Of a stretch of 64,000 nucleotides of DNA, positions 1 to 64,000 are shown piece by piece. The DNA is from a virus. Taxonomy: Duplodnaviria > Caudoviricetes. The stretch is taken from positions 32,001 through 96,000 of IMG/VR virus record IMGVR_UViG_3300048819_000142. One strand, given 5' to 3'. The notes under the pieces were generated by a model, which saw only the letters and a list, made by a program, of their open reading frames with translations, was not told the origin of the DNA and made no database searches. How positions within the stretch are numbered: the first letter of the stretch is position 1; every line of letters begins with the position of its first letter. Position numbers and translations under genes: made by a program.

Positions 1-123
1 CTGGAGAGGCTGCCCGAATTGCCAGGTACCAGAATGTTAAGCGTCGATTCATTGGGTTTGCAAGATCTGACCGTGGTGACGTTCGCCAGGAAATGAAGCA
101 CATGCTTGTGGAGGCTTTCCGAA

Positions 124-654
124 ATGCTCAATAAGGTTTCTCAGCAGGTCATCACCGCAGTGCTTGCCCGCATTGCGGACCCAACGACAGGCTTCAACCC
201 AGGGATCGCAACCAATGCGGCAATCTACGGATTGAACACGTGCTTCATCTCTATCAATTGGTCGAACACGAGCATCAATTTTTATCAGGCGCAGATAGAC
301 CCTGAGCTGTTGGAGAAATCTGGTCTGCTCAAATATCCGTTTGCCTGCCTTTACACGAAGGAGTCAGGTGTAACCAACGATCAGAAATTCACTCAGTTTT
401 CAGGACTTGTACGGGTCGTCCTGGAGTTCCATATGTCATGGACGCAAATTAAGGGGTTGCAGAACCACGAGGCATACGGTAACTGCGTTGAGGACGTTGT
501 ATTCGACGTGATCAACAGGGTTGAAAATCAAAACTGGGGAAAACCCCTCACTTATAACGGGCAGATTCAGTGCAAGCGTGGTCCGCTAATATATGGTGCC
601 CAGAATTTTAAGCAAGTTATTGGGTTCTCGATGATGTTCCAGGTTGACCAGTAA
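124..654 (+). CDS. Putative tail terminator/completion protein
   Basis: 176-aa ORF (ATG at 124) two genes upstream of the tail tube gene; position and size fit; no diagnostic motif. Confidence 0.5.
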   Translation: MLNKVSQQVITAVLARIADPTTGFNPGIATNAAIYGLNTCFISINWSNTSINFYQAQIDPELLEKSGLLKYPFACLYTKESGVTNDQKFTQFSGLVRVVLEFHMSWTQIKGLQNHEAYGNCVEDVVFDVINRVENQNWGKPLTYNGQIQCKRGPLIYGAQNFKQVIGFSMMFQVDQ

Positions 655-732
655 GTTTTCACATATGGTCGGCAACTTTTTTGTATCCTTGGTTGTGTGC
701 TCGTGGTACAATTGGTTGTAGGAGTCCGGAAA

Positions 733-1089
733 ATGATTTCTTGCAGGTATGTCGGTGGAGATTCTTCGGAAATCGGTGAGCGCGAGTTCGACGCCGTTGG
801 TCAGCGAGCGGCGTTTAGCGAACAAGGTTACCGTGAAGCAGTACTCGGTGGTGCAGCTTTTATTACCGAGGAAGACTTCAGGAAGATTTCTTTTACCGTG
901 GACGAGATCAATCTGCACGGGCCTGTTGGCATGCGAGTTGATCCGCCCACAAGTTTCTGCGAGAAGTTAGCAAGGGCCCAGCAGATTTATCGAGAAGATC
1001 GTAGCCGAATGTTGGTCAACGCTGAGGCAGTTCTTGCTGAAGCATCGGACAGGTTCGGTGAAGCGGAACCGGTCGTTGGCTTGCAGTAA
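733..1089 (+). CDS. Hypothetical virion-module protein
   Basis: ATG at 733 after GGAG; fills the gap before the tail tube gene. Confidence 0.5.
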   Translation: MISCRYVGGDSSEIGEREFDAVGQRAAFSEQGYREAVLGGAAFITEEDFRKISFTVDEINLHGPVGMRVDPPTSFCEKLARAQQIYREDRSRMLVNAEAVLAEASDRFGEAEPVVGLQ

Positions 1090-1120
1090 AAATTTGAAAG
1101 AAGGGAGAACCTAAGGTTAG

Positions 1121-2410
1121 ATGCCGAATTATTCTTTTTCTCGCCTAGAGCGTGCGTACCTCCAGCAGCAGCCAACGTTTGGCACCATTCCGAACACAAC
1201 CGGCACTGCAAGTGTCGGTAACTCAAATGCGTGCCGGTTCATTCGCATGGAGTTACAGAACGAGGTTGCGCTCCTCGAGCGTCCCGATAAGACGGGAACG
1301 CGCTCAATGGAAGGTATGACCGGCGGCCGTAAGATGGGCCGCTGGAGCATCGAAATGTCGCTCACTGGGAATGGCACGCCGGGAACTGCTCCCGATTGCG
1401 ACCCCATTTTTACAGCAATGTTTGGCCAAACTGCAGCAGTCGGTTCTGGCACGACGTCAATCACGAGCTCAACGGACGCCACACCGATCGTTGTGGCGTG
1501 TTCCGGCGCGCACGGTATCACGTCCGGCGCGTTCGAAGTTGTGTCGCTTTCTGGGCATACCACCAACACGAATGCTAATGGCGTGTGGCTCGCATATGCG
1601 GGGGACACGACGCATCTTACCTTGGTCGGTTCGTCCGGCAACGGTAATGGCGCCGGTGCCAGTGGTACCGTGAGTCGAGTTAAGCTCACATACACATTCA
1701 TCGATGCTATCACGCAGTTTACGCTCTGGTCTTTCCGAACGCCATCGACCCTCGATCAGCGGGTCGGTAACACGTGCGTCGTGACGGAAGCGACATTCAA
1801 CTTCAATCAGGACGTCGCAACATGGCAGGCAAACGGCGATTGCTTCTGGGTCCTTCGAAGCAGCGACTTTGCAAACGCCGATGTTTATCAGCTAGGTGGT
1901 CTTGGCGCGTTCCCGACCGAGCCTTCTTCTCCGGTAACGAACGGTAGCATTATCCCGGGATTCACCGGCCGCTTCGTTGCATGGGAGTCCGTTGCCAAGG
2001 TCGGCGCCACAACGTTCGTCGCAAGTGCGGCTACGTTCCCGACAATTCGCAACGCAACCATTCGCGTGCAAACCAACAACTTGCTCGTTCGCGACACGTT
2101 CGGTAGCTACTACCCGACATTCACCGAGGGCGACGTGCGAAACATCACCCTATCGTTCAACATCTACGACGACGACAGCACCAACGTAAACACGCTCAAG
2201 TCGTGGGGTGACAGCAAGCTGCCCGTCGACTTCATCATCAACCTCGGCACGGTCTCGGGAAACATCTTTGTCTTCTGGATGAAGAACGTCTACCTCTCGT
2301 CCCATGTGCTCGGCGATGGCCAGCTTCGCTTCGATGCGGCCTACTCCGAGGCACGTGCGACCACCACCTCACTCTCGGTGCGCGATGAGTTCACACTCAT
2401 CGTCGCATAA
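1121..2410 (+). CDS. Major tail tube protein with inserted small beta-rich accessory domain
   Basis: 429 aa, T/S/G-rich, AGGGAG RBS, followed by chaperone and tape measure genes (canonical siphovirus order). Confidence 0.75.
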   Translation: MPNYSFSRLERAYLQQQPTFGTIPNTTGTASVGNSNACRFIRMELQNEVALLERPDKTGTRSMEGMTGGRKMGRWSIEMSLTGNGTPGTAPDCDPIFTAMFGQTAAVGSGTTSITSSTDATPIVVACSGAHGITSGAFEVVSLSGHTTNTNANGVWLAYAGDTTHLTLVGSSGNGNGAGASGTVSRVKLTYTFIDAITQFTLWSFRTPSTLDQRVGNTCVVTEATFNFNQDVATWQANGDCFWVLRSSDFANADVYQLGGLGAFPTEPSSPVTNGSIIPGFTGRFVAWESVAKVGATTFVASAATFPTIRNATIRVQTNNLLVRDTFGSYYPTFTEGDVRNITLSFNIYDDDSTNVNTLKSWGDSKLPVDFIINLGTVSGNIFVFWMKNVYLSSHVLGDGQLRFDAAYSEARATTTSLSVRDEFTLIVA

Positions 2411-2433
2411 TCCAACCTCTACAACCTGTAGAA

Positions 2434-2458
2434 ACGGGGAGGACTTGCTCCTCCCCGT
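2434..2458 (+). terminator. Stem-loop after tail tube gene (stabilising hairpin or weak terminator)
   Basis: ACGGGGAGGA-CTTGC-TCCTCCCCGT perfect 10-bp stem; no U-tract on +. Confidence 0.45.
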
Positions 2459-2487
2459 AAACTCCCAACCACAAAGGAAGTCTGCGT

Positions 2488-2964
2488 ATGGCATATAAGC
2501 ACGAGACTCTTCGGCGCCACGAGTCTGTAGTATTTGAGGGCGTCGTATTTTTTCTTCACAAGATGACGGAAGGTCGACGGCTTGATCTTCGGTCGAAGAT
2601 TTCGGAACCCAATCGCCGGATCCGAGAGATACTGAAAGAGCAGGCGGCGATCGAAGGGCAGTCCGAGGAAACCAGGGATTCTGCTAAGTGGCTGGAACTT
2701 CAGGACGAGTTTGACGGCCTGATGCTGGAGAAGGTCAACCCAGCCTGGCTTACCTGGGGGCTGAAGCGGATCGATGGCCTCGAGGTCGAAGGCAAACCCC
2801 TGGGCGTCGAGGACTGGAAAGATTGGCCGTCCGCGCTGTTTGAAGAAGTGATCGTCGCGATCAAAGCCGAATCGGAGCTCAACGGCACAGAAAGAAAAAA
2901 CTCCGAATTGCCTACCACTTCTGGCGGACAGGTGGATATGAGTCAGAAATCTTTGACTGCGTAA
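2488..2964 (+). CDS. Tail assembly chaperone (gpG-like)
   Basis: 158-aa acidic helical ORF between tube and tape measure genes; slippery A AAA AAC at 2895-2901. Confidence 0.8.
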   Translation: MAYKHETLRRHESVVFEGVVFFLHKMTEGRRLDLRSKISEPNRRIREILKEQAAIEGQSEETRDSAKWLELQDEFDGLMLEKVNPAWLTWGLKRIDGLEVEGKPLGVEDWKDWPSALFEEVIVAIKAESELNGTERKNSELPTTSGGQVDMSQKSLTA

Positions 2965-3350
2965 CCTGCAAACGGAAGGGGTACTGGCAAAGGCGCAATT
3001 GCAGCTTATACTTCCCAAAAAGAATAGACCCGAAACGGGCAGTCTGCTGGGAAGCTGGGTATCAGGATAGACTTGGTCGACCGTTCTCGATCTCAGGCAC
3101 TGACACGAATCAATGCCCTGTCTCGCTCATATCAGCTCAGTCTACGGAGCTGGTACAAATTTTCGCACGAACCAAAGTAATGAAGGAGTTCGGTGCGTCT
3201 CCCTACGGTGGGGATCTCTCAAAATGGCCGTCCCGCATGGTAGACGCTTTCGTCATCCTCCAAGACGAGCACTCGCGAGTCGAGATGCTTCGAAACGTTC
3301 AAGAGAAGCAACCTCGGCAGCAACAACCCCAACAGCGACAAAGACGGTGA
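2488..3350 (+). CDS. Tail assembly chaperone gpGT-like fusion via -1 frameshift (~287 aa)
   Basis: -1 frame open from 2901 (LRIAYHFWRTGG...CVTC...QRQRR) to TGA at 3348-3350, ending just before the tape measure RBS. Confidence 0.8.
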
Positions 3351-3366
3351 CAACAGGAGAAAACCC

Positions 3367-6300
3367 TTGGCCCAGTTGTTTGACGACGAGGTACTAAGCG
3401 TAGTCCTGAAGTTCTCCAATCCCAATAAACGGGACATGGAGGACGCGGACAAGATTGCTACGAAGCTATCCATGGCACTTGACGGGGTCGTGCGCAAATC
3501 TGTATTTGCTGGCCGAGCTGTTGCAGACGTGCTGGAGGGTATCAAGCGGCTCGAGCCGACCTTGAAGTCAATGGAGAAGCGCGCTGGCACGATTGGTGCT
3601 AGCGCGGGCGCACTTAAGACCGCGCAGCAAATCCTTGCACGCTACACTCCTGCGCGGCTTGAGAAGCTGGCTGAAGTCCAAGCGTCGAAAATTGCTGAAA
3701 CTAGTGGCACGGCTTCCCTTCGTCGTCAACTTGAGAAGCATGGGGAGCTAATTAAGCGACTCGTTGCCACCCGGGAGGGCAGGTATAACAGGGCAACAGG
3801 CAATAGTCCAACAGGTCGCGGCCTGTTTATCGACACCGAATCTACAGGGTTGAATGCACTTAAGCATCAGATTACAGAATTAACTGCTACGCTGTTTACG
3901 TTCAATAAAGCTACGGGGGAAATCCTTAATCAGCAAGAGAGGACGTACCACGGTTTTCAGCAACTCGCATTCCAGTCACGCCACCAGTACATGCCTCAGG
4001 GCGTGACTCCCGCGCAGCTACAGAGCCAGGCCATATCTACTACCATGCTGCGTCGTCTGATGCAGCAGGCTGATTTTGTCGTAGCTCACAATGCGCCACA
4101 TGACAAGAAGTTTGTTGAACGACTTGTTCCTCAAGCTGCAGGTATGATGTGGCTCGACTCGATGCGAGGTATCCCTTGGCGCACGCTCGGTCATAGCTCG
4201 CGGGCCCAGCAGGATCTTCTCAGAGCGCACGGAATCAACCCAGGGCAAGCACACAGGGCAACGGACGATGTTAGGGCTGGCGTTAAATTGCTCAGTTCTC
4301 GTTCGCCTATCGGTGGTCCCACGTACATGAGTATGCTCTTGGGCAACCAGGGACCGCTCAACCAGTCTCAGCAATTGCTTGCGCAGATCAAGCACATGGC
4401 TGATGAAATTCGTAGTGACCTGTCGTCTCGTCTTGGTGAGGGCGGCGGTCGATACATGTCATCGACAGCTCGCTACAAATCCCTGGGAACCACAGCCTCT
4501 AGAGCTGCTGACGACGTGGCAGAGTTCTACACTCAGCATGTCATTGCTGCAATTGAGGGTGGCATTGACGCCAGGTCTCGGAGGCCTGCTCGAAGCACTG
4601 ATTACGGAATCAAGTTCGGATCTGGGCAAGCACCAGAGACAACCCCTGGCCTGTTGGGCCATTCAGCTATTAGCATTGACCGACGGCTTGGCGTGATTGA
4701 TCAGTTCCTACGGAACATGACTATCATGTCTGGCCCTGCAAGTTCTTCCCAGTTCATGGACCATTATGTTTTTCAGAGCAGGTCCCAGGAACGAATTCAG
4801 CAAGGTCGCGGTCGCGGTCGTCAGATCAAGTCAGATATTCGTTCTGGCGATGAAGTATCCCTTGCTACAATGCAAGGACTCAATACACGCTACGAGAACG
4901 AGCGACAGGGGATTCAGAGAGAAGATCCGATGAATGCCCTGTTGAATGAGCTTGATCGTCGTCAATCGGACAATCGTACACAGCTTGCTCAGCGTATGCT
5001 ATCTCAGCCGTGGGCTCAGCCACCTAAAAAGAGTGTATATATTGCTGGCCCAATGCGTGGTATACCAAACCTTAACTTTCCGGAGTTTGATAGGACAGAA
5101 GCTTTATGGCGTGGCAGAGGTTTCGGTGTAGTTAACCCCGCACAGTTGGATAGGGAGCATGGGTACATTCCTGTAGGCGGTCAGACTCATTTTGCGAATT
5201 TATCTATAGAGGAGGCAATGAGTAGGGATATCCCTGCTGTTACTGGGACGAGTGGTATTGCTTTGATGAGGGGATGGGAAAAGAGTCAAGGGGCCAAAAT
5301 GGAGCTCCAGCACGCAATCTCCCAAAGAAAAGAGATATACGACGCTGAATCAGGCAATCGGCTTCGGCTTAGGGATTTGCGAGCACTTGGCATGGAGAAT
5401 CTCTCCATGTCGATTCAGTCACGAATTCCTGTATCTTCAGTTAAAAATTTTTCTCCTACTATATTTCGCGATCGGGAAATTGCTACATTTATCGATCAAA
5501 ATAGTAAGAGTGCTTCTCCATCCTTGATAAGGCATGCTGCTCAGATGGCGTCACACGTCGGCCCCAACGACCCACGGTTCATGCAGCTTGCTTCCATTAT
5601 GTTTGAGGGGCAGCAAGTAGGTCGTCAGCTGGCGTCGTCTCGCGCTGTCCAGGCGCAAAAAGAAGCGATGGACCGTATAGCAGGTAACGTTGGTTCGAAG
5701 CCTCGGTCAGGTTTTCGCAACGTTATTGGTGAGGCGCTGCGCGGTTTAAGCGACGCTGGTCTTGCCACTGGAATGACTGCTGTTTCGCCATTCCTTTCTT
5801 CTGGCGGTATCGGCGGTGGGTCCTTTGGCACGTTTCTTAACTACTTTAGGAATAGGCGACGATCTGCTTCTTCAGGCGGAAGGACGACATCGTATGACGA
5901 GCGCGCTGAGGGCTACCTTCCAGAACCCACGACGCTACGTGGCTCAATGCGCAGGGATGCCTTGGAGCAGAAACTTGGCAAACTTCGAGATACTGTCGAA
6001 TCAACTACCCGTGGCTTCCAAACGTTCAGGGACGTCACAGCGCAGGCTAAGGCGAATGACGCTGCTCGTCGGTATAGTTCTCGCGACTATGCTATTACCT
6101 CAGGACTGAATTCAGCTCGTGGTTCGTTCGATGCGCAGCTTGCCAGGCTCGAGGGACGCAGGCTCCAGTCTCGAACTTCCACAAGTCGCCGACTTGGTGG
6201 TATTCAGGAGTCATTTGAAAGTCGGTCTTCAGCGCTTGGCTTCTCTGAGTTGGACGCCGAGCAGCAATACGAGTCTGCACTCGATTCACAGCGCAGAAAA

Positions 6301-9300
6301 ACAGCTCGCTTACGCAAATCGAAGGCGTATTCGAAGGGAAAACTCTCAGACGAAGATATTCAGGCAGGTCTTCAGGGTCCTGTGCGAAGCGCACAGATGC
6401 GCCTCATCAAAGCTGAATACCAGGCACGTGCATCCCAGCTTACTGATCCAGGGGAGATTGACTCGCTGCGTCGTCAAACTGCTGGAAGGTATGCTGTAGC
6501 CCGATATGGTCCTGGCAGCGGGCCTGAACTTGAGCAACTCAGGTCAGACTATGCCGAGCGAGTCCATGGCTTGCTTGGTGGTAGGACGCTTGCCCAGAGG
6601 GCGGAAGGTCGTGCAAGACAGGTTGGAGAGGATCAGGTTGCTCGCGAGCGAGAACTTGATCAGGCTGTTGATCAAATTCGTGCTCGTAGGGATTCAGCTG
6701 AAGCCAGTGCAAGTCAGAAGCGCTCTGATAATGCGTCAAGGTTTGGCGCTGAGGGCGTCAAGCTAGAGAGCGAAGTTGAGAAACGTCGGCTCGCAAGTCT
6801 CAAGAAGATTACTGATGCTGAAAAGAAGGCGCATGAGGCCCGTGTTCGATATCTCAAGACTGAGGACGCTGCAGGTGGAGGTGGCGGCGGAGGTGGTAGC
6901 ACGCATAGTGGGGGCACTCACGGAGGTGGAAGCGGCCGTTCAAATTTTGAAAGCCGCGATGCACTTGGGTTCGGTCTCGGCCTATCAACGCTCGCTTCCT
7001 ACGGTGTCGCGATTTGGAATGGTGTAAAGGAATCGGCTATCTATGCCGCCAACGTTGACGCGCTGAAGTTCTCTACTCAGGAAATTGCGAAGGTAAACGC
7101 CCTTGATGTTGGAGCTGTTATGGACAGCGTGAACAACATTAAGAAGCTGAACATGACCACGGAATCAGCGAATCAGGTTGTTCAGAGAATGATCTTCGCT
7201 CAACTTGACGTTGGCAAGGCTGGTCAGGTCGCGCAAGTCGCGCAAAATGTTTCCATCCTCTCTGGCCAAACTCCTGCTGAGGCTGTTGAACGTATCATTA
7301 CTGGTGTTTCAACTGGTTTGACTGTTACTCTGCACCGCATGGGACTTCCAGTTAGCATGTTGCAGGTTAACAGGCAGCTGTCGGCTGATCGCAAGGCTGA
7401 AGGCAAGAGTGGTCCAGCTAGCGAGGTTGAGAAGCGGCAAGCTTTGCTTAATGCCGTCATTCGTGAGGGAGCTAAGGCCAATGGCCTGTATGAGAAATCC
7501 CTGCTCACCGCTGGTGGACAGCTTAAGCTGTTTGAGCAGAACATGCAGGAATTACAGTATAGCGTTGGCAAGGAGTTTCTGCCTGAGTTCGGTCGGTTCA
7601 TCTCGCTCATGTCGTCGGGTGCCAAGTTCGTTGATGCCAACTCTGCATCTGTCGCAAAATTTGCTAGCGTGCTTGCCTCGTTGACGGCTGCGGCAAGTTC
7701 TGTTGGGACGCTCGCGTTGTTCCGATATCTCCTCGCATCCCCTGTCGTACCATGGTGGGCGAAGTTGATAGGTGCAGGTGTTGGAGTTGCGACATATTCT
7801 GCCCTAAACCAAGATGATGCTGTTGCGATGTCGAAGACTGCTAATGAGCAACTCGACGCACTCAAGGGAAAGATTGACTCGCTTAAGAAGGAGCGATCTT
7901 CACTGCAAGGGAGTAAAAATGATTCTCCCGAGTGGAAGAACGCAATGGACATCAACACGGAAGCTACTCGTTCTGCTTCTGAAGCTCAGGTGTCTATCAA
8001 CCAGGAACTGACAAAGAACCTGGCTGATGAGTACAATAAGCGAATTGCAGACATTGATAACTACATTGCAGCAATGGAAGGCAAGCAGGGGACGTGGGCC
8101 CAGATCATGGCAACGTTCAGGACAAGCCCAGAAAATTCTGCTGTGGGGGCTGTTGCACGCGATATTCCGATTCTTGGAAACACAGGCCCTGAGGACATCG
8201 AGGAGGCACGTCAACAGCGAGCAGGACTTGCTGGGCAGTTTGCTTCAGGCACGCGCGGTATTACTGCCGAGGACATCAAACGAGAAGCAGTTCGTCAAAG
8301 ACTTGAGAGGCTTCGCGTAGCCGACTTGTCCCCAAGTATTATCAATAAGGAGAAGCTCGCTGTTGCGAGTATGATCTCTGAGATGACTGATGCTGAAGGT
8401 CAGCTTAATAAGCTCGATGAAAAGTACAGCGAAGAAGGAACTGTTGGACTCAGGGCAAGGAAAGCCATGGGTTCTCCACGCCAGAAAGTTCTCCTTGATT
8501 ATGACGAACAGGTCGCCAAGGTAAATAAGCTCAGTGCATCGCTCACTGATTTGAAAAAGAATGCTGCAGACGGAGATGTCGGTGCGCAGACACAGTTAAA
8601 TGACGTCGCCAAGCAACTCGGCGGCGGCGACTTCATTCTTGGACACGAGAAAATCAATGACTTCCTTAGTCGCAAGGATGATGTTGTTGGTGCTGCTGCA
8701 GAGGACCGAGACATACAGCTTGGCAAGATCAATCGACAGAACAAGGCGCAAATTGCCCAGGTTCGTGAACAGATGCAGGTTGAACAGGTTCAATCTGCAG
8801 TGGTTCAGGGGAATTATTCTTCTGAGCGTGAAGCAATTCTGAAAACGTTCGACATTAAGCAGCAGACCGCTAAGAAGACCTTGGGCTTGCTCGAGGACGT
8901 AGATGCATATAATCGCCAAATTGCTCAGAATGAGACTGATCGCGATGTTGGGTTGCTACGTCTCGAAATTGAAAAGAAGCGGGCTCAACAGGATCGCGAT
9001 CAGAGGGTACTATCACATGGTGCAGATCTTAAAGCTCAAGACATACTTGATAGTCCCGGTGACGCCGAACAGGTCATTCGCTACGCCTACAGAACAAAGC
9101 TTGATGCGACTGCGTCTATCACTGATGAGAACAAGCGCCTCAATGATCAACTCGATTTGCTATTCGAGCTTGATGAAGCGTTACGAAAACTTTCCAAGGA
9201 CAAGAAAACGCTTGCTGCCGAAGGACGTATTTCCGAATTCCAGGACAACCAGCAGCTCGCGATGGAGATTGATCGGACGATCAGTGCTCAGGCTGGCAAA

Positions 9301-11367
9301 CGCCAGTCGACAACCCATCGCGCATTGGCTGAGATCGAGCGGACACGCGAGGGCGAAATTGCCATCGCGAACAAGACGTTCGATGAGAGACAGCCAATAA
9401 CAGCTGCGGTAGATCAGGCAGCACTTGCTCAACAGCGGGACCAGTCAATCCGTCAAGCCAATGTCAAGGCTGCCGTAGATAGCATTAAGACGGTTGAACA
9501 AGAGATTGATACCGCTCGAGAGCGGCTCGCCAAGACATTGGAGCAGAGGGGTTCTAATGTTCAAGAAGCAATGCAGTCAATGGCCATTTCGCAGAATGAG
9601 GAACTGGCTGCTGCTGAGAACATCCACCGAATTCGTCTCGAATACATTGAGGCAGAATACAAGGCAAGGGGTCAGACCTTAGAAGCCGAGGAGCAGAAGG
9701 AAGAAGAGATTCGTCAAGTTGAGATGGACAAGCTGAAGCAGATGCTTGATCTACGCAAGCAGCAAATGGAGGGTATCAGGAGTTTCAGCGAAGGGCTATT
9801 TAACACACTTGTAACTGACCATGCTCGTGGATTGCGCGACTTCATGATGGGTCAAGTTAAGGGCATTGGAGCAAAGGTTTTTGGTAACCTTGCTGTAGAC
9901 ACATTAAAGGGCGTTCACACCAATCTTCCAGGACTCGAGACTACAGACGCCCAGGGAAATAAGAAGCTGACCTTTCTCGGTCGAATGCTTAGCGGTACAT
10001 CCCTTGGCCGTAAGGTACCGACTGATCAGGATATCAATGCACAGATTAAGAAGGTGAATGAAGCAAACACGAAGGCGACTGACAAGAACACCGACGCCAT
10101 TGATAAGCTTACGGAAACACTCGAACAAATCCTTCAGAGCCTTGGTGTGACACCAGGGACCTCGCCCAGTTCCACTGGTGGAGCGAGTGGCGGCTTTAGG
10201 GGTATCCCCAGTGGCCACATGTTCAATCTCGGTCCACTCTTTGGCGGGTCTGGCAGTGGTAGTCCGTTTGCGTTTAATCCTGGTGGAAATTCGGCTACAC
10301 CATTTTCGCTACCATTACTTCCATCGCTTGGTTCAAGTGGCGTACGACCAGGCGCTGTTGACACTTCCATTGATTTCGGCGATGGTTCCGGACCAACTAA
10401 CAAGAGCACCACGTACTACGGGCTCGATCAGGCAGGTAACCCAGTTACCGGTGGTCCTGGCTCTGGTGTTGGGGTAAGTCAGACCACAATTCCATCAGCA
10501 GAACAGCCTGCTGGCGCCCCGAGTGGTAACGGTTCGGCTGCTCCTATTCCAAGCAAGAGCGACCCTCTTTCTGGTATTCCAAACCTTGGCAATGCTGTGT
10601 CTGGTGCGATGTCCGGACTCAAGAAACTGAATTCCAATGCTGGGACGTATGTTGCCGGCGGTCTGGAAGCATTGACTGGTGCGTATCAAGCTATCACGAA
10701 CTTTAGTAAGGCGGGAGTTCGTAGTAAGTCCTTCGGGGTTGCGGGAGCTCTAACAAGTGCTGCTGGAATTACGTCAATGATTCCGGGAGCTCAGGTAGCT
10801 ACTCCATTTCTTGAGCTTGGCGCACTTGGCGCTGACTTGTTTGGCTCCTTCTTCCAGGATCCTAAGCAAAAGCGATCAAATCAGATTGCCAACTACCTTG
10901 CCGCCAATGCCTATATGGCACCTGCCCAATTAGACGTCACGAGCACGCTACAAGGTAACTTAGCTGCTGAAGGAAAGGGTGGCACGGTTACTGACACGGG
11001 AATCACCGCAAACTCCATAAAGGTAACTGCACCCTCCATAGAAGTTATCAATCCCAATTCGTTTCTTAGTAGTATACTACCTTCCGGGAAACCAACTATA
11101 AATGGTTACCTTGGGCAGGGCCAGGGGACAATTTCTGCTGACGATTTTTCAGGTCAACAACTCACGTACGCCCAAATTCCAGGGCAGGTGTCGTATGCCG
11201 GGCTTCCGGGCGTGGCCAATAACCCCGTAAGCATCCATGTGTCTGCGATGGACTCACAGAGCTTCCTTGATAGATCTGCTGATATCACAGCTGCTGTCCA
11301 GAAAGAACTGTCACTTGGTAATGGAGTCGCTCAGCAGATGCAGAACTCAATATTCGGAACAGGATAG
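3367..11367 (+). CDS. Tape measure protein with N-terminal DEDDh exonuclease and DUF4406/NDT-like domains
   Basis: 2666 aa, long A/Q/E/R helical tracts, hydrophobic segments, Gly-rich C-terminus, follows the chaperones; embedded FIDTESTG/VAHNAPHD/HRATDD and VYIAGPMRG/GWEKSQGAKME motifs. Confidence 0.85.
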   Translation: MAQLFDDEVLSVVLKFSNPNKRDMEDADKIATKLSMALDGVVRKSVFAGRAVADVLEGIKRLEPTLKSMEKRAGTIGASAGALKTAQQILARYTPARLEKLAEVQASKIAETSGTASLRRQLEKHGELIKRLVATREGRYNRATGNSPTGRGLFIDTESTGLNALKHQITELTATLFTFNKATGEILNQQERTYHGFQQLAFQSRHQYMPQGVTPAQLQSQAISTTMLRRLMQQADFVVAHNAPHDKKFVERLVPQAAGMMWLDSMRGIPWRTLGHSSRAQQDLLRAHGINPGQAHRATDDVRAGVKLLSSRSPIGGPTYMSMLLGNQGPLNQSQQLLAQIKHMADEIRSDLSSRLGEGGGRYMSSTARYKSLGTTASRAADDVAEFYTQHVIAAIEGGIDARSRRPARSTDYGIKFGSGQAPETTPGLLGHSAISIDRRLGVIDQFLRNMTIMSGPASSSQFMDHYVFQSRSQERIQQGRGRGRQIKSDIRSGDEVSLATMQGLNTRYENERQGIQREDPMNALLNELDRRQSDNRTQLAQRMLSQPWAQPPKKSVYIAGPMRGIPNLNFPEFDRTEALWRGRGFGVVNPAQLDREHGYIPVGGQTHFANLSIEEAMSRDIPAVTGTSGIALMRGWEKSQGAKMELQHAISQRKEIYDAESGNRLRLRDLRALGMENLSMSIQSRIPVSSVKNFSPTIFRDREIATFIDQNSKSASPSLIRHAAQMASHVGPNDPRFMQLASIMFEGQQVGRQLASSRAVQAQKEAMDRIAGNVGSKPRSGFRNVIGEALRGLSDAGLATGMTAVSPFLSSGGIGGGSFGTFLNYFRNRRRSASSGGRTTSYDERAEGYLPEPTTLRGSMRRDALEQKLGKLRDTVESTTRGFQTFRDVTAQAKANDAARRYSSRDYAITSGLNSARGSFDAQLARLEGRRLQSRTSTSRRLGGIQESFESRSSALGFSELDAEQQYESALDSQRRKTARLRKSKAYSKGKLSDEDIQAGLQGPVRSAQMRLIKAEYQARASQLTDPGEIDSLRRQTAGRYAVARYGPGSGPELEQLRSDYAERVHGLLGGRTLAQRAEGRARQVGEDQVARERELDQAVDQIRARRDSAEASASQKRSDNASRFGAEGVKLESEVEKRRLASLKKITDAEKKAHEARVRYLKTEDAAGGGGGGGGSTHSGGTHGGGSGRSNFESRDALGFGLGLSTLASYGVAIWNGVKESAIYAANVDALKFSTQEIAKVNALDVGAVMDSVNNIKKLNMTTESANQVVQRMIFAQLDVGKAGQVAQVAQNVSILSGQTPAEAVERIITGVSTGLTVTLHRMGLPVSMLQVNRQLSADRKAEGKSGPASEVEKRQALLNAVIREGAKANGLYEKSLLTAGGQLKLFEQNMQELQYSVGKEFLPEFGRFISLMSSGAKFVDANSASVAKFASVLASLTAAASSVGTLALFRYLLASPVVPWWAKLIGAGVGVATYSALNQDDAVAMSKTANEQLDALKGKIDSLKKERSSLQGSKNDSPEWKNAMDINTEATRSASEAQVSINQELTKNLADEYNKRIADIDNYIAAMEGKQGTWAQIMATFRTSPENSAVGAVARDIPILGNTGPEDIEEARQQRAGLAGQFASGTRGITAEDIKREAVRQRLERLRVADLSPSIINKEKLAVASMISEMTDAEGQLNKLDEKYSEEGTVGLRARKAMGSPRQKVLLDYDEQVAKVNKLSASLTDLKKNAADGDVGAQTQLNDVAKQLGGGDFILGHEKINDFLSRKDDVVGAAAEDRDIQLGKINRQNKAQIAQVREQMQVEQVQSAVVQGNYSSEREAILKTFDIKQQTAKKTLGLLEDVDAYNRQIAQNETDRDVGLLRLEIEKKRAQQDRDQRVLSHGADLKAQDILDSPGDAEQVIRYAYRTKLDATASITDENKRLNDQLDLLFELDEALRKLSKDKKTLAAEGRISEFQDNQQLAMEIDRTISAQAGKRQSTTHRALAEIERTREGEIAIANKTFDERQPITAAVDQAALAQQRDQSIRQANVKAAVDSIKTVEQEIDTARERLAKTLEQRGSNVQEAMQSMAISQNEELAAAENIHRIRLEYIEAEYKARGQTLEAEEQKEEEIRQVEMDKLKQMLDLRKQQMEGIRSFSEGLFNTLVTDHARGLRDFMMGQVKGIGAKVFGNLAVDTLKGVHTNLPGLETTDAQGNKKLTFLGRMLSGTSLGRKVPTDQDINAQIKKVNEANTKATDKNTDAIDKLTETLEQILQSLGVTPGTSPSSTGGASGGFRGIPSGHMFNLGPLFGGSGSGSPFAFNPGGNSATPFSLPLLPSLGSSGVRPGAVDTSIDFGDGSGPTNKSTTYYGLDQAGNPVTGGPGSGVGVSQTTIPSAEQPAGAPSGNGSAAPIPSKSDPLSGIPNLGNAVSGAMSGLKKLNSNAGTYVAGGLEALTGAYQAITNFSKAGVRSKSFGVAGALTSAAGITSMIPGAQVATPFLELGALGADLFGSFFQDPKQKRSNQIANYLAANAYMAPAQLDVTSTLQGNLAAEGKGGTVTDTGITANSIKVTAPSIEVINPNSFLSSILPSGKPTINGYLGQGQGTISADDFSGQQLTYAQIPGQVSYAGLPGVANNPVSIHVSAMDSQSFLDRSADITAAVQKELSLGNGVAQQMQNSIFGTG

Positions 11368-11369
11368 TC

Positions 11370-11801
11370 ATGGCGTCTGAACTTACCTTCCCACTTCTTT
11401 CTTCGGGAGCAATGCGAGTTCTTCAATCTCCATTGAAGGATAACGCCATTGCTATGTACCCTTCGACGCTTGCGTCGAGTTTCAATACTCGGGTAATCAA
11501 GTTCCTGAATGATACGGAGCAGCGCTTTCTTGTTAATGATAAGTTGTTTAGCTGCACGCTGCAGTACCATGGCGTTAACGGTTACGACATGGCAATACTC
11601 CGCGCTTTCTTTAACGCGATGGATGGCATGCTTATTGACCCGACACTTGAGCACTCCTTCTCTATTACGATTGACGGCAGTACGTATGATTACTGTGGTT
11701 TTGGGCAAGATGAGCTTGATGTTGAGGTTGGAAGGGGCGAGACCTTTTCTTTTGAATTGAAGATCATTCAGGTAGCGCCTAATAGCGCAACAGGATCGTA
11801 A
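11370..11801 (+). CDS. Distal tail/minor tail protein
   Basis: 143 aa immediately after tape measure; LRAFFNAMDG resembles the distal-tail 'FF..xG' motif. Confidence 0.55.
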   Translation: MASELTFPLLSSGAMRVLQSPLKDNAIAMYPSTLASSFNTRVIKFLNDTEQRFLVNDKLFSCTLQYHGVNGYDMAILRAFFNAMDGMLIDPTLEHSFSITIDGSTYDYCGFGQDELDVEVGRGETFSFELKIIQVAPNSATGS

Positions 11802-11802
11802 T

Positions 11803-12666
11803 ATGCCAACGTATTTTCCGCAGATCAATTCGAACATGATCATCACGCAGCTGCCATACGCCGCTGGCCTGGGATTTGACACCGTTGTCCAGGATGTTGA
11901 GACGGGCATGCGGTGGAGTTTTTCCCGGCGAGCGAACGTGGATCTGCCAGAGGATTATGCACAGCTTCCTCTTGGGAAGTTCAAGGTGAACTACTCCTGT
12001 ATTACTGACGCGGAGGTAGCCACGCTTAAGACCTTTTTTGAGTCTCAGTATGGTCGTTACGGAGAATTTAGGCTACTTGACCCAAGCGGCAACCTTATTC
12101 CGTACTCGGAGGATTTCACCGCGTTACAATGGGATAAGACCAATGGCATCTCAATCGCTGGCAGTACAACAGATCCCTTCGGTGGCAACCTCGCCACGCG
12201 CTTGTCAGCGGCACCAGGCAACAGTTTCATCTTGTCGATCTTCGGTCCTGCTGACGGCGGGCTTAACGGTTTTGTTGTTTGCGCGTCAATGTGGGTTAAG
12301 GCTGAGAGTGTCAATCAGAACCTTTTCATAGGTTTTGTGGATTCGGGTTTTTCCAGGACTGACGCTGAAGTATATATGGTTCCAATGGGCAGCTGGAAGA
12401 GGATCTCCCATACTGCAACACTCTGGGACAATAACTACTTCAGGGTTATCATCGGGGGAGATGGCACGTGGGACGCATCAGTAATCGACGTGTTTGGCGT
12501 CCAGGTCGCTCCTACCAAGGGTGAGGGTGCTTACGTCAGATCGCCCGACAACTATGGCTACCATGAGTATGTGAGGTTCGACACTGACTCATTTCAGCGG
12601 CAAGCGATCGGACCCAACCAAAATGCGCTGCAGCTTCCCATGTTCGAGTACAACGTTCCCTCCTAA
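11803..12666 (+). CDS. Distal-tail-like protein with carbohydrate-binding-like insert
   Basis: LKTFFESQYGRYGEFRLLDP...VRFDTD (DUF2460-like) flanking NLIPYSEDF..W / ASMWVKA / FGVQV (CBM-like beta sandwich). Confidence 0.55.
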   Translation: MPTYFPQINSNMIITQLPYAAGLGFDTVVQDVETGMRWSFSRRANVDLPEDYAQLPLGKFKVNYSCITDAEVATLKTFFESQYGRYGEFRLLDPSGNLIPYSEDFTALQWDKTNGISIAGSTTDPFGGNLATRLSAAPGNSFILSIFGPADGGLNGFVVCASMWVKAESVNQNLFIGFVDSGFSRTDAEVYMVPMGSWKRISHTATLWDNNYFRVIIGGDGTWDASVIDVFGVQVAPTKGEGAYVRSPDNYGYHEYVRFDTDSFQRQAIGPNQNALQLPMFEYNVPS

Positions 12667-12674
12667 GGATCAAG

Positions 12675-15600
12675 ATGTCTATCGGATCAATCTACGACGC
12701 TAAGGAACTCAGGCTCACATATCAGCCGCTGCTGCTATGCGAGTTTGAATTTCCCAATGGTCAGTTCCTTCGCGTGTCGACACACCCCTTGTCACAAAGG
12801 TACAAGGGTTCGCCGACAGCTGGATCATACGAGTACCAAGGGTATGAGTGGGTTCCCCGAATTGTTAATCAGGACATTGGCGCAACGCAGGCAATGTCTG
12901 ATTTTGGCTTCGACATTCCTCCGCAGATTACCGTGGTTCTTGCTGACCCAGACAAGACAATGTACCTCACGTATGAGAATACGTTGGGATTCAAGGGGGC
13001 AATCCTCAAGGTTTACGCAGCGATGTGGGATGCTGGCAACACAGCAACTGGATCATTCAACAACGATATTCCGATTGTTAAGTTTATTGGCACATGCAGC
13101 GCTTCATCCTTTGATGAGAAAACGCTGACAGTTACTGCCACCAGTCTGCTGAACATGACTCAGCAGCAAATGCCTCCTATTCGCATCCAACCACTATGCG
13201 CGTGGAACTTCCCACCAGATGAAGACGCCCAGCTTGACGGACTCAACAACCCAGACTCCCCCTACTACCAGTGTGGCTATTCATATTCGGTGGGCGGTGT
13301 GGGCAACGCCCAATCAGGCACTTCGGCATTTACCTCTTGTCCACTTAGTAGGGCCGCTTGCGTTCTTCGCCTTGGTAACTCTAGCGGGTCTAACCCCATC
13401 ATGGCAGATAATGCTGGCCACGAAACGGGAAGATTTGGCGGCTATGACTACATGCCGATCCAGAACAATGGTCTGCAGCGGTCGTACTTAACTGGTCAGT
13501 GGGACCTGATCATCAATGCCACTAACGAGGCAAAGTACGGGGACTACATTCCTATCTGCTACGGAACGACGTGGGTACAGCCAGAGGTCATGGGCGTGTA
13601 CGGTGATGGTAACTATACCAGATTCGAGAACCTGCTATGTTTCGGCAAAGTTCAGGAGATCATCACCAACGTCGTAGCCGGAGTCGTTGTTGCCCAGTAC
13701 TCTGCAGGGTCTGCAAGACCTATTAGTAGCCCCAACTACACTAGTAAGTACACTGATAACAACTGGGTCCCGCTGAACAACGGCAGTCGCAACGGACAAA
13801 CTAATAACAACATCGGTTGGAAGAATGCCGGCGATCCTTATGGCAGCGTGTCGGCGATTTTTACTCAGGTGTTATCTTCACTCTCCTCGCCGTCGAGCAT
13901 TCCCCAGATTCAGACTTTGCTTAATGCAGGACAAATCTTCGTTGCAACGGGCACTGTTGGCTGTGACGATTACGTTCAGACGTATTCTTATACCTCCAAC
14001 CCTGCCTGGATCTTGCTTGATATCCTTGTACAAGCTAATTGGAGATACACCGACGTCGACATTCAATCATTCATTGACGCGGCGGCTGTGTGCGATGAGC
14101 AGATCTACTTTAATCGACTCGACGGCACGTACTCAAATGTATACAACGAAGTAGGCAGTTCCGAATATAGGCGCTTCTCTGTTGGTTTTACTGTCAAGCA
14201 ACGCACCTCGATCGGCGAGGTTATTCGCGGTGTCCGCAATGCAATGCGAGCAATGCTGTTCTTCGACTTCAATACTGGTAAGCTAAAGATCCAGATTAAG
14301 TCAACAATCGGTGCACAGCAGCCAAACCCAATCACTGGGTCGAACTACAATACTGCAGTGACGTCCGTTTCCCCCGCTGGAGACGAGATCAACGGTTATG
14401 TTGCGTATCACTTTGACGAGAACAGCATTCGTAAGACTGACGACAATCGGTCAACCCTTCGGCTATATCAGCGACAATTTCAGGAAACTCCCAACAAGGT
14501 AACGTCATACTTCTTCGATCGCGAAAACCAGTACAGCCAGGATATCTCGACTATCATAGATGTTGAGGACGTCAATCGTATTGGTTCGGAGATCGCTGGT
14601 ACGTTTAACCTGCTTGGTCCGCAAACCTACGACCACATGAACCGCGTCACGGCCACGTGGTTCGCTGAAAACTACCGTGGTAATCCTCGACTCGATTACG
14701 AGGGATCGTTTATCGGTGACACAGGCGGAACTATCATGGCTGAGCTTGAAACCTCGGTGAAAGCTCTTCATTTGATGGTTGGCCAGATCGTGCTGCTCTC
14801 TGATTTTCAGACTGCGCTCACTAAGCAACCTTTCCGCGTAATGAAGATTCAGCCATCACAAAACTTTGAGACGGCAAAGATCACTCTGCAGTGGCACAAT
14901 GATAACTGGTATCAAGACACGTTTGGGCAAGGAGCCAACCAGCCAATCTACAAGAACACGATGAACGCCGTTGACCGTCCTCCGTATCCATTGCGCGCTG
15001 GATACTGGGCGGTTGCTTCCAGTCCGTACTATGACCCGACCGAGTACTTCTACCACCTTGCCCAGTTATACGGGCACTCTGACAATCCTGACGCAATCTA
15101 CCCGTCACAGCTGCTGATGCAGACATTTCTTCCTCCTAATTCGTTCACGTCGATTCCGAGGATGCCTAAGATGCAGGTCACTGGTACGGCCGCTGTTAGC
15201 GGTAGTTTTCCAGCAAGTGCCTCCTTTTACTGCTCCGTTGCGTCGACCTCGACTACTGCTGTGTTTACTACCGCCTCGTTCGCCAACGCCATCCCCCTGT
15301 CAGCACTGTCTAATATCTCATCCGTCTTCCTTCCCCCGGGATATAATATGCCGGAATTCAGGGTGCAATCGTGGCCTGATGCCCCAACTGGTTACGCCGT
15401 ATTCGCGGGTGAATCACCGGAGACGATGACGTTGCAAGATACAGGTACGGGCACGCCTGCCGGAATCAGCCTTGCGAGTTCGTTTAAGGTAGGAGCTGTT
15501 GGACCTCCTGATATTGCCTATAACGCCCTGCGGTTTAGGACTAGGTCTGTTGCTCTTAGCGGTATTTGTGAACTAACTTTCTTGCCAACAGCGTCCTATT

Positions 15601-16955
15601 CTAGCGGTACCACCGCGTTGGCGATGGCGATGTATGACGGCGTATCATTTGCTACGAACTCATTAGTTGGTAGGGAAGTATCTTTCATCGGGGGCGAGGA
15701 TAACATCACAGGGAATGGCGGGGTTAGCGGTGGCGATGTTATCATGGATTTTACGATTGTAGCAAACGACGGCAACACAATGCACGTCATTGATCCTGAG
15801 CCTGATGACTTTCTTGACGGAACCCTACTAGTTGAAAATATGCTTGCCGGTACGTACGCTAATACATATGGACCCACAACCTGGACCATTCGTATGAAAC
15901 CGACGTATGGCAGCGACGACAATGGAAACTACTTTGACGATTCCTTGCTCGTTAATCCGATGGCGCAGATCACTCCTGGGTGTGTAGTTACTGACGCAAC
16001 TAACACCTCCCCCATCACTATTACAGTTGATGACACTACTAACATCTTTAATGGTAACGTTATTGTTCTACAGGGAGTAAAGGGCAATACTGCAGCTAAT
16101 GGTCGATGGACGCTTGGCAGTGTCAGCGGCAACACTGCCCAGCTCGTTGGGTCTACAGGGAACGGAGCATTCTCTGGTAACGGCATCCTCTTTCAGCAGA
16201 CGTACGGACCGCTCTCTGGCAATAACATGGGTGCGTTCATATTCGCTGGGACTGGTAGAAATACCTTTGTTCCGATCTCTGCTTTCAGTGGGACCCGTGC
16301 ATACATTCAGGGGGACTGGCCGGGTGGAGTTACGCCTGATAGTACATCGCGAATCATCTTGCTGAATATGGACTATCTCACCGACCAGGCGACAACTCCG
16401 CTTGCGATTAAATTCTTTGGTCAGATGGGAGTGTTCTACATAGATGCTTCGTCATATCCCAAGAATCAGTCAGTGTTGTTCCAAGTTGCAAAGCAGTCCA
16501 TTGACAATGTGACGCTGAGTTCTCCAGTCCTTGATCAATATAGGGAACTGTACATATCCAACCGCTTCCTGTTCGATGGCGCGCTCGTTATGAACGTGCA
16601 GGGTACCTTGGCCATTGGTAACAACCAAGGCCAGCCCATACAGACTAGCCTTAACTCCATTCCAGTGACGATCGTACTTCAGATGGGAACTGCTGCAGAT
16701 GCACCAGTATCTGTAGACATTAACTGCGGCGGGGTGACTATTGCCTCCATAACAATTCTTACCGGAGATCTTATTGCTGAGGGCAATGTTTACTTGCAAG
16801 CTTATACTAGTGGTGTATCCCAATCGCAGGTGAGCCTTTTCCCTCCATGGTCTAGGCTGATGGGCGGGCGACCAATAACGTTGGATATAACTTCTGTTGG
16901 GTCGACTGCTCCTGGAGCAGATCTTACGGCTACTATATACTTTATTTCTGAATAA
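12675..16955 (+). CDS. Tail tip/hub (host-specificity) protein
   Basis: 1426 aa; C..C..C motif and RFGG as in tip proteins; YTSNPAWILLDIL and DIQSFIDAAAVCDE as in gpJ-like central tail proteins. Confidence 0.75.
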   Translation: MSIGSIYDAKELRLTYQPLLLCEFEFPNGQFLRVSTHPLSQRYKGSPTAGSYEYQGYEWVPRIVNQDIGATQAMSDFGFDIPPQITVVLADPDKTMYLTYENTLGFKGAILKVYAAMWDAGNTATGSFNNDIPIVKFIGTCSASSFDEKTLTVTATSLLNMTQQQMPPIRIQPLCAWNFPPDEDAQLDGLNNPDSPYYQCGYSYSVGGVGNAQSGTSAFTSCPLSRAACVLRLGNSSGSNPIMADNAGHETGRFGGYDYMPIQNNGLQRSYLTGQWDLIINATNEAKYGDYIPICYGTTWVQPEVMGVYGDGNYTRFENLLCFGKVQEIITNVVAGVVVAQYSAGSARPISSPNYTSKYTDNNWVPLNNGSRNGQTNNNIGWKNAGDPYGSVSAIFTQVLSSLSSPSSIPQIQTLLNAGQIFVATGTVGCDDYVQTYSYTSNPAWILLDILVQANWRYTDVDIQSFIDAAAVCDEQIYFNRLDGTYSNVYNEVGSSEYRRFSVGFTVKQRTSIGEVIRGVRNAMRAMLFFDFNTGKLKIQIKSTIGAQQPNPITGSNYNTAVTSVSPAGDEINGYVAYHFDENSIRKTDDNRSTLRLYQRQFQETPNKVTSYFFDRENQYSQDISTIIDVEDVNRIGSEIAGTFNLLGPQTYDHMNRVTATWFAENYRGNPRLDYEGSFIGDTGGTIMAELETSVKALHLMVGQIVLLSDFQTALTKQPFRVMKIQPSQNFETAKITLQWHNDNWYQDTFGQGANQPIYKNTMNAVDRPPYPLRAGYWAVASSPYYDPTEYFYHLAQLYGHSDNPDAIYPSQLLMQTFLPPNSFTSIPRMPKMQVTGTAAVSGSFPASASFYCSVASTSTTAVFTTASFANAIPLSALSNISSVFLPPGYNMPEFRVQSWPDAPTGYAVFAGESPETMTLQDTGTGTPAGISLASSFKVGAVGPPDIAYNALRFRTRSVALSGICELTFLPTASYSSGTTALAMAMYDGVSFATNSLVGREVSFIGGEDNITGNGGVSGGDVIMDFTIVANDGNTMHVIDPEPDDFLDGTLLVENMLAGTYANTYGPTTWTIRMKPTYGSDDNGNYFDDSLLVNPMAQITPGCVVTDATNTSPITITVDDTTNIFNGNVIVLQGVKGNTAANGRWTLGSVSGNTAQLVGSTGNGAFSGNGILFQQTYGPLSGNNMGAFIFAGTGRNTFVPISAFSGTRAYIQGDWPGGVTPDSTSRIILLNMDYLTDQATTPLAIKFFGQMGVFYIDASSYPKNQSVLFQVAKQSIDNVTLSSPVLDQYRELYISNRFLFDGALVMNVQGTLAIGNNQGQPIQTSLNSIPVTIVLQMGTAADAPVSVDINCGGVTIASITILTGDLIAEGNVYLQAYTSGVSQSQVSLFPPWSRLMGGRPITLDITSVGSTAPGADLTATIYFISE

Positions 16956-16957
16956 AA

Positions 16958-19900
16958 ATGTCTGAAGCAATCTTTAAATTTCAACCGCACAGGACAATGT
17001 ATCTTCGAGGATTTGACAGGCGAGGATGCTCTGCCGCCATTACTAACTCGTCATCGAGTGGGTTCAACGTCTCCGGAGTGTTTAGCGATATAGCTGATTT
17101 TGTTGTGCTGATGCTGTTTGACGCTGACGACCTATTCGGACACCTATACACCACCAAGTATCTCCCCGACTTTGACCTGACTGGAGTTATTGTCGATTTC
17201 GACGTCGCCATAACCAATGGGATGTATCCCGGAAGTCTAAAGTTTCCCTCAGTACCATGGAATGCCGTGAGTTTCCTTGATACCAGTAACACGCTGCATT
17301 CAGTCCCCCTGAATATCACCTCCACCTCGGGACTGGCCAATGCGTTAGTGACTTTTACTGTGGTAGGGTCCACGCCAAGTATCTTTGACCGTGTGCAGCT
17401 GATATACCTTGGTGATACGGTGTTTGAGTACATAGTACCTGGTTCCCACAGCGTGACCATGAGTTACTTTGGCGGAACACCGCTTAAGGTGCACTCAATA
17501 AAGATCGGTACCAATACTTATTCTTATACGGAATCTGCTCTTGGCGATCCTAGTAATACTGTTGCTATAAATTTGGCCGCCGTCGTTAATGCTGGTGCTG
17601 GCGACACTAACGGACTCGCCACGGCTGTCACAAACACCATAGTTGTGACAGCCAACGCTAATACTGGCATAACTGTGGTTGTTGGTGATGCTGGAACGGA
17701 TGGGAATGGTACGGGAACACTTTGGGTAGCCAACAGCCCAACGAACTTCATTGCCAAAAATCTTGCAACGCAGATAAATGCGGCGACATCTTCAACAGTT
17801 CCACTCACCGCTACCTTCACTGGCGCAACGTTTACTGTGACAGCTACAGTCCCAGGATTTGACGGCAATACCATCGAGTTGATGGAGATCCACAAGACTT
17901 CGACGTTGGAACTAAGCCCATCGGGAAATGTAAAACTCGCGAGTGGTGCCGACCCAAGTTCTTTCCACGTTACGATAGATTTTTCTTCACATCCCTTAAT
18001 TAGGCAGTGCTGGCTGACGTTAGCTCCCAATCTTCCGATAGACTATACGACGACTCCCACGAGGACACTGGAGCCATTTGTCCCGAAAGAATTCCTGTAC
18101 AAATTCTCCTCACTGTCTATAACAGATCCCGGCAGCAAGACACCGTTAAGAGTGGCTGGGCTGGACTCAATTGTGTGCGATTCAAGTAATGCGCAATATG
18201 CTGGATCCTGGACTCAGGCCTCTGGATTCTACCATTGGGGATTTGCCAAGTACTCCTCTACCGCTGGATCCTCAGTTATGATCAGGTACACGTGCGGTGT
18301 ATCTCATGACCTTTATTTAGGAACGTCGCTTAATTCGGGGGGCGGGACTTTTTCGGTGACCTTGGATGGGTCGCCACTCCCTGATATAGACACATTTCTA
18401 AATGTTGGTACACCACTTCAGACTAGGAGAGTGGTAACGTCTGGGGTTGCTGCAGGAACACATGTGCTAGTGCTGACTGTTAAGTTCTCAGGTGTCACCT
18501 GCTTTTTTGACTTCCTACATGCTGTAAGCCCCTCTGATGTTCAGGACCCAGCTACTACATATCCAGACATCGGTGCAGCTTTTGACTATGACACAGATCA
18601 AACGTACAAGCTATCCCCCCAGAGGTCAATTTGGGTTGCAAGGAAGGCGGGATTCCTTGGTGACCTAGACCTATACTCTGGCGTATTCTTCGCCTTAAAG
18701 AGGATCCGCCTGGGCGGATCATTTCATCAGACTGTGGCGACATTGACTGGCGCGTTTTCCTGGGGAACCGGATTTGCCGACGGTGATGGGATATCCTGCA
18801 CCGTTAGTGGCATTACGTTTAACGTCGTGGTATATCCTGCAGACACGTTGGTAACAATAGCCCAACGGTTTGTCAACGGCATAAATAGCATGTTTGTCGG
18901 GATATGGGCGGATGTTGACGCAGTCACGCCAGGGAAATTCGCCATAACTTCCCTGACACCAATAAACGGGTTCACCATAACATTTAGTTATACGCCGTCT
19001 TCTCCATCATGGAGCTCAACGCACGCGTATGGTATAGGCGATTGGGTCATTTCAGGAGGACACTTGTACCAGGGACTCATGGCGGCGAACACTAACAATA
19101 CGCCAGCGAGTTCTCCAACATGGTGGCAGGATTTCGGCGTCATTGGTTCTATCACTAGCGCGGGTGATGTGCTTGCTGGAAATGAGGGAACGTGGCAAGT
19201 TGATTCCTCCCAAAGTAGCCCTATAAATAGGGCGTTCTCGGATTTTTTGGGTAACTTCTGCGCTGAGTTGCTGGCAAACTCAATGACCTGCACCGTGGCA
19301 TGGTCGCAGGAGTTGCTGAATCCTCCCGATGATAACACCACCAGTGGGGCGTGGGTTCAGAGGTTTTCTGATGGGTCACTGGTTCTCACATCAACAGGTT
19401 TTGGCACGTGGGGAGCTGGCTTCGTGGAGGCAAACAGCGGAGGAAACATACAGCAGACTGGTCACGGGTATTCAACAGGTTTTATAGTCAATATTGCGTC
19501 AGGTTCGGGCAGTGGCTCCTGGGTAATTACTGTGACGGACGCAGATAGCTACTCCCTAACAGCTGAATTGGCAAATTCTGGGTCGTATACTCCCACAGCT
19601 GGAGATTCTACTTCTGCTGAACTACAGACAGTTCAGTGCGCCTTTAACCCAAGTACGGTAACGCCATACATGCAAAACGTGTACTTGCAAACAGCCTCAA
19701 TAATGTCTTCTGCCTCGGCAACGCCATCTTTGCAGCTTGGAGAAATTGGACACTGGTTTTTTTCCAAGCCCACGGTATATGCTGGATCAATAGTAAACTC
19801 GCTGGCCATCTCAGGGTTCGCAGATTCTTCGGGTCTAGTCGAGGTGCAGACCCCAGTAGCCCATGGTTTTTCTACCGGGCAAACTGCCATATTAGCTGGA

Positions 19901-20686
19901 ACAGGAATTGTTGACGGCACGCTGACTATAACTGTTGTCGACGGAACACACTTCACTGTTAATGGCAGCTCGTGGCCTGGTGGCTCTCCCGGTGCGATTG
20001 GCACTGTTTCTGGTGGCGGCATGGCATACTACGATGCTAACCAAACAGCGGCTGCTAGTTCTTCCCTAGGCCATGCGTTGGGAGCATTCTTCACACAGGA
20101 CGACGATCCTTCGCTTGTGAATTCTGGCGCTGACGCCACCTTCCTAGCTGGTCGGGTCAAGGCGCACACGGACACAATCATTGCTGCAGTACTTACTACA
20201 TATGGTACCGCTAAGTTTGAATTATTGTTTCCGTTCGACGTAGATTTCTACACCTGCTATTATACTGATATCCTGCCATTTCCGCAGGGCGGCAGGATGA
20301 ACTTCGCTGTCAACTTGCCATCAGGCTGGAAGACGAAGAGTGGTAGTGGGTTTGATCGATTCAAGATTGAGGGACTATCGTGGGGAGCGACGTTTAGGAA
20401 CCTGGAGAATGCTAAAGTAACTGCTCAGTACCCGTACGCTGGACTGAGCTGGCCTAAGTCTGATATGCGGTACCTGATTCCGTGGTTTAACGGCGGGTGT
20501 CCATGGAGATCAGAATTCACGTTTAATAATCGGGTAGGAACTCCCTTCTTAAACTTCTGGGCGTTTGACCATTTCGTGCTCCTTAGTTGGGAAGTACCAC
20601 TGAAGCAGGTTTTCCCGCGATCCAATGCTCACGTCAAGAACAAGGTGTCGACTAGTGCAAGGCCCAGGGTTGTCCAAGTACGGTAA
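16958..20686 (+). CDS. Large virion tail protein with CBM5/12-like module and possible C-terminal TIM-barrel domain
   Basis: 1242 aa S/T/G-rich; WSSTHAYGIGDWVISGGHLYQ...PASSPTWW fits the CBM5/12 pattern; LQLGEIGHW/YYDA C-terminal region. Confidence 0.6.
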   Translation: MSEAIFKFQPHRTMYLRGFDRRGCSAAITNSSSSGFNVSGVFSDIADFVVLMLFDADDLFGHLYTTKYLPDFDLTGVIVDFDVAITNGMYPGSLKFPSVPWNAVSFLDTSNTLHSVPLNITSTSGLANALVTFTVVGSTPSIFDRVQLIYLGDTVFEYIVPGSHSVTMSYFGGTPLKVHSIKIGTNTYSYTESALGDPSNTVAINLAAVVNAGAGDTNGLATAVTNTIVVTANANTGITVVVGDAGTDGNGTGTLWVANSPTNFIAKNLATQINAATSSTVPLTATFTGATFTVTATVPGFDGNTIELMEIHKTSTLELSPSGNVKLASGADPSSFHVTIDFSSHPLIRQCWLTLAPNLPIDYTTTPTRTLEPFVPKEFLYKFSSLSITDPGSKTPLRVAGLDSIVCDSSNAQYAGSWTQASGFYHWGFAKYSSTAGSSVMIRYTCGVSHDLYLGTSLNSGGGTFSVTLDGSPLPDIDTFLNVGTPLQTRRVVTSGVAAGTHVLVLTVKFSGVTCFFDFLHAVSPSDVQDPATTYPDIGAAFDYDTDQTYKLSPQRSIWVARKAGFLGDLDLYSGVFFALKRIRLGGSFHQTVATLTGAFSWGTGFADGDGISCTVSGITFNVVVYPADTLVTIAQRFVNGINSMFVGIWADVDAVTPGKFAITSLTPINGFTITFSYTPSSPSWSSTHAYGIGDWVISGGHLYQGLMAANTNNTPASSPTWWQDFGVIGSITSAGDVLAGNEGTWQVDSSQSSPINRAFSDFLGNFCAELLANSMTCTVAWSQELLNPPDDNTTSGAWVQRFSDGSLVLTSTGFGTWGAGFVEANSGGNIQQTGHGYSTGFIVNIASGSGSGSWVITVTDADSYSLTAELANSGSYTPTAGDSTSAELQTVQCAFNPSTVTPYMQNVYLQTASIMSSASATPSLQLGEIGHWFFSKPTVYAGSIVNSLAISGFADSSGLVEVQTPVAHGFSTGQTAILAGTGIVDGTLTITVVDGTHFTVNGSSWPGGSPGAIGTVSGGGMAYYDANQTAAASSSLGHALGAFFTQDDDPSLVNSGADATFLAGRVKAHTDTIIAAVLTTYGTAKFELLFPFDVDFYTCYYTDILPFPQGGRMNFAVNLPSGWKTKSGSGFDRFKIEGLSWGATFRNLENAKVTAQYPYAGLSWPKSDMRYLIPWFNGGCPWRSEFTFNNRVGTPFLNFWAFDHFVLLSWEVPLKQVFPRSNAHVKNKVSTSARPRVVQVR

Positions 20687-20787
20687 GTTTAATGTGTCCT
20701 GGACAATACATCTTGTGTTAAAATTGTTTAAGTTAGGGGCCCGAACTCCAATTCGGGGCTCCTCTCTTTGAGGGTCGATATTTGACG

Positions 20788-21240
20788 ATGGATCGATCAA
20801 TCATGACAGAATACCGGGATGAAGCTATCGACGCTTCGAAATTCCTTGTTGGCGTGGCCGTCTCACTTTTCATGAAAATGCCACACGCGCTACAAGTTTT
20901 ATTCTGGGTAATGATAGCGGACCTGATTTCGGGTATCATTGCCAGTGGTATCAAGAAGCAGCTCTGCAGCGCACGCGGGTATGTTGGGGCTAAGAAGAAA
21001 ACCCTGATGTGGATCATGCTTGGCGTGGCGCACTTGGCGAATCAGACTATTAACTTCGGAGTCGATTTTGACTCAGCGCTGGCGATATACTTCATCATCA
21101 ACGAGATCTTGTCTGTGGCTGAAAACTGCAATCGTGCAGGAGTTAAGCTACCGGATTGGTTGGAGACGAGGCTTGTTGCTGCGAGGGATATGGATCCTGG
21201 TGCGGGTGAACACGGCAAAACAAAGTCGCAAAACGCTTAG
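20788..21240 (+). CDS. Holin (phage holin 4 family-like)
   Basis: TM segments; ADLISGII...S..G..G.KKK...YFIINEILSVAEN..RAGVKLPDWL signature. Confidence 0.85.
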   Translation: MDRSIMTEYRDEAIDASKFLVGVAVSLFMKMPHALQVLFWVMIADLISGIIASGIKKQLCSARGYVGAKKKTLMWIMLGVAHLANQTINFGVDFDSALAIYFIINEILSVAENCNRAGVKLPDWLETRLVAARDMDPGAGEHGKTKSQNA

Positions 21241-21267
21241 TTAATTCGGACACACTCAACAGAGAAT

Positions 21268-21372
21268 TTTTGACCATAGGTCAATATCTCTTAGGTTCAT
21301 TGGTTTCACAGACATTCATCTTCGTTGCGGAGGGGATGACCAAAATGACATACTGCCATCACCTTGGTCATC
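21268..21372 (+). repeat. Dispersed conserved element, copy 1
   Basis: TTTGACCATAGG-N43-GTTGCGGAG-N3-ATGACCA followed by an inverted repeat. Confidence 0.8.
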
Positions 21373-21428
21373 CTTGAGTCCACTTGATATATCGCAGATA
21401 TACACTACCGACTCAGTATTTATTTGCC

Positions 21429-22928
21429 CTAGATCCCTTCTCCGATTAGCCAGCGCCAATTGGAGGAAACGATTTCATCGGTCAGTTTTTTCTTGTTCTT
21501 CAGTACACGGATGATCTTGTCGTCCACGGTGCCCCTGGTGCGTAGATCAATGTACAACACAGAGGGATTCTCGCCCGGTGCATGTATTGCGCCCTTCTGC
21601 CCGATTCGATGCGCACGATCTTCAGACTGTTCCCTGGCCTCCAGATTATAGCTGTTGGAGTAGTATATAACGGTTGTGGCTTGCGTCCATGTGTTGCCCC
21701 ACTTACCTGTGTCGGGATTGGAGACCATGAATCGGACCGGGGACTCTGGATCCTGGAAAGCTTTTTTCGCGTACCGCCTATCGTCATCATCGGTATCACC
21801 ATAATACTCGACGACCGACTGCTTGCCGAATTTTTCGTGAATACCAGCGAGAATCTGCCGTATGTTGTAGCGATAGTTGGCCCAGATGATTACCTTGCCA
21901 GGGGCCTGGCCGAGGAGGTTCATCAGTGTCTCAAGCCTCTCGTTTGGCTCACCGAATGGGACCTCCTCCATGTGGTCCGGCTTCAAGAACCCGCAGGCAA
22001 TCTGGTGAAGGCGAAGGAGCTGGGTAATGACCATTTGTGCGGTAACCTGAGACCCGTCCTCGAGCATCATGTAAGCGTCTTCCAACATCTTATTGTATGC
22101 TTCGGTCTGCCTTGGGCCCATGCCGATGTCAATGGACTGGTAGACCTTCGGAGGAAGATCCAGGCAATCAGCCTTCTTGATAATGAACGAGAACTGGCGC
22201 ATCAATCGCTTGAGCGCCTCCAGATCTCGGTAGCCAACCACCTTGTTGAATGATTGCTTGCCGAGTTTTTGCTCTTGCATGACTGCGAATCGGTTACGGT
22301 ACGCAAAGTAATTCGCGAAGCCCATCTGGTTGCGCTTCAGGAATTCGCTCTGACTGTACAGATCCAACGGGCCGTTGGGTATTGGATTACCGCTGCAGAT
22401 TCGTCGGTACTTGGCATACTTCCCGACGTTGATCATGATCTTTGTGCGTTTCGCATTGGGATTCTTGATCGTAGTTGATTCGTCGACGGTCGTTATCGTC
22501 GGAAATTTCTGCATAAACTTGACGACCTCTTCGACCGCCTTCTCACTGTTCATCGCCTCGATGTTAACCACCAGTGTCCTCAGGAAGTTGCCCTCCTGGT
22601 AGAGTTTGCGAATAGCGTCCCGCTCATCCTTCCTGGCATAGGACGACCAGTAGGCAACCTCATGCTTCACTGCGTCAGTCATGTGGGTTGGGAGCTCACT
22701 CTCTACCCAGTTCAAGTACACGCCCTTGGGGGCGACGATTACCTGCCCTTGCACTTTTCCTGACATGTGGAGGTATGCCGCGTTGTCGATGATGACCTTG
22801 CTCTTTCCAGTGCCCATCTCCATAAAGAGTGCATAGGATTCCCGATCCTTGCACAGGCGCCAGCAGTCTAGCTGGTGCTTGTAGGGGTCCTTCTTGAACG
22901 GAAATTCTGTGTACGTTATCTCACCCAT
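21429..22928 (-). CDS. SNF2-family helicase
   Basis: FMEMGTGKS Walker A, VDES motif II, SGNPIPN, EQSEDRAHRIGQ motif VI; start taken at MGEITY. Confidence 0.9.
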   Translation of the reverse strand: MGEITYTEFPFKKDPYKHQLDCWRLCKDRESYALFMEMGTGKSKVIIDNAAYLHMSGKVQGQVIVAPKGVYLNWVESELPTHMTDAVKHEVAYWSSYARKDERDAIRKLYQEGNFLRTLVVNIEAMNSEKAVEEVVKFMQKFPTITTVDESTTIKNPNAKRTKIMINVGKYAKYRRICSGNPIPNGPLDLYSQSEFLKRNQMGFANYFAYRNRFAVMQEQKLGKQSFNKVVGYRDLEALKRLMRQFSFIIKKADCLDLPPKVYQSIDIGMGPRQTEAYNKMLEDAYMMLEDGSQVTAQMVITQLLRLHQIACGFLKPDHMEEVPFGEPNERLETLMNLLGQAPGKVIIWANYRYNIRQILAGIHEKFGKQSVVEYYGDTDDDDRRYAKKAFQDPESPVRFMVSNPDTGKWGNTWTQATTVIYYSNSYNLEAREQSEDRAHRIGQKGAIHAPGENPSVLYIDLRTRGTVDDKIIRVLKNKKKLTDEIVSSNWRWLIGEGI

Positions 22929-23141
22929 GTCTGTGCATCCCCGAAGATTAGCCTCTCCACGTTCTTCCTTGGCATAGAGGCTAAGTAAGAACTTTGTCTT
23001 TGGGCTCGGGCGACAGCTCGTCGCCGGCCCCATGCTCGAAAAAACCGAACTGTTGCTGTGAACATAAAGGTTATAAGTTTAAGGTGGTGTTACCATTGTA
23101 ACATACTTTTAGCTGTATGTTTCTATGTACCGCAGCGGACC

Positions 23142-23175
23142 TGACCATATTTGGTCATCTGACCATATTTGGTCA
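23142..23175. promoter_or_regulatory. Tandem palindromic operator-like site TGACCATATTTGGTCA x2
   Basis: Exact 16-bp duplicate (23142-23157, 23160-23175), each TGACCA-N4-TGGTCA, between the UvrD and SNF2 genes. Confidence 0.65.
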
Positions 23176-23182
23176 CCTGTTT

Positions 23183-24697
23183 TCAAAAATCGAAGTTGAG
23201 GTTCGTCCTTGGCATGACGAGGTTTAAGGACTGCCTGCACCTTGTCGCCGCCACATACCACACTCGCACCTCATCGTCGTAATTGGTCTGCATGTTGTTG
23301 TGGCAGCGGTAAGACATGTCAGTGACGAGTAAGACGTGGTCAGCCTGACCGCCCTTTGACGCATGAATTGTGCTGATCTTAATTCGTGGTTCCTTGAGGA
23401 GCGATTCCTTGCGTCGTAGAGCCGCGCGGAAGAATTCTCGTTCCTTGTCCGAGATCTTAGCCAGCGCTGTGTACCACACATCCTGGGTCCTCAACCCCAG
23501 GCGCACGAGCTCTGGCATCGAGTACATACGGTCATTCTCGTCAGCCTTTAATTTCTTCATCAGCACGGTCGAGGTCCAGTGAGCTGGAATATACTTCAGT
23601 GTCTCTAAGACCCGTTCCGCAGATTCTTCATTACCTTTACGTAAATTCTCCCAGACTCGAACTGCCGATAGCGCAGGACTCTTCAGCGGGTCGCGGTTCA
23701 CAGAGTTAAAGGAGAACCCCTGGCTCATGCACCAATCCTCTAGTTCATCGAGCATGTAACCGTTCCTGGCAAGGAGGAGCCATGTCCCCTTGGATAGGTC
23801 TACCTCTTCGATGTTGCCGAACCAGTTGACCGATCCTATCTCTAGTCGTGGCGCCCAGATCTTTGGGCGTCGTTGGGAAATGCGATTGGACACAGAATCA
23901 GCAAGCGTGTGGACGGTGCTAGGTATCCTGTAGCTTATATCCAGGACACGCGCCCTACCGGGGAGGTTTATGAATTTTGATACATCTGCTCCACTCCATT
24001 TATAGATGGCTTGGTCGTCGTCTCCTGCTACATATACTTCTTTCGCATTGGTCGAGATCAGCTCGACAGCGTCCCACTGAAGAAGACTCAGGTCCTGAGC
24101 TTCGTCAATAATTAGCACGTCTAGTTGAGGCAGTGTGCTTACTTGCGATAGGCAAAATCGCTCGAGTAGATCTGTGAAATCTGACAGGCTCCTGCTTCTC
24201 TTGAAGGACTCAAGGGCTTTTGCAAATCGGTCAAGTTCCCACCAGTCAATCTCGTCCTCGAACGCCTCGTTCCAAACGTCCTTCAACGGTCGCTTGATAT
24301 TGCGCGCGAGACCTTCGAGGAACAGCATCCGGTCTGCTGAGTTCATGCCGTATACGTCGTCTTCCGCTATCTCGCCTCGGCCCTTGAAATCGATACCGAG
24401 CATTCTACCGAGTTCCCTAATGTGCGGCCACCCCACCATCTGGTCTCGACGCATTCCAAGGTACTTGAATGCCATCGAATGCAGGGTCCTGAAGTGTGGG
24501 AGATCTTCAGGAGCAATGCCAAACTTCTCAGATGCCCTTGACTTACCTTCTTCAGCAGCTTTCTTAGTGAAGCTGATGAACCCGATCTTGTTCGGTTTGA
24601 TACCGCGTGCCAGGACGCCTTCCACGACTTCAAGCAGCGACGTGGTTTTCCCAGTTCCCGGCGGCCCAACAATAATGTTAGTGTTTTTGGAGTTCAT
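23183..24697 (-). CDS. UvrD/Rep-like SF1 helicase
   Basis: GPPGTGKTT, IIDEAQD, AGDDDQAIY, STIHASKGGQAD, YVAATR. Confidence 0.92.
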   Translation of the reverse strand: MNSKNTNIIVGPPGTGKTTSLLEVVEGVLARGIKPNKIGFISFTKKAAEEGKSRASEKFGIAPEDLPHFRTLHSMAFKYLGMRRDQMVGWPHIRELGRMLGIDFKGRGEIAEDDVYGMNSADRMLFLEGLARNIKRPLKDVWNEAFEDEIDWWELDRFAKALESFKRSRSLSDFTDLLERFCLSQVSTLPQLDVLIIDEAQDLSLLQWDAVELISTNAKEVYVAGDDDQAIYKWSGADVSKFINLPGRARVLDISYRIPSTVHTLADSVSNRISQRRPKIWAPRLEIGSVNWFGNIEEVDLSKGTWLLLARNGYMLDELEDWCMSQGFSFNSVNRDPLKSPALSAVRVWENLRKGNEESAERVLETLKYIPAHWTSTVLMKKLKADENDRMYSMPELVRLGLRTQDVWYTALAKISDKEREFFRAALRRKESLLKEPRIKISTIHASKGGQADHVLLVTDMSYRCHNNMQTNYDDEVRVWYVAATRCRQSLNLVMPRTNLNFDF

Positions 24698-24861
24698 TTC
24701 TGTAAATCCAGGCCATACGTAATGATGACAACTATTCCTCTGTTTTTTAGGTCCGTGGCGATGTAGTCGGGCAACGGCTCCCTATCCCCAGATTTATGCT
24801 TGCCTCCATACGACGTTATATACTCAACAACGTGGTACAGGGTTTTAGAGTGCTTCTTCAT
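24694..24861 (-). CDS. Small hypothetical protein
   Basis: MKKHSKTLYHVVEY... fills the gap between primase and helicase with overlapping start/stop. Confidence 0.45.
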   Translation of the reverse strand: MKKHSKTLYHVVEYITSYGGKHKSGDREPLPDYIATDLKNRGIVVIITYGLDLQK

Positions 24862-26377
24862 TGTTCTGCGCCTCGTCAGGTATGGGGAATCCTTCTGTTT
24901 GCTTAGCAAACTCTGGGATCGACCAGTAGTTGACGCCACGACCCTTTATGTTGTTGAAGTGGTGCTCAGCACCTGCGTCCTTAAGCATGGACGCAATCTT
25001 CGTACTCTTGAATTCGAAAAACTTGTGGCGACTCAGGAATGCCAGCATATCGGCCATCCTAAAGAATGTCCTACCCTTCTCGGAGAAAGGCTTGCCAAGC
25101 ACTATCTCCTCCAGGTTTAAGGCTTGCGCCCTACCCGTGCAGAACTTCTCCATCATTTCCCAGAATTGTCCTTCTGGAGAAGCGTCAACTGGCGCTTCAA
25201 TAACCGTCACAGTATCCATTGCGTGCTGGACAGCTGCTTGCCAAGCAGGTGCGCCTGGGACTTGAGGCATAACATTTAGGTAATCCATGCAGCGTCGTTG
25301 AAACGCCCTGGGGTCCTGGATATCGGCTGTTGATAGCTCCATGCGAACGCCGTCAACCGTCCAAAACCAAATAGGCGGCTTTGTGTTCAGCTTAGTCATT
25401 CCACCGAGCGCTGGGAATCTTCCGGTAGTTCCACTACCGACACCAAATTTTCTTGTCCTACATAGGGCTGCGTTACAGTGCTGTGCTATCGGCTGCTTCG
25501 TACATCCGTACGAGAAGTCCTTCTTACGGAGCGACTTAATCAGCCCCTGTACCTCTGGCATGGTAAGGGGTGGTTGCATGAACTTGTGATTGGCTTCGTC
25601 TAAAGCCGTCTCCCAGTTATCCGGATCAGACCTCTTCAGGAATACGCCAATGTTGTACAGGCCGTCGTTACGCGTTCCTGCTGGATACCCAATTTGTGAA
25701 AGTGCTTGTAGACAGGGGGGTCCATCCTCGAACTCCTTCGCAACGACCAAGAGTTCCCTGAACCACTTGGTCGGAGCAAGGTTATCGTATGCATACTCGA
25801 GGAACTGTTCGGGGGACATTGCATCTCCCTCAGTAGTTACACAGTACCTCATTCCTCGAATGCCGTTAAAGTACGGCATGTTGATCCACTGACCAACGTC
25901 GCCTTGATCAGCCAGTATCTGAGATTGCTTTGGGAAGATCTCAGAACCGCCAAAGCCAAGGAATGCGGCAACTTCGCCCAACTTGGACTTCATGGTTGAG
26001 GCGAGAACTGGTTCAAACGAAAAGCAGTAGATATGCGCGCCACCGGACTTAGTTCTGCAGAGTACTAGCGGGAGACCTAGTCTCACGATCTTTGCAGCTA
26101 TGGCCCGAAGATCCAGGTTGTAGATGTCGACGTCGATAGCCCCGAACGAGGCGTGATTATCGTCCTTGATCGGTATGATTCCCAAGCCTTGTTTGCCAGC
26201 AAGGTGGGCTTCCCACAAGTCTTCAACTACTGCGCCACGGATTGTTTTTGCGGCCCCTACTTTTTTACCATCGCCTTCTCTTACTGCGTTTATATCGTAA
26301 GTACCATAGGCCCGATCCATGCCCGCGAACAAGCGCATGAATCGCTCGGCCAAGGCAGCTGTTACTGGCCGATCCAT
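24845..26377 (-). CDS. DNA primase (AEP-like catalytic region plus PriCT-like domain)
   Basis: FGAIDVD, RTKSGGAHIY, EIFPKQ, INMPY; GPPCL...GTRNDGLYNIG. Confidence 0.8.
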   Translation of the reverse strand: MDRPVTAALAERFMRLFAGMDRAYGTYDINAVREGDGKKVGAAKTIRGAVVEDLWEAHLAGKQGLGIIPIKDDNHASFGAIDVDIYNLDLRAIAAKIVRLGLPLVLCRTKSGGAHIYCFSFEPVLASTMKSKLGEVAAFLGFGGSEIFPKQSQILADQGDVGQWINMPYFNGIRGMRYCVTTEGDAMSPEQFLEYAYDNLAPTKWFRELLVVAKEFEDGPPCLQALSQIGYPAGTRNDGLYNIGVFLKRSDPDNWETALDEANHKFMQPPLTMPEVQGLIKSLRKKDFSYGCTKQPIAQHCNAALCRTRKFGVGSGTTGRFPALGGMTKLNTKPPIWFWTVDGVRMELSTADIQDPRAFQRRCMDYLNVMPQVPGAPAWQAAVQHAMDTVTVIEAPVDASPEGQFWEMMEKFCTGRAQALNLEEIVLGKPFSEKGRTFFRMADMLAFLSRHKFFEFKSTKIASMLKDAGAEHHFNNIKGRGVNYWSIPEFAKQTEGFPIPDEAQNNEEAL

Positions 26378-26482
26378 TCGGTCGTTCCCCTAAAATAGTG
26401 GGCAGGATCCCTGGTCCGAACGGGGATCCTGCCTTGGTCTTCAAGCTCGGGAGCTTGTCGGAAAGAGACCTGTGGATCGCTC

Positions 26483-27388
26483 CTAGAAGGGTACTCCTTC
26501 GCCGGCGCCCGCATGACCTTCCGCGTCTCCGACTTCGCCGTCGAATTCCTGCGGAGGAGCAGAGACACGGACGTTTCCGGACTCGACCTGCTTCGCGAAT
26601 TCCCTTGCCATCTTATAGATGCTGACATCCTTGACCTGACCTTCGGAGATGATATTCCATCCGAACCAGTCGTAGGTGTCCTTCGCCTCGCCAACTGTCG
26701 TCAGGCGATACACATGGCTGTAGGACGGCGGATTGAAGACCCGGTTCTGTGCGTCGCGGAACATGATCCGGCGCATCACTGTGTTCCATGTCCTTGACTT
26801 CTTCAACTGCGTCGACGCCATCGAGATGACGGCGAATTCAGGGAACCCAGACTCCTCGTGCAGGACGAGTCCGAAGTGGTACGCGGTATCGATGATGATG
26901 TCCTTGCTCTCCGGGTCCCAAAGTTGACCGCGGTCGTTTCGGGGGAATTTCTTCAACGCCGGATCATTCTCGAGGTAGTGGCAAACGAGACCGCCGCCCG
27001 AGTCTCGGTTCTTCCAGCGCACTGCCTGCTTCTGATAGCCGCAGGGAATGAACAGGATTCCACCCGGGTCGTCGTCGGTCGCTTCTCCCGGTACGCACTT
27101 GCCCGTCACTGTGTTCATGATCATGCCGGACTCCGCACCCTTGATGTGCTTAGCATTTGCGCGGCTGACCTGGGGACTTCCCTTCTGGAGGATGGAGATA
27201 AACGGGATAGCAAAGTCGTTGGCGCCGAGATTCGCCAGACCACCACCAGCATCTTCCTGGAACATGTCCATTGAGGGAGCGACCACGACCATCTCGGTGG
27301 CGTCCCCGATCTTCTCAACTGCCGTTTCCTGAACCACTTCTTCGACTGGCGCTGCCGTAGCAGGCGCTATACCTTTCTTAGTTGCCAT
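26483..27388 (-). CDS. Putative ssDNA-binding protein
   Basis: IPFISILQKGSPQ, ISMASTQLKKSRTWN, acidic tail ending GVPF; replication context. Confidence 0.6.
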   Translation of the reverse strand: MATKKGIAPATAAPVEEVVQETAVEKIGDATEMVVVAPSMDMFQEDAGGGLANLGANDFAIPFISILQKGSPQVSRANAKHIKGAESGMIMNTVTGKCVPGEATDDDPGGILFIPCGYQKQAVRWKNRDSGGGLVCHYLENDPALKKFPRNDRGQLWDPESKDIIIDTAYHFGLVLHEESGFPEFAVISMASTQLKKSRTWNTVMRRIMFRDAQNRVFNPPSYSHVYRLTTVGEAKDTYDWFGWNIISEGQVKDVSIYKMAREFAKQVESGNVRVSAPPQEFDGEVGDAEGHAGAGEGVPF

Positions 27389-27406
27389 TTGCTCTTTCTG
27401 TTCTCC

Positions 27407-28024
27407 TTACTTCTTGACTTTGATGGATGCGATCTTCTTGACGTGAATTGAGAACACGTCGGTGGGAATCGGTAACCCTTCTTCTAACTGCTTTCGGACA
27501 AAAGCTTTCAGGGTCGAGGGATGCACTGACCTTGAACTTGTGAAACTGTACCCCTGGGTAGACAAAATATCAGCGAGCCGTTTGGCCTCGGCGTCCTGAC
27601 CTTTACCGAACGGGCACTTCACTTCGTTCTTGATGATGCCGTCGTTGCCGGTTGCCTCCAACCACTCAAAGGCATCTTCCCGATTTTCTTCGGTAATACC
27701 AGCGTATACGTCCTCCTTGATTGTGACGAGAGAACCATCGAGCAGCTTAAACTCCGACAAGCCAAACGCTTGCACAGCATTCGGTAAGTCGTACTCCTTG
27801 ACCTTCGACAGTTCTTCTTTCTTCTTCTTGAGTAGAGCCTCGAGCTCGGGGACGCTGGGGTCCATGAGTTCGAGGTCTGCGATGACTGCTTCATCGAGGC
27901 GTGACTCAAGCTTAAGCTGCTTGTTAGCCAGGTCCCCGACTGATCTCAGGTCGGCGTCAGAAGGCGGCCGGATCGCCTGCTGCTGTTCGATAGCGTCCTG
28001 CGCTATCAGCTCATCGATGTTCAT
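27407..28024 (-). CDS. Conserved phage replication-module protein
   Basis: AFEWL...G.DGIIKNEV and VHPSTLKAFVR motif, common upstream of SSB-like genes in PolA phages. Confidence 0.55.
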   Translation of the reverse strand: MNIDELIAQDAIEQQQAIRPPSDADLRSVGDLANKQLKLESRLDEAVIADLELMDPSVPELEALLKKKKEELSKVKEYDLPNAVQAFGLSEFKLLDGSLVTIKEDVYAGITEENREDAFEWLEATGNDGIIKNEVKCPFGKGQDAEAKRLADILSTQGYSFTSSRSVHPSTLKAFVRKQLEEGLPIPTDVFSIHVKKIASIKVKK

Positions 28025-28031
28025 GGCTTTG

Positions 28032-28226
28032 TTAGTCCTTAAATAGCACGGCACGAACTGCGCAATCCTTAGCTTCAAGGAGTTTGCGGAACGCAGAAGT
28101 CTTTTCGGGGTTGGATGGGAGAGCTTTTTCTAGCTCCTTTGCAAGTTCTCCAAAAGGCTTACTAACCTCTTGAAGATGCGGTGGAAGATGGCTATATTCA
28201 AAAAACTGAAGCAACGAATTTTTCAC
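28032..28226 (-). CDS. Small helical-hairpin phage protein (candidate anti-defence)
   Basis: FFEYSHLPPHLQEVSKPF...PEKTSAFRKLLEAKDCAVRA; own -10 (TATAAT) and AAAGGAG RBS. Confidence 0.65.
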   Translation of the reverse strand: MKNSLLQFFEYSHLPPHLQEVSKPFGELAKELEKALPSNPEKTSAFRKLLEAKDCAVRAVLFKD

Positions 28227-28284
28227 TTTTTATTGACTCCTTTCAATTATATAACGCGGGAACACTTGGAAGTCCCGATATGTC

Positions 28285-28719
28285 TCAGTGCGGTAGCCCA
28301 AAGACCGCTCGCTTAACGCCCTCCCATTTGAAGGGTTTATGGCACTGGAACAGTGGTTCTGGTAGCTCGTCCTTGTGTATTGAGAATGACTTGCTGTCAG
28401 TGCCGGGAATGTGCGTGGACATCATGACGGCTCTACCTTCCCACACAATCATGTCGTCGTCCTTGCGGGCCACGATGAGTACTCGCCCGCCAACCCCTGT
28501 CCTCTTCATAATCCAAGTTTTCTGGCTGTTGCGAAAATATAGCCGATTCCCGTGCATGACTTTCAACTCTAGCCATGCCTCGACGCCGCCATGACAAGCT
28601 GTCACGTCTGATATACCAGTTCCCGCCGTATTCTCTATTCGAGATAGGTGGGTGTCATCAGACTCCAGTCCGGCTTTGACCTGTTGCCAGAAGTAGCTTT
28701 CCTTGACTTGTACGCTCAC
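28285..28719 (-). CDS. PD-(D/E)xK nuclease, VRR-NUC/resolvase-like
   Basis: ES.FW, RIEN...GISD...WLELK...Q..W...GG. Confidence 0.8.
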   Translation of the reverse strand: MSVQVKESYFWQQVKAGLESDDTHLSRIENTAGTGISDVTACHGGVEAWLELKVMHGNRLYFRNSQKTWIMKRTGVGGRVLIVARKDDDMIVWEGRAVMMSTHIPGTDSKSFSIHKDELPEPLFQCHKPFKWEGVKRAVFGLPH

Positions 28720-28910
28720 GGCAATGTCTCCTCTTCTGCACCTGCGGAATACATCATGAGCTCTTCATCTTCTTCACCAGCCATCGCTGTATTGCCTCCT
28801 GCGCGCATTTTTCGTGGACCCACAAGACTCGCAACGTCGACCCAGCGACCGCACTCTCTGTACGAAAAAGGTCCAGCATCCATTCGTATTCTTTGATTGT
28901 CCGTGTGCAT
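28716..28910 (-). CDS. Hypothetical protein (frame ambiguous with 28754..29017)
   Basis: Stop overlaps next start; the competing ORF 28754..29017 has a CAIC...HEKC Zn-like motif. Confidence 0.3.
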   Translation of the reverse strand: MHTDNQRIRMDAGPFSYRECGRWVDVASLVGPRKMRAGGNTAMAGEEDEELMMYSAGAEEETLP

Positions 28911-29020
28911 ATTGCGCAGTCCCTTGGTATCTTATCTTGTCTGTATGCCATGTTGTTCGGGACCCAGACTCCAGTGTCCAGGGCCAGCGTACGCGCCATA
29001 AGCTCCCTGGCCCTCACAGA

Positions 29021-29299
29021 TCATATCAGATCTCGCTCCATCAAGTGTGCGTTCTTCGCGTCGTAGGCCTTCAGCAAAGCGTCTCCCCGTCCGGCTTGCT
29101 CAACACGGAGCCTGCGAAGTTTTTCCTCCAGTTCAGCTTCGGTCAATTCCTGCTCGACCTGTTCGATCTGATGGTGCAACTTCGCCTCCTTCCTGTTGCG
29201 AAACAACGGAAAGAGTGGTACTCGCCGAAATAGCGGAATGACCACCTCCGTAACGATGAAGAAAGCCACCAAGATCTCGATGAGCGATCGTGCGAACAT
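29021..29299 (-). CDS. Small membrane-anchored coiled-coil protein
   Basis: N-terminal hydrophobic helix, E/Q-rich heptads; TAAGGAG RBS and upstream promoter motif. Confidence 0.65.
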   Translation of the reverse strand: MFARSLIEILVAFFIVTEVVIPLFRRVPLFPLFRNRKEAKLHHQIEQVEQELTEAELEEKLRRLRVEQAGRGDALLKAYDAKNAHLMERDLI

Positions 29300-29354
29300 T
29301 AGTATATCTCCTTAAGTTCATTTTACAACAGAATAATGCGGGTTAAACGGGAAT

Positions 29355-31436
29355 CTAAGCCGCCAGTAGCAGTACTTCTTCCTTGGACTCACCCCAGCTC
29401 GGTCCTACCTTTGCATCGCAGACGACTGGGATTTCTAGGAGTACGCACTCTTGCATAACCCGTTTGATAGTTCTTGCTTGCTCCATGTCATCGACTGATC
29501 CGCCAAGTTCATCGTGCACTTGTAAAGCAGGCACATATCCGTAATCGTAGTAAAGGACTCGCATCGCCTCTTTCGTTTGGTCCGCGGCAGACCCCTGGAT
29601 TAGTGCGTTCAGCGCCTTGTGAACGCCGTACCGTTGTAGTCTGCGCCCAGGCCATCGCTGCTCAGCCAAGTGACGCGGCAGACCTTGAACCTTGAACTGT
29701 CGTTCTTCCTTGGATTCGGGGATAGGTTCCCACAGGTTAAACCGGCGCTTTCTTTTCAGGAGTGTCAATATGAATCCACGATCCTGTGCAGTCGACATCG
29801 CCTTAGAAGACAGGGCCTTGACGAATGGCAGTGATGAGTGGTAAGCATTGAGAATTTCCTGACCCTCCTGTATCGATACACCGAGCATCCGACACAACTT
29901 CTGGATGCCCATCGAATACATGATGCCGAGGTTTACGCCCTTGATTTGCTTGCGCTTAAATTGTTTACCAGACTTCTCATTGACGATGTCAGTGGTAAGT
30001 TGGTGGTAGTCGACCAAGGGGTTCGCCCTGAAAGCCCGAACCGCAATATCAGCTCCTGCGAGTTTGCAGAGGCTCGCAAAGTGCACAAGTAGGCGAGGTT
30101 CTTGCTGGGAATAATCTCCCTTGAAGTACTTCTTCCTCTCGCTTCCATACGGGTTGATCTTATCTGCGACGAAGAGTTTCCTGATTTCTTCTGCCCAGAT
30201 GGGGCTATCCTTACCCCATAACTCGTCATCATGTCGGTTAGGGACTTGCTGAAGGTTGGGATTCCTTGACGCCATGCGTCCGGATCTTGTTCCAGAATCA
30301 TCTGCGCGAAGCTGCTGAAACTGGCAATGTAGTCTACCATTCGTGGACTCCTTGATGATGTCCCCGATGACGAAATCGTCCCGGAGCGTCATGAGCTTCT
30401 TCTTTTTCAGGACCATCCGAGAGAGTGGGTCCCTTTGCGCTCCGTACCACTCTGCTGTAAATGAAGCTTGCCCTCCAGGATGTTTCTCAGATGGCGCCGT
30501 ATACTTGAAGTTGTTCGCAATGTTCAATTCCGGCATCTTGAAGTTCAGGACGTTGTACGCCTTGAGCATGTCCTTGCCAGAATCGACGTTGGGGTCGAAC
30601 CCAACTAGTCGTTTGATCTCCATTGACAGCTTGTCAATTTCGATCGTTAACTTCTCTACAAGCCCGTGCGCCTTATCGAGGTCTACGGCCACGCCGTTTA
30701 TCCTCATCTTCAAGAGGATCGGTATTAGCGATGTCTCAAGCTTGAAGATGTCCCACAGGTTCTCCTTGTCAATGATCTTCGACTGGTGGTCTCGGAAAAT
30801 TCGAAGTGGCCTGTCGACGTCGCCCTCACCGTAAGCACCCACATATTCGGGTGGCATCATCCAAAGGTCTGACTTCGGGTCAAAGACGATTGGTCGCCTT
30901 GCCCTCTTGTCCTTATATCCCTTGGTATACCTGCCTGCTGCTTCCCTCAGTAACTCTTCGTCCTTACCGACGCCAAGATACTTGTTGGATAGCACCTCAA
31001 CGGAGTAGCCGTCCGCTGTTTCCTCGTCGATGATTGGCTCTGCAATTTGGATATCGAAGCGTGTAACGTCGTCGTGAAACTTGACGTCTTCGAACCACAG
31101 TGCCTCCTCATCGTAGAGGAGGTTACCACCATACAGCTCTCCTCTAAAATGTTTGACTTGATCTTGTAACCAGGGAAAGACCACATTGGGCGCAAGGTTA
31201 CACCCTTGTGCATGGCGCACTGGATAATACCCACGAAAACCCTCGGTAGCGATAGCTATCCCTACAACATAAGCGTCTCCACTAATGTATCCAGGACCTC
31301 GAGATGTAAGATGCGGATCCCTGGCTTCAATGTCTATCGACCACCACTTCTCTCGAGAGATTTCAGGGAAAGAATCAGGTGGGCGCCATTCCGAGTTAGG
31401 AAGGAATTCGGGGAACGGTAGCTGTATGTTCGGCAA
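29355..31436 (-). CDS. polA: Family A DNA polymerase with 3'-5' exonuclease domain
   Basis: IDIE exo I; TRSGRMASRNPNLQQVP; motif A DYSQQEPR; motif B KGVNLGIMYSMG; motif C QVHDEL. Confidence 0.95.
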   Translation of the reverse strand: MPNIQLPFPEFLPNSEWRPPDSFPEISREKWWSIDIEARDPHLTSRGPGYISGDAYVVGIAIATEGFRGYYPVRHAQGCNLAPNVVFPWLQDQVKHFRGELYGGNLLYDEEALWFEDVKFHDDVTRFDIQIAEPIIDEETADGYSVEVLSNKYLGVGKDEELLREAAGRYTKGYKDKRARRPIVFDPKSDLWMMPPEYVGAYGEGDVDRPLRIFRDHQSKIIDKENLWDIFKLETSLIPILLKMRINGVAVDLDKAHGLVEKLTIEIDKLSMEIKRLVGFDPNVDSGKDMLKAYNVLNFKMPELNIANNFKYTAPSEKHPGGQASFTAEWYGAQRDPLSRMVLKKKKLMTLRDDFVIGDIIKESTNGRLHCQFQQLRADDSGTRSGRMASRNPNLQQVPNRHDDELWGKDSPIWAEEIRKLFVADKINPYGSERKKYFKGDYSQQEPRLLVHFASLCKLAGADIAVRAFRANPLVDYHQLTTDIVNEKSGKQFKRKQIKGVNLGIMYSMGIQKLCRMLGVSIQEGQEILNAYHSSLPFVKALSSKAMSTAQDRGFILTLLKRKRRFNLWEPIPESKEERQFKVQGLPRHLAEQRWPGRRLQRYGVHKALNALIQGSAADQTKEAMRVLYYDYGYVPALQVHDELGGSVDDMEQARTIKRVMQECVLLEIPVVCDAKVGPSWGESKEEVLLLAA

Positions 31437-31590
31437 TCTCCCTCCTACTTTCGTTGTATAACTCGTCTCCCACGAACATCTCAGACCCTACACAACGAAG
31501 CCCACTACTCGCGTAGTGGGCCACGATGCTCTTGTTCTTCCTAATGAAGACTGGCGCGCTGCAATAAGGGCAGGCGGCGGTTCGTACATG

Positions 31591-32133
31591 TTACCTTACT
31601 CCACTCGAAGCTAAGACGATGGTCTTCCAAGCGGGAACTTGGTCGATGCTAATGTCCTGCACCTGCTCCCAAGTCCTGTGGTCAGCTATCATTCCCGATC
31701 TCGTCGGGAGTAGCAACGACGTCTTCGTCCATAGCAGCTTAGCTTCCGGTTGCGAGTACTCCTCGAGGAACACTATACGACAGCAGGAGGTATGCAACAA
31801 CTCCTTGACACAGGTGACGCAACAGCTTGTCGTTGTGTAACACGTGTGGATTCTCATCCTGTCGGTACAGTGCGCCAAGGCGTTCTGCTCCGCGTGGTTT
31901 GCCCAGCAAGAATCGAGGCTCGTCCCAGACGGCGCATTAGCACCAGGACACTTGGCGTTCTCATTATCCCTGCAATGATCCCACTTCGGTGGGACCCCGT
32001 TAAATCCAGTGGAGAGGATGTTTTTCCTCTCGTCCACCAATACGCAGCCTACCTGCCTTCTTGAGCAGGTACCCATGGTTGCGCACTCCTTTGCAATGTT
32101 CAGGAAATGTTGATCCCAGCTAGGTCTCGCCAT
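31591..32133 (-). CDS. dCMP deaminase
   Basis: RPSWD, STGFNG, HAEQNAL, CVTC Zn motifs. Confidence 0.9.
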   Translation of the reverse strand: MARPSWDQHFLNIAKECATMGTCSRRQVGCVLVDERKNILSTGFNGVPPKWDHCRDNENAKCPGANAPSGTSLDSCWANHAEQNALAHCTDRMRIHTCYTTTSCCVTCVKELLHTSCCRIVFLEEYSQPEAKLLWTKTSLLLPTRSGMIADHRTWEQVQDISIDQVPAWKTIVLASSGVR

Positions 32134-32136
32134 ACG

Positions 32137-33087
32137 TCAGTCCTCCTTCAAGACGAATAGTGGGCCGCCGATTTCTCGAACCCACTCCGTCATCCCGTTT
32201 TCGTCAAGACCCTTCTTAGCCGCGCGATCGCACATCATGCCCCGCGCGTCCATCATATCAATCAGGTGAAAGATAACAGCTTCCTTCATAAGCGGCACTT
32301 TCGGGCTGCCGTATTCAAGCAGCCCATGGTGCGACGCAATCATGTGAAGTATTGCGATCTTCATTTTCTGAGGGAAGCCTTCAATGCTGTCCATCTTCCG
32401 CGAGACCAGCTCCATGCCTATGGTTATGTGACCGAGGAGACTTCCCTCAAGGCTATAACCAATACCGATAGGGTATGTTAGTTCGAAGATCTTACCGAAA
32501 TCGTGCAGCACGCAAGCTGCAATCATAATCTCACGGCTGACCTCGTAGTGGTCTGCTATAGGTATTGCTACCTGTGCCATGGAAAGCACGTGTTCCAGCA
32601 AACCGCCAAGGTACGCGTGGTGAATTGATTTTGCCGCAGGAGCCTGGCAGAACTTTTCCCGGTGCTCCTCAAGCAAGGAGAATAACAAGGTCCTGGTTGG
32701 CCCATCTCGCATGTTTATCGCTATCAGGTCATATAGCACGCCAAACATCTCCTGGGGATCCCGTTCAGACCTCTCAAAGAAATCGCCCAGGTCGATAGCA
32801 TCATCATCTTTGACAAGCCTTATCACCTCGATCGACAGTTGCACGACGTCGTTCCACTCACCGACGTTCGCCTTGATCTTGACGAATGAGCCCTTCTTGA
32901 TGGTGGTCGGGTCAAATCCTTTCGGATAATCCCACACACGGCCATCGATGATGCCGGTCTTGTCCTGCAGCTTAAGGCAAAGGTAGGGCTTGTCCTTCTT
33001 GGACTTGCGCTCCTGGGGAGTTTCCGACACAAAGAAAAACGTCGTCGTATTTTCGTTCACGACGAGTTCTGATGCCATTGGCTTCAT
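32137..33087 (-). CDS. yhaM: YhaM-like 3'-5' exoribonuclease (OB fold + HD domain)
   Basis: LQDKTGIIDGRVWD; APAAKSIHHAYLGGLLEH; LHDFGK; LGHI; SHHG..EYGSP. Confidence 0.85.
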   Translation of the reverse strand: MKPMASELVVNENTTTFFFVSETPQERKSKKDKPYLCLKLQDKTGIIDGRVWDYPKGFDPTTIKKGSFVKIKANVGEWNDVVQLSIEVIRLVKDDDAIDLGDFFERSERDPQEMFGVLYDLIAINMRDGPTRTLLFSLLEEHREKFCQAPAAKSIHHAYLGGLLEHVLSMAQVAIPIADHYEVSREIMIAACVLHDFGKIFELTYPIGIGYSLEGSLLGHITIGMELVSRKMDSIEGFPQKMKIAILHMIASHHGLLEYGSPKVPLMKEAVIFHLIDMMDARGMMCDRAAKKGLDENGMTEWVREIGGPLFVLKED

Positions 33088-34013
33088 ACCCTGCGAGCCC
33101 CCTGGAACTCTGACAAAAAGCCAGTAAGCCGTCCCTCACCGTCCTTGCAATACGAAAGATGTAGCAGCAAGTCGCTCGCCTTTTCGTATTCGTCGAGATT
33201 GACCGGGGAGTACGAGGCAGGCTTGTGGGTGTCTCCTGCCAACGCGTTAGCCACGTCATCGAGTGAGTAAGGAATGTTGGTTGCGCCGTCCTGCTTGGGG
33301 TGGACGTACAAGTGTTGACTTGCGGCTGTTAGGTGGAGTGAGCCAAGCCTCAGATTTTCGAGCGGTCTAACCAGCTCGTATGCGGCGTGATCTTTGTTGC
33401 GAGCTCGCACTCGATCCCTTAACATGAGTGCCACGTACGCGCTGAGCATGCTGAAATTGAATACGTCATACGGCCACCCAAGCCACGTGTCTGAGCTACG
33501 CATGGTGTCAAAACAATGCAGCCTAAACGTTTCCAAGCCAGCTCCATCCACATGTCGACGAACCATCCACTGAACAGACACGGTACAGGGGATGTCCTTC
33601 GACGGCCTTGGGTTGGGTCGCCAGATCTCCAGTACTGCTTGTCGTGATTCCCAATCGCCCTCGAGCGTGTCGACAATGAAGCGAAGCTGATCAATGATCC
33701 TTGGCCCGTATGCCCCATCGAACCTAACACCATCATTTGAGAAGGATGCGATATGGGGGCTGTACGGCTTGATGGACTCGACATCATTTCGCCCAGTAAG
33801 TATCCACCAAGCCTCTGCTGTGAGGAACTTGTAGCCTAGCTTGGGTCGGGCCGTCACGATCGGATGGTTCATGTCGACAACAGAGGTATTGGCCAGTATC
33901 TCTCGACAGGTTAAACCACGAGGTTTCACCTCGGCGCCCCAGTCGTATACGTCCCGAAGCAGCCCCAGCCATGCAGCATTAGCTGTTGGTCCAGTGTGTC
34001 CTTGTTTAAGCAC
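33084..34013 (-). CDS. Thymidylate-synthase-fold enzyme, probably dCMP (hydroxy)methyltransferase
   Basis: SRQAV, catalytic DIPC, MRSSD..LGWPYD (Asp where dUMP-specific ThyA has Asn), SQHLY; GTG start after GGAG. Confidence 0.8.
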   Translation of the reverse strand: MLKQGHTGPTANAAWLGLLRDVYDWGAEVKPRGLTCREILANTSVVDMNHPIVTARPKLGYKFLTAEAWWILTGRNDVESIKPYSPHIASFSNDGVRFDGAYGPRIIDQLRFIVDTLEGDWESRQAVLEIWRPNPRPSKDIPCTVSVQWMVRRHVDGAGLETFRLHCFDTMRSSDTWLGWPYDVFNFSMLSAYVALMLRDRVRARNKDHAAYELVRPLENLRLGSLHLTAASQHLYVHPKQDGATNIPYSLDDVANALAGDTHKPASYSPVNLDEYEKASDLLLHLSYCKDGEGRLTGFLSEFQGARRV

Positions 34014-34659
34014 GTGAGTCTCCTGGCAGCTTCCCGGTCCTTGCAAGAGCGTAGTAGATCGCCTGTTCTACTTGCGACCAAATTTGGTCAGGCGTCTTCC
34101 CGTCAATGTTGATGGGATGCCATTCAGGATTCCCAGCAAACTGGTCAACGTAGGCGTTCTGGATTTTCTCGAGAATCTGCTGATCATTCCAAGCCTTGGC
34201 AGACTGGTGCGTTTCGCTCTCCCTTGCCCTCGCTCGACCAAGCACGACCTCTGCACTGCCGTATAGGAAGATCAAGAGGTCACAATTGCGACCGTGAGCT
34301 TGCATGTAGGCATTTGCAATTGGCTCAGGAACTTGCCTTTGCGTCATGTAAGCGGCTTGGCTATACCACCAACGGTCACTCACCACAACTTTTCCTGCGT
34401 CAAGCGCAGGCTTGACCACTGTCTGCCAATTCTGTAGGTGGGACGCAAGGAAGATGAGGTCAACTACTCCAGGCATCATCTCGGTCGTTGGCACTTCTTC
34501 GTACATCACTCGTCGCAGAGCGAGTCCGAGTTTCGTTCCGCCAGGATCCTTGCTTTGGACGACAACATCCTTGCCCAGCAAGTTCTCGAGGTACTCAATC
34601 GCCCGTGTTATCTGGGTTCCTTTCCCTGTGCCGTCAATTCCTTCGAAGACGATGAACAT
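34006..34659 (-). CDS. tmk: Thymidylate (dNMP) kinase
   Basis: FIVFEGIDGTGKGTQ, DPGGT, VVSDRW..SQAAY. Confidence 0.9.
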   Translation of the reverse strand: MFIVFEGIDGTGKGTQITRAIEYLENLLGKDVVVQSKDPGGTKLGLALRRVMYEEVPTTEMMPGVVDLIFLASHLQNWQTVVKPALDAGKVVVSDRWWYSQAAYMTQRQVPEPIANAYMQAHGRNCDLLIFLYGSAEVVLGRARARESETHQSAKAWNDQQILEKIQNAYVDQFAGNPEWHPINIDGKTPDQIWSQVEQAIYYALARTGKLPGDSRA

Positions 34660-34661
34660 TG

Positions 34662-34859
34662 TTAGATCAGTACCTCCCCCGCAAATACCAGGTTCACCCT
34701 GAAGATGCTCAGTGGGCCGTGCTCCCGCTGAAGTTCCTGCCTGACAGTAACCGCCTTATCAAACTCCTCGAACATCATGATGGCTCCATCGTCGTTACCG
34801 ACGGGTTTGCCGGGGGTTCCGTCAGGTAGTTTCTGCGCGATGAAAAATCCTTGGTTCAC
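34662..34859 (-). CDS. Hypothetical protein
   Basis: 65-aa ORF, GAGG RBS, abuts tmk. Confidence 0.55.
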   Translation of the reverse strand: MNQGFFIAQKLPDGTPGKPVGNDDGAIMMFEEFDKAVTVRQELQREHGPLSIFRVNLVFAGEVLI

Positions 34860-34960
34860 TTCGATTACCTCGATTCAGACTCGGGCCCCATGCCTCAAAA
34901 ATGAGCCATTTCTCCCTTATCCATTGTATCACAGAATTTGTGTTGGGTGTTCGGGAAAGA

Positions 34961-35752
34961 TTAAATCTTGCTATATCTCGGTTTCCACTGGTTGATGCCG
35001 TCGACCATCTCCTTTGAGAAGTCCTGGAAGACGTACGGGTGACGGGGGATGAGCAGTTCGCAAAGCATGTCGATTGCGAGCCTGAGCTCAACCTCGGCAA
35101 CTCCCTCGGTCCTCTTCTCGAAGATGTGTCGAAGTGCTCGCGTATTGAATGTTGCCACAATACCGGTGGCAAGACCTTCGGGAGCGATGCGTCGAAATGC
35201 TGATGTGAGTTTTTTCTTCTCCGAGAAGTCACCTTCCAAAGCTTCATGGAAAATGCTTTCCAGCTTATGCTGGCAGTTCTCGAGATACTCAACTGCCTCA
35301 CGGAACAAGGCATTCGCTTCCTCGTTCGAAGCAATCTCAGGAGGAGTCCAGAACCCAAGCTCCGTCAGTCGGACATATCGCAAAGATTCCTGGCTGTATG
35401 CCGCACCAGCACGGTGTCGCACAAGTTCGTGCGTGAACACTCGGCTGACGAACTCAAAGGCCACAGTAAAGTTGGCATGTTCCGTAACGGATCCATGCGC
35501 AACCTTCAGGATGTTCTCGTGGTACTGCCCACTGTGCTCGCGGATCCTGGTGACGTTCGGGTTGAGGCCAACTTCAAAGCTCTTGTAGCATCTCCTTGCA
35601 GCGAGCTCGACAACCTTCTCTGCGTCTGAACCAGTCATGCGGCCCATGACCTTCATTGGATCGGCGCCATTCGCCCGAAGCCAGGACCAAACTCCTTCTT
35701 CGTTCAGCTTGGGCTCAGCGAGGATGAACACTTGCGGCTTTACATCAATCAT
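34961..35752 (-). CDS. thyX: Flavin-dependent thymidylate synthase
   Basis: HGSVTEH, SRVFTHELVRHR...YSQESLRY ThyX motif, NTRALRH. Confidence 0.93.
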   Translation of the reverse strand: MIDVKPQVFILAEPKLNEEGVWSWLRANGADPMKVMGRMTGSDAEKVVELAARRCYKSFEVGLNPNVTRIREHSGQYHENILKVAHGSVTEHANFTVAFEFVSRVFTHELVRHRAGAAYSQESLRYVRLTELGFWTPPEIASNEEANALFREAVEYLENCQHKLESIFHEALEGDFSEKKKLTSAFRRIAPEGLATGIVATFNTRALRHIFEKRTEGVAEVELRLAIDMLCELLIPRHPYVFQDFSKEMVDGINQWKPRYSKI

Positions 35753-36161
35753 TGCTTTTCTCCAGTTGTTTCTTAACTTCCCTTGCGGCTGCTTCCTCGA
35801 TTGCGAGCTTCAAGTTCGTGCTCTTGCCGACAGCCTCGTTAGACGGATCATCAAGATTTCCGTGGCCCACGTGCCATATCTTTGATCGCCCACGAACGAC
35901 GGGCTTTACAGAAAACCCATGAGAGATAAGCAAGTCCTCGACTCGTCGCTTCTTCAGTTTGAATGGCTTCTGCAGCTGTCTTAACGAGACAGCCTTGGTA
36001 AGCAGTATTACTTCATCAGGGTGGTACCTGTTTGCCACTGCGATAGCATCGCGTATAGCCGCAACCATCTTGAGGTAACGTGGCTTCGTGATGTCGAACT
36101 GGTTAAATATCGCGTTGTTGATTTCGCGAAGATCATCGACGTCGAGGAAATGCTTATCCAT
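35745..36161 (-). CDS. Hypothetical protein
   Basis: 138-aa ORF in a tightly packed operon. Confidence 0.55.
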   Translation of the reverse strand: MDKHFLDVDDLREINNAIFNQFDITKPRYLKMVAAIRDAIAVANRYHPDEVILLTKAVSLRQLQKPFKLKKRRVEDLLISHGFSVKPVVRGRSKIWHVGHGNLDDPSNEAVGKSTNLKLAIEEAAAREVKKQLEKSND

Positions 36162-36164
36162 TGG

Positions 36165-36422
36165 TTATTCCTTTCCAGCGATCACCATGCGGACATCATC
36201 GAAGCTGGTAAACCCTAGCCTCCTGATTGCCCACGTGAGCATATAACCAGCGACCGAAAATTGGTTCTGGGTGGCAGTGCACCCTCCTAACATCCCGCCG
36301 TCCGTGCCCTCGCAGATGACGAGGAGGGAGATGATTTCTCCCTCCTCTACCCGACGTTTGAAGTCGTCGAGTAGCTGAATCGCCTGGTCGTATTCCTTTA
36401 CGTTAAGGTCCTTAAGCGTCAT
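36165..36422 (-). CDS. Hypothetical protein
   Basis: Start MTLKDL overlaps the lysozyme stop (ATGA). Confidence 0.55.
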   Translation of the reverse strand: MTLKDLNVKEYDQAIQLLDDFKRRVEEGEIISLLVICEGTDGGMLGGCTATQNQFSVAGYMLTWAIRRLGFTSFDDVRMVIAGKE

Positions 36423-36895
36423 GCTCGTGCGAATAACGCGGCCTCGTCCGCGCGCCTCTTGATGAGGCCAGCCATGACTTTGCCGCCGCTCTTGTTCCAT
36501 TTTCCGAATTCAGAGTGCGCCTGAACAAAGTTTCCAGCGTTCACGCATTTGAGCAGGGTGCTGCCGATGAAATTAGCGAGCCCTACGTTATACGTGAAGC
36601 AGCACAACGCGTCGAACTGGTTCTGGTTCAAACTGATCTCAGAGCTGACGTGGTCGGAAACAGCCTTCTCGGCCCACATCACGTCGTGATCGAGCAGCGT
36701 CACAGCTTGCTCCTTGGTGATGACCATGCCCGGTACGACGTTCGGCCCCGTATGCCCATACCCGATCGTTATCTTTCCGATGCAAGTCCCGCCGACCTCG
36801 ACAGACTCCCCTGTCGCGTCGTCATATGCCTTCAATCGAAGGCCCTCGTCTGTTTCGAGTAGGGAGAGTCCTATGTCGCTGATTTCTGTGATCAT
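36419..36895 (-). CDS. GH24 lysozyme (endolysin)
   Basis: EGLRLKAYDD...TIGYGH, NQFDAL..FTYNVG, GLIKRRADE. Confidence 0.93.
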   Translation of the reverse strand: MITEISDIGLSLLETDEGLRLKAYDDATGESVEVGGTCIGKITIGYGHTGPNVVPGMVITKEQAVTLLDHDVMWAEKAVSDHVSSEISLNQNQFDALCCFTYNVGLANFIGSTLLKCVNAGNFVQAHSEFGKWNKSGGKVMAGLIKRRADEAALFARA

Positions 36896-37203
36896 GATTC
36901 CCTTTGCACGTAGTGTTCACCGAGCTTAGCTCTCATGCGCTTCGCGCCTTCTGCATTGCTCGAATGTATTGCGACGCCCTTAGCGGGCCACTTGTTGTTC
37001 TCCTCCATCCAGAGGATAACACCCATACCAGTTCGACGATTTTCCCAGTCGTCTGACGTTACTCCCGGGTCCCAGTGCACATCGTAATCGAGGGAGGCAA
37101 ACTCACAATCGTTAGCCTCCAAGATCTTGATCGCTTGTCCGACGGTCTTGGCTGAGCAAAAACCGGTAGGAGCACTGCGCATGTCGTCGAGCCAGAGCTT
37201 CAC
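36892..37203 (-). CDS. Cyclic-phosphate-processing receiver-domain protein
   Basis: KLWLDDMR.AP...SLDYD...TG...HSSN.EG..RM signature. Confidence 0.75.
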   Translation of the reverse strand: MKLWLDDMRSAPTGFCSAKTVGQAIKILEANDCEFASLDYDVHWDPGVTSDDWENRRTGMGVILWMEENNKWPAKGVAIHSSNAEGAKRMRAKLGEHYVQRES

Positions 37204-37397
37204 TTTACTTTCTCCGTGTAGATCCTTTCAAGGATCTCTTCCTGCTTCTCAGACAGCCCACGCACACTCTCGAACTGGTCTGTGATTGACTCCATGAAGT
37301 GGAGTTCCCAGTCGGTTAGTCCACGACCACCCTTGTTCACGTCCTTAATCCACTGCTGGATGACCTCACGCGTCGGGCGCTTTGTCTTCTCCGCCAC
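37200..37397 (-). CDS. Small hypothetical protein
   Basis: LTDWE..FMESI....LSEKQ..IL.RIY, a recurring small phage protein motif; GTG start after GGAGG. Confidence 0.6.
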   Translation of the reverse strand: MAEKTKRPTREVIQQWIKDVNKGGRGLTDWELHFMESITDQFESVRGLSEKQEEILERIYTEKVK

Positions 37398-38130
37398 TGG
37401 GCGCCTCCTCGATGAGGCCACCACAGATTTCGCAGTAGCTCTTGTCCGCGTGCCGAATAATCTTCTTGTACGGCCCTCCAGGTTCCTGGCATCCGCAAGG
37501 ATTTCCGTCTGGCCCAAGGAGGTCGGCCAAGACCGGGGGTTTCCACCCAGCAGGCTTGACAATGTCTGCAGAGTGCTTGCGAGTTGACCTCGAGTCATCT
37601 GCTCCCGTGGCACGCTCCTTTGCCATGTTGGCTTCCTGCACGCGGTCCCAACCCTTGTTGAATGGAAAGCGATGCAGGAAAGCTGTGCCGAGCGCCACAT
37701 AGACGAGGTCGATCAAACCGTCAAATGCCTTCTCAGAATCGAATTCGTCCTCGGTCGACATCGTCGTGTGGCCGCTTTCATCGAGGTAAATTATCGGTTG
37801 ACCAACCGCCCTCGCGTATTCCTGTAACTCCTCGATCATGAACTTGATGCGGAATTGCAGGAGATCCTTTGGCAGGCGATGCCCGGGGTCGCTGCTTGGT
37901 TCGAGGCCGAACTTGCCGTGGAAACGACCGATGTCGCGAAACAGCTGGCCTGGGACAGCCTCGATCATTCCGAATAGCATGTGCCTGACCTGCTGCTGTA
38001 CTTGATTCGACGCATCAGCATTCATCTGCTGAATGACCTTTGCCTCGACTGAGTTGGGGTTCTTCGCCCTCTGCATGAATTGATCAAAGGCAGGAGTTCC
38101 TGCCCTGGGCATTATCAGCGGTGAATCCAT
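37366..38130 (-). CDS. MazG-superfamily dNTP pyrophosphatase (PRA-PH-like) with C-terminal Cys motif
   Basis: FH..FG, RI..MIEELQEY, FDGLIDLVYVALG, VQEANMAK, KP.GW.PP. Confidence 0.8.
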   Translation of the reverse strand: MDSPLIMPRAGTPAFDQFMQRAKNPNSVEAKVIQQMNADASNQVQQQVRHMLFGMIEAVPGQLFRDIGRFHGKFGLEPSSDPGHRLPKDLLQFRIKFMIEELQEYARAVGQPIIYLDESGHTTMSTEDEFDSEKAFDGLIDLVYVALGTAFLHRFPFNKGWDRVQEANMAKERATGADDSRSTRKHSADIVKPAGWKPPVLADLLGPDGNPCGCQEPGGPYKKIIRHADKSYCEICGGLIEEAPSGGEDKAPDA

Positions 38131-38131
38131 G

Positions 38132-38665
38132 TTACCGGTTATCTCCTTCTCCACGCATCTTCCCGCGTTCACGACGGGAGTTAAGTTTTGCGACATTCGC
38201 TTCGGATGCTTTCATCAGCGATGTGTCGCAGGAATTCGCGAAATTTCCGAGCCACACAAGCGCCCAGAACAAACGATCGTTAATGCTCGTGAGCATGAAC
38301 ATGACTGAGTCGGTGTCACTCGCGGCGAGCAAACCAACCTTTCCGCAAAGCTCCAGCGTCGTGTAACTCAGCTTGAGCTTGTGGTCCTGGATGTGGTCGC
38401 TCACTTGCTTCCAGTCGATTGTGTAGTCGATGACGTGGGAAAGCTTAATGAGGTAGTAGAGTACGTCACCGATCTCATTGGAGATCTCCTCCGTATTGAG
38501 CGTGAACTTGGTATCGCCGCGAAAGTATTTCTTTATCTTCTCGGCGATCTCGCCAGTCTCCCCGAAAATTGCCAAGGTCACGTATTCGGCCTCAGGCATG
38601 TCGGCGTGCTCGCTGGGATCGTAGAACCAGAACTCATCTACAAATTTTTCATAAGCTTTAAGCAT
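38132..38665 (-). CDS. MazG-like nucleotide pyrophosphohydrolase
   Basis: GETGEIAEKIKK..R, EIGDVLYY, NVAKL.SRRERG...GEGDNR. Confidence 0.85.
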   Translation of the reverse strand: MLKAYEKFVDEFWFYDPSEHADMPEAEYVTLAIFGETGEIAEKIKKYFRGDTKFTLNTEEISNEIGDVLYYLIKLSHVIDYTIDWKQVSDHIQDHKLKLSYTTLELCGKVGLLAASDTDSVMFMLTSINDRLFWALVWLGNFANSCDTSLMKASEANVAKLNSRRERGKMRGEGDNR

Positions 38666-39170
38666 CTTCTCCCTCCAGCATGTTCCCGACTTTTCTCTGG
38701 GACTGAAGCCACGGGATCAGGCCTCCAGTTCCGAGGGTCCACCTGACCGTGGACGTCCAGAAGAAGACGTTTGGTCGGCCGCCAACTGCGACGATGTTAG
38801 TTTTGCCGGCGCCGAGGAAGCAGCCGAGTTCAACGTGGTATCCACCGGATGTGGAGGGTTTGTCGCAGAGGATAACGAGGGTGTCTGCGGCCCTGACATC
38901 TTCCAGATCCATCTCTCCCCATTTTTCCTCAAAGGCTTTCCAGGACTCCCACTCGCCCGGACTGGGTTTCTGTGCGAAATTCGTCTTGATCCAGCGGCTT
39001 GTCACGATGAAACCAGCGTCCTGTAGAGCCATCGCGAATATTAGCGCCTCTAGCTGGGAGGTGAGCGGCGCCGCTAGGTAGACCTTGTGCGGCGCTGATT
39101 CGAACGGCCACAACCGATCGTCGATCTGAGACAAACCCCTGTTACTGAGCGACTGCGACGGGCTGGCCAT
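38658..39170 (-). CDS. Nucleoside 2-deoxyribosyltransferase-like (N-glycosidase) protein
   Basis: KVYLAAP, VTSRW, DLEDVRAADTLV, GGYHVELG. Confidence 0.75.
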   Translation of the reverse strand: MASPSQSLSNRGLSQIDDRLWPFESAPHKVYLAAPLTSQLEALIFAMALQDAGFIVTSRWIKTNFAQKPSPGEWESWKAFEEKWGEMDLEDVRAADTLVILCDKPSTSGGYHVELGCFLGAGKTNIVAVGGRPNVFFWTSTVRWTLGTGGLIPWLQSQRKVGNMLEGEDA

Positions 39171-40119
39171 TCAGCTCCCTCCAGTCTGGACTTTGGGACC
39201 AGGGGGTTGGGGCCGCTTCGAGGGCAGAGAAGAGGCGCGCTTGCGCAGCTGCATCTCCAGACTTTTTGCTGAGATGCCATAAGGCATTGCGTGACTTATC
39301 CGGGAAGAGTGGGGCAAAAATCGTGGAGAGCGCGTTCGTGTCGTAGTAGTTACGAAGCGCGGAAAAAATGTTGCGAAGATCGACAGGAGGGAGTGCGCTT
39401 CCTGTAACTCTGTCGTAAGTTGAGACTGCGGAGAGTTCTGACTCGTAGTCGGAGATGCTGGCGAACGTTCCATAGACTCCTTCGATGTTGAATCCGAGGT
39501 CCTCGATGAGGGCGCCAAGCGCGGCGAACGTCATCTCGTTGATGTGGTTTTCAGCAGCTGATCCGTTCCAGCATGGCGTGCTGATAAAGAAGTGGCAGTC
39601 GGGAGATGTGAGCTTTTGGAAGTGCTGGAGCATCCGACGACAATGCTCAGGAGTCACGTGCTCCAGCACTTCGAACGAGGTCAGGATGTTCGGCAGCGCG
39701 TAACCGTTGCTGCTAGGCAAACCAACATCTTCCTCATCCAGTGCGCAAAAGTCGGTCTTCGTCCAGATCTTGATGGGGATCTTCTTTCCCTCAAGCATCG
39801 CGGGAACGTCGAACTCGTTCACGTCAACGCCGACGTAGTGAAACGGCGTCATCTTGTTAACGTACAAGGTCTTGGCCAGCGGCATCTCCTTACCACAGCC
39901 GACGTCGAGTACCCTCGCGTCCTTGTACCTGTGCTGCTGATTCAGGAACTTGACCACGTGCGACCAGCGAAAACAGTGCGCGATGTAGTCACGGTGAATC
40001 AGCCCGCGTTCCTCTGCTAAGTCGAGCGACAAGAATGTCTTGTCGATCACGCGATTTTGGTTTCTTGCCATTATTCCTAAGACCTCGTCCATCGTTCCAA
40101 TTTTGTACGGCAACTTCAC
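39142..40119 (-). CDS. Class I SAM-dependent methyltransferase
   Basis: VLDVGCG, YVGVD, FEVLEHV, FISTP. Confidence 0.85.
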   Translation of the reverse strand: MKLPYKIGTMDEVLGIMARNQNRVIDKTFLSLDLAEERGLIHRDYIAHCFRWSHVVKFLNQQHRYKDARVLDVGCGKEMPLAKTLYVNKMTPFHYVGVDVNEFDVPAMLEGKKIPIKIWTKTDFCALDEEDVGLPSSNGYALPNILTSFEVLEHVTPEHCRRMLQHFQKLTSPDCHFFISTPCWNGSAAENHINEMTFAALGALIEDLGFNIEGVYGTFASISDYESELSAVSTYDRVTGSALPPVDLRNIFSALRNYYDTNALSTIFAPLFPDKSRNALWHLSKKSGDAAAQARLFSALEAAPTPWSQSPDWRELNGQPVAVAQ

Positions 40120-40152
40120 TCTTTCATAATATCACGGGTTTGCGCCCGAAAT

Positions 40153-40620
40153 TCAGGAATTTTTTGCAAGCAGTTCGACAAAGAACTTTCGAACAGCGTC
40201 ACGATTTTCTGGCCTGTTCCAGTACCTGTTGACACCGCTCGGGTGCGGTATCACCGCCATGAAGGGGACAACTATATCAGACGGGTGCTCTGGATCCCTT
40301 ATCTCGTAGTACTGCCCGTACGCGAAATTCTTCGCTCCAAAAGCCCTTGCGACGTTTGCACCGAGCAGTATGACTGGTTTGTTCCTCAGTGAGGGGAGCA
40401 TCTTCTTCGCGGCAATTTTTGCGTCGACCATGGGAAACTTATCGCCGCCAATTCCCTTGCCAGGCCACTTTTGGAGTACGTTTAGCATCTCATGCTGCGC
40501 AAGCATTTCATCCTGTGTGATGCCCATAAGCATCGCAAGGAATACCCCGCACTTTCCCGTGAACGGTGGCTGCCCGTCAGTTTCCCGACTTGGCGCTTGA
40601 CCAATCATTGTTAGCTTCAT
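40153..40620 (-). CDS. Uracil-DNA glycosylase-superfamily protein
   Basis: IGQAP, N..., VILLG..VA.AF, VIPHPSG.NRYWN. Confidence 0.7.
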   Translation of the reverse strand: MKLTMIGQAPSRETDGQPPFTGKCGVFLAMLMGITQDEMLAQHEMLNVLQKWPGKGIGGDKFPMVDAKIAAKKMLPSLRNKPVILLGANVARAFGAKNFAYGQYYEIRDPEHPSDIVVPFMAVIPHPSGVNRYWNRPENRDAVRKFFVELLAKNS

Positions 40621-40633
40621 AGCAAGAAATATC

Positions 40634-40852
40634 TCACTTGATTCCCACCTCCCTAATCGGAATGTCTGTGACCTCGTCTTCGTAAAACAGTCGCTTATGG
40701 ACGGAATTGTCGATCGCATACTCGATCTCGTAAGTCTTGAGTCCTCCCGGCTGAAGTCCGCAGCCAAGAACACGGCCTGGAACATTCAGTTTGTAAGCAA
40801 CAACGAGGACGAAGTCAAGGGGCGAGAACTTGTACGTTATGTTGGATTCCAA
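40634..40852 (-). CDS. Hypothetical small protein
   Basis: AGGAGG RBS; short SH3-like beta pattern. Confidence 0.5.
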   Translation of the reverse strand: MESNITYKFSPLDFVLVVAYKLNVPGRVLGCGLQPGGLKTYEIEYAIDNSVHKRLFYEDEVTDIPIREVGIK

Positions 40853-40930
40853 ACTACCCTCCTAAACAAGTCCGGTCCACCCTCGCCATGGGCGAAAGTG
40901 GACCGGGAGGTTGCTTCGTACGGGCGCTGA

Positions 40931-41422
40931 TTAGGCGGCCTTGGCTTCTTTCGCTGCGCCCTTGGAACCCTTTTCCTTGGAACCCGCGGCCGGCGCCGCA
41001 GGCGCCGCAGGCGCCGCAGGCGCCGCAGCAACTCCGGCCGGTGCCGAACCGTCGGCCGCAGCAGCCGGAGTCTTGGGCTCCTTCGCGGGCTTGTCCGGAA
41101 CTTCCACGTCGATTTCCTGGGAATCGGTGACTTCCTTGAGGACGCCCATCTCGCCCAGGCGAGGCTTGTAGAACCCCAGGATCCGCTCTGCGGTCTGTTT
41201 GGTCGTCAGTCCACCCTGCTCAACGGGCTTTTTCAGCGCAGCCAGAAGATCTTCGCGCGTCATCTTGCCGCCGGCTGCCTTGATCGTATCCACAATCAGC
41301 TTTGCCTGAGGTGGGCACTTGTCATTCGCGCCGACTTCCTTAACAACTTCGTAGCTCTTCGTCTTGATCGTCTTTTTTACAGTCGCCATATTTTGTGTTT
41401 GGGCAACCTCCATGTAGTCCAT
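40931..41422 (-). CDS. Winged-helix-like protein (paralogue 1) with PAA/K-rich tail
   Basis: PPQAKLIV...LTTKQ...ILGFYK..L..MG.L; (GGCGCCGCA)x4 encodes the PAA repeats; real start may be ~41389 after GGAGG. Confidence 0.65.
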   Translation of the reverse strand: MDYMEVAQTQNMATVKKTIKTKSYEVVKEVGANDKCPPQAKLIVDTIKAAGGKMTREDLLAALKKPVEQGGLTTKQTAERILGFYKPRLGEMGVLKEVTDSQEIDVEVPDKPAKEPKTPAAAADGSAPAGVAAAPAAPAAPAAPAAGSKEKGSKGAAKEAKAA

Positions 41423-41527
41423 CTTAGCACGACTATTTGAGCCTGAATCGGATTAAATAGTGTCTAACACACAAATCCGAATTTCGGATTTTACTATGTT
41501 TTTATGTGAAAGACTAACCATACCCGG

Positions 41528-41622
41528 GATGGCCAAGGCACTCACTATGGTCATCATCTCCGCAACGGAGGTGTTCATAGGGAATACCAGTCAAACTAAA
41601 GAGTACTATCCTATGGTCAAAT
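41528..41622 (-). repeat. Dispersed conserved element, copy 2 (inverted)
   Basis: Reverse complement reads TTTGACCATAGG-N43-GTTGCGGAG-N3-ATGACCA. Confidence 0.8.
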
Positions 41623-41675
41623 TTTGAAAGATGGGTTGGTCCGAATCAATGAGGTGGGAAAGAATTAGCAGGGAA

Positions 41676-41742
41676 TACAGAAACGCCCGGGAGTGTCCGA
41701 ATCTCCCGGGCGATGCGCAAGCAGCAAGCGTGGTTCGCGCTA
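41676..41742 (-). ncRNA. Candidate ~65-nt small RNA
   Basis: Promoter motif at 41748-41778, then a short hairpin and a 10-bp GC stem (41684-41712) followed by TTTCTGTATT; no ORF. Confidence 0.45.
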
Positions 41743-41780
41743 TAACTATTGTACCACGCAGTCAATCCGATGTTTCGGAT

Positions 41781-42254
41781 TTAACCAACGAGTGCGTCTT
41801 TTTCAACGCCTCGACGACTCCGTTCTTCACGGACATCGGAACCAGCGTCAACCAACCCCTGTTTCTCGTCGTCCGAAAGAATTGCCGGAACTCGTACAAA
41901 GTATCTGCGTAGTTCGTTGTCCTCGAACAAGCAGACCTGGTTGCGTGGAACTCCGGTCTCATTCTGGTACTGAACCCAGAGTCTGGCGCGAACCGTCTTT
42001 AGCGACCCACATCGGCGGAGCACTTTCTTCAATGATCGAAGACGACCCTCGATCCTGGAAAATGGATCTTCGGGGGAACAGATCGCCGTCTCCATCGCAA
42101 TGAAGTCGGGACGTGTATCTCCCATACGAATGACTGAACAAACCGTTACTGCCTTGATGGGCAAGCGAGAGCCGAGTTCGGCGTGCTTGCCTTGCTTCGT
42201 GATGTGGCGAAATTCGACGATGTACGTCTTGCCATCAACCGATAGCTTAACCAT
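41781..42254 (-). CDS. Hypothetical protein
   Basis: AAAGGAG RBS; AICSPED.FSR..GR motif seen in phage proteins. Confidence 0.6.
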   Translation of the reverse strand: MVKLSVDGKTYIVEFRHITKQGKHAELGSRLPIKAVTVCSVIRMGDTRPDFIAMETAICSPEDPFSRIEGRLRSLKKVLRRCGSLKTVRARLWVQYQNETGVPRNQVCLFEDNELRRYFVRVPAILSDDEKQGLVDAGSDVREERSRRGVEKDALVG

Positions 42255-42266
42255 GTTGCGTCTCCT

Positions 42267-43385
42267 TTACTTCGTCGAGATGACCTCGGCGAGCTGAACC
42301 GCCCTCTTGAGGGCAGAAGTCTTGGTTGCTGCTTTCGGACCAAACCACGCGCTGTATATGGCGTTGTCGCGGTCGCGACCGGCGAGGTGGTCCGCATAAT
42401 ACGTTGTCGCGTTGAAGGCTCCCCAAAGAGTCCCCCTGGCCGATTCCATCTCAGCACCGGGCTGGCGCTCGATTGCCTTGAACACGTCGTAAGCCGTCCG
42501 CTTGAATTGGTCGGGATTTATGCGGGGCGATGTGGGATCGACGATGAGCTTGGCTTGGTCCGCCTCACTCTTCTTCGCATAACCTTTTCCGAATGCCTCA
42601 ATCATCATTTCCGGTTGAAACACGTCTGCTACGTACCGGATGACAACGTCATCGTCGATGACAGTCTTTGCCAGCTTGTTTGCCGTTGACTCGAATCCCT
42701 CGAAAAGCTCGCTCGCGATACCGAGGGATATCTGTGCCTGCTGAGCAGTTTCTCCGTCAAACGCCCGAATGTGCGGCATGCGAAAGCCCTTACCGTGCGA
42801 GGATTCGTTCATCGCCATCGTGAATGTGTTCATGCACACAACGCGAATGGTGACGAACTTAATGACGAACGACTTTCCCCAAATATGCGGAGAGCTCAAC
42901 AACAGATAGCCATGCACTTCGTCCCCGCCGGGGAGGACGAACGACTTCTTGAGCTTTGCGAGAACCCATACCTGTTTCCCATCCTGGAGCGACCCAGCTG
43001 TCTCCATGCGCATGTGTCCTGCGTCGGTGAATTTCTTGAAGAAGTTGAAGGCTTGCGCGTTCTGTATAGGAATGTAGTCCTTACCAGCAGGACCAAGTAT
43101 CTTGTTGTCCGAGTCGCGAACAAGCGCGAAATAATCCGACACAGACAGGGAGGTTCCTCCCATATCAAGGTAACCCTTGAAGTCTTTCGCGTCGAAGCCT
43201 TCGATCGAGAGGGACGAGGTTGCGGGGGTGAACAGGGGGCGTTTGCTGACGGTCCAATTAAGTTCCGCTGCAACAAGCATTTCTTCGGGAGTGGCGTCGT
43301 GGTCGATGGGATTTCCCAGTCCGTGCCAGGGGACGCTTGCTTGTCCCTCGTGGCGGTACGCCATTGTTTCGACTTCATGCGGCAT
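42267..43385 (-). CDS. DUF932-family protein
   Basis: HEVETM..PWHGLG, ETAGSL..GK.VW.LA, IRVVC.NT, GTLWGAFNA.T.Y.DH. Confidence 0.88.
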   Translation of the reverse strand: MPHEVETMAYRHEGQASVPWHGLGNPIDHDATPEEMLVAAELNWTVSKRPLFTPATSSLSIEGFDAKDFKGYLDMGGTSLSVSDYFALVRDSDNKILGPAGKDYIPIQNAQAFNFFKKFTDAGHMRMETAGSLQDGKQVWVLAKLKKSFVLPGGDEVHGYLLLSSPHIWGKSFVIKFVTIRVVCMNTFTMAMNESSHGKGFRMPHIRAFDGETAQQAQISLGIASELFEGFESTANKLAKTVIDDDVVIRYVADVFQPEMMIEAFGKGYAKKSEADQAKLIVDPTSPRINPDQFKRTAYDVFKAIERQPGAEMESARGTLWGAFNATTYYADHLAGRDRDNAIYSAWFGPKAATKTSALKRAVQLAEVISTK

Positions 43386-43508
43386 TACTGTAGTCTCCTT
43401 AGTAGGGGGAGGGATTCCGTTGCATCCCTCCCCACTAAGTCCATTTTAACACAGGGTTAAACCACGTGATCGGATCAATTTTGGTCTGGAGCCGAATAGA
43501 CCCCCAGA

Positions 43509-43805
43509 CTACTTGAGGGTCTCTTCCAGCTCGGCGATCTCGCGATCCAGGTCCTGGCGCTTCTCTTCCGTCGTCTTCAGGGAGCTCCTGCGAGCTTTTG
43601 CTTCGGACAGCCGACGAGCCCGCTCATCGCGAACGCGAGCAGCGATCTCTCGATCCAGATCATTCACTGCGTTATTCAGCCAGTCGGGCTTATCGAGCTT
43701 CTGAGCTTCGTACTCGGCAAAAATAGCCCGAGCATTGGCTCTCAATTCGATTAGCTCCTCCACGCTGAACTTCGCCACGGTGAGTGTTTTGAGTTTCTCG
43801 ATCAT
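43509..43805 (-). CDS. Coiled-coil protein downstream of the TROVE gene
   Basis: GAAAGGAG RBS before ATG at 43805; R/E/K-rich heptads. Confidence 0.7.
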   Translation of the reverse strand: MIEKLKTLTVAKFSVEELIELRANARAIFAEYEAQKLDKPDWLNNAVNDLDREIAARVRDERARRLSEAKARRSSLKTTEEKRQDLDREIAELEETLK

Positions 43806-43878
43806 GTTCTTTCTCCTTTCCGTGGTGCGTTCCACCACATATTTCCCTTCAGGCGTCCTTCGCGTTGCACGCTTAGTT

Positions 43879-45357
43879 TCAGGCATGGGCGAGGTCCCTT
43901 GTTTCAAGCTTAAGGACGTCGGCCAAGGACAGCAGAGGCTGCTCCATGATCTCGTCCACGAGGCTGTACCGATTGGTCCTCATGGTCTCAACCATGTTGG
44001 GCAGCGAGTAGTAGTCAGCGGCGCTGGTGATCGGGAATTCATGCAGTTCCAGTCCCTCGCCGCTGCAATTGCTTGTGAGCACGTTCCGATCTCCGGGAAC
44101 GTGGTAGAAGTACACAGGAACCTGACGATCAAGCATCTTCGTCAATTCCTTGTATGCTGTTGCGAATGCCGGCGGGTGGTTCTCGCCCCCGTCAGAAACG
44201 ATTGCGATACCGTCCACCGCGAACTTTCGCTCAACAATGTATCGGCACCCGACACCGATAGACGTGCTGCCATTCGCCACCATTCTTGCTGTGATCTTCT
44301 GCACATCTTCAAGGGTCTTCCCAGTAACGTCAAAGTATGTGGGTGACGTATTGAAGAATACCAGGTGAACCCTTCCTTTTGCTACTCGGGCAAGCAGCGC
44401 AGAGAGCGACTTCGCTACTTCCATGGAAACTTGCATGGAGGACGAAGCATCAGCCAGGACCAACCAGTCACCTTCAAGGGAGGTCTTGTCGAGCTTCTTT
44501 TCCTGCACAGCTCGAACCTTCTCCTTGAACTCGTCGTCGTCCAAAGCGTCTGCTGCCTGCGACAGTTTCATCACGTTCGATGTCCCAGTCGCGACTCGGC
44601 CAAGCGCTTTTTCGAGAGCGCCTCGAAGTGTTGGATCCTTGCGAATCCCAAGCTTCTCGAGCATCTTCATGTGTGAGGTAAGCTCAGCGGGAGTCATGCG
44701 GTCGATCATAGCTGCCAGGATGTTCTTGTCCTGGAGCTTTTTCCCAAGTGCGGGGGCAGCAATGAGGAACGGAATCTTCTTTGTGAGGACCGCTCCAGCT
44801 GCTTCAAGCCCGTCCATGATACTCAAGTTGGCAATGGTGTCGAACACCGACCCTTTCGGTCGCCCTCCCTCGAATAAGACAGACTTGTTGAATTCGGCCG
44901 GCTTCACGCGGCAGAATGCATACAGTTCGTGCATGGTTCGCCTGTGCTGCACGATGGTCCTTGTCCACTTGCCTGGATTTGCCTCCATCGAGTGCAGGTA
45001 TGCCTTTACCAGCTTAGGAACAGCTTGGCGACGACCTGCCATTGATTGGGTCTTGGCGAACCGGACTCCACGCAACAGGTCCCTCGGGGAGAGCAATGCC
45101 AGGTGCGCCTTGGCATTGTCCATCAAGACAGGATCGCCGTGTTCGCGGGAGATCATGCTCTCGAGGGAGATCAACGGTAGAGCAACCTTGGCGTCCCTGA
45201 TCTGGCCCTTGCGTGCATTCCAAGCTACAAGGTGTGCGAAGAATTCGGGATCTTCCCGAGCGGCTTGCCGACCGAGCGGCAAATATTCCTCAAGTTTACC
45301 GTGCGGCGATTTTGCCAGTTCTGCAAACACACTCTGCCTCGTCAGTCCCTGTTCCAT
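43879..45357 (-). CDS. Ro60/Rsr-like TROVE-domain protein with C-terminal vWA domain
   Basis: Helical N-terminal region (DPEFFAHL..W...QIRD, MTP.EL..HMKMLEKLG); MIDAS-like DASSSM, G.TSIG, IVSDGGEN; GAGAGG RBS, ATG at 45357 (492 aa). Confidence 0.75.
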   Translation of the reverse strand: MEQGLTRQSVFAELAKSPHGKLEEYLPLGRQAAREDPEFFAHLVAWNARKGQIRDAKVALPLISLESMISREHGDPVLMDNAKAHLALLSPRDLLRGVRFAKTQSMAGRRQAVPKLVKAYLHSMEANPGKWTRTIVQHRRTMHELYAFCRVKPAEFNKSVLFEGGRPKGSVFDTIANLSIMDGLEAAGAVLTKKIPFLIAAPALGKKLQDKNILAAMIDRMTPAELTSHMKMLEKLGIRKDPTLRGALEKALGRVATGTSNVMKLSQAADALDDDEFKEKVRAVQEKKLDKTSLEGDWLVLADASSSMQVSMEVAKSLSALLARVAKGRVHLVFFNTSPTYFDVTGKTLEDVQKITARMVANGSTSIGVGCRYIVERKFAVDGIAIVSDGGENHPPAFATAYKELTKMLDRQVPVYFYHVPGDRNVLTSNCSGEGLELHEFPITSAADYYSLPNMVETMRTNRYSLVDEIMEQPLLSLADVLKLETRDLAHA

Positions 45358-45382
45358 GATCATCCTCTCTCGTAAAATAGCA

Positions 45383-45404
45383 GCGGCCTCCGTGTGGAGG
45401 CCGC
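45383..45404 (-). terminator. Hairpin between the RNA array and TROVE gene (terminator/attenuator)
   Basis: GCGGCCTCC-ACAC-GGAGGCCGC then TGCTATTTT on -. Confidence 0.55.
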
Positions 45405-45413
45405 AGAAGCAAA

Positions 45414-45475
45414 TCGCGAAGTGTCGGTTAGTGCTTTCATGCACCCAAAGCGTGTACACTAGCCAGTGTCCGCGA
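45414..45475 (-). ncRNA. Y-RNA-like module A (minimal)
   Basis: TCGCGG-ACAC-TGGCTAGTG-TACAC-[small hairpin]-CACTAACCGACAC-TT-CGCGA. Confidence 0.65.
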
Positions 45476-45493
45476 AAACGCAGAAAAAATGAA

Positions 45494-45655
45494 ACGGCCC
45501 GATGTGTCGAAGTTCTAAAATTAGCTGAGCTAATCCCCCACAGACCTCGCAAGGTCTCCCTCACGAAATCTGTGGGGGATCTTGGATTCGAACCAAGGAC
45601 CATCAGCGGTGAAGCTGAGGCTCTATCCGTGTAAGAACGCCAGTAACCGGGCCGT
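45494..45655 (-). ncRNA. Y-RNA-like module B with D-loop-permuted tRNA domain
   Basis: Shared stem encloses GGATAGAGC / TCAGC-6nt-GCTGA / T arm CTTGG-TTCGAAT-CCAAG / 12-bp loop-closed acceptor stem / TAGCTCAG. Confidence 0.75.
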
Positions 45656-45663
45656 AAAATCAA

Positions 45664-45794
45664 CGAGCGATGTGTCGGCATACGTCACCAAACGGCCCCC
45701 GATAAGTTTGAATGGCGGGGGGCCCGGGTATGAGCCGGACTCCGGGTATCACTACCCGAATGTTTCTACGTGTATGTATTCCAGTAACCGCTCG
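45664..45794 (-). ncRNA. Y-RNA-like module C with degenerate permuted tRNA domain
   Basis: Shared stem encloses GTAGAAAC / CGGGTA-GTGA-TACCCG / CCGG-CTCATAC-CCGG / GCCCCCCGCCA...GGGGGC / GTTT. Confidence 0.65.
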
Positions 45795-45879
45795 AACTTA
45801 AAAAGGGAGCTGGGCCGCCTCGTTGGCCGTGAGTTTGTTGCCTGAGCTCCCCGCATCGACAAATCTGTCGACGAAAACT

Positions 45880-46005
45880 TGTCCCCGAAATGTCTGCAAG
45901 CTGTTTCGCCTTACGGCGACGGCGGATTTGACCCGCAACCTTCTGATTAAGAGTCAGACGCTCTACAAGTGAGCTACGTGTAAGCTTACAAGTGTCCGGG
46001 GGACA
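45880..46005 (-). ncRNA. Y-RNA-like module D with tRNA-Lys(CUU)-like body lacking an acceptor stem
   Basis: TAGCTC-ACTTGTA-GAGC, TCTGA-CTCTTAA-TCAGA, AGGTT, GCGG-GTCAAAT-CCGC inside the shared stem. Confidence 0.75.
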
Positions 46006-46017
46006 CCATAATAACTT

Positions 46018-46092
46018 GATCCCGAAGAGTCGGTGTGCTATTTTTGTGCTGATAGATGGGATATCATGTAAGCACGCCAGTGTCCGGGAATC
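46018..46092 (-). ncRNA. Y-RNA-like module E (minimal)
   Basis: TCCCGG-ACAC-TGGCGTGCT-TACAT-[hairpin]-AGCACACCGACTC-TT-CGGGA. Confidence 0.65.
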
Positions 46093-46179
46093 GGAAACTT
46101 TTTCGCCGGGGGTTGCTATTGCCCGACAGCATTTCGATGTCTTGCTGAGTTGTTAAGCTCAGTTAGCTAACATATAATC

Positions 46180-46210
46180 ATTGTACAACAAGGATTGTCG
46201 GGTGTAACGG
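46180..46210 (-). promoter_or_regulatory. Promoter upstream of the RNA array/TROVE operon
   Basis: CCGT-N21-TACAAT, same motif as seven other sites. Confidence 0.6.
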
Positions 46211-46228
46211 ACAATTTTTCGGACAAAA

Positions 46229-46447
46229 TCAATTCACTGTCTCGTAGCCCGGTAGACCCGGAAGACCTGCATCCCTCAAACTTGCATGCACGTTCGCCCT
46301 AACGTATGCCAAGACCTTACGTCGTTCTACCGAATCCTCAGAAGATAAAAGCAGTATGAATTCGGGAGCGCTCATGTGTAGCTCAATAACAAGGTCATCG
46401 AGCGTAGGAAGTTCAGTTGAGATATCCACCACCTTATCAGAAGTCAT
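46229..46447 (-). CDS. Hypothetical protein
   Basis: 72-aa ORF overlapping the peptidase stop. Confidence 0.5.
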   Translation of the reverse strand: MTSDKVVDISTELPTLDDLVIELHMSAPEFILLLSSEDSVERRKVLAYVRANVHASLRDAGLPGLPGYETVN

Positions 46448-46997
46448 ACCGTTTCAGCATCTCCCTTTCGATGTCCTCCCAACTGTCGCAAAACCCCCTG
46501 ACATACAGGGGGGTGTCTTCCTTTCGAGCCTGAACATGCCATTGCCTTCGTCGAGGTTGCCACTGGTCTGTGTTGGCTGAATGAAACAGCCCTTCTTCAG
46601 CAGCAAGCATTGCTACTGGCTTGACTATGGAGCCTTCCCAAACTGCCCGACCGCCTACCTCAACAAACAAGTCAGCGGCTTCTGACCACTGGTGCCATGA
46701 TTGGCCCGGTAAATGTTCCGTTGCGGGAGGACCAAGTCCCGCATATTCCGGCTTAAACAAGGTGGCGAGGACGGGAGCCGTAGGCTTAAGTATCCGTCGC
46801 CGCTTGTCGACTTCTTCCTCAGACCTCGATCTGCACCATAGGCGAGCCTGAGACTCAGGTCCTCGAACTGTGGGTCCTACCCTAAGCTCGATTCCTCGAG
46901 GTTTTGCCCGCTCGAGCAGCCGGATCAGTTTTTGCTGGAACGCTGATTCCAACAGATCCAGACTTTTCGATTCCAACGACTTGTCCAGCAGCATCAT
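46437..46997 (-). CDS. M15-family peptidoglycan peptidase-like protein
   Basis: R...Q.RL...RS, PGQSWHQW.EAAD, WHVQ Zn-ligand pattern. Confidence 0.7.
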   Translation of the reverse strand: MMLLDKSLESKSLDLLESAFQQKLIRLLERAKPRGIELRVGPTVRGPESQARLWCRSRSEEEVDKRRRILKPTAPVLATLFKPEYAGLGPPATEHLPGQSWHQWSEAADLFVEVGGRAVWEGSIVKPVAMLAAEEGLFHSANTDQWQPRRRQWHVQARKEDTPLYVRGFCDSWEDIEREMLKRYDF

Positions 46998-47241
46998 CAA
47001 GCAGCAGCCTTTGGCTTTTTGCAAAGCCTTTAAGGATGTCCTCCACCTTCGGCGAGATCTCATCCCATTCGAACATCTGTCCCTTCGTAATAAGGAGAAG
47101 ATACGGCATGACGTGCACTTGAGTCACGCCGCGAATCTCCAGCATAAGTAATCCGAATTCTCCCAATTCGTACCGAGTGTGGTAGGCCTTGACGTTGGGA
47201 TCCTGAGTCGGTTGTACCGATATTTCTGCTACAGTGGGCAC
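46882..47241 (-). CDS. Nfu/NifU N-terminal-domain protein
   Basis: VQPTQDPNVKAY...EIRGVTQVHV...LITK....EWDEI.PKV.DIL. Confidence 0.6.
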   Translation of the reverse strand: MPTVAEISVQPTQDPNVKAYHTRYELGEFGLLMLEIRGVTQVHVMPYLLLITKGQMFEWDEISPKVEDILKGFAKSQRLLLDDAAGQVVGIEKSGSVGISVPAKTDPAARAGKTSRNRA

Positions 47242-47501
47242 ACAGTCCCTCCTAAGACTATAATACTACAGATTTTTAATGTCCACTCGGCAAAATTACT
47301 TCCAAGTTTCGGAGTATTTGGACAAGGCGTCAACTCGAGCAATCACTCTCTCTGACGCCTTGTGCATTTCTTCTGCCAAGGAGGCCATTCGCGATTCATC
47401 TCTCGTCATTCTCGCGATACCCATGGTGTGGTTCAACCCGTCAAAATGGTTGAGTTCCTGGTTAATGTCGCTGATGAGGCCACGAATTGAGGAGGAGTTG
47501 A

Positions 47502-48098
47502 TCAGAAAGGCATGACGCCCGGGGGAACCTGTTTCCTCACCACGAATTCGATCGCGCATTCGGCATCTCCCAGAGTCTGATCCTGCCCTGCCTTGGTCTT
47601 ATCCCACCCCTCGGTAAGGAGGGTTATGTGCTCGACGTCAACTGGATGTTTCCAGAGCATCGCTGGAACATTGATGCTGCCTGGAATAATTGGCATCGCC
47701 CGCATGGTGAAGCTCACTTTGTGATCCGGGTTCCAGCGGGACGGCCACCTGCCATACTCGTACAGGAGTTCCTCAGGAATGGTGCAGATAATAAAGCCGC
47801 CAGGCTTCAAGATTCTTAGCCAATTGGTGAGGGATGACCTGGTGTTGTGCAGGTGCTCCAGACAGTGCGAGCTGTGGATGAAGTCGAACTCGCCGTCCTT
47901 GATGTCCGGAAGGTATTGGCCGTCCGCGCTCGAGCTTAACTCCTTGTCGTATGGCACGACCTCGGTAATGAGGGGCCAATCTTCCTTCTTGAGGGGATCA
48001 GGCCCACAACCGATATCGATTCCTCGACCCACAAACCAGCGGTTTGTGAACCGCCAATCATTCTTTCGTCGCCTTGCGGCTTTGCTGGCTTCTTCCAT
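47502..48098 (-). CDS. SAM-dependent methyltransferase
   Basis: GIDIGCG, FDFIHSSHCLEH, RILKPGG. Confidence 0.85.
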   Translation of the reverse strand: MEEASKAARRRKNDWRFTNRWFVGRGIDIGCGPDPLKKEDWPLITEVVPYDKELSSSADGQYLPDIKDGEFDFIHSSHCLEHLHNTRSSLTNWLRILKPGGFIICTIPEELLYEYGRWPSRWNPDHKVSFTMRAMPIIPGSINVPAMLWKHPVDVEHITLLTEGWDKTKAGQDQTLGDAECAIEFVVRKQVPPGVMPF

Positions 48099-48444
48099 TT
48101 TCCACCTTCCTTGAATCTTCTTTCCTATACACATCCTCGTCATGATGTGTAGTTGATGCCTCAATGACTCGCGATGTCGCGGTCAAGGACATAAAACGAT
48201 GGTAGATTCCGGGCCGGATGGTGAACGAATCCCCAGCCCTCATCAGCAGTGCCCTGCTTCCTACCTGTAGCGAAACCATGCCTTGCTGTATCAGGAAGGT
48301 CTCGCGCTTGATCTTGTGCATGTGGAGCGACGACATGTAACCGCTCTTAAGTATGAGCGTCTTCATGCAGTAGTGCTCCGAGTTGTGATGCCAGATTTCC
48401 CTGCCCCAGAGCTTTCTCACCTTCTTGCATTGGTTCACTGTCAC
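48058..48444 (-). CDS. Cupin (sugar isomerase-like)
   Basis: K.WGRE, SLHMH..KRETF, IRPG.YHRF, EAST.H.DED. Confidence 0.8.
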   Translation of the reverse strand: MTVNQCKKVRKLWGREIWHHNSEHYCMKTLILKSGYMSSLHMHKIKRETFLIQQGMVSLQVGSRALLMRAGDSFTIRPGIYHRFMSLTATSRVIEASTTHHDEDVYRKEDSRKVENGRSQQSRKATKE

Positions 48445-49241
48445 TTGATTATTCCCCCAATGATTGGTGCTGCAGCTTTGGCCGCTTCAATTAGCTGTTG
48501 CAGCAGCCATTTGACTTGTCCAGCCTTCTTGCGAAGATCCCTTGTTGCAAGGTCAATGGTCTTAACGGTCTCAGCTGCATGTTCTGTTCCCATCTTAACT
48601 GAAGCAGACGTGTCGTCCAAATTCGACAATATGTCAGTTATCTGTTTGCTGGATATCAGGGCCTGCATGGCCTGAAGAGTTTTAGTTATTTCGGGGGATT
48701 GCTCCTTGATCTGTTGGTCGAGCGTATTCTCGAGCGCTGTCAACTCCTCCAACGCGAGACCTGCCTTCTTAACGGTGTCGTTCGACGACTTGACCATCTC
48801 ATCGGCATCCTTACCAACATCCTTGACGACCTTGTCGAGGTCTTTGATCGTCGTGTCAAGGTCGTTGATGGCGGTTTTTGCTGTTGTTAAGAGATCAGTC
48901 GCAGCCTTAGCTGCGAGAACCGTGTTGTTTGACGCGTCAACGCTCGACTTGGACGCAGCAACCAATGCCTTGCTTACCTCAGGAGCAGCCTGTGCCACAG
49001 CCCCCATTGAGGCTTTGGTTGAACCTGCGACAGCGAGTATTGTCGAAGGAAGACAGGAAGGATTGCCCTTCACCTTACCGTCGACTGTGACCGTGCAGTC
49101 AAACAGTTGAGCAGAAGCCAAGTCAAGTCGTTTCTCCATTGGTAGCGATCTAACTACCCCAATGCCAACAGCAACAGTCACGCCGATTATGCAGACACCT
49201 TCGACGCACTTTATCCACCAGTATGCTTTTCTTGGGTTCAT
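48441..49241 (-). CDS. Membrane-anchored coiled-coil protein
   Basis: N-terminal TM helix, long A/T/D/K heptad region. Confidence 0.6.
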   Translation of the reverse strand: MNPRKAYWWIKCVEGVCIIGVTVAVGIGVVRSLPMEKRLDLASAQLFDCTVTVDGKVKGNPSCLPSTILAVAGSTKASMGAVAQAAPEVSKALVAASKSSVDASNNTVLAAKAATDLLTTAKTAINDLDTTIKDLDKVVKDVGKDADEMVKSSNDTVKKAGLALEELTALENTLDQQIKEQSPEITKTLQAMQALISSKQITDILSNLDDTSASVKMGTEHAAETVKTIDLATRDLRKKAGQVKWLLQQLIEAAKAAAPIIGGIIK

Positions 49242-49918
49242 GTTTTCCTCGCAACAGTAAAGCCCCTCGGGCCCTCAAGGTGCACAGCCATCTCTTCGTC
49301 CTTCATGCAGGCACGAAGCCATTGTTCAGCAAACGTATCATGCACAACGAACGTTGCCCCAGACTTGACCTTTTTCACTTCCTCGACGCGGGACGCGCAC
49401 GCGAAGCCAGGGGACGTTCTGGACGACTGATAGCTCGAGTCTATGTACACCAGGTCCGCTTCCTCTAATTCAGGGACCTTAAGCGCTGGTGACCAGAGAA
49501 CTTCCACTGGTAGCCCCTCGCAGACTTTCTCCGCGTAATCAGTCATCCTATGGTCAGTATCACACGTTACTACTCGGCCGAAACCATTCACCCAGCAGGC
49601 TGCACCTAGTGCCCTTGACAAGAGGCCGACGTTTGTACCTGACTCGAACACAAGCTTGGGCTTAAGCTGAACAACGAGACCAAACATGAACACCAGCATT
49701 TCAAGTTCAGACTGAATGATGTGGCGAGGATCAAGATAACCAGCAGAACCCAGCGTGCCAACATGCCATGGGTTAGGAAAGTCTGCCGTAACAGGCATTC
49801 CCCAATACTTTTCGTCGATGCTCCTCGAATCGTGGAAAGACTCGCATGGCGCGACGTCAGTAACTCCTATCGCGAGGGCAAAACCTGCATGCAGTCGTCT
49901 CAAGTAATCCAAGCTCAT
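49238..49918 (-). CDS. Class I methyltransferase-like protein
   Basis: KPKLVFESGTNVGL, VTCD, DLVYIDS, VVHDT. Confidence 0.7.
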   Translation of the reverse strand: MSLDYLRRLHAGFALAIGVTDVAPCESFHDSRSIDEKYWGMPVTADFPNPWHVGTLGSAGYLDPRHIIQSELEMLVFMFGLVVQLKPKLVFESGTNVGLLSRALGAACWVNGFGRVVTCDTDHRMTDYAEKVCEGLPVEVLWSPALKVPELEEADLVYIDSSYQSSRTSPGFACASRVEEVKKVKSGATFVVHDTFAEQWLRACMKDEEMAVHLEGPRGFTVARKT

Positions 49919-50769
49919 TTCGGAAACCACCTCCAATATTCTGACGCCATCCAGTCGTCGATCTTCATCAGTTCTTCATGTGGCAATTTTCCAACCACCC
50001 GGAATCCACCAGCATACGTTCCGTCGCTGATGATCAGATCTTTCTGCGTCTTCGCAAAGGAGGCTGGAGTCTCGTGCATGCCAATCTCCCCAATGTTCTG
50101 ACACCGCGATACTACAGGGTGCAGGGATTTCTTCCTCGCCAATCGCATGTTGTACGAGAGTGAAAAATCCCACCCGTTAGGACCCAGGAACTTCGTGCAC
50201 CACGTGGCTTTGACGAACGGCCACTGGTGCTTGGACAGCGCCCAAGCAAACGGCGCCGTGATAAATGGCGACTCTACGACGAAGGACGGATCATCGGGTA
50301 TTTCGCCGGGATTTTGACCGTGGCCGAAACCCCTGTGATTGCACAACGAGGCGAGGACGTAGTCCGACAGGGGTCCGCCGTGTCGCTCTTGAAACCAGTT
50401 AGCGAAATGAAGCGAATCCAGCGTGAGTTTAGCATCGTCCTCTATGAGGACGTTGAAGTCTGACTCGTGCTCTTCAAATGCCCTCGAGAGTGCTGCGTGG
50501 TGGTTGCCTCCGACTCCCTCGCGTGACTGGTTAACATAGATGAAACACTCTGCCAGTCCCTCATTTGAAATGATCTCCGCAGCCTTCTCGCAAAGCTTCT
50601 CAGTGCCGGGTTCAACATTTCCGAAGCTATCAACGTCGATAGACATGATCAGCTTGTCGAATCCCCGACGCCCCGATTCTGCCAGAGTAAGCAACGCGAG
50701 CGTTAGTCCAGACAGTGCCTCAGCTGTGTAAACAGGACGGCTCGATGCTACAAGTGAGATGGTCCTCAT
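49915..50769 (-). CDS. GT-A glycosyltransferase
   Basis: SRP.Y..EAL, SID, LIEDDA, GWD, P..SRCQNIG..G. Confidence 0.75.
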   Translation of the reverse strand: MRTISLVASSRPVYTAEALSGLTLALLTLAESGRRGFDKLIMSIDVDSFGNVEPGTEKLCEKAAEIISNEGLAECFIYVNQSREGVGGNHHAALSRAFEEHESDFNVLIEDDAKLTLDSLHFANWFQERHGGPLSDYVLASLCNHRGFGHGQNPGEIPDDPSFVVESPFITAPFAWALSKHQWPFVKATWCTKFLGPNGWDFSLSYNMRLARKKSLHPVVSRCQNIGEIGMHETPASFAKTQKDLIISDGTYAGGFRVVGKLPHEELMKIDDWMASEYWRWFPK

Positions 50770-51626
50770 TCGTCGAGCTCCTTCGGTCTTCCAAAGCCAA
50801 GCCAACCGTCGTACAGCTTGGCTGGGGTTTGGTCTATTTCGTCCCGCATCCAGTCGTCGATCTTCCTCGTCTCGTCGTCACTGATCGTCCTGATGATACG
50901 GTAGTCACCAGTGTACGTGCCGTCGCTGAACTTCATTCCTCTCTGTGTAGCGTCCCAGGTTTCTGGTGTCTCATTCGTCCCAGCCTCACGCCCGATGTTC
51001 TCACACCTTGAAAGCCAGGGCGCCATGAACTTGAAGCCATGCAGTCTGGCAGCATACGTCATTGACCAAGACCACCCGCATGGGTGGTAGTTTTTGTTGC
51101 ACCAGATTTTCTTTAAGAATTCCCAGTGTCGCTTGTTAACTACATAGCCGAACGGGCACGTGATGAGGTTATACTCAGAGATTGAGGCGGGGTATTCGTC
51201 TTGCCTCACTCCGCCTTTATCACCGTGAGCAGCCAGGCTGAACGCAAGAACATCGTTGGCCTCGAGCGAACAAAACCATTCTGCCAGTAATAAGGCGTCA
51301 GGTTTAAGCACTGCGTCATCCTCGAGCATTAGTACGTTCTCGGCACCAAGGTCGAAAGCTCGCTTCATGGCAAGAACAGTATTCCCAACAATACCGCGCT
51401 TATGCGGTTGACCGTCGACAACTACCTCAAGTATACCTCGCCGTGACTTTTCCCAACGCTTGAGGTGGTGGTAACACCTTGTGCCCTGTCCTGGCGCGTC
51501 ATCGACCGAGCACACCACTCGATCAACTATCTGCTGGAATCCCCGACAATTCTCAAGGGCGGTAAGGGCTTCTTTGAGGTAACTCGGTCTGTTGTAGGCG
51601 ATCAACGCCACAGTTATTTTTTGCAC
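50766..51626 (-). CDS. GT-A glycosyltransferase (paralogue of 49915..50769)
   Basis: YNRP.YL.EAL, SVDD, MLEDDA, SRCENIG; shared SDGTY.G...KIDDWM C-terminus. Confidence 0.78.
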   Translation of the reverse strand: MQKITVALIAYNRPSYLKEALTALENCRGFQQIVDRVVCSVDDAPGQGTRCYHHLKRWEKSRRGILEVVVDGQPHKRGIVGNTVLAMKRAFDLGAENVLMLEDDAVLKPDALLLAEWFCSLEANDVLAFSLAAHGDKGGVRQDEYPASISEYNLITCPFGYVVNKRHWEFLKKIWCNKNYHPCGWSWSMTYAARLHGFKFMAPWLSRCENIGREAGTNETPETWDATQRGMKFSDGTYTGDYRIIRTISDDETRKIDDWMRDEIDQTPAKLYDGWLGFGRPKELDE

Positions 51627-52192
51627 GTGACCTCCGCGACACGCCTGATGGCTTCTTCGCCCATCTTGATATGATCTGTTTGCTTGTACAGCCTGTCATC
51701 GCCGGTTGCCCACGGAAGATTCCTAAACGGGATGGCCACAACCTTTACCACGTCTGTATTCATCGCAGTAAAGATCCTGCCAGGCTCCCTCCAGGTGACC
51801 ATGTCAATCGGGAACTGTTTCCAGTACTTCTCGAACGTCGACTTTATCATGCGTCGCTCGAATACCGAGCCAAACCCCATGAGTTTGTCAGTCCTGTTAG
51901 CGTAATTAGCTGCGTGCCCATCAGTTCCCAGGTTGCAGACGATCTTGCCAGGCTCCCACTCCGCCACTATATCAGTTGGCGATGTGACGCAGTCATCGTC
52001 CTGAAAATAAACAAGGGACGATTTGGCAAGGTAGCAAGCAGCAAGGAACTGACCGAATGGTCCCATGTTCGGACCAAGCGAGTTATCCCAAACCACTACC
52101 TCCTTGAATCTCTTCAAGGTGTTCCTGATCGGTTGGATATCGACATTTCCGCGAGTAACGATCACCGCGCTAGTTTCAAGCGTTGCCTGCAT
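51614..52192 (-). CDS. GT-A glycosyltransferase-like protein
   Basis: VVVWDNS, VYFQDDD (DxD). Confidence 0.7.
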   Translation of the reverse strand: MQATLETSAVIVTRGNVDIQPIRNTLKRFKEVVVWDNSLGPNMGPFGQFLAACYLAKSSLVYFQDDDCVTSPTDIVAEWEPGKIVCNLGTDGHAANYANRTDKLMGFGSVFERRMIKSTFEKYWKQFPIDMVTWREPGRIFTAMNTDVVKVVAIPFRNLPWATGDDRLYKQTDHIKMGEEAIRRVAEVTCKK

Positions 52193-52748
52193 TGTTCCTC
52201 GCTATTACGACCCCATGCGGGCCGAATTCTTTCTTCTCGAATGACACACCAAGGTTGGAATATAGCCTCAGATAATCGTGGTGAAAGCAGTGTTTTGCCA
52301 CGCGTTGTCCGGAAAACCAGGCTGTGTCATAATCATGCACGAGAATCGGTGCAGCCTCAAGTAACTTAGACACGACCTGCCTGACTCTTACCTTTGGGAT
52401 GTGGAGCAAAACTTCACATGCTACAACAACATCCGCTTTTGGGAGGGATTCATGGGAGAACAGGTTGTGTTGAAAGAATTCTGCGGGATGTCCCTCGCAG
52501 TACTGCCTCGCATTCTCCACCTGGTCCTTACTGATATCGACGCCAATGAACCTCTTACCGCAATTGTAGATGGACAACTGTCTCGTGAGCCTACCAAAGC
52601 CACACCCTACCTCCAGCACAGTAACTGGTCGCACTGATCGGACCGCAGCGCACAGGATTTCTTCCTGATCTCTGTAGAACTCATCATTGAGTCGAGCTTC
52701 TTCGATGTAGGTCTTACCACGATCTTTCCAATACTTCGCCGTGTTCAA
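52176..52748 (-). CDS. SAM-dependent methyltransferase
   Basis: YW..RG, VLEVGCGFGR, GVDIS, EVLLHI. Confidence 0.82.
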   Translation of the reverse strand: MNTAKYWKDRGKTYIEEARLNDEFYRDQEEILCAAVRSVRPVTVLEVGCGFGRLTRQLSIYNCGKRFIGVDISKDQVENARQYCEGHPAEFFQHNLFSHESLPKADVVVACEVLLHIPKVRVRQVVSKLLEAAPILVHDYDTAWFSGQRVAKHCFHHDYLRLYSNLGVSFEKKEFGPHGVVIARNNAGNA

Positions 52749-52750
52749 AG

Positions 52751-53497
52751 TCAGACCCTCGCTGCCAATAGCTTTTCTGCCTGGTGCCTCTTCCAGAGGC
52801 TTGAGTCCAAGCTCACGTCTCCAGGAATGCGAAACTCCCGAAACTCCTCTCGAAACATGGCGCCGGTAACTGGAGACTGGAGCACTGCTAGGTCGAGGAC
52901 GCTCTTCCTCGGACCGCCAATGTGCAGAATCCCACGCAAACCCCTGTCAAGGGCAGCTTCTCGAATGTCGATTGCTACTTCAGGAATAAATCTTGCACTG
53001 ACGAATTGATCAACGAATGCCCTGGGATATTTCCACGGTCCGTTGTACCTAAACGGTGCCCGAAGCACAAGTGCGTCTGTGTCACGGTTCACGAGGACTA
53101 CGGCCTCGCCCACAGCCTTAGTTAGCCCGTAATAATTCACTGGGTCAGGGGGCTCACTCTCACTGTAGTTTCCGCGGTCTCCACTGAAAACATAATCTGT
53201 GGAGATGTGGACTACACGAATACCAGTGACCCGACACGCGAGCGCGACGTTCGCTGCGCCATTAACATTCGTGTCCCATGCCAGCTTGTGGTCTCGCTCA
53301 GACTCCAGACTCAAGACGCCAGCACAGTTGATGACGATGTCCGGCTTGTTGATGTTGAGCGCCGTTGACACCTTGACAACGTCTCGCACGTCAAGTTGAC
53401 TCTTGCCGAAGGCAACCACCTCATGCCCTGCCTTACGTATAGTGGACCTGAGTTCAGCAGCGAGTTTTCCCTGCCCGCCTGTTAAAAGAAATCTCAC
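52751..53497 (-). CDS. rfbD: dTDP-4-dehydrorhamnose reductase-like SDR
   Basis: LTGGQGKLA, VINCA, HISTDYVF.G..G.Y.E, PVNYYGLTK. Confidence 0.85.
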   Translation of the reverse strand: MRFLLTGGQGKLAAELRSTIRKAGHEVVAFGKSQLDVRDVVKVSTALNINKPDIVINCAGVLSLESERDHKLAWDTNVNGAANVALACRVTGIRVVHISTDYVFSGDRGNYSESEPPDPVNYYGLTKAVGEAVVLVNRDTDALVLRAPFRYNGPWKYPRAFVDQFVSARFIPEVAIDIREAALDRGLRGILHIGGPRKSVLDLAVLQSPVTGAMFREEFREFRIPGDVSLDSSLWKRHQAEKLLAARV

Positions 53498-53598
53498 CGT
53501 CTCCTCCCGAGTTGGCCAAGTATAAGGTAGAGCGCAACTGCCAAGCCAACGGCTTCCGTTGGCCGAGCGGCTATTGCATCGAGTACGTCTTTCAGCAT
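53494..53598 (-). CDS. 34-aa single-TM peptide (not in ORF track)
   Basis: MLKDVLDAIAARPTEAVGLAVALYLILGQLGRRR; overlaps both neighbours' start/stop. Confidence 0.45.
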   Translation of the reverse strand: MLKDVLDAIAARPTEAVGLAVALYLILGQLGRRR

Positions 53599-54296
53599 AC
53601 TGTTACTGGCCATCTCCTCGTTTGGTTAAAGTGAAACATCATGGCTTCCTTGCCAGCCACTATGTCGAGCAAGGAGCCGTCCGACCTGATCTTGATGTAC
53701 GGGAGCTCAGACTCCTGGTGACGGCGGTGCAAGCGACTAACGTGGTCATGCGTCTGAAAGAATCCTGATCCCATGACGATGCGTCCGTCCAACACACGAT
53801 CCTGCACAGCCAGGTTAAAATCTCGCTCATCCCAGCCCAGGAAGTCTGGAGTCCGGACGTTGCGCCTCCACGTCGGGACCTGCTCATACAGCTTGTTGAT
53901 CCTTTCGGTGTTCTTGTAGACTGTGAAGGGTCCGCATATGGCGCCCGGATCATTTGCGAAGATGTCAAGGTTCTCGAGGAAGGAGTCTGGGATCCAGCGG
54001 TCGAGCCTGCCATACACGGCGTCGAGATTGTAGTGCCCCCAGTAGTCGAACCCCTTGATCTGGTCCTCAAATACTTTTCCTATGAACGGGTCAAAGTCCC
54101 CAGCCTTCCTCGTGTTCTCGTAGATGGCTGGGCGCATGCCAACCTTCTCCTCGAACTGTTTGCGATAGTAATCGATGTTTGTCACGAGTAAGAAGTGCCA
54201 CCCGTATTCTTCGAGGAAAGTCACGTGGTTCACGAACTGCTGTGTCCATGGCGGTAGGTCACCGAACCATGTCCTGATCATCAGCTTCTTAAGCAC
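53592..54296 (-). CDS. DUF6625-like putative glycosyltransferase
   Basis: WFG.LP.W, K..DF.P..G..FED.I.GFDYWGH..LD.VYG. Confidence 0.65.
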   Translation of the reverse strand: MLKKLMIRTWFGDLPPWTQQFVNHVTFLEEYGWHFLLVTNIDYYRKQFEEKVGMRPAIYENTRKAGDFDPFIGKVFEDQIKGFDYWGHYNLDAVYGRLDRWIPDSFLENLDIFANDPGAICGPFTVYKNTERINKLYEQVPTWRRNVRTPDFLGWDERDFNLAVQDRVLDGRIVMGSGFFQTHDHVSRLHRRHQESELPYIKIRSDGSLLDIVAGKEAMMFHFNQTRRWPVTVC

Positions 54297-54843
54297 GGAA
54301 TTCCTCCTGACTACGCATGAAGTGTGGTACGCAGTCTGGAACCATAAACTGCGACCTGTAGCAGAGCAACGCGGCGAACTTCATCCTCACGTCGACCCCG
54401 TGCCTTGGGTGTACCTGGTTGCCGGACGTGGACTTTCCAGCCGACGTATAGGTTAAGTATCGAGTGACGTTGTCGAACGCATTGCGAGTCACAGCGTATG
54501 CAACAGCATTATGGTGCTTGTTACCGTCTATCTCGTACAAAGGCGCGTAAATCTGGTACTGTCGCCAGGGCTCGAGCAAGGGAGTAATGTCCTGGTGTCT
54601 GCAGGGATCGTCGTCGCGCATGCCAAGAAACGTCACCTGCTTCCCTGAGACTCCCATTAAGGCGAGGGCCGCGAGGGTCTCGTTCCTCCTGACTGTTGCT
54701 GTGCTTGCCTCATGCCCGCGAGATACCTGGACGAACGAATCGTACACCACGACTACCTCGATGTCCTGGTAGTTTTGCATGATGGTAAAGGCGCCGAATA
54801 GAGTTTCGTCGTCGTTGTGGGGCGACAAGAATACTTTTTTCAC
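54289..54843 (-). CDS. PIG-L/LmbE family deacetylase
   Basis: SPHNDDETL, RRNE...AL, FLG..D, H, K..AL.CY.SQ. Confidence 0.82.
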   Translation of the reverse strand: MKKVFLSPHNDDETLFGAFTIMQNYQDIEVVVVYDSFVQVSRGHEASTATVRRNETLAALALMGVSGKQVTFLGMRDDDPCRHQDITPLLEPWRQYQIYAPLYEIDGNKHHNAVAYAVTRNAFDNVTRYLTYTSAGKSTSGNQVHPRHGVDVRMKFAALLCYRSQFMVPDCVPHFMRSQEEFRA

Positions 54844-55667
54844 TGGTTCAAATCCTCCAAGAGCATTCGATATGTACGCTCATTGTTCGGAAACATATCT
54901 ACTGCCTCGTCGACTGTTGGCGCGTGTGTGTAAGGGTTGGCCACCGCGACCGCTGCCATTTCCATGGCGAAATTAGCTGCATCAAGCTCCAGTCCCTTGG
55001 TAGCCTTGTGCTCGTTCATTGACTTGATGTAGCAATACATCAAGCAAAATGATGCGATAACAGTATCGCCAGCTCCTGACACGTTCGACACGTGCCTGGC
55101 ATACGACCTGAAGACTTCTCCACGAAGACCTCCGCGAAAGAATTGCGCGCCATGACTTCCCTGCTTGATGAGCGTAAGTGGAGAATCCTTGTAGTCGAAT
55201 GCGTGCTTCGTGAACTCAAGTGCGTTTGGAAACATGCAAGCCGAGGCAGCTGCCCACGGATAGGGGGTGGCTTTGGTGTCCACAAAAATCGGACACCCGT
55301 ATTCCCGCACCCTCTTTACGTGCACCGGGAGAACAGATCCTTTTGCGTAATCCGACACTATTACAGCGTCGAACTTCTCATCCGGAAAATCGGACACAGG
55401 CATCAGTTCATCGCCTATGTCGAATCTGCAGATAACACCATCGTCGTCCAGGATCCTGTTTTTTGTGATCTGGCCCTTACCGCATAGTAGCACAACGTCC
55501 ACACCCCACACCTCGAGGTTCTTTGCAACGTTTGCAGCACCGCCTGGGAACTGAAGTTCCTGCTGGACATGCACGAGTGGGGCAGAGTGCTTTTCGGGAT
55601 TAAGCCTGTTCACCGAACCCTTCCAGTAAACGTCCGTCATCGCATCGCCAAAAACCAGCACCTTCAT
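54840..55667 (-). CDS. HldE/RfaE-type heptose-7-phosphate kinase (PfkB family)
   Basis: VFGDAMTDVY..G.VNRLNPE, PGGAANVA.NL, SDYAKG, VSGAGDTV. Confidence 0.85.
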   Translation of the reverse strand: MKVLVFGDAMTDVYWKGSVNRLNPEKHSAPLVHVQQELQFPGGAANVAKNLEVWGVDVVLLCGKGQITKNRILDDDGVICRFDIGDELMPVSDFPDEKFDAVIVSDYAKGSVLPVHVKRVREYGCPIFVDTKATPYPWAAASACMFPNALEFTKHAFDYKDSPLTLIKQGSHGAQFFRGGLRGEVFRSYARHVSNVSGAGDTVIASFCLMYCYIKSMNEHKATKGLELDAANFAMEMAAVAVANPYTHAPTVDEAVDMFPNNERTYRMLLEDLNQ

Positions 55668-55849
55668 GCAGTTCCCTCCCTCTTGTATTCGATTGTCCCT
55701 CGATGATCGGGGTGCTTCAATTTCCTATGCCTACCGGCCCACGACGTGAACTGTCTTGGGTTGAGGTACTTGTGCCTGACCTTACATAGTTGGCAGACGT
55801 GGTATTGAACCTCGCGCACGGAGTCTGGGGTCCTATGTGAGGCAGTCAT
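55664..55849 (-). CDS. Small Cys/His protein
   Basis: CQLC...H...H; overlaps neighbours. Confidence 0.45.
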   Translation of the reverse strand: MTASHRTPDSVREVQYHVCQLCKVRHKYLNPRQFTSWAGRHRKLKHPDHRGTIEYKREGTA

Positions 55850-56378
55850 TGAGGATGGCCTCCGCTGCGCAACCGAAGTGGTCGAACGTGCCAGAGGATA
55901 GCGGCGTTTCCTCCGTCCTATCAGACTTCACCATGTAACCCTTGCGAAGCTTAGCCGCGGCGCCTGCTTGGATATCCCTGGGATCATCACCTACCATGTA
56001 GGATTTCGACGGGTCGATACCGAATTCTTTCGCTGCGTCGAGGATCATTTTCGGGTGAGGTTTGCGGCACAAACACTTCGCTTGCAACGTGTGCGGACAA
56101 AAGTAGTACGCATCGATGAACGGGCCTCCCGCCTCCTTGATAAGGAAATCAAGCTGGTCGTGCATCTTCGATAGCGTATCCATCGTCATGTACCCAAGCC
56201 CAACTCCTCCCTGGTTTGTCACAACGATCAGCATGAAGCCTGCGTCCTTGAGTCGGCGAAGCCCAGTGGAAACCCCTTGTAGAAGTTCCACTTCCTCAGG
56301 ATTGTTCGCTGGTCGACCTGGGTACGTCCTAATGAGGGTACCGTCCCTATCGATAAATACCGCGCGACGATCAATCAT
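55833..56378 (-). CDS. gmhB: D,D-heptose 1,7-bisphosphate phosphatase (HAD IIIA)
   Basis: FIDRDGTL, VVTNQGGV, CPH...CLCRKP.P.M, MVGD..DI.AG. Confidence 0.88.
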   Translation of the reverse strand: MIDRRAVFIDRDGTLIRTYPGRPANNPEEVELLQGVSTGLRRLKDAGFMLIVVTNQGGVGLGYMTMDTLSKMHDQLDFLIKEAGGPFIDAYYFCPHTLQAKCLCRKPHPKMILDAAKEFGIDPSKSYMVGDDPRDIQAGAAAKLRKGYMVKSDRTEETPLSSGTFDHFGCAAEAILNDCLT

Positions 56379-56631
56379 CGTCATCTTCGTCCTCTTCGTC
56401 ATCGTCGAGGTCCTCGTCATCATCTTCTGATGAGAGTTCGGCTACTCGGCCCTCCCACTCGTAGTCGATTCCGTTCTGGGCAAGGAGGTCGTCTATCCCA
56501 GAAGTTGGACCCGTCACGACTATAGCATCGTCGTTGTCAGCGTGATTTTTAACTGGGTACCCCGCCTCAGCGAGGAGTGCCAATACGTCGTCCCTCGAAC
56601 TTTCGTCTTCGAGAATAATCTGTGCTGCCAT
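56371..56631 (-). CDS. Very acidic small protein
   Basis: AAAGGAG RBS; C-terminus EDDDEDLDDDEEDEDDDD. Confidence 0.65.
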   Translation of the reverse strand: MAAQIILEDESSRDDVLALLAEAGYPVKNHADNDDAIVVTGPTSGIDDLLAQNGIDYEWEGRVAELSSEDDDEDLDDDEEDEDDDD

Positions 56632-56636
56632 TGTCT

Positions 56637-58067
56637 TTACTCCTTTACAAAAATTTGCAGATCCCTTATGACCGCCTCAATAACCTGATCCCACTTGCGC
56701 GGTTGAGCCTGCCGATAAATCCTAGTTTGCTTATACCACGGCGTTGTCGCGACATCAGTACCCCAGCGCCACTCGGGTGGGTTGGGCACGAGCACCCAGC
56801 ATGGTACGCCCATGCACCCAGCCAGGTGCGCGACAGAGGTGTCGCACGTGATGACGAGGTCCAGCATCTTCATTGCAGATGCCGTGTCATCAAAATGCCT
56901 GAAGTCAGTTCCAAGATCGATGATGGGGTGCTCCGTGACGTCCGACAATTGCTGTATTACGTCGCCGACTTGGAAAGAGAACAACTGAAGGCCAGGAACT
57001 TGTGCGAACCGCGCAAACTGGTTCAGGGGGAGGGATCTGGCATGGTCATTGCCGTGGCGCGGATCACCGGCCCAGACAATCCCGATTTTTTTGCAAGGAG
57101 AATCGTGGAGTACGCTAATTCTTGCAGCCCACACCGCATCGAGCTGCGCGTCTGTAATGATGTGGGGACGCCGCCAACAGTTTTCGGGAGAAATCTTGAG
57201 CACCCGCATGATGCCAAGTAGTGAGGAGTAGGAGTCGTGGTCAATCTTGGTAGCTTCACCGAAGCCAACTACCTCGTCAACTCCGTCGACCCTCGAGACG
57301 AGGTCTTTAAGATCTGGTTGGACGAGGTAGACGAGCTTACCGAACTTTCCGAGTGCCTTGGCCTCAGCGAGGTACCTAGAGAATTGTATTGCGTCTCCTG
57401 ATCCTTGGTCTGAGATGACGATGAGTGTCTTCCCTTCCATTTCCTGACCGGACCATGCCTCGGACATGCTGAGGTTCTTCATCTTCTCATTCTTCTGATA
57501 GGACAAGCACCACTCGTACATGCTCCAGCTGTCAACCCACTGCCCATACGTCATCTGTATGAGCGCCCTATTAAGGAGCATGTGGATGTCACCCGGCTTC
57601 TTCTCGAGTGCCCGATCATTCCACGACATCGCCGTGGCAAGATTTCCAAGGTCGTACTCGAGCATTGCGATGGCAGACAACACCATGTAGTTTTCGCTAT
57701 CCTTGTCGTACACGAGCGCGAGTAGCTCCCTTGATTCCTGTAGGTTGCCCTTCTTCCTCGTGACTTCAGCAAGCGCTATCTTCGCGACCATGTCCTGGGA
57801 GTTCATGCGAACAGCTTCATGAAACATTCGCAAAGCTCCGTCATTGTTGCCGGTGATGTTGTACAGCGCACCGAGGTTGTAGACTGCCGGCTGATTCTTC
57901 TCGTTGAGGTCGACCGAATACTTGAAACAGTCGAACGCGCCATTCGCATTCTTCACATTTATGAACTGGTTGCCCAGTTGAAAAAGGAAGTTGGAAATCT
58001 CCTCCAGCTTATCCCTCTCCATCCTCACATATTTGGATCTGTCATCCGGTGTATGACTTTTGCTCAC
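56637..58067 (-). CDS. TPR-repeat protein with C-terminal GT9-like (heptosyltransferase-type) domain
   Basis: TPR helices, W.GQ...GKT....DQGSGDAIQFSRY, IGIVWAG.P.H.ND..RS, LDLVITCDTSVAHLAG.MG.P. Confidence 0.85.
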   Translation of the reverse strand: MSKSHTPDDRSKYVRMERDKLEEISNFLFQLGNQFINVKNANGAFDCFKYSVDLNEKNQPAVYNLGALYNITGNNDGALRMFHEAVRMNSQDMVAKIALAEVTRKKGNLQESRELLALVYDKDSENYMVLSAIAMLEYDLGNLATAMSWNDRALEKKPGDIHMLLNRALIQMTYGQWVDSWSMYEWCLSYQKNEKMKNLSMSEAWSGQEMEGKTLIVISDQGSGDAIQFSRYLAEAKALGKFGKLVYLVQPDLKDLVSRVDGVDEVVGFGEATKIDHDSYSSLLGIMRVLKISPENCWRRPHIITDAQLDAVWAARISVLHDSPCKKIGIVWAGDPRHGNDHARSLPLNQFARFAQVPGLQLFSFQVGDVIQQLSDVTEHPIIDLGTDFRHFDDTASAMKMLDLVITCDTSVAHLAGCMGVPCWVLVPNPPEWRWGTDVATTPWYKQTRIYRQAQPRKWDQVIEAVIRDLQIFVKE

Positions 58068-58114
58068 TAAATCATAGTATCACGCGGGTTGATGCCCGAA
58101 GTCCGAAAAATTCA

Positions 58115-59029
58115 CTAAAGTTTTGGGAGGGCATCTTGAGCAGCTTGGGGAAGCTTCATCGATATGTATTTCCCGGCCTTTGTCTGCTTACGAACTACTA
58201 CTGTGCCAGTCTGCTCAAAGGAGTTGATGGGAGGTTTTTTGCGTTCTCGCTGGGAACGAAACCAGTTATAGGAGTTGCGAACCTCGATAGGCATATGCTT
58301 CACGGCATCCCAGAAATTACCACCACCGAGCCACGGATCCATCCACCGTGTGGACCTAATTGAGGGATGAAACTTGATATTCCGGGGACCACTTGCTACT
58401 GCGAAATAGTCGCCGAGCGGAAAGAAGTGCATGGAGTATAGGTGTCTCCCAAGGTTAAGCTCTACCCTGTAGACAGACTGAAAGAACCAGTCACGGCCAA
58501 ATTCCCTTCCTTCCATCTTCTCAAGAATAGGAAGGCATTCTTTCCAGTCCAGGTGTTCGATGAAGTGATACTTAAAGATTGCCTGCTCAATTCTAGTTCT
58601 GCAGGCTTTCATGCAGACCCCGTAGAAGTCAGCACGATATTCGATTGACGGGAGTGACGCTGACAGGGAGTCGTATATGACTCCCACACGGAGGTGTGGA
58701 GTCGCAACGTCGCAAGCGTAGTAGTGTCGGTAGCAGGACCTGAACACGCCCTTCCAAACGCAGGCGCAGATGACCTTCCTATAGAGTCCGTAACCCCTGC
58801 AATAAGAACACTGCTCGTTCGCAACAATGATTAAGTTTCCAGGGATGTTTGCTTGCGCAGCGTATACCTGGGAGTCGAGGCCCTCCTTAGCTGCTTGCTT
58901 CCTCAGTGCAGCCATTCGCTGCTCATAGTCGGTGCCCTTGCTCTTGCGGCCGTCGAATCCCTTACGGTACTTGCTTTGAAAGCTCTGTAGCTTCTTTTCG
59001 TACACCGATGGTTCTGCTGGTTCTGGCAT
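58115..59029 (-). CDS. Hypothetical Zn-finger protein, possible transcription regulator
   Basis: CSYC.G.G....CAC; helical region EQAIFKYHF...W..C. Confidence 0.5.
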   Translation of the reverse strand: MPEPAEPSVYEKKLQSFQSKYRKGFDGRKSKGTDYEQRMAALRKQAAKEGLDSQVYAAQANIPGNLIIVANEQCSYCRGYGLYRKVICACVWKGVFRSCYRHYYACDVATPHLRVGVIYDSLSASLPSIEYRADFYGVCMKACRTRIEQAIFKYHFIEHLDWKECLPILEKMEGREFGRDWFFQSVYRVELNLGRHLYSMHFFPLGDYFAVASGPRNIKFHPSIRSTRWMDPWLGGGNFWDAVKHMPIEVRNSYNWFRSQRERKKPPINSFEQTGTVVVRKQTKAGKYISMKLPQAAQDALPKL

Positions 59030-59466
59030 CCAGTACCATTATACAACGAGTGGGATTATATCGGAAACATCGATGTTGCGCTTGTGGTACAATTGGATAG
59101 TGCGTGGCTTGTGCATCGTCGAGCATCCCTACCTTATTCCGTTTTTCCTTCCTGATTGTTTTTCCCAAGGTCCTATCGACAGTGTTGTTCACCTATTGTC
59201 GGGCTGTAGAGCTGACGTAGTGCTGATTGGCATTTGAATTCAACAACATCCGTAACGACATGAGCGTGGTTATTGTCTCTACTAACTTCGAGCCGTCAGG
59301 ATTTTTTTTAAATGCGACGAGTAGAAGCATGTAGAGTCAACATCCAATAAACTCACCCAATAACCTCAACAAAACAAAGAACATAAGCTCTCTACCCTCC
59401 GTAATAGGGAGACAATACTCCCAACATAGCTACACCCTCGGGGGTGGGACTCATTCTTCCTGATTC

Positions 59467-60090
59467 CTAATCTTCCTTAATTTCTAAGACAACGCCCTCA
59501 AATTCAGGGCGAGAGATGAATTCTGCAAATGACACGCGTCGCAATATTTTCTTAGCGAACAGCGTTGACTTGTAGTACGTGAAGACGACAAGCGCCCCCT
59601 GCTTACCTTCGACCTCGGAAGCCCTAGCAAGCACAATGCTGTTGGCGTCTTCATTGGTCCAGATACTGCGCCCGTCGTCCACAAGCATCTGCACTATTTG
59701 CTTAGCTTGCTTCGCGAGCTTCCTGTAGAACAAGTTGACCATGTCGTCGTTGCTAGGGATGCAGAGTTGGATCAGTTCGATCTTGGAAACGTCAGCGATC
59801 TTGTTATTGCCGAAACCGTCCTTCCTACGCTGCCACTTGTTCGCGTCATAGCCCCCTGGCGCTCCAAGGGTGAGCACATACCAGAGTCGTCGAGCAGCTT
59901 CTTCTCTGTTGGAAGAGAAACCAACCCTTGCCCCAAGGAGCTGCTCCCTCATTTTATCGAGGGATTGTAAGGGCGCAGCTCGAGCTAACTCTTCGGGTGA
60001 AGAAAAAGCAATGGCGCCCTCGGGCACGTCAGATAAGCGTGAGAACACCTTGCAGGTGCTTTGATCGATAAAGGCAACAACCAGCGACAT
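59467..60090 (-). CDS. Winged-helix-like protein (paralogue 2)
   Basis: LAKQAKQIV...GKQ...VFTYYK..L..K.IL. Confidence 0.6.
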   Translation of the reverse strand: MSLVVAFIDQSTCKVFSRLSDVPEGAIAFSSPEELARAAPLQSLDKMREQLLGARVGFSSNREEAARRLWYVLTLGAPGGYDANKWQRRKDGFGNNKIADVSKIELIQLCIPSNDDMVNLFYRKLAKQAKQIVQMLVDDGRSIWTNEDANSIVLARASEVEGKQGALVVFTYYKSTLFAKKILRRVSFAEFISRPEFEGVVLEIKED

Positions 60091-60395
60091 TAAGCGACTC
60101 TCTTCCTTTTATTCTTAATTGCAATCTTCACAGAGATCCTCCATGTGGCGAGGGCAGCTCGATCCCGAGGGGGATCGCTGAGGAGCTCTTTGCTGACTGA
60201 GAAATCGTACCCAACGATGACTTCATTGGCCATCAGCTTGACGCGTGTGACCATGGACGAAGCCCTGGTCTTGGTGGTGCGTGCCTCAAACTGGATTACG
60301 TGGTGTGTGTCTGTCCTGGACGACGACACCTCACCACAAAAGTTGTAGGTCTGTGTCCAGTGACCGATCTTATCTGCTAACTCTTTCGAGCTCAT
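60090..60395 (-). CDS. Hypothetical protein
   Basis: 101-aa ORF, start/stop overlapping neighbours. Confidence 0.55.
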   Translation of the reverse strand: MSSKELADKIGHWTQTYNFCGEVSSSRTDTHHVIQFEARTTKTRASSMVTRVKLMANEVIVGYDFSVSKELLSDPPRDRAALATWRISVKIAIKNKRKRVA

Positions 60396-60556
60396 TACTT
60401 TTCCTTTCGCTTGGGCGGAGGAAATTTCCCCGTAGTTTCAAGAGTCAGGCACCGCGTGCACCTGCAATCCCAGGGATGGTCTCCGTTTCCTAAGCAGGCA
60501 CACTCCTCTAACTGCTTACTGCAACGAAAGCAAACACGCTTCGCAGACTTCTCCAT
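60395..60556 (-). CDS. Cys-rich 53-aa protein (not in ORF track)
   Basis: MEKSAKRVCFRC...CAC...H.WDCRCTRC; AGGAGGTG RBS. Confidence 0.6.
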   Translation of the reverse strand: MEKSAKRVCFRCSKQLEECACLGNGDHPWDCRCTRCLTLETTGKFPPPKRKEK

Positions 60557-60559
60557 GTT

Positions 60560-61141
60560 TTACATCACCTCCTGTAAGTTAGCATCCGATACGGCCCTCG
60601 TCTTTGGGGCGAGGTCCACGACTTCCGCGAGCAGGCCCTGATTAACTAGGTGCCTGCGATGAATGTTCAAGAACTGGAAGCCATCCATCTTGGTGGGACG
60701 GAGGCTAAATCTTTCGAAGTGTTCGTTGAAGAGCTGGTTCAGCTCCACTAACGTATACTCCTTTTTCCCGAACGCGAACAATAGCCTCAATACTGACGCT
60801 GCCTGTGGCTGGACTACACCAGCCAGGTCAACTTTGCCATCCCACAGCAGCCTGTAGGCGACGACACGTTTATTGCTTCTTGGGGCGAGGAACTTGGTTA
60901 TGTCCTCGATCGAAGGATTCGGCTCCTTAGGAAATAGCACCGGGGTCCCGGCTCCCAGACTATAGATGCCGGAGTCTGGAGACTGGTCCTCCACTGAGAT
61001 TACCACATACGGGGACTGTGAATACACGCGAGTTACGCGGTAGAGTGTGTCCCTCGACATCTGCCTCTTATTCAAGCTCGGCTGCTGCGGGTGGGCCGGC
61101 CGAAACTTATCTCCAACGCCCAATATTCTTAAGAACTTCAT
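60560..61141 (-). CDS. Winged-helix-like protein (paralogue 3)
   Basis: QPQAASVL...PTKM...FLNIHRRHL..QG.L.EV. Confidence 0.6.
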   Translation of the reverse strand: MKFLRILGVGDKFRPAHPQQPSLNKRQMSRDTLYRVTRVYSQSPYVVISVEDQSPDSGIYSLGAGTPVLFPKEPNPSIEDITKFLAPRSNKRVVAYRLLWDGKVDLAGVVQPQAASVLRLLFAFGKKEYTLVELNQLFNEHFERFSLRPTKMDGFQFLNIHRRHLVNQGLLAEVVDLAPKTRAVSDANLQEVM

Positions 61142-61332
61142 TTCAGCATCAGCCTCTTCATGCTTCGCTGCTTATCGCGCAGTGCCCTCCACGTGGGAAA
61201 GATGTTCTTGTCCGCGGACATGCGAATGAGGTCAACATTGCCTCCCCAGTCACGGTAGTAGTCCTCGATTTTCTTCAGGGCAACTTCCACCTGATCAATG
61301 GTCAGTGCGTCAACAGTCACGGGACCTCTCAA
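61138..61332 (-). CDS. Hypothetical protein
   Basis: Short ORF in a packed operon. Confidence 0.45.
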   Translation of the reverse strand: MRGPVTVDALTIDQVEVALKKIEDYYRDWGGNVDLIRMSADKNIFPTWRALRDKQRSMKRLMLK

Positions 61333-61753
61333 GTATCATTCGCGCAAGGTCTGCGTCCCTGCGAGTCAATGCCACCATAGGGTCTACAAGGACAAGGAGG
61401 TTTTGCCCAGCAAAAGTCAGTAATCCTGGTAGCGTATCGTCAATGACTACGAAGGATTCAACGTCCTCCCTGCTATCAAGCCAGGCAAATATCTCATCGC
61501 CGCGCTGCCCGAGGACGGGTGTTTTGTCAATTACCTCTAGTTCACAGCCCCAGTCTTTAAGGCACTTCGCCAACTTCTCGATGGGAACCTTTTCCCTCCA
61601 GTCTGAGGTCACTACAATCTTGGCTTCCGTCTCGCTACCGAGCAGATTAAGCATAGACATCGCTCGAGGGCTCACCTTCGCAGGTCTCCGCTTTTTGTCA
61701 GGCGCGGAGAATGGGACCAGCGGTCCATCGAAATCAAGGAAGATGATCTTCAA
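61310..61753 (-). CDS. HAD phosphatase, 'Swiss Army Knife' RNA-repair type
   Basis: IIFLDFDG.L, IVVTSDWR, TP...RG.EI..WL, FVVIDD. Confidence 0.8.
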   Translation of the reverse strand: MKIIFLDFDGPLVPFSAPDKKRRPAKVSPRAMSMLNLLGSETEAKIVVTSDWREKVPIEKLAKCLKDWGCELEVIDKTPVLGQRGDEIFAWLDSREDVESFVVIDDTLPGLLTFAGQNLLVLVDPMVALTRRDADLARMILERSRDC

Positions 61754-62103
61754 AGTAGTTTCCTCGCCTCTTCTTGGGTGTCAAACCGAAGCCCAGTATC
61801 CTTAAACTTATCATCTGACCCAATGGTTACTATGCACCATTGTTTGCTGCCCTTGTCCTCAGTAACAAGGAAGATGTTGCCGGCAGACCGCCACCGGAAC
61901 AGGGGGTCTTCCGTCGGCATGTCGAGGAGTTCCTCGGCGGCACGACCAGCCGCAGAGATGTCGGGCCAATTCCCGCCGGCTACTAATTTTCCGTCAGGCT
62001 GCTCCAATTCTACTGCGAATTCAGAACCACGCCGGTAAAAGAACCCCCTGGCCACGGCGCCACGTGTGACGTAGACCTGCACATGGTATGGGATCCCCGT
62101 CAT
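61750..62103 (-). CDS. Hypothetical protein
   Basis: 117 aa, overlapping start/stop. Confidence 0.55.
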   Translation of the reverse strand: MTGIPYHVQVYVTRGAVARGFFYRRGSEFAVELEQPDGKLVAGGNWPDISAAGRAAEELLDMPTEDPLFRWRSAGNIFLVTEDKGSKQWCIVTIGSDDKFKDTGLRFDTQEEARKLL

Positions 62104-62345
62104 ACGAAGATCTCCATGGGCAGGAGCCTTGGCTCATCTTTTGGGTTAGACACGCAACTTGCCCCGACCGAGATATTCATCAGCAATTCAGTGCCACACC
62201 CGCCGCACTTGAAGTCAGTGTAGCCCATCATTTTCGGGTAAATTAAGTACTGGGTACCGAGCTTGATGTCTTCGTTGAGGAGCGTGAAACCGCACTCGCA
62301 TATCGAGAGCTTTTTAAGTCGCATCAGTAGGAGAATGTTGTTCAT
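62100..62345 (-). CDS. Small Zn-ribbon protein
   Basis: CECG...CGGCG. Confidence 0.55.
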   Translation of the reverse strand: MNNILLLMRLKKLSICECGFTLLNEDIKLGTQYLIYPKMMGYTDFKCGGCGTELLMNISVGASCVSNPKDEPRLLPMEIFV

Positions 62346-62497
62346 TCGACCTCCACGGCTTCGAGGTTAATCACCAAATCCCCGAGTGCTTCCTCCGCTT
62401 CTCGAATGGCATCTGCTGATGTCAGCGCGTCAGATGTCCCGAGTAGTTTTTGCTCGCCGGGCTTTGACCTGAACTCCCCGTACACATTAAAGCTCAT
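62342..62497 (-). CDS. 51-aa hypothetical protein (not in ORF track)
   Basis: MSFNVYGEFRSKPGEQ...EAVEVE; ATGA overlaps on both sides. Confidence 0.55.
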   Translation of the reverse strand: MSFNVYGEFRSKPGEQKLLGTSDALTSADAIREAEEALGDLVINLEAVEVE

Positions 62498-63156
62498 TCG
62501 TCTACCTCTTCCAGATGGCCCTCATCGATCATGCGACGGCGGTAGAAAGCGAAGATCTTCAACGGTTCTTGCTTGGTCTTGAGCTCATCCTTGTGCTCCG
62601 TCAAGATCAGCTCGATGGAGGCTTCAGTGAAGTTCTCTCGACCAGTGTCATTCATCAGGTCAAGGATAACCTTGGCCTGGCGAGGCAGTTCATCGTAAGA
62701 CGCTATGAGCTCAGCTCCTTCATGGTAGTGGAGGATATAGCCCTTCTCCTGCGCGCGCCTCGAGACTGAGTGCCCAGTTACGTTAGCAAACTCGGCGGTG
62801 TCCACGAAGTCGAGTACTTCTTTTTCTGTGGCGAGTCGGTATTCCGACCTCACCCTCATTCCGAGAACCTGACCGTTTGGCACAAGCGACAATTCATCGT
62901 CGCGATTAGTTGCGCCTCGATTGATGAACGATTTCCCGGCCAGCAGGTGAGCCTTTATCTGCTCCTGCAGCCAGGGTTTCATGAATCCTGAGACACACAA
63001 CGCTTCCGCAGTCTTGTCGAGCCCAAGCATAATCAGGGACGGGCCAACGACAGGCCCCTGTATCCCAGGCCACCGTTGAACTCTTACCTTGCTCGACATC
63101 TTGTCGCCTGGGGTAACCGGCGTCAGCTGATCATCATCCGATTGATTGTCCATCAT
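62494..63156 (-). CDS. Winged-helix-like protein (paralogue 4)
   Basis: LPRQAKVIL...LKTKQ...IFAFYRRRM..EG.LEEV. Confidence 0.65.
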   Translation of the reverse strand: MMDNQSDDDQLTPVTPGDKMSSKVRVQRWPGIQGPVVGPSLIMLGLDKTAEALCVSGFMKPWLQEQIKAHLLAGKSFINRGATNRDDELSLVPNGQVLGMRVRSEYRLATEKEVLDFVDTAEFANVTGHSVSRRAQEKGYILHYHEGAELIASYDELPRQAKVILDLMNDTGRENFTEASIELILTEHKDELKTKQEPLKIFAFYRRRMIDEGHLEEVDE

Positions 63157-63225
63157 CTCCCCTAAGTTTTATTGTACAACAGTAAACTGCCGCGTGTTCG
63201 GCTTTGTTCCCAAGTTGTTTCAGAC

Positions 63226-63573
63226 TCAGGCTCCGACAGTGTCGCGCTCGGAAATCTTGGGAACTTCCACTTCGCCAAGGATAAACTCAACGTCGATGAC
63301 CTGACCAGGGCGAAGCTTGTCGAAGTTCTTGGAAATGTAGATGTGCGCAGTCTGGTACGTCCTGTCTCCCCACGAATAGGGATCTGCACTCGCCTTATAG
63401 TTGCAGTCAATAATCCTGACAAGGAGCACATGTTCCTTTTGACTAGCATCGTCCCTGCTGAACCCTGCTCGCCAGAACAACCATCGTTCCTGAGCGTTTT
63501 CGGAGCCAAATTGTGTTGCGAGCACGGGAATGCATGTTGCACGATCCCTTACTTCGAATACCTTTGATACCAT
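63226..63573 (-). CDS. Hypothetical phage protein
   Basis: GAAAGGA RBS; K.FEVRDRAT.IP...DPYSW..RT...AH.YI...F..L..G.VIDVE. Confidence 0.65.
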   Translation of the reverse strand: MVSKVFEVRDRATCIPVLATQFGSENAQERWLFWRAGFSRDDASQKEHVLLVRIIDCNYKASADPYSWGDRTYQTAHIYISKNFDKLRPGQVIDVEFILGEVEVPKISERDTVGA

Positions 63574-63609
63574 CGGTGTGTTCCTTTCGAATTTAGACTA
63601 ACAGAAGAA

Positions 63610-63692
63610 ATTTGACCATAGGAAATACCATCCTAATACAATCGGTTTACCTATGTGACCACTCAGTTGCGGAGAGTATGACCAAAAGTCAT
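63610..63692 (+). repeat. Dispersed conserved element, copy 3
   Basis: TTTGACCATAGG-N43-GTTGCGGAG-N3-ATGACCA. Confidence 0.8.
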
Positions 63693-64000
63693 TAAAAGAG
63701 ACTATATTGGCCCCTCTTGTCAGCCACAGGTTCTTTCGGTTTGGGCGGCCCATCCTTTATCGGTGGACCAAGAACAATCCGTGCGTCCGTGAGGCACATT
63801 GTCGTTAACTCACACAACATTTGGGGAGTTAATTCCCCGTGCGGCGGCCAGATTATCGGCTCCGTAGGAGGCCCCGCCGGAGGCGGGACAATTTTGGGAC
63901 TTTGTTCTAGTCCACGGTCTCCGACCCAACTGGAATCCCACTTGTCAGCCCAATGGTGCTGTATCGGGCTGAGTCGATAACCTTTGCTTCTTTGATCAAA
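63692..64000 (-). CDS. 3' end of a Pro-rich ORF truncated by the window edge
   Basis: Open frame from 64000 to TAA at 63692. Confidence 0.45.
   Translation of the reverse strand, partial: FDQRSKGYRLSPIQHHWADKWDSSWVGDRGLEQSPKIVPPPAGPPTEPIIWPPHGELTPQMLCELTTMCLTDARIVLGPPIKDGPPKPKEPVADKRGQYSLF

What the first reader, a model, noticed from the sequence alone, without database searches (positions are those of the whole stretch)
45494..45655. Circularly permuted tRNA opened at the D-loop (module B)
Seen, in 5'->3' order on -: D-arm 3' half (GGATAGAGC), anticodon-like arm (TCAGC/GCTGA, 6-nt loop TTCACC), variable loop TGGTC, perfect T arm (CTTGG-TTCGAAT-CCAAG), acceptor 3' strand ATCCCCCACAGA, linker, acceptor 5' strand TCTGTGGGGGAT, then TA-GCTCAG (D-arm 5' half). 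The standard TAGCTCAG|..GG.TAGAGC D arm is split and the shared stem is grafted at the break. Established: in YrlA the Ro stem replaces the anticodon arm, and permuted tRNA genes are known from red algae and some archaea. Inference: a new Y-RNA topology, or a precursor that is cut and ligated into a tRNA-like circle.
Basis: partly seen in the sequence, partly recalled or inferred. Interest (0 to 1): 0.85.

Follow-up and report, generated by a model that had tools for sequence, protein, structure and literature searches.

The report
Phage Y RNA: tRNA mimic split at D-loop
This is one of five small RNA genes in front of a phage Ro60-like gene. It carries an almost complete tRNA look-alike whose order is rotated so that the shared Ro-type stem grows out of the D-loop, an arrangement not described for Y RNAs that recurs in several related phages.

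Summary
**Observation:** confirmed. On the minus strand, 45494-45655 holds, in tRNA numbering, G18-G19 to nt 72, then a 22-bp hairpin closing the acceptor stem, then nt 1-15. A long stem joins the two ends where D-loop nt 16-17 would be.

**tRNA test:** re-permuted in silico, ARAGORN calls it a tRNA with a 6-nt anticodon loop. It makes no call in native order or in 2000 shuffles.

**Context:**
- It is unit 4 of five units sharing one scaffold (conserved ACUG, UACAYG and CGACUU).
- The array lies upstream of a 489-aa gene that Pfam sees only as vWA. Its predicted fold matches Ro60/Rsr over its full length.
- The record is a 117-kb uncultured phage.

**Relatives:**
- A covariance model built only from relatives' units scores this one at 82 bits.
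- The split-D layout occurs at six further loci, one of them degenerate.
- It shows D-stem and 15-48 covariation and keeps U8, A14, G18G19 and A21.

**Verdict:** most likely a YrlA-like Y RNA of a new topology (a new variant of a known kind). The "cut and ligated into a circle" idea is not supported: there is no BHB motif, no phage RtcB, the loop has 6 nt, and the scaffold is conserved. Expression, Ro binding and function are untested.

The scan had already noted this same stretch in another reading of this genome.

The parts
45494..45655 (-). Whole unit 4 ('module B'): scaffold stem plus a tRNA-like module permuted at the D-loop
   Evidence: R2, built from relatives only, matches 45490-45657 at 81.9 bits.
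45646..45655 (-). Outer scaffold stem, 5' strand; pairs with 45494-45503
   Evidence: Folds. Helix 1 covaries in 6 of 7 pairs.
45641..45644 (-). Conserved scaffold motif ACUG in an internal loop or short helix
   Evidence: Columns are 84-98% conserved over 125 units.
45628..45638 (-). Upper scaffold stem 5' strand (GUUCU), then the near-invariant UACAYG motif. Its last G doubles as G18.
   Evidence: (97-99% conserved). The motif corresponds to the conserved YUAY of YrlA (PMC4201824).
45620..45628 (-). D-arm 3' part: G18 G19 A U A21, then the stem half GAGC (nt 22-25)
   Evidence: It pairs with 45527-45530, and 20 of 22 cells pair in register across the 7 units.
45603..45618 (-). Anticodon-like arm: 5-bp stem, 6-nt loop
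   Evidence: Helix 4 covaries in 5 of 5 pairs.
45598..45602 (-). Variable loop, 5 nt. Its last base, C48, can form the Levitt pair with G15.
   Evidence: The 15-48 pair is G-C here and A-U in L240, L019 and L060 (sequences).
45581..45597 (-). T arm: 5 bp, consensus 7-nt T loop
   Evidence: helix 5 is 100% paired.
45533..45580 (-). Closed acceptor stem: 7 bp of tRNA acceptor continued into a 22-bp hairpin with a 4-nt loop
   Evidence: Helix 6 is 100% paired. The long extension is shared with L001.
45525..45532 (-). U8 A9, D-stem 5' half GCUC (nt 10-13), A14 G15
45494..45516 (-). Scaffold 3' strand: AGAAC, the conserved CGAC(A/U) motif, and the outer-stem 3' strand
45483..45493 (-). U-rich tail after the unit
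   Evidence: Every unit in the array is followed by a short U-rich spacer.
43879..45348 (-). Ro60/TROVE-fold plus vWA protein gene (489 aa), the presumed protein partner
   Evidence: AF2 pLDDT 86.5. Foldseek top hits are phage phiLo Ro60, Xenopus Ro, D. radiodurans Rsr and human Ro60, E 1e-9 to 1e-7 over the full length. Pfam finds only VWA_CoxE; phrog_850 is named 'RNA-binding protein'.
45412..46098 (-). The whole five-unit array: Y1 46098-46013, Y2 46009-45877, Y3 45798-45658, Y4 (this unit), Y5 45480-45412
   Evidence: L001 has a collinear array.
46180..46208 (-). Promoter-like site upstream of the array
   Evidence: This is a consensus match only.
45383..45404 (-). Terminator-like hairpin with a U tail, between the array and the Ro60-like gene
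   Evidence: L001 has an equivalent hairpin.

Best explanation
Unit 4 is a Y RNA of the YrlA kind, made by a 117-kb uncultured phage.

**Proposed structure**
- Its 5' and 3' ends pair into a scaffold stem with the motifs ACUG, UACAYG and CGACUU. All five units of the array, and 125 units in related phages, share this stem. It is the presumed binding site of the Ro60-like ring protein encoded just downstream.
- The other end of the RNA is a tRNA body in rotated order: nt 18-72, a hairpin that closes the acceptor stem, then nt 1-15.
- The two halves of the D stem (GAGC and GCUC) pair across the junction. The module can then fold into the tRNA L-shape, using U8-A14, G15-C48 and G18G19 with the T loop.
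- The scaffold stem projects from the D-loop where nt 16-17 would be.
- The acceptor end is blocked and the anticodon loop has 6 nt, so the RNA is a tRNA mimic, not a decoder.

**Proposed function**
The module would tether or present a tRNA-binding host or phage factor to Ro60. Compared with canonical YrlA it leaves the anticodon arm free and puts Ro60 near the elbow.

**What is shown and what is inferred**
- Shown: the sequence anatomy, fold stability, the Ro60 fold of the neighbouring protein, family-wide scaffold conservation, recurrence of the split-D layout, and covariation.
- Inferred: transcription and processing, Ro60 binding, the L-shaped fold, and the partner and purpose.
For: 1. **Anatomy in exact tRNA numbering.**
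2. **ARAGORN after re-permutation.** It calls a tRNA in 8 of 8 constructs of this unit and in 13 of 14 constructs from the seven split-D units. It calls none of 8 native sequences and 0 of 2000 shuffles.
3. **Fold energies.** The fold z-score is -7.3. The cloverleaf-type fold with the D stem lies 1.3 kcal/mol above the minimum.
4. **The neighbouring protein.** It has a Ro60 fold over its full length.
5. **The scaffold.** The motifs are 84-99% conserved over 125 units.
6. **Link to YrlA.** Rfam YrlA RF02553 hits canonical-order units of relatives end to end at 32-49 bits, E 4e-8 to 4e-3.
7. **Independent model.** R2, built from five relatives' split-D units only, scores this unit at 81.9 bits, E 3e-16, with all four D-stem pairs standard. 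The best hit of another topology scores 61 bits.
8. **Covariation over the 7 units.**
   - 96% of cells pair, 27 of 36 pairs change on both sides, and 0 of 500 shuffles reach this.
   - D stem: 10-25 is G-C in 6. 11-24 is C-G in 3 and U-A in 3. 12-23 is U-A in 4, C-G in 1 and A-U in 1.
   - 20 of 22 D-stem cells pair in register, against 2-11 when slid.
   - The Levitt pair 15-48 switches between G-C and A-U.
   - G18G19 is kept in all seven units, U8 and A14 in 6 of 7, and A21 in the six units with a D stem (sequences).
9. **Spread on the protein tree.** The carriers lie in at least three separate places on the Ro60-like tree.
10. **Literature.** YrlA is described as a permuted tRNA with a closed acceptor stem that binds Rsr (PMC4201824; bioRxiv 10.1101/312249). 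A phage Ro60 binds upstream Y-like RNAs (PMC12135203).
Against: - There are no expression data and no binding data.
- The closest relative (L001, 62% protein identity) keeps the T arm, acceptor hairpin and anticodon-like arm but has lost the G-C D-stem halves. The D stem is therefore dispensable in at least one lineage.
- In this unit a local hairpin around GCUC competes with the D stem, which has an ensemble probability of about 0.05.
- The YrlA 5' motif GNCGAA is absent, and Rfam YrlA finds nothing in the window even at E 10.
- The protein is too diverged for the Pfam TROVE model, so Ro-type RNA binding rests on fold similarity alone.
- Only seven split-D units are known, and the alignment used for counting was fitted to the structure.
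Confidence: 0.7

Rival explanations
1. Evolutionary relic. Recombination between neighbouring array units produced a chimera: one unit in standard order (stem, D, anticodon arm, T) and one in YrlA order (T, acceptor hairpin, D, stem). The two D halves are left-over sequence that does not pair. The working parts are only the scaffold, the T arm and the hairpins.
For: - L001's orthologous unit has lost both G-C-rich D halves while the rest stays 82% identical.
- The D stem is absent from the minimum-free-energy fold, and a local hairpin competes with it.
- The window's Y2 has the same 5' junction with a full D arm, so a deletion origin is easy to picture.
Against: - Six of seven split-D units keep at least 3 in-register D-stem pairs, with compensatory changes at 11-24 and 12-23.
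- U8, A14, A21, G18G19 and a covarying 15-48 pair are also kept.
- The competing local hairpin is not conserved in L010, L019, L032 or L060.
Confidence: 0.13
2. Permuted pre-tRNA. The scaffold is removed and the D-loop ends are ligated, through a circle or otherwise, and the acceptor hairpin is opened. Alternatively RNase P plus 3' trimming opens the acceptor only, giving a two-piece CCA-ended tRNA-like RNA that could be charged.
For: - Algal permuted tRNA genes include a type with the junction in the D-loop at 20/21 (PMC3978253).
- M. smegmatis YrlA is cut by RNase P and receives CCA (PMC4201824).
- In L010 and L240 the acceptor 3' strand is followed directly by ACCA. L010, L019, L032 and L060 have 7-nt YU-NNN-AA anticodon loops.
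Against: - Here the loop has 6 nt, the acceptor helix runs on for 22 bp, and ACAG rather than ACCA follows nt 72.
- The junction has no bulge-helix-bulge (fold).
- The 117-kb phage record has no RtcB.
- The scaffold that would be thrown away is the best-conserved part of 125 units and sits next to a Ro60-like gene.
Confidence: 0.07
3. Not a gene product at all: a chance or degenerate tRNA fragment pair, or a DNA-level element such as an attachment site or recombination hot spot made of tRNA pieces.
For: Phage genomes carry many tRNA genes and fragments. A real phage tRNA shares the same T arm and acceptor sequence (L065).
Against: - The RNA-level covariation in six helices and the conserved scaffold argue against it.
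- So do the constant position upstream of the Ro60-like gene on the same strand and the z-score of -7.3.
Confidence: 0.03

Closest known systems
YrlA, the tRNA-like Y RNA of bacterial and phage Ro60 (Rsr) loci (Rfam RF02553; Chen et al. 2014, PMC4201824; structure in bioRxiv 10.1101/312249)
   Same: - It is encoded next to a Ro60-type gene.
- The ends pair into a stem, and the module is a permuted tRNA with a closed acceptor stem.
- It has a consensus T loop, the D-loop GG, U8-A14 and the 15-48 pair.
- The conserved YUAY-type motif follows the 5' stem strand.
- Canonical-order units in this phage family hit RF02553.
   Different: - The stem leaves from the D-loop (between nt 15 and 18), not from the anticodon-stem position.
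- The D arm is split into two halves about 95 nt apart.
- A complete anticodon-like hairpin is present.
- The GNCGAA motif is absent; the scaffold motifs are ACUG, UACAYG and CGACUU.
- RF02553 finds nothing in the window.
D. radiodurans Yrn1, as modelled by Chen et al. 2014 (PMC4201824)
   Same: The order along the RNA is D-like sequence, then an 'anticodon arm' with a 5-bp stem and a 6-nt loop, then the T arm. This is the same order and the same odd loop size as at 45628-45581.
   Different: According to the paper, Yrn1 has no full D arm and no variable arm. The paper also says that the stem-loop between its T and D arms sits at the anticodon-arm position rather than the acceptor position. 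The unit here has a variable loop, a closed acceptor hairpin and a D-stem 5' half. I had no Yrn1 sequence, so no alignment was made.
Circularly permuted tRNA genes of red and green algae and Thermofilum; type I has its junction at 20/21 in the D-loop (PMC3978253)
   Same: The 3' part of the tRNA lies upstream of the 5' part, an intervening sequence closes the acceptor stem, and the break is in the D-loop.
   Different: Those are true tRNA precursors with a bulge-helix-bulge at the junction. They are cut by the splicing endonuclease, circularised and then opened. Here there is no such motif, the host is bacterial, the loop has 6 nt, and the junction stem is a conserved protein-binding-type scaffold.
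Yrl1 and Yrl2 of Thermus phage phiLo, bound by phage Ro60 (PMC12135203)
   Same: Phage-encoded Y-like RNAs lie directly upstream of a phage Ro60 gene. The protein here matches the phiLo Ro60 structure best.
   Different: The phiLo RNAs are described as stem-bulge-stem RNAs with a CGAA motif, and that paper does not mention a tRNA-like module. Here there are five units, at least three with tRNA-derived modules.

Membership tests
YrlA (Rfam RF02553 / Chen 2014) | Encoded next to a Ro60/Rsr (TROVE) gene | tested here: met
   The 489-aa ORF starts 146 nt downstream of the unit (about 64 nt past the end of the array). Its predicted fold matches Ro60 structures over the full length. The Pfam TROVE model itself does not fire.
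YrlA (Rfam RF02553 / Chen 2014) | Scores at or above the Rfam gathering score (69 bits) | tested here: not met
   RF02553 has no match in 44800-46800 even at E 10. Canonical-order units of relatives reach 32-49 bits.
YrlA (Rfam RF02553 / Chen 2014) | GNCGAAN0-1G motif near the 5' end | tested here: not met
   The 5' strand reads ..GGUUACUGG..; no such motif is present.
YrlA (Rfam RF02553 / Chen 2014) | Order V, T arm, closed acceptor stem, intact D arm; ends in the stem that stands for the anticodon stem | tested here: not met
   T arm and closed acceptor are present. The D arm is split, and the ends leave from the D-loop.
YrlA (Rfam RF02553 / Chen 2014) | tRNA tertiary-contact nucleotides conserved (T loop, D-loop GG, U8/A14, 15-48) | tested here: met
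   All are present here. They are conserved or covarying in the split-D units.
YrlA (Rfam RF02553 / Chen 2014) | Bound by Ro60/Rsr; modified by TruB/Dus | not testable with these tools
   Needs immunoprecipitation and modification mapping.
Circularly permuted tRNA gene (Soma 2007 type I) | 3' half upstream of 5' half; re-permutation gives a tRNA | tested here: met
   ARAGORN calls a tRNA in all re-permuted constructs.
Circularly permuted tRNA gene (Soma 2007 type I) | Bulge-helix-bulge motif at the junction of the termini | tested here: not met
   The junction is a 10 x 10 nt internal loop between the D stem and a 5-bp helix.
Circularly permuted tRNA gene (Soma 2007 type I) | Decoding-competent 7-nt anticodon loop | tested here: not met
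   The loop has 6 nt, and ARAGORN reports 'tRNA-???'. Four relatives do have 7-nt loops.
Circularly permuted tRNA gene (Soma 2007 type I) | Ligase for circularisation available | tested here: inconclusive
   There is no RtcB in the phage record. The host is unknown, and the splicing endonuclease was not searched for.
tRNA (Rfam RF00005) | Matches the tRNA model in native order | tested here: not met
   This unit has no RF00005 match at E 10. The only tRNA hit in the window is unit Y2 at 45919-45979.

The most novel reading that the evidence does not exclude
This unannotated phage Ro60 family uses one protein-binding scaffold as a universal handle and grafts tRNA bodies onto it at every possible opening. 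The openings seen are the acceptor end, position 26 or the anticodon stem, the variable region, and (here) the D-loop. Each unit would then present a different face of a tRNA. The D-loop graft leaves the anticodon arm exposed while Ro60 sits at the elbow. That would suit a Ro60-tethered decoy or adaptor for host enzymes that attack or read the anticodon arm, for example anticodon nucleases used in anti-phage defence.
Probability: 0.2. Interest if true: 0.85.

Novelty: new variant of a known kind. Interest (0 to 1): 0.62.

Why it matters
- **A different attachment point.** In the YrlA class, whose tRNA-like domain has been solved, the Ro-binding stem stands in for the anticodon stem. This has shaped the idea that the unknown effector reads the elbow. 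Chen et al. model D. radiodurans Yrn1 in a different orientation. A conserved class in which the stem leaves from the D-loop and the anticodon arm is intact shows that the attachment point is not fixed, which points to effectors that read other faces of tRNA.
- **The dimeric-tRNA origin model.** The finding also bears on the published dimeric-tRNA origin model for Y RNAs: the same scheme with different truncation points yields this layout.
- **An unrecognised phage Ro60 family.** More than 800 proteins, all labelled hypothetical, form a phage Ro60 family with arrays of up to several modular Y RNAs. This gives many natural variants for working out what tRNA-like Y RNAs do.

Tried and rejected
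The contigs of the closest protein relatives (P0002, P0003, P0006, P0007; 58-67% identity) could not be fetched. This is the main gap.
- **A looser viral pattern** was swamped by ordinary tRNAs.
- **The T-arm/acceptor pattern** found only L001's contig and a real phage tRNA, L065.
- **GenBank phages** gave no DNA match. The only protein match was at 26% identity.
- **The genome-contig scan** gave six MAG loci and no further split-D unit.
- **nhmmer with the single sequence** found only L001; the covariance models were needed.
- **Weak Rfam matches** MIR869, mir-3617 and SNORD41 are chance matches to hairpins.
- **Considered and rejected:** a mature tRNA gene (native order fails), a tmRNA piece (ARAGORN found none), and a terminator-only hairpin (there is too much conserved internal structure).
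- **The careful tree search** did not finish, so the quick tree was used.

Full report
**1. What is in the sequence.**

Read on the minus strand, 45655-45494 is laid out as follows:
- a 10-nt strand that pairs with the last 10 nt of the unit
- the motif ACUG
- a 5-nt strand GUUCU that pairs with AGAAC near the 3' end
- UACACG
- a tRNA in exact standard numbering from G18 onward: G18 G19 A U A21, GAGC (22-25), C26, a 5-bp arm with a 6-nt loop, a 5-nt variable loop ending in C48, a perfect T arm with a consensus loop, and the acceptor 3' strand
- the acceptor helix, which runs on without a break to 22 bp and a 4-nt loop, then returns as the acceptor 5' strand
- U8 A9, GCUC (10-13), A14 G15, an 8-nt linker, and the 3' scaffold strand with CGACAC
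- a U-rich tail

Only D-loop nt 16-17 are missing, and the scaffold stem stands in their place.

**2. Is it more than chance?**
- RNAfold gives -82.4 kcal/mol, against -51.2 ± 4.3 for shuffles (z = -7.3).
- ARAGORN finds no tRNA in the window. It calls a tRNA in all eight re-permuted versions, with 0-3 filler bases and a full or 7-bp acceptor. The only oddity is a 6-nt anticodon loop.
- None of 2000 shuffles of the re-permuted sequence is called.
- The cloverleaf-type fold with GAGC/GCUC paired is nested, not a pseudoknot. It lies 1.3 kcal/mol above the minimum. In the ensemble it is a minor state, because the 13-nt palindrome around GCUC can form a small local hairpin.

**3. Context.**
- The window is part of a 116,843-bp IMG/VR virus record rated complete.
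- The unit is the fourth of five on the same strand: Y1 46098-46013, Y2 46009-45877, Y3 45798-45658, Y4 (this unit) and Y5 45480-45412.
- All five share the scaffold, and short U-rich spacers separate them.
- A promoter-like site (46208-46180) precedes the array, and a terminator-like hairpin (45404-45383) follows it.
- Y2 holds the only Rfam tRNA hit of the window. It is a tRNA-like body in standard order, attached through a shortened acceptor stem.
- About 35 nt after the terminator-like hairpin a 489-aa ORF begins (43879-45348).
  - Pfam sees only a weak vWA domain. PHROGs gives 'RNA-binding protein'. A sequence search of the PDB finds nothing.
  - An AlphaFold model from 35 homologues (pLDDT 86.5) matches Ro60 proteins over the full length. 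Hits are Thermus phage phiLo Ro60, Xenopus Ro, D. radiodurans Rsr and human Ro60, at E 1e-9 to 1e-7 and TM 0.54-0.66. Isolated vWA domains come far behind.
- The protein belongs to a family of more than 800 database proteins of about 490 aa. Every one that carries a source name is labelled hypothetical.

**4. Relatives.**

Two scans of IMG/VR gave about 75 loci with this gene. Nearly all have arrays of tRNA-like units upstream on the same strand.

A covariance search finds 125 units at E ≤ 0.001. Their alignment gives a scaffold with three parts:
- a variable 7-bp outer stem
- A-C-U-G, 84-98% conserved
- a variable upper stem that ends in U-A-C-A-Y-G (83-99%) on the 5' side and C-G-A-C-U-U (69-96%) on the 3' side

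The modules on this scaffold come in several circular orders:
- standard tRNA order, joined at the acceptor end (window Y2, L021:1724)
- the published YrlA order of T arm, closed acceptor, D arm (L041:938, L026:2059)
- the same with an intact anticodon-type hairpin in front, that is, opened at position 26 (L025:2051, L013:890)
- T arm, closed acceptor, D arm, anticodon arm, that is, opened in the variable region (L019:2317, L028:2606, L063:49)
- the split-D order of the present unit

Rfam's YrlA model matches the YrlA-order units end to end at 32-49 bits (E 4e-8 to 4e-3, below the gathering score of 69). This ties the family to YrlA. The same model finds nothing in the window.

**5. The split-D class.**

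A first model built from the window and L001 (R1) picked out L010:117-258, L032:2181-2329, L019:2631-2776 (identical in L064) and L060:2677-2833. It later found L240:3127-3280.

I then built R2 from those five relatives alone.
- R2 scores the window's unit at 81.9 bits, E 3e-16. This is the best hit outside its training set, it is full length, and all four D-stem pairs are standard.
- L001 follows at 64.8 bits with the D stem broken.
- The best unit of any other topology scores 61 bits.

Counting pairs on the seven units:
- 96% of cells pair, 27 of 36 pairs change on both sides, and no shuffle of 500 reaches this.
- Slid registers give 29-49% pairing.
- In the D stem, 10-25 is G-C in six units. 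11-24 is C-G in three and U-A in three. 12-23 is U-A in four, C-G in one and A-U in one. 13-22 is a standard pair only here and in L240, as in many real tRNAs with 3-bp D stems.
- In register, 20 of 22 D-stem cells pair, against 2-11 when the partner is slid by 1-3 columns.

The stem's position is fixed by its neighbours: one base before the anticodon-type stem, and two bases after the 7-bp acceptor strand. Alignment freedom is therefore small.

The tertiary-contact bases are kept (sequences):
- U8 in 6 of 7 units, A14 in 6 of 7, G18G19 in 7 of 7, and A21 in the six units with a D stem
- 15-48 is G-C here and A-U in L240, L019 and L060

After re-permutation, ARAGORN of 14 constructs from the seven units:
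- Four have ordinary 7-nt loops: GAA in L010 and L019, ACU in L032, and GAU with a long variable arm in L060.
- Three have off-size loops: 6 nt here and in L001, and 8 nt in L240.

On a quick tree of the Ro60-like proteins the carriers lie in at least three separate places. The class is therefore either old or exchanged between phages, and the units are reasonably independent witnesses.

**6. What weakens the case.**
- The nearest relative, L001, keeps the scaffold, the 6-nt-loop arm, the T arm and the long acceptor hairpin at 82% identity. Its D halves have turned A/U-rich, and it lacks seven bases around GCUC. At most two pairs remain.
- The D stem is therefore not indispensable, and in this unit it competes with a local hairpin.
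- That hairpin is not conserved in L010, L019, L032 or L060, whereas the D stem is. For that reason I favour the paired model.
- I have no transcript, binding or probing data.

**7. Mechanism.**

The best-supported reading is a Y RNA. The scaffold binds the Ro60-like ring, and the tRNA-like module is displayed as a handle for a tRNA-binding factor. The supporting precedents are:
- YrlA is modified by TruB and DusA, its crystal structure is a close tRNA mimic with a closed acceptor stem, and its authors expect an elbow-reading effector (PMC4201824; bioRxiv 10.1101/312249).
- Phage phiLo Ro60 binds two upstream Y-like RNAs and, together with them, host PNPase (PMC12135203).

What is new here is the geometry. 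The scaffold leaves from the variable part of the D-loop, so Ro60 would sit beside the elbow. The anticodon-type arm is free, and the acceptor end is sealed by a 22-bp helix.

That nt 16-17 can accommodate a helix is my inference from general tRNA structure, where these bases point outward and the D-loop varies in length. It was not tested here.

The published dimeric-tRNA origin model for YrlA (bioRxiv 10.1101/312249, citing Sim and Wolin 2018) also explains this layout. The first tRNA copy is kept from its D-loop onward, and the second is cut off in its D-loop.

**8. The circle idea.**

Algal permuted tRNA genes do include a D-loop type with the junction at 20/21. They depend on a bulge-helix-bulge at the junction and on the splicing endonuclease (PMC3978253). 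Four points argue against this route here:
- The junction here is a 10 x 10 nt internal loop.
- The phage has no RtcB.
- The loop has 6 nt.
- The part that would be removed is the conserved scaffold.

A milder form of processing cannot be excluded for some relatives: opening of the acceptor loop by RNase P and 3' trimming, as in M. smegmatis YrlA. L010 and L240 have ACCA directly after the acceptor 3' strand. This unit has ACAG and a continuous long helix.

**9. Verdict.**

This is a new variant of a known kind, the tRNA-like Y RNA. It lies in a large, unannotated phage Ro60 family whose arrays sample several permutations of the tRNA body. The function is unknown, and a decoy or adaptor role is a hypothesis only.

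Noticed in passing
window 45658-45798 (-): Unit Y3 also looks like a split-D module. AAAC lies before an 8-bp arm capped by a GNRA tetraloop, and GUUU lies after a G/C acceptor hairpin. GCCCCCC-G-CCA follows a 4-bp arm with a non-consensus 7-nt loop, and the GG sits on the 3' side. R2 scores it at 43 bits. If this holds, the window has two D-loop-grafted units in tandem.
   Followed up: partly
window 43879-45348 (-): The Ro60-fold protein is invisible to the Pfam TROVE model and to a sequence search of the PDB. Its family of more than 800 proteins of about 490 aa is annotated only as hypothetical.
   Followed up: yes
L019:2317-2500, L028:2606-2757, L063:49-214: These units have the order T arm, closed acceptor, D arm, complete anticodon arm (7-nt loop), then the 3' scaffold. 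That is a tRNA body opened in the variable region, another order not described for YrlA.
   Followed up: partly
L025:2051-2194, L013:890-1035, L045:2744-2866: These units have an intact anticodon-type hairpin, variable loop, T arm, closed acceptor and an intact D arm. They are opened at position 26, between the D arm and the anticodon arm.
   Followed up: partly
L223:2627-2764: In this variant the whole D-loop, including GG, stays on the 3' side with GCA, and only UGC (23-25) sits on the 5' side. The break is therefore near 21/22 rather than 15/18.
   Followed up: no
L010:117-258 and L240:3127-3280: In these split-D units ACCA directly follows the acceptor 3' strand inside the closing loop. 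This suggests possible RNase P and 3'-end processing to a CCA-ended, two-piece RNA.
   Followed up: no
window 46013-46098 (-) versus L001:2414-2551: Window unit Y1 has the same scaffold as L001's first unit. It lacks the standard-order tRNA-like insert that L001 carries and has about 30 nt of unrelated sequence instead. Units evidently gain and lose cargo.
   Followed up: no
window 45533-45580 and L001:2762-2807: The acceptor hairpin is extended to about 22 bp only in the window and L001, with compensatory changes between the two. It is long enough to be an RNase III-type substrate.
   Followed up: no
window 42267-43385 (-) and 43509-43907 (-): A 132-aa ORF with no family and a DUF932 / phrog_1221 protein lie downstream of the Ro60-like gene. 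Whether they are linked to it in relatives was not examined.
   Followed up: no
L250-L255: Relatives of the Ro60-like gene sit on MAG contigs labelled Terrimicrobiaceae, Acidobacteriaceae, candidate division WWE3 and Clostridia. These are probably binned phage contigs, and they give only weak hints about the host.
   Followed up: no

What the first reader, a model, noticed from the sequence alone, without database searches (positions are those of the whole stretch)
45880..46005. tRNA-Lys(CUU) mimic with intact anticodon arm but acceptor stem replaced (module D)
Seen: D arm GCTC-ACTTGTA-GAGC, canonical anticodon arm TCTGA-CT[CTT]AA-TCAGA (anticodon at 45949-45951) and a degenerate T arm (loop GTCAAAT), but no 7-bp acceptor stem or CCA end; the termini run into the shared stem. 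It should not be chargeable. Established: tRNA-Lys is a target of anti-phage anticodon nucleases such as PrrC. Inference: a Ro-protected decoy or bait for host anticodon nucleases or tRNA-sensing defences.
Basis: partly seen in the sequence, partly recalled or inferred. Interest (0 to 1): 0.8.

Follow-up and report, generated by a model that had tools for sequence, protein, structure and literature searches.

The report
tRNA-shaped cargo on phage Ro60-partner RNA
A 117-kb peat phage makes a small RNA that looks like a tRNA-Lys with its amino-acid end blocked, carried on a stem shared with four neighbouring RNAs beside a Ro60-like ring-protein gene; relatives keep the tRNA shape but not the Lys anticodon, so it is probably a general tRNA look-alike, not a Lys-specific decoy.

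Summary
On the minus strand, 46004-45881 folds into a closing stem that encloses a D arm, a 5-bp/7-nt anticodon arm (CUU at 45951-45949), a weakened T arm, a 3-bp acceptor remnant and a GNRA-capped hairpin. Rfam scores the core as tRNA positions 5-66; ARAGORN calls no tRNA.

It is the second of five RNAs sharing one handle, upstream of a protein that no TROVE profile detects but whose model matches Ro60 end to end (Z 19.7). Peat metatranscriptomes hold the array.

A covariance model finds 59 distinct homologues beside the same gene in metagenomic phages. They keep the handle, D and T arms, and the anticodon-loop frame (U33 90%, R37 94%). The triplet is not kept: 25 different anticodons occur, 27% are absent from normal bacterial tRNA sets (28% expected at random), and it shows no phylogenetic signal.

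A tRNA-Lys-specific nuclease decoy is therefore poorly supported. The best reading is a Ro60-partner Y-like RNA displaying a generic, unchargeable whole-tRNA mimic. A bait role remains possible.

It is a new variant of the known Ro60/YrlA kind. The scan has already reported similar handle-RNA arrays beside Ro60-like genes in other phages.

The parts
45881..46004 (-). Module D, whole unit: handle enclosing the tRNA-like cargo
   Evidence: RNAfold gives -47.8 kcal/mol, z -2.8, and 0 of 200 shuffles fold as well. Own model R1 scores 108.9 bits.
45983..46004 (-). Handle, 5' strand: outer stem, ACAC internal loop, inner stem
   Evidence: Pairs with 45881-45902. All 14 handle pairs show compensatory changes across 15 homologues.
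45977..45982 (-). UACACG, the family-wide UACAYG motif at the top of the handle. Its last 3 nt form the acceptor remnant.
   Evidence: Invariant ACA-G columns in alignment A2. Present in all five window units and nearly all homologues.
45960..45974 (-). D arm, 4 bp, loop ACUUGUA with a single G
   Evidence: Rfam alignment. One of only 2 of 59 homologues without GG in the D loop.
45942..45958 (-). Anticodon arm, 5 bp plus 7-nt loop CU-CUU-AA; anticodon at 45951-45949
   Evidence: Rfam alignment. The stem covaries across the family, with 37 distinct stems and 45/52 fully paired.
45922..45936 (-). T arm, 4 bp, loop GUCAAAU (U54 replaced by G)
   Evidence: One of 4 of 59 homologues without the GUUCRA T loop, and the only one lacking both elbow motifs.
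45907..45921 (-). CGU (3' side of the acceptor remnant) followed by the hairpin CGCC-GUAA-GGCG
   Evidence: A GNRA-capped hairpin of at least 4 bp sits at this place in 35 of 59 homologues.
45881..45902 (-). Handle, 3' strand, containing the conserved GAC
   Evidence: G-A-C columns nearly invariant.
46018..46092 (-). Module E: same handle, short cargo
   Evidence: Its cargo is a deletion remnant of a full tRNA-like cargo in the nearest relative, L001:3423-3554.
45664..45797 (-). Module C: same handle, other structured cargo
45495..45655 (-). Module B: same handle; cargo has a perfect T arm, a long closed acceptor-like hairpin and split D-arm halves
   Evidence: weak R1 hit at 26.6 bits.
45414..45475 (-). 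Module A: same handle, short cargo
46180..46208 (-). Promoter-like site ahead of the array
   Evidence: GTTACA, 17-nt spacer, TACAAT. This is a consensus match only.
45383..45404 (-). Terminator-like hairpin between the array and the Ro-like gene
   Evidence: 9-bp GC-rich stem followed by a U-rich tail.
43879..45357 (-). Ro60-fold protein gene (P0001, 492 aa): helical ring plus vWA domain with a DxSxS motif
   Evidence: AF2 model pLDDT 83.7. Foldseek's top 12 hits are all Ro60. VIA-align Z 19.7/19.1/18.3 to human, Deinococcus and phage phiLo Ro60 over about 430 residues. D303, S305 and S307 are invariant.
43509..43805 (-). Conserved 98-aa helical protein gene directly downstream of the Ro-like gene
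   Evidence: A homologue follows the Ro-like gene in 68 of 75 related loci.

Best explanation
Module D is one of five co-transcribed partner RNAs (Y-RNA-like) of a phage-encoded Ro60-fold protein. Its 5' and 3' ends pair into a conserved handle: an outer stem, an internal loop, an inner stem, UACAYG on the 5' side and GAC on the 3' side. By analogy with Y RNAs, this handle is the docking site for the ring protein. The handle carries a cargo descended from a real tRNA in its natural order (D arm, anticodon arm, T arm). Its acceptor end is reduced to 3 bp and capped by a GNRA hairpin, so it has no 3' end to charge. I infer that the cargo acts as a generic whole-tRNA look-alike, as in bacterial YrlA: it lets the Ro-like particle engage, or compete for, a factor that recognises tRNA shape. 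The anticodon letters themselves do not matter. Shown: the anatomy, the Ro60 fold of the neighbour, family-wide conservation and covariation, free variation of the triplet, and transcription in peat. Inferred: binding to the Ro-like protein, and the tether or competitor role.
For: Anatomy. The same handle occurs five times in a row, between a promoter-like and a terminator-like site, directly upstream of the gene. The neighbouring protein has the full Ro60 architecture, with an invariant DxSxS motif. Model R1 finds full-length homologues upstream of the same gene, on the same strand, in most of the 75 viral loci, whereas real tRNAs match only the model core. 22 of 28 pairs show compensatory changes. 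D arm, T arm and loop frame are conserved while the triplet is free. The D-arm sequence is the same whatever the anticodon, which points to one origin followed by drift rather than repeated capture. Three metatranscriptome runs hold the array at 99-100% identity and at higher depth than its flanks. They hold nothing over 48421-50000, where a DNA run is flat, so this is not DNA carry-over. Published precedent: Y RNAs with tRNA-like domains next to Ro60 genes, including in phages (PMC4201824, 10.1101/312249, PMC12135203).
Against: No binding data exist. The protein is not detected by Pfam TROVE, nor the RNA by Rfam YrlA. The handle lacks the published GNCGAA motif. The window copy is the only one of 59 that has lost both elbow motifs (D-loop GG and T-loop GUUCRA), and its neighbour E has lost its cargo, so this phage's tRNA-like cargoes may be decaying. 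The conserved U33/R37 frame shows that something constrains the anticodon loop, which a pure elbow-binding tether would not need. The contigs cannot show the RNA's ends or its processing.
Confidence: 0.68

Rival explanations
1. One reading: a Ro-protected decoy specifically for tRNA-Lys anticodon nucleases (PrrC-like). The nuclease would bind or cut the CUU loop of module D instead of cellular tRNA-Lys.
For: The anticodon stem-loop is a flawless tRNA-Lys(CUU)-type arm with U33 and A37. The phage has no tRNA-Lys gene of its own, only Arg-CCU and Met-CAU. CUU recurs in 5 of 52 homologues.
Against: The triplet is the least conserved part of the family. The nearest relative carries AUA. 27% of homologues have anticodons that no normal bacterial tRNA carries, equal to the random expectation. 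There is no phylogenetic signal: 37 changes against 36-40 in shuffles. From my own knowledge, the characterised tRNA-Lys nucleases were defined on tRNA-Lys(UUU) with a modified wobble base, not on CUU.
Confidence: 0.06
2. A generic or lineage-tuned bait. The Ro-like particle displays whole-tRNA mimics to soak up, sense or redirect host tRNA-cutting defence enzymes, and the anticodon diversifies under an arms race.
For: The anticodon-loop frame is kept under selection while positions 34-35 are among the fastest columns. Some arrays carry two tRNA-like units with different anticodons. In relatives the locus lies inside large phage tRNA arrays.
Against: Fast change at 34-36 is equally what no constraint predicts. 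Non-natural anticodons occur at the random rate. No defence or anti-defence gene is linked. The phage has no RNA repair genes: no RtcB, Rnl2 or CCA-adding enzyme. Nothing has been tested experimentally.
Confidence: 0.18
3. A decaying remnant. The handle still serves the Ro-like protein, but the tRNA-like cargo of D no longer has a function in this particular phage.
For: It is the only homologue of 59 that lacks both elbow motifs, and its T stem is 4 bp. Neighbour E is a deletion remnant of a complete tRNA-like cargo. This phage has 2 tRNA genes where relatives have dozens.
Against: The D stem, anticodon stem-loop, acceptor remnant and GNRA hairpin are all intact. R1 still scores it at 108.9 bits. 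It is transcribed.
Confidence: 0.12
4. A tRNA precursor. The handle is a processing scaffold, and D matures into a working tRNA-Lys.
For: 24 of 59 homologues (not this one) have a 6-7-bp acceptor stem, and 10 have an encoded discriminator plus CCA. M. smegmatis YrlA is cut by RNase P and receives CCA (PMC4201824).
Against: D has a 3-bp acceptor remnant, no CCA and a hairpin in place of the 3' strand. ARAGORN makes no call. The phage has no CCA-adding enzyme.
Confidence: 0.02

Closest known systems
YrlA, the tRNA-like Y RNA of bacterial and mycobacteriophage Ro60 (Rsr) loci (Rfam RF02553; Chen et al. 2014, PMC4201824; Wang et al. 2018, 10.1101/312249)
   Same: A small RNA encoded beside a Ro60-type gene. 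[quoted passage not shown]
   Different: YrlA is circularly permuted (T arm, closed acceptor, D arm). Its anticodon stem is fused to the Ro-binding stem and it has no anticodon loop. Module D keeps the natural order and a complete 7-nt anticodon loop, and the handle joins at the acceptor stem. There is no RF02553 hit at E<=1, no GNCGAA motif, and the protein is not found by the TROVE profile.
Deinococcus radiodurans Yrn1 (PMC4201824)
   Same: D-like and T arms in tRNA order, with an anticodon-arm-like hairpin (5-bp stem) between them, inside a Y RNA.
   Different: Yrn1 has a 6-nt loop, no full D arm, no variable region and a metazoan-like Ro-binding helix. Module D is a near-complete tRNA body scoring 43 bits on the tRNA model.
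Thermus phage phiLo Ro60 with Yrl1 and Yrl2 (PMC12135203; PDB 9KOP, 9L5Y)
   Same: A phage-encoded Ro60 with several Y-like RNAs encoded upstream of the gene. It is the best Foldseek match for P0001.
   Different: The phiLo RNAs are stem-bulge-stem RNAs with a CGAA motif, and no tRNA-like body is reported. Sequence identity of the proteins is about 16%.
Other tRNA mimics: tmRNA and plant-virus 3' tRNA-like structures
   Same: An L-shaped tRNA imitation used outside normal decoding.
   Different: Those have free CCA ends and are aminoacylated. Module D has a closed end.
Handle-RNA arrays beside Ro60-like (DUF2828/vWA) genes in other phages, noted earlier in this scan
   Same: Arrays of small RNAs share one closing stem and display tRNA parts next to a Ro60-shaped protein gene, often inside tRNA arrays.
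   Different: Those notes describe a 7-bp stem followed by an ACAGCAA/CNGCAA handle and mostly isolated anticodon arms. Here the handle is UACAYG with GAC, the cargo is a whole tRNA body, and the protein shows no DUF2828 hit.

Membership tests
Canonical tRNA (Rfam RF00005) | Cloverleaf core: D arm, anticodon arm with 7-nt loop (U33, purine 37), T arm | tested here: met
   43.3 bits against a gathering score of 29, model positions 5-66.
Canonical tRNA (Rfam RF00005) | 7-bp acceptor stem with discriminator and a CCA or processable 3' end | tested here: not met
   Only 3 bp (ACG/CGU) remain, followed by a hairpin and the handle; no CCA. ARAGORN calls nothing.
Canonical tRNA (Rfam RF00005) | Elbow motifs: GG in the D loop and UUCRA in the T loop | tested here: not met
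   D loop is ACUUGUA and T loop is GUCAAAU. It is the only one of 59 homologues lacking both.
YrlA (Rfam RF02553) | Match to the family covariance model | tested here: not met
   No match at E<=1 in the region or in the whole 117-kb genome.
YrlA (Rfam RF02553) | [quoted passage not shown] | tested here: not met
   Module D runs D arm, anticodon arm, T arm and has a 7-nt anticodon loop.
YrlA (Rfam RF02553) | GNCGAAN0-1G motif on the 5' strand of the Ro-binding module (PMC4201824) | tested here: not met
   The 5' strand reads outer stem, ACAC, inner stem, UACACG. The only CGA-like element (C/A-GAC) lies on the 3' strand.
Y RNA in the broad sense (Ro60 partner RNA) | Encoded next to a Ro60 gene, with 5' and 3' ends paired in a conserved bulged stem | tested here: met
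   Five units lie directly upstream of the Ro60-fold gene. The handle covaries. The linkage recurs across the viral loci.
Y RNA in the broad sense (Ro60 partner RNA) | Physical binding to the Ro60 protein | not testable with these tools
   Needs pull-down or EMSA.
Ro60 / TROVE protein (the neighbour P0001) | HEAT-repeat ring plus C-terminal vWA domain with a MIDAS DxSxS motif | tested here: met
   Predicted fold matches Ro60 at Z 19.7 (431 aligned residues, rmsd 3.9) to human, 19.1 to Deinococcus and 18.3 to phiLo. D303, S305 and S307 are invariant. This is a predicted model, not a solved structure.
Ro60 / TROVE protein (the neighbour P0001) | Match to Pfam TROVE (PF05731) | tested here: not met
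   No hit at E<=1. A profile of 33 members does not reach any Ro60 in the PDB by sequence. 6 of 33 members weakly hit vWA_Ro60 (PF25045, best E 2.8e-4).
Anticodon-nuclease decoy for tRNA-Lys (proposed, no curated family) | The mimicked anticodon is kept by selection among homologues | tested here: not met
   25 triplets in 52 homologues, CUU in 5. Entropy 1.67-1.97 bits at positions 34-36. No tree signal.
Anticodon-nuclease decoy for tRNA-Lys (proposed, no curated family) | Bound or cut by an anticodon nuclease | not testable with these tools
   Needs an enzyme assay.

The most novel reading that the evidence does not exclude
A widespread family of uncultured phages uses a divergent Ro60-like ring to display whole-tRNA mimics. 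Their anticodon-loop frame is preserved while the triplet turns over as fast as any site in the RNA. This would be a programmable bait or sensor for host enzymes that read anticodon loops (tRNA-cutting defence nucleases), with each phage lineage tuning its own triplet. In sister units with a full acceptor stem and an encoded CCA, it could instead be a Ro-caged tRNA.
Probability: 0.15. Interest if true: 0.85.

Novelty: new variant of a known kind. Interest (0 to 1): 0.58.

Why it matters
What the tRNA-like half of bacterial Y RNAs binds has been an open question since 2014. This family offers a contrast: a complete tRNA body, anticodon loop included, in natural order, attached to the Ro-binding stem at the acceptor end. 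There are 59 distinct natural variants, ranging from full tRNA with CCA to capped mimic to deleted cargo. The conservation pattern (elbow and loop frame kept, triplet free) narrows the search for a partner to factors that read tRNA shape rather than tRNA identity. It also gives ready-made mutants for testing. The protein family escapes the TROVE profile and is annotated only as hypothetical, so Ro60/Y-RNA systems in phages are more common and more varied than annotation shows. In relatives the locus sits inside large tRNA arrays, which ties Ro60 biology to the contest between phages and hosts over tRNAs.

Tried and rejected
- Phage GenBank search with the 921-nt array (blastn, distant mode): no match.
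- tblastn of P0001 against 50,697 phage records: one uncultured 595-kb phage at 26% identity. No cultured relative is available to name a host.
- Genome-contig scan: six MAG contigs only. No clear cellular home.
- phmmer and profile searches of P0001 and A1 against PDB sequences: no Ro60 hit. The relationship is visible only by fold.
- Complex prediction of the Ro-like protein with the conserved 98-aa neighbour: score 0.00, no verdict either way.
- The 98-aa protein: no Pfam or PHROG family, no ESM Atlas hit, and no Foldseek PDB match at E<=0.001 for a confident three-helix model.
- A simple motif-plus-duplex scanner for counting handles per locus was too noisy in coding DNA to give reliable counts. 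I use it only qualitatively, to say that several units cluster upstream of the gene.
- A hand alignment of short units for a handle-only covariance model was misregistered by one column, and I dropped it.
- Test for positive selection on the anticodon: the closest module pairs are already at most 83% identical, so fast change at positions 34-35 cannot be told apart from absence of constraint.
- RtcB, Rnl2-type ligase and CCA-adding enzyme are not found in the phage genome.
- RNA contigs cannot give the ends, strand or level of module D itself.

Full report
**1. What is there**

The feature lies on the minus strand. Read 5' to 3' from 46004 to 81 of the 45,000s (46004-45881), it consists of the following elements:
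- an outer stem;
- an ACAC internal loop;
- an inner 9-bp stem;
- UACACG, then UA;
- a D arm (GCUC, loop ACUUGUA, GAGC);
- an anticodon arm (UCUGA, loop CU-CUU-AA, UCAGA; anticodon at 45951-45949);
- AGGUU;
- a 4-bp T arm with loop GUCAAAU;
- CGU;
- a hairpin CGCC-GUAA-GGCG;
- the 3' strands of the inner and outer stems, with a GAC at the internal loop.

Rfam's tRNA model matches 45979-45919(-) at 43.3 bits (gathering score 29), but only over model positions 5-66. That leaves three acceptor base pairs (ACG/CGU). ARAGORN calls no tRNA anywhere in the window. The fold is more stable than all 200 shuffles (z -2.8). Its strand was implicit.

**2. Context in this phage**

The window is part of a 116,843-bp virus record that CheckV rates complete.

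Module D is the second of five tandem units on the minus strand: E 46092-46018, D, C 45797-45664, B 45655-45495 and A 45475-45414. All five share the same handle:
- on the 5' side, CGG, a 4-nt loop ending in AC, UGG, 6-7 nt, then UACAYG;
- on the 3' side, the complement, then (C)GAC, 3-4 nt, then the outer complement.

A promoter-like site (46208-46180) precedes the array. A terminator-like hairpin (45404-45383) separates it from a 492-aa gene at 45357-43879.

Evidence on that protein (P0001):
- Its only Pfam hit is a vWA domain, and its only PHROG hit is a weak match (E 1e-7, vWA part only) to phrog_850, "RNA-binding protein". Pfam TROVE does not match at E<=1.
- An AlphaFold2 model built from 33 homologues (pLDDT 83.7) has Ro60 structures as its 12 best Foldseek matches.
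- By VIA-align it aligns over about 430 residues at Z 19.7 (human Ro60), 19.1 (Deinococcus Rsr) and 18.3 (Thermus phage phiLo Ro60). The next tier, at Z 14.4 or below, matches the vWA domain only.
- The MIDAS-type residues D303, S305 and S307 are invariant in the family.

I therefore accept it as a divergent Ro60-fold protein. This rests on a predicted structure.

**3. Expression**

The stretch occurs in peat metagenomes and in three peat metatranscriptome runs.
- When their contigs are laid on 12 kb, two RNA runs each give a 760-nt contig with identical ends, 45499-46258. It covers units E, D, C and B. Depths are 26.5 and 6.9, against 2-10 on the flanks.
- A third RNA run gives 45686-46179 at depth 15.3.
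- All three RNA runs have nothing over 48421-50000, where a DNA run is flat at 13.

The RNA signal is therefore not DNA carry-over, and the array is transcribed in nature. The shared contig end at 45499 falls at the 3' edge of unit B's stem, just before a U run. This is a weak hint of an RNA end. Contigs cannot show the ends or the level of D itself.

**4. Relatives**

P0001 has at least 834 homologues in the protein collection. All are unnamed or "hypothetical", and none carries a TROVE hit.
- 75 loci came from viral contigs of 4-180 kb.
- Only one GenBank phage record matches, an uncultured 595-kb phage at 26% identity.
- Only six MAG contigs among 185,579 species genomes match.

This is a family of uncultured phages.

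BLAST, and then a covariance model built from 15 units (R1), found full-length matches above 60 bits in most loci. All lie upstream of the Ro-like gene on its strand. Genuine tRNAs in the same loci matched only the model's core, positions 28-107. After removing duplicates there are 59 distinct units. RNAalifold on the seed found compensatory changes in 22 of 28 pairs, including all 14 handle pairs.

**5. What is conserved and what is not**

Conserved:
- the handle, including UACAYG and GAC;
- the D arm (UAGCUCA..GGUAGAGCA in nearly every unit, whatever its anticodon);
- the T arm (GGUUCRAnUCC);
- the architecture of the anticodon arm. 52 of 59 have 5 bp plus 7 nt. There are 37 different stems, and 45 of 52 are fully paired. 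Among those 52, position 32 is a pyrimidine in 45, U33 is present in 47, position 37 is a purine in 49, and A38 is present in 46.

Not conserved: the triplet.
- There are 25 different anticodons. UGA occurs 8 times and CUU 5 times.
- Entropy is 1.67-1.97 bits at positions 34-36.
- Ten units have A34 anticodons other than ACG, and four have stop anticodons. Together that is 27%, against 28% expected for random triplets. There is no sign of selection to imitate real tRNAs.
- On a tree of 49 Ro-like proteins the anticodon needs 37 changes; shuffled labels need 36-40.
- Among the 28 closest unit pairs, position 35 is the most variable of 132 columns (0.82 against a median of 0.25), position 32 ranks second and position 34 sixth.
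- Units with the identical stem UCUGA/UCAGA carry CUU, UGU, UAU, CAU, AGU, CGU and ACG. The same D arm across all anticodons argues for a single origin followed by drift, not repeated capture of different tRNAs.

**6. Two sub-architectures**

Thirty-five of 59 units, including the window's D, have a short acceptor remnant (5 bp or fewer) followed by a 4-5-bp hairpin with a GNRA loop. At least 14 different stems occur there. By my rough hand estimate, a random 34-nt tail would show such a hairpin about 1.4% of the time.

Twenty-four have a 6-7-bp acceptor stem and mostly no hairpin. Ten of the 59 have a discriminator plus CCA encoded in front of the handle's 3' strand.

In the window copy, 3 remnant pairs plus 4 hairpin pairs equal the 7 pairs of an acceptor stem. 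If they stack on the T stem, the mimic would keep the length of a tRNA's acceptor/T helix while closing its end. This is inference.

The nearest relative (L001; Ro-like protein 62% identical by tblastn, 63% in the tree alignment) has:
- in place of unit E, a full tRNA-like unit with UCC, a 6-bp acceptor and CCA;
- in place of D, a homologous unit with anticodon AUA.

The window's E is visibly a deletion remnant of that cargo.

**7. Peculiarity of the window copy**

D is the only one of 59 units that lacks both the D-loop GG and the GUUCRA T loop. These are the partners that form the tRNA elbow. Its T stem has 4 pairs. Together with the gutted cargo of E, and with this phage's two tRNA genes (Arg-CCU and Met-CAU) against dozens in many relatives, this raises the possibility that tRNA-like cargoes are under relaxed selection here. 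Unit B retains a perfect T arm.

**8. Interpretation**

The best-supported reading is that D is a Y-RNA-like partner of the phage Ro60-fold protein, and that its cargo is a generic, unchargeable whole-tRNA mimic. It works like YrlA: a stem for Ro and a tRNA look-alike for something else.

It is not a member of that family. The Rfam YrlA model does not match, the published GNCGAA motif is absent, and the topology differs. YrlA is circularly permuted, with a closed acceptor and no anticodon loop (10.1101/312249). D is in natural order with a full anticodon loop. Topologically it is closer to Deinococcus Yrn1, which has an anticodon-arm-like hairpin between D-like and T arms (PMC4201824), but it is far more tRNA-like.

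The conserved loop frame means that something constrains the anticodon loop's shape, while the free triplet means that nothing reads its identity across the family. A tRNA-Lys-specific nuclease decoy is therefore unlikely (about 0.06). A bait that is generic or tuned in each lineage remains open (about 0.18), because fast turnover is what both an arms race and no constraint predict, and the available pairs are too diverged to separate them.

The phage encodes no RtcB, Rnl2-type ligase or CCA-adding enzyme, so any repair or processing partner would be the host's. Maturation of D into a working tRNA is very unlikely (about 0.02).

**9. Novelty**

Ro60 genes with Y-like RNAs in phages, and tRNA-like Y RNAs, are published (PMC4201824, PMC12135203, PMC7824862). 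I found no paper describing this protein subfamily, this handle, or Y-like RNAs carrying a complete tRNA body with an anticodon loop. The literature held here is incomplete.

Earlier notes of this scan describe analogous handle-RNA arrays beside Ro60-like genes in other phages, with a different handle. The general phenomenon has therefore been seen before on other DNA. First readers also noted this same array.

I rate it a new variant of a known kind, of moderate to good interest. The specific decoy claim that earned the original score is not upheld.

Noticed in passing
window 43509-43805 (-): A 98-aa, confidently three-helical protein (pLDDT 91.5, conserved PEW motif) follows the Ro-like gene in 68 of 75 related loci, and its extended reading frame overlaps the end of that gene. 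It has no Pfam, PHROG, ESM Atlas or PDB-fold match. The complex prediction with the Ro-like protein gave no verdict. It is a candidate third component of the particle.
   Followed up: partly
window 45495-45655 (-): Unit B reads as a tRNA with a long closed acceptor hairpin and a perfect T arm. Its D-arm halves (UAGCUCAGCU ... GGAUAGAGC) are separated by the handle, as if the handle were inserted in the D loop. In the nearest relative (L001:3697-3845) the T arm, closed acceptor and GG are kept, but the D-stem halves are not.
   Followed up: partly
window 46018-46092 (-) versus L001:3423-3554: Unit E has the same handle as a relative's unit that carries a complete tRNA-like body (UCC, 6-bp acceptor, encoded CCA). 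E keeps only the tail of that cargo, so the cargo was deleted in this lineage.
   Followed up: partly
for example L007:2907-3047, L010:2377-2514, L032:2104-2242, L067:801-945: 24 of 59 homologous units have 6-7-bp acceptor stems, and 10 have a discriminator plus CCA encoded just before the handle's 3' strand. These are whole tRNAs caged inside the handle, several with anticodons unusual for bacteria (AAU, UCA). Whether they are released as tRNAs is unknown.
   Followed up: partly
loci L008, L010, L012, L022, L028, L031, L035, L041, L042, L046-L050, L057: In many relatives the Ro-like gene and its RNA array sit inside arrays of 10-23 ordinary tRNA genes. The window's phage has only two tRNA genes in 117 kb.
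   Followed up: partly
window 40841-41403: This is the deepest metatranscriptome contig in the 12 kb examined (depth 24-39 in three runs). It overlaps the 163-aa minus-strand ORF at 40931-41422, whose function I did not examine.
   Followed up: no
window 47167-47171: One DNA run and one RNA run carry a 40-nt insertion variant at this point, indicating strain variation in the population.
   Followed up: no
window 45874-45880 and 46010-46016 (-), and many loci: AAGUU follows the 3' end of the handle in units D and E and in many homologues. It could be a processing signal between units. This was not tested.
   Followed up: no
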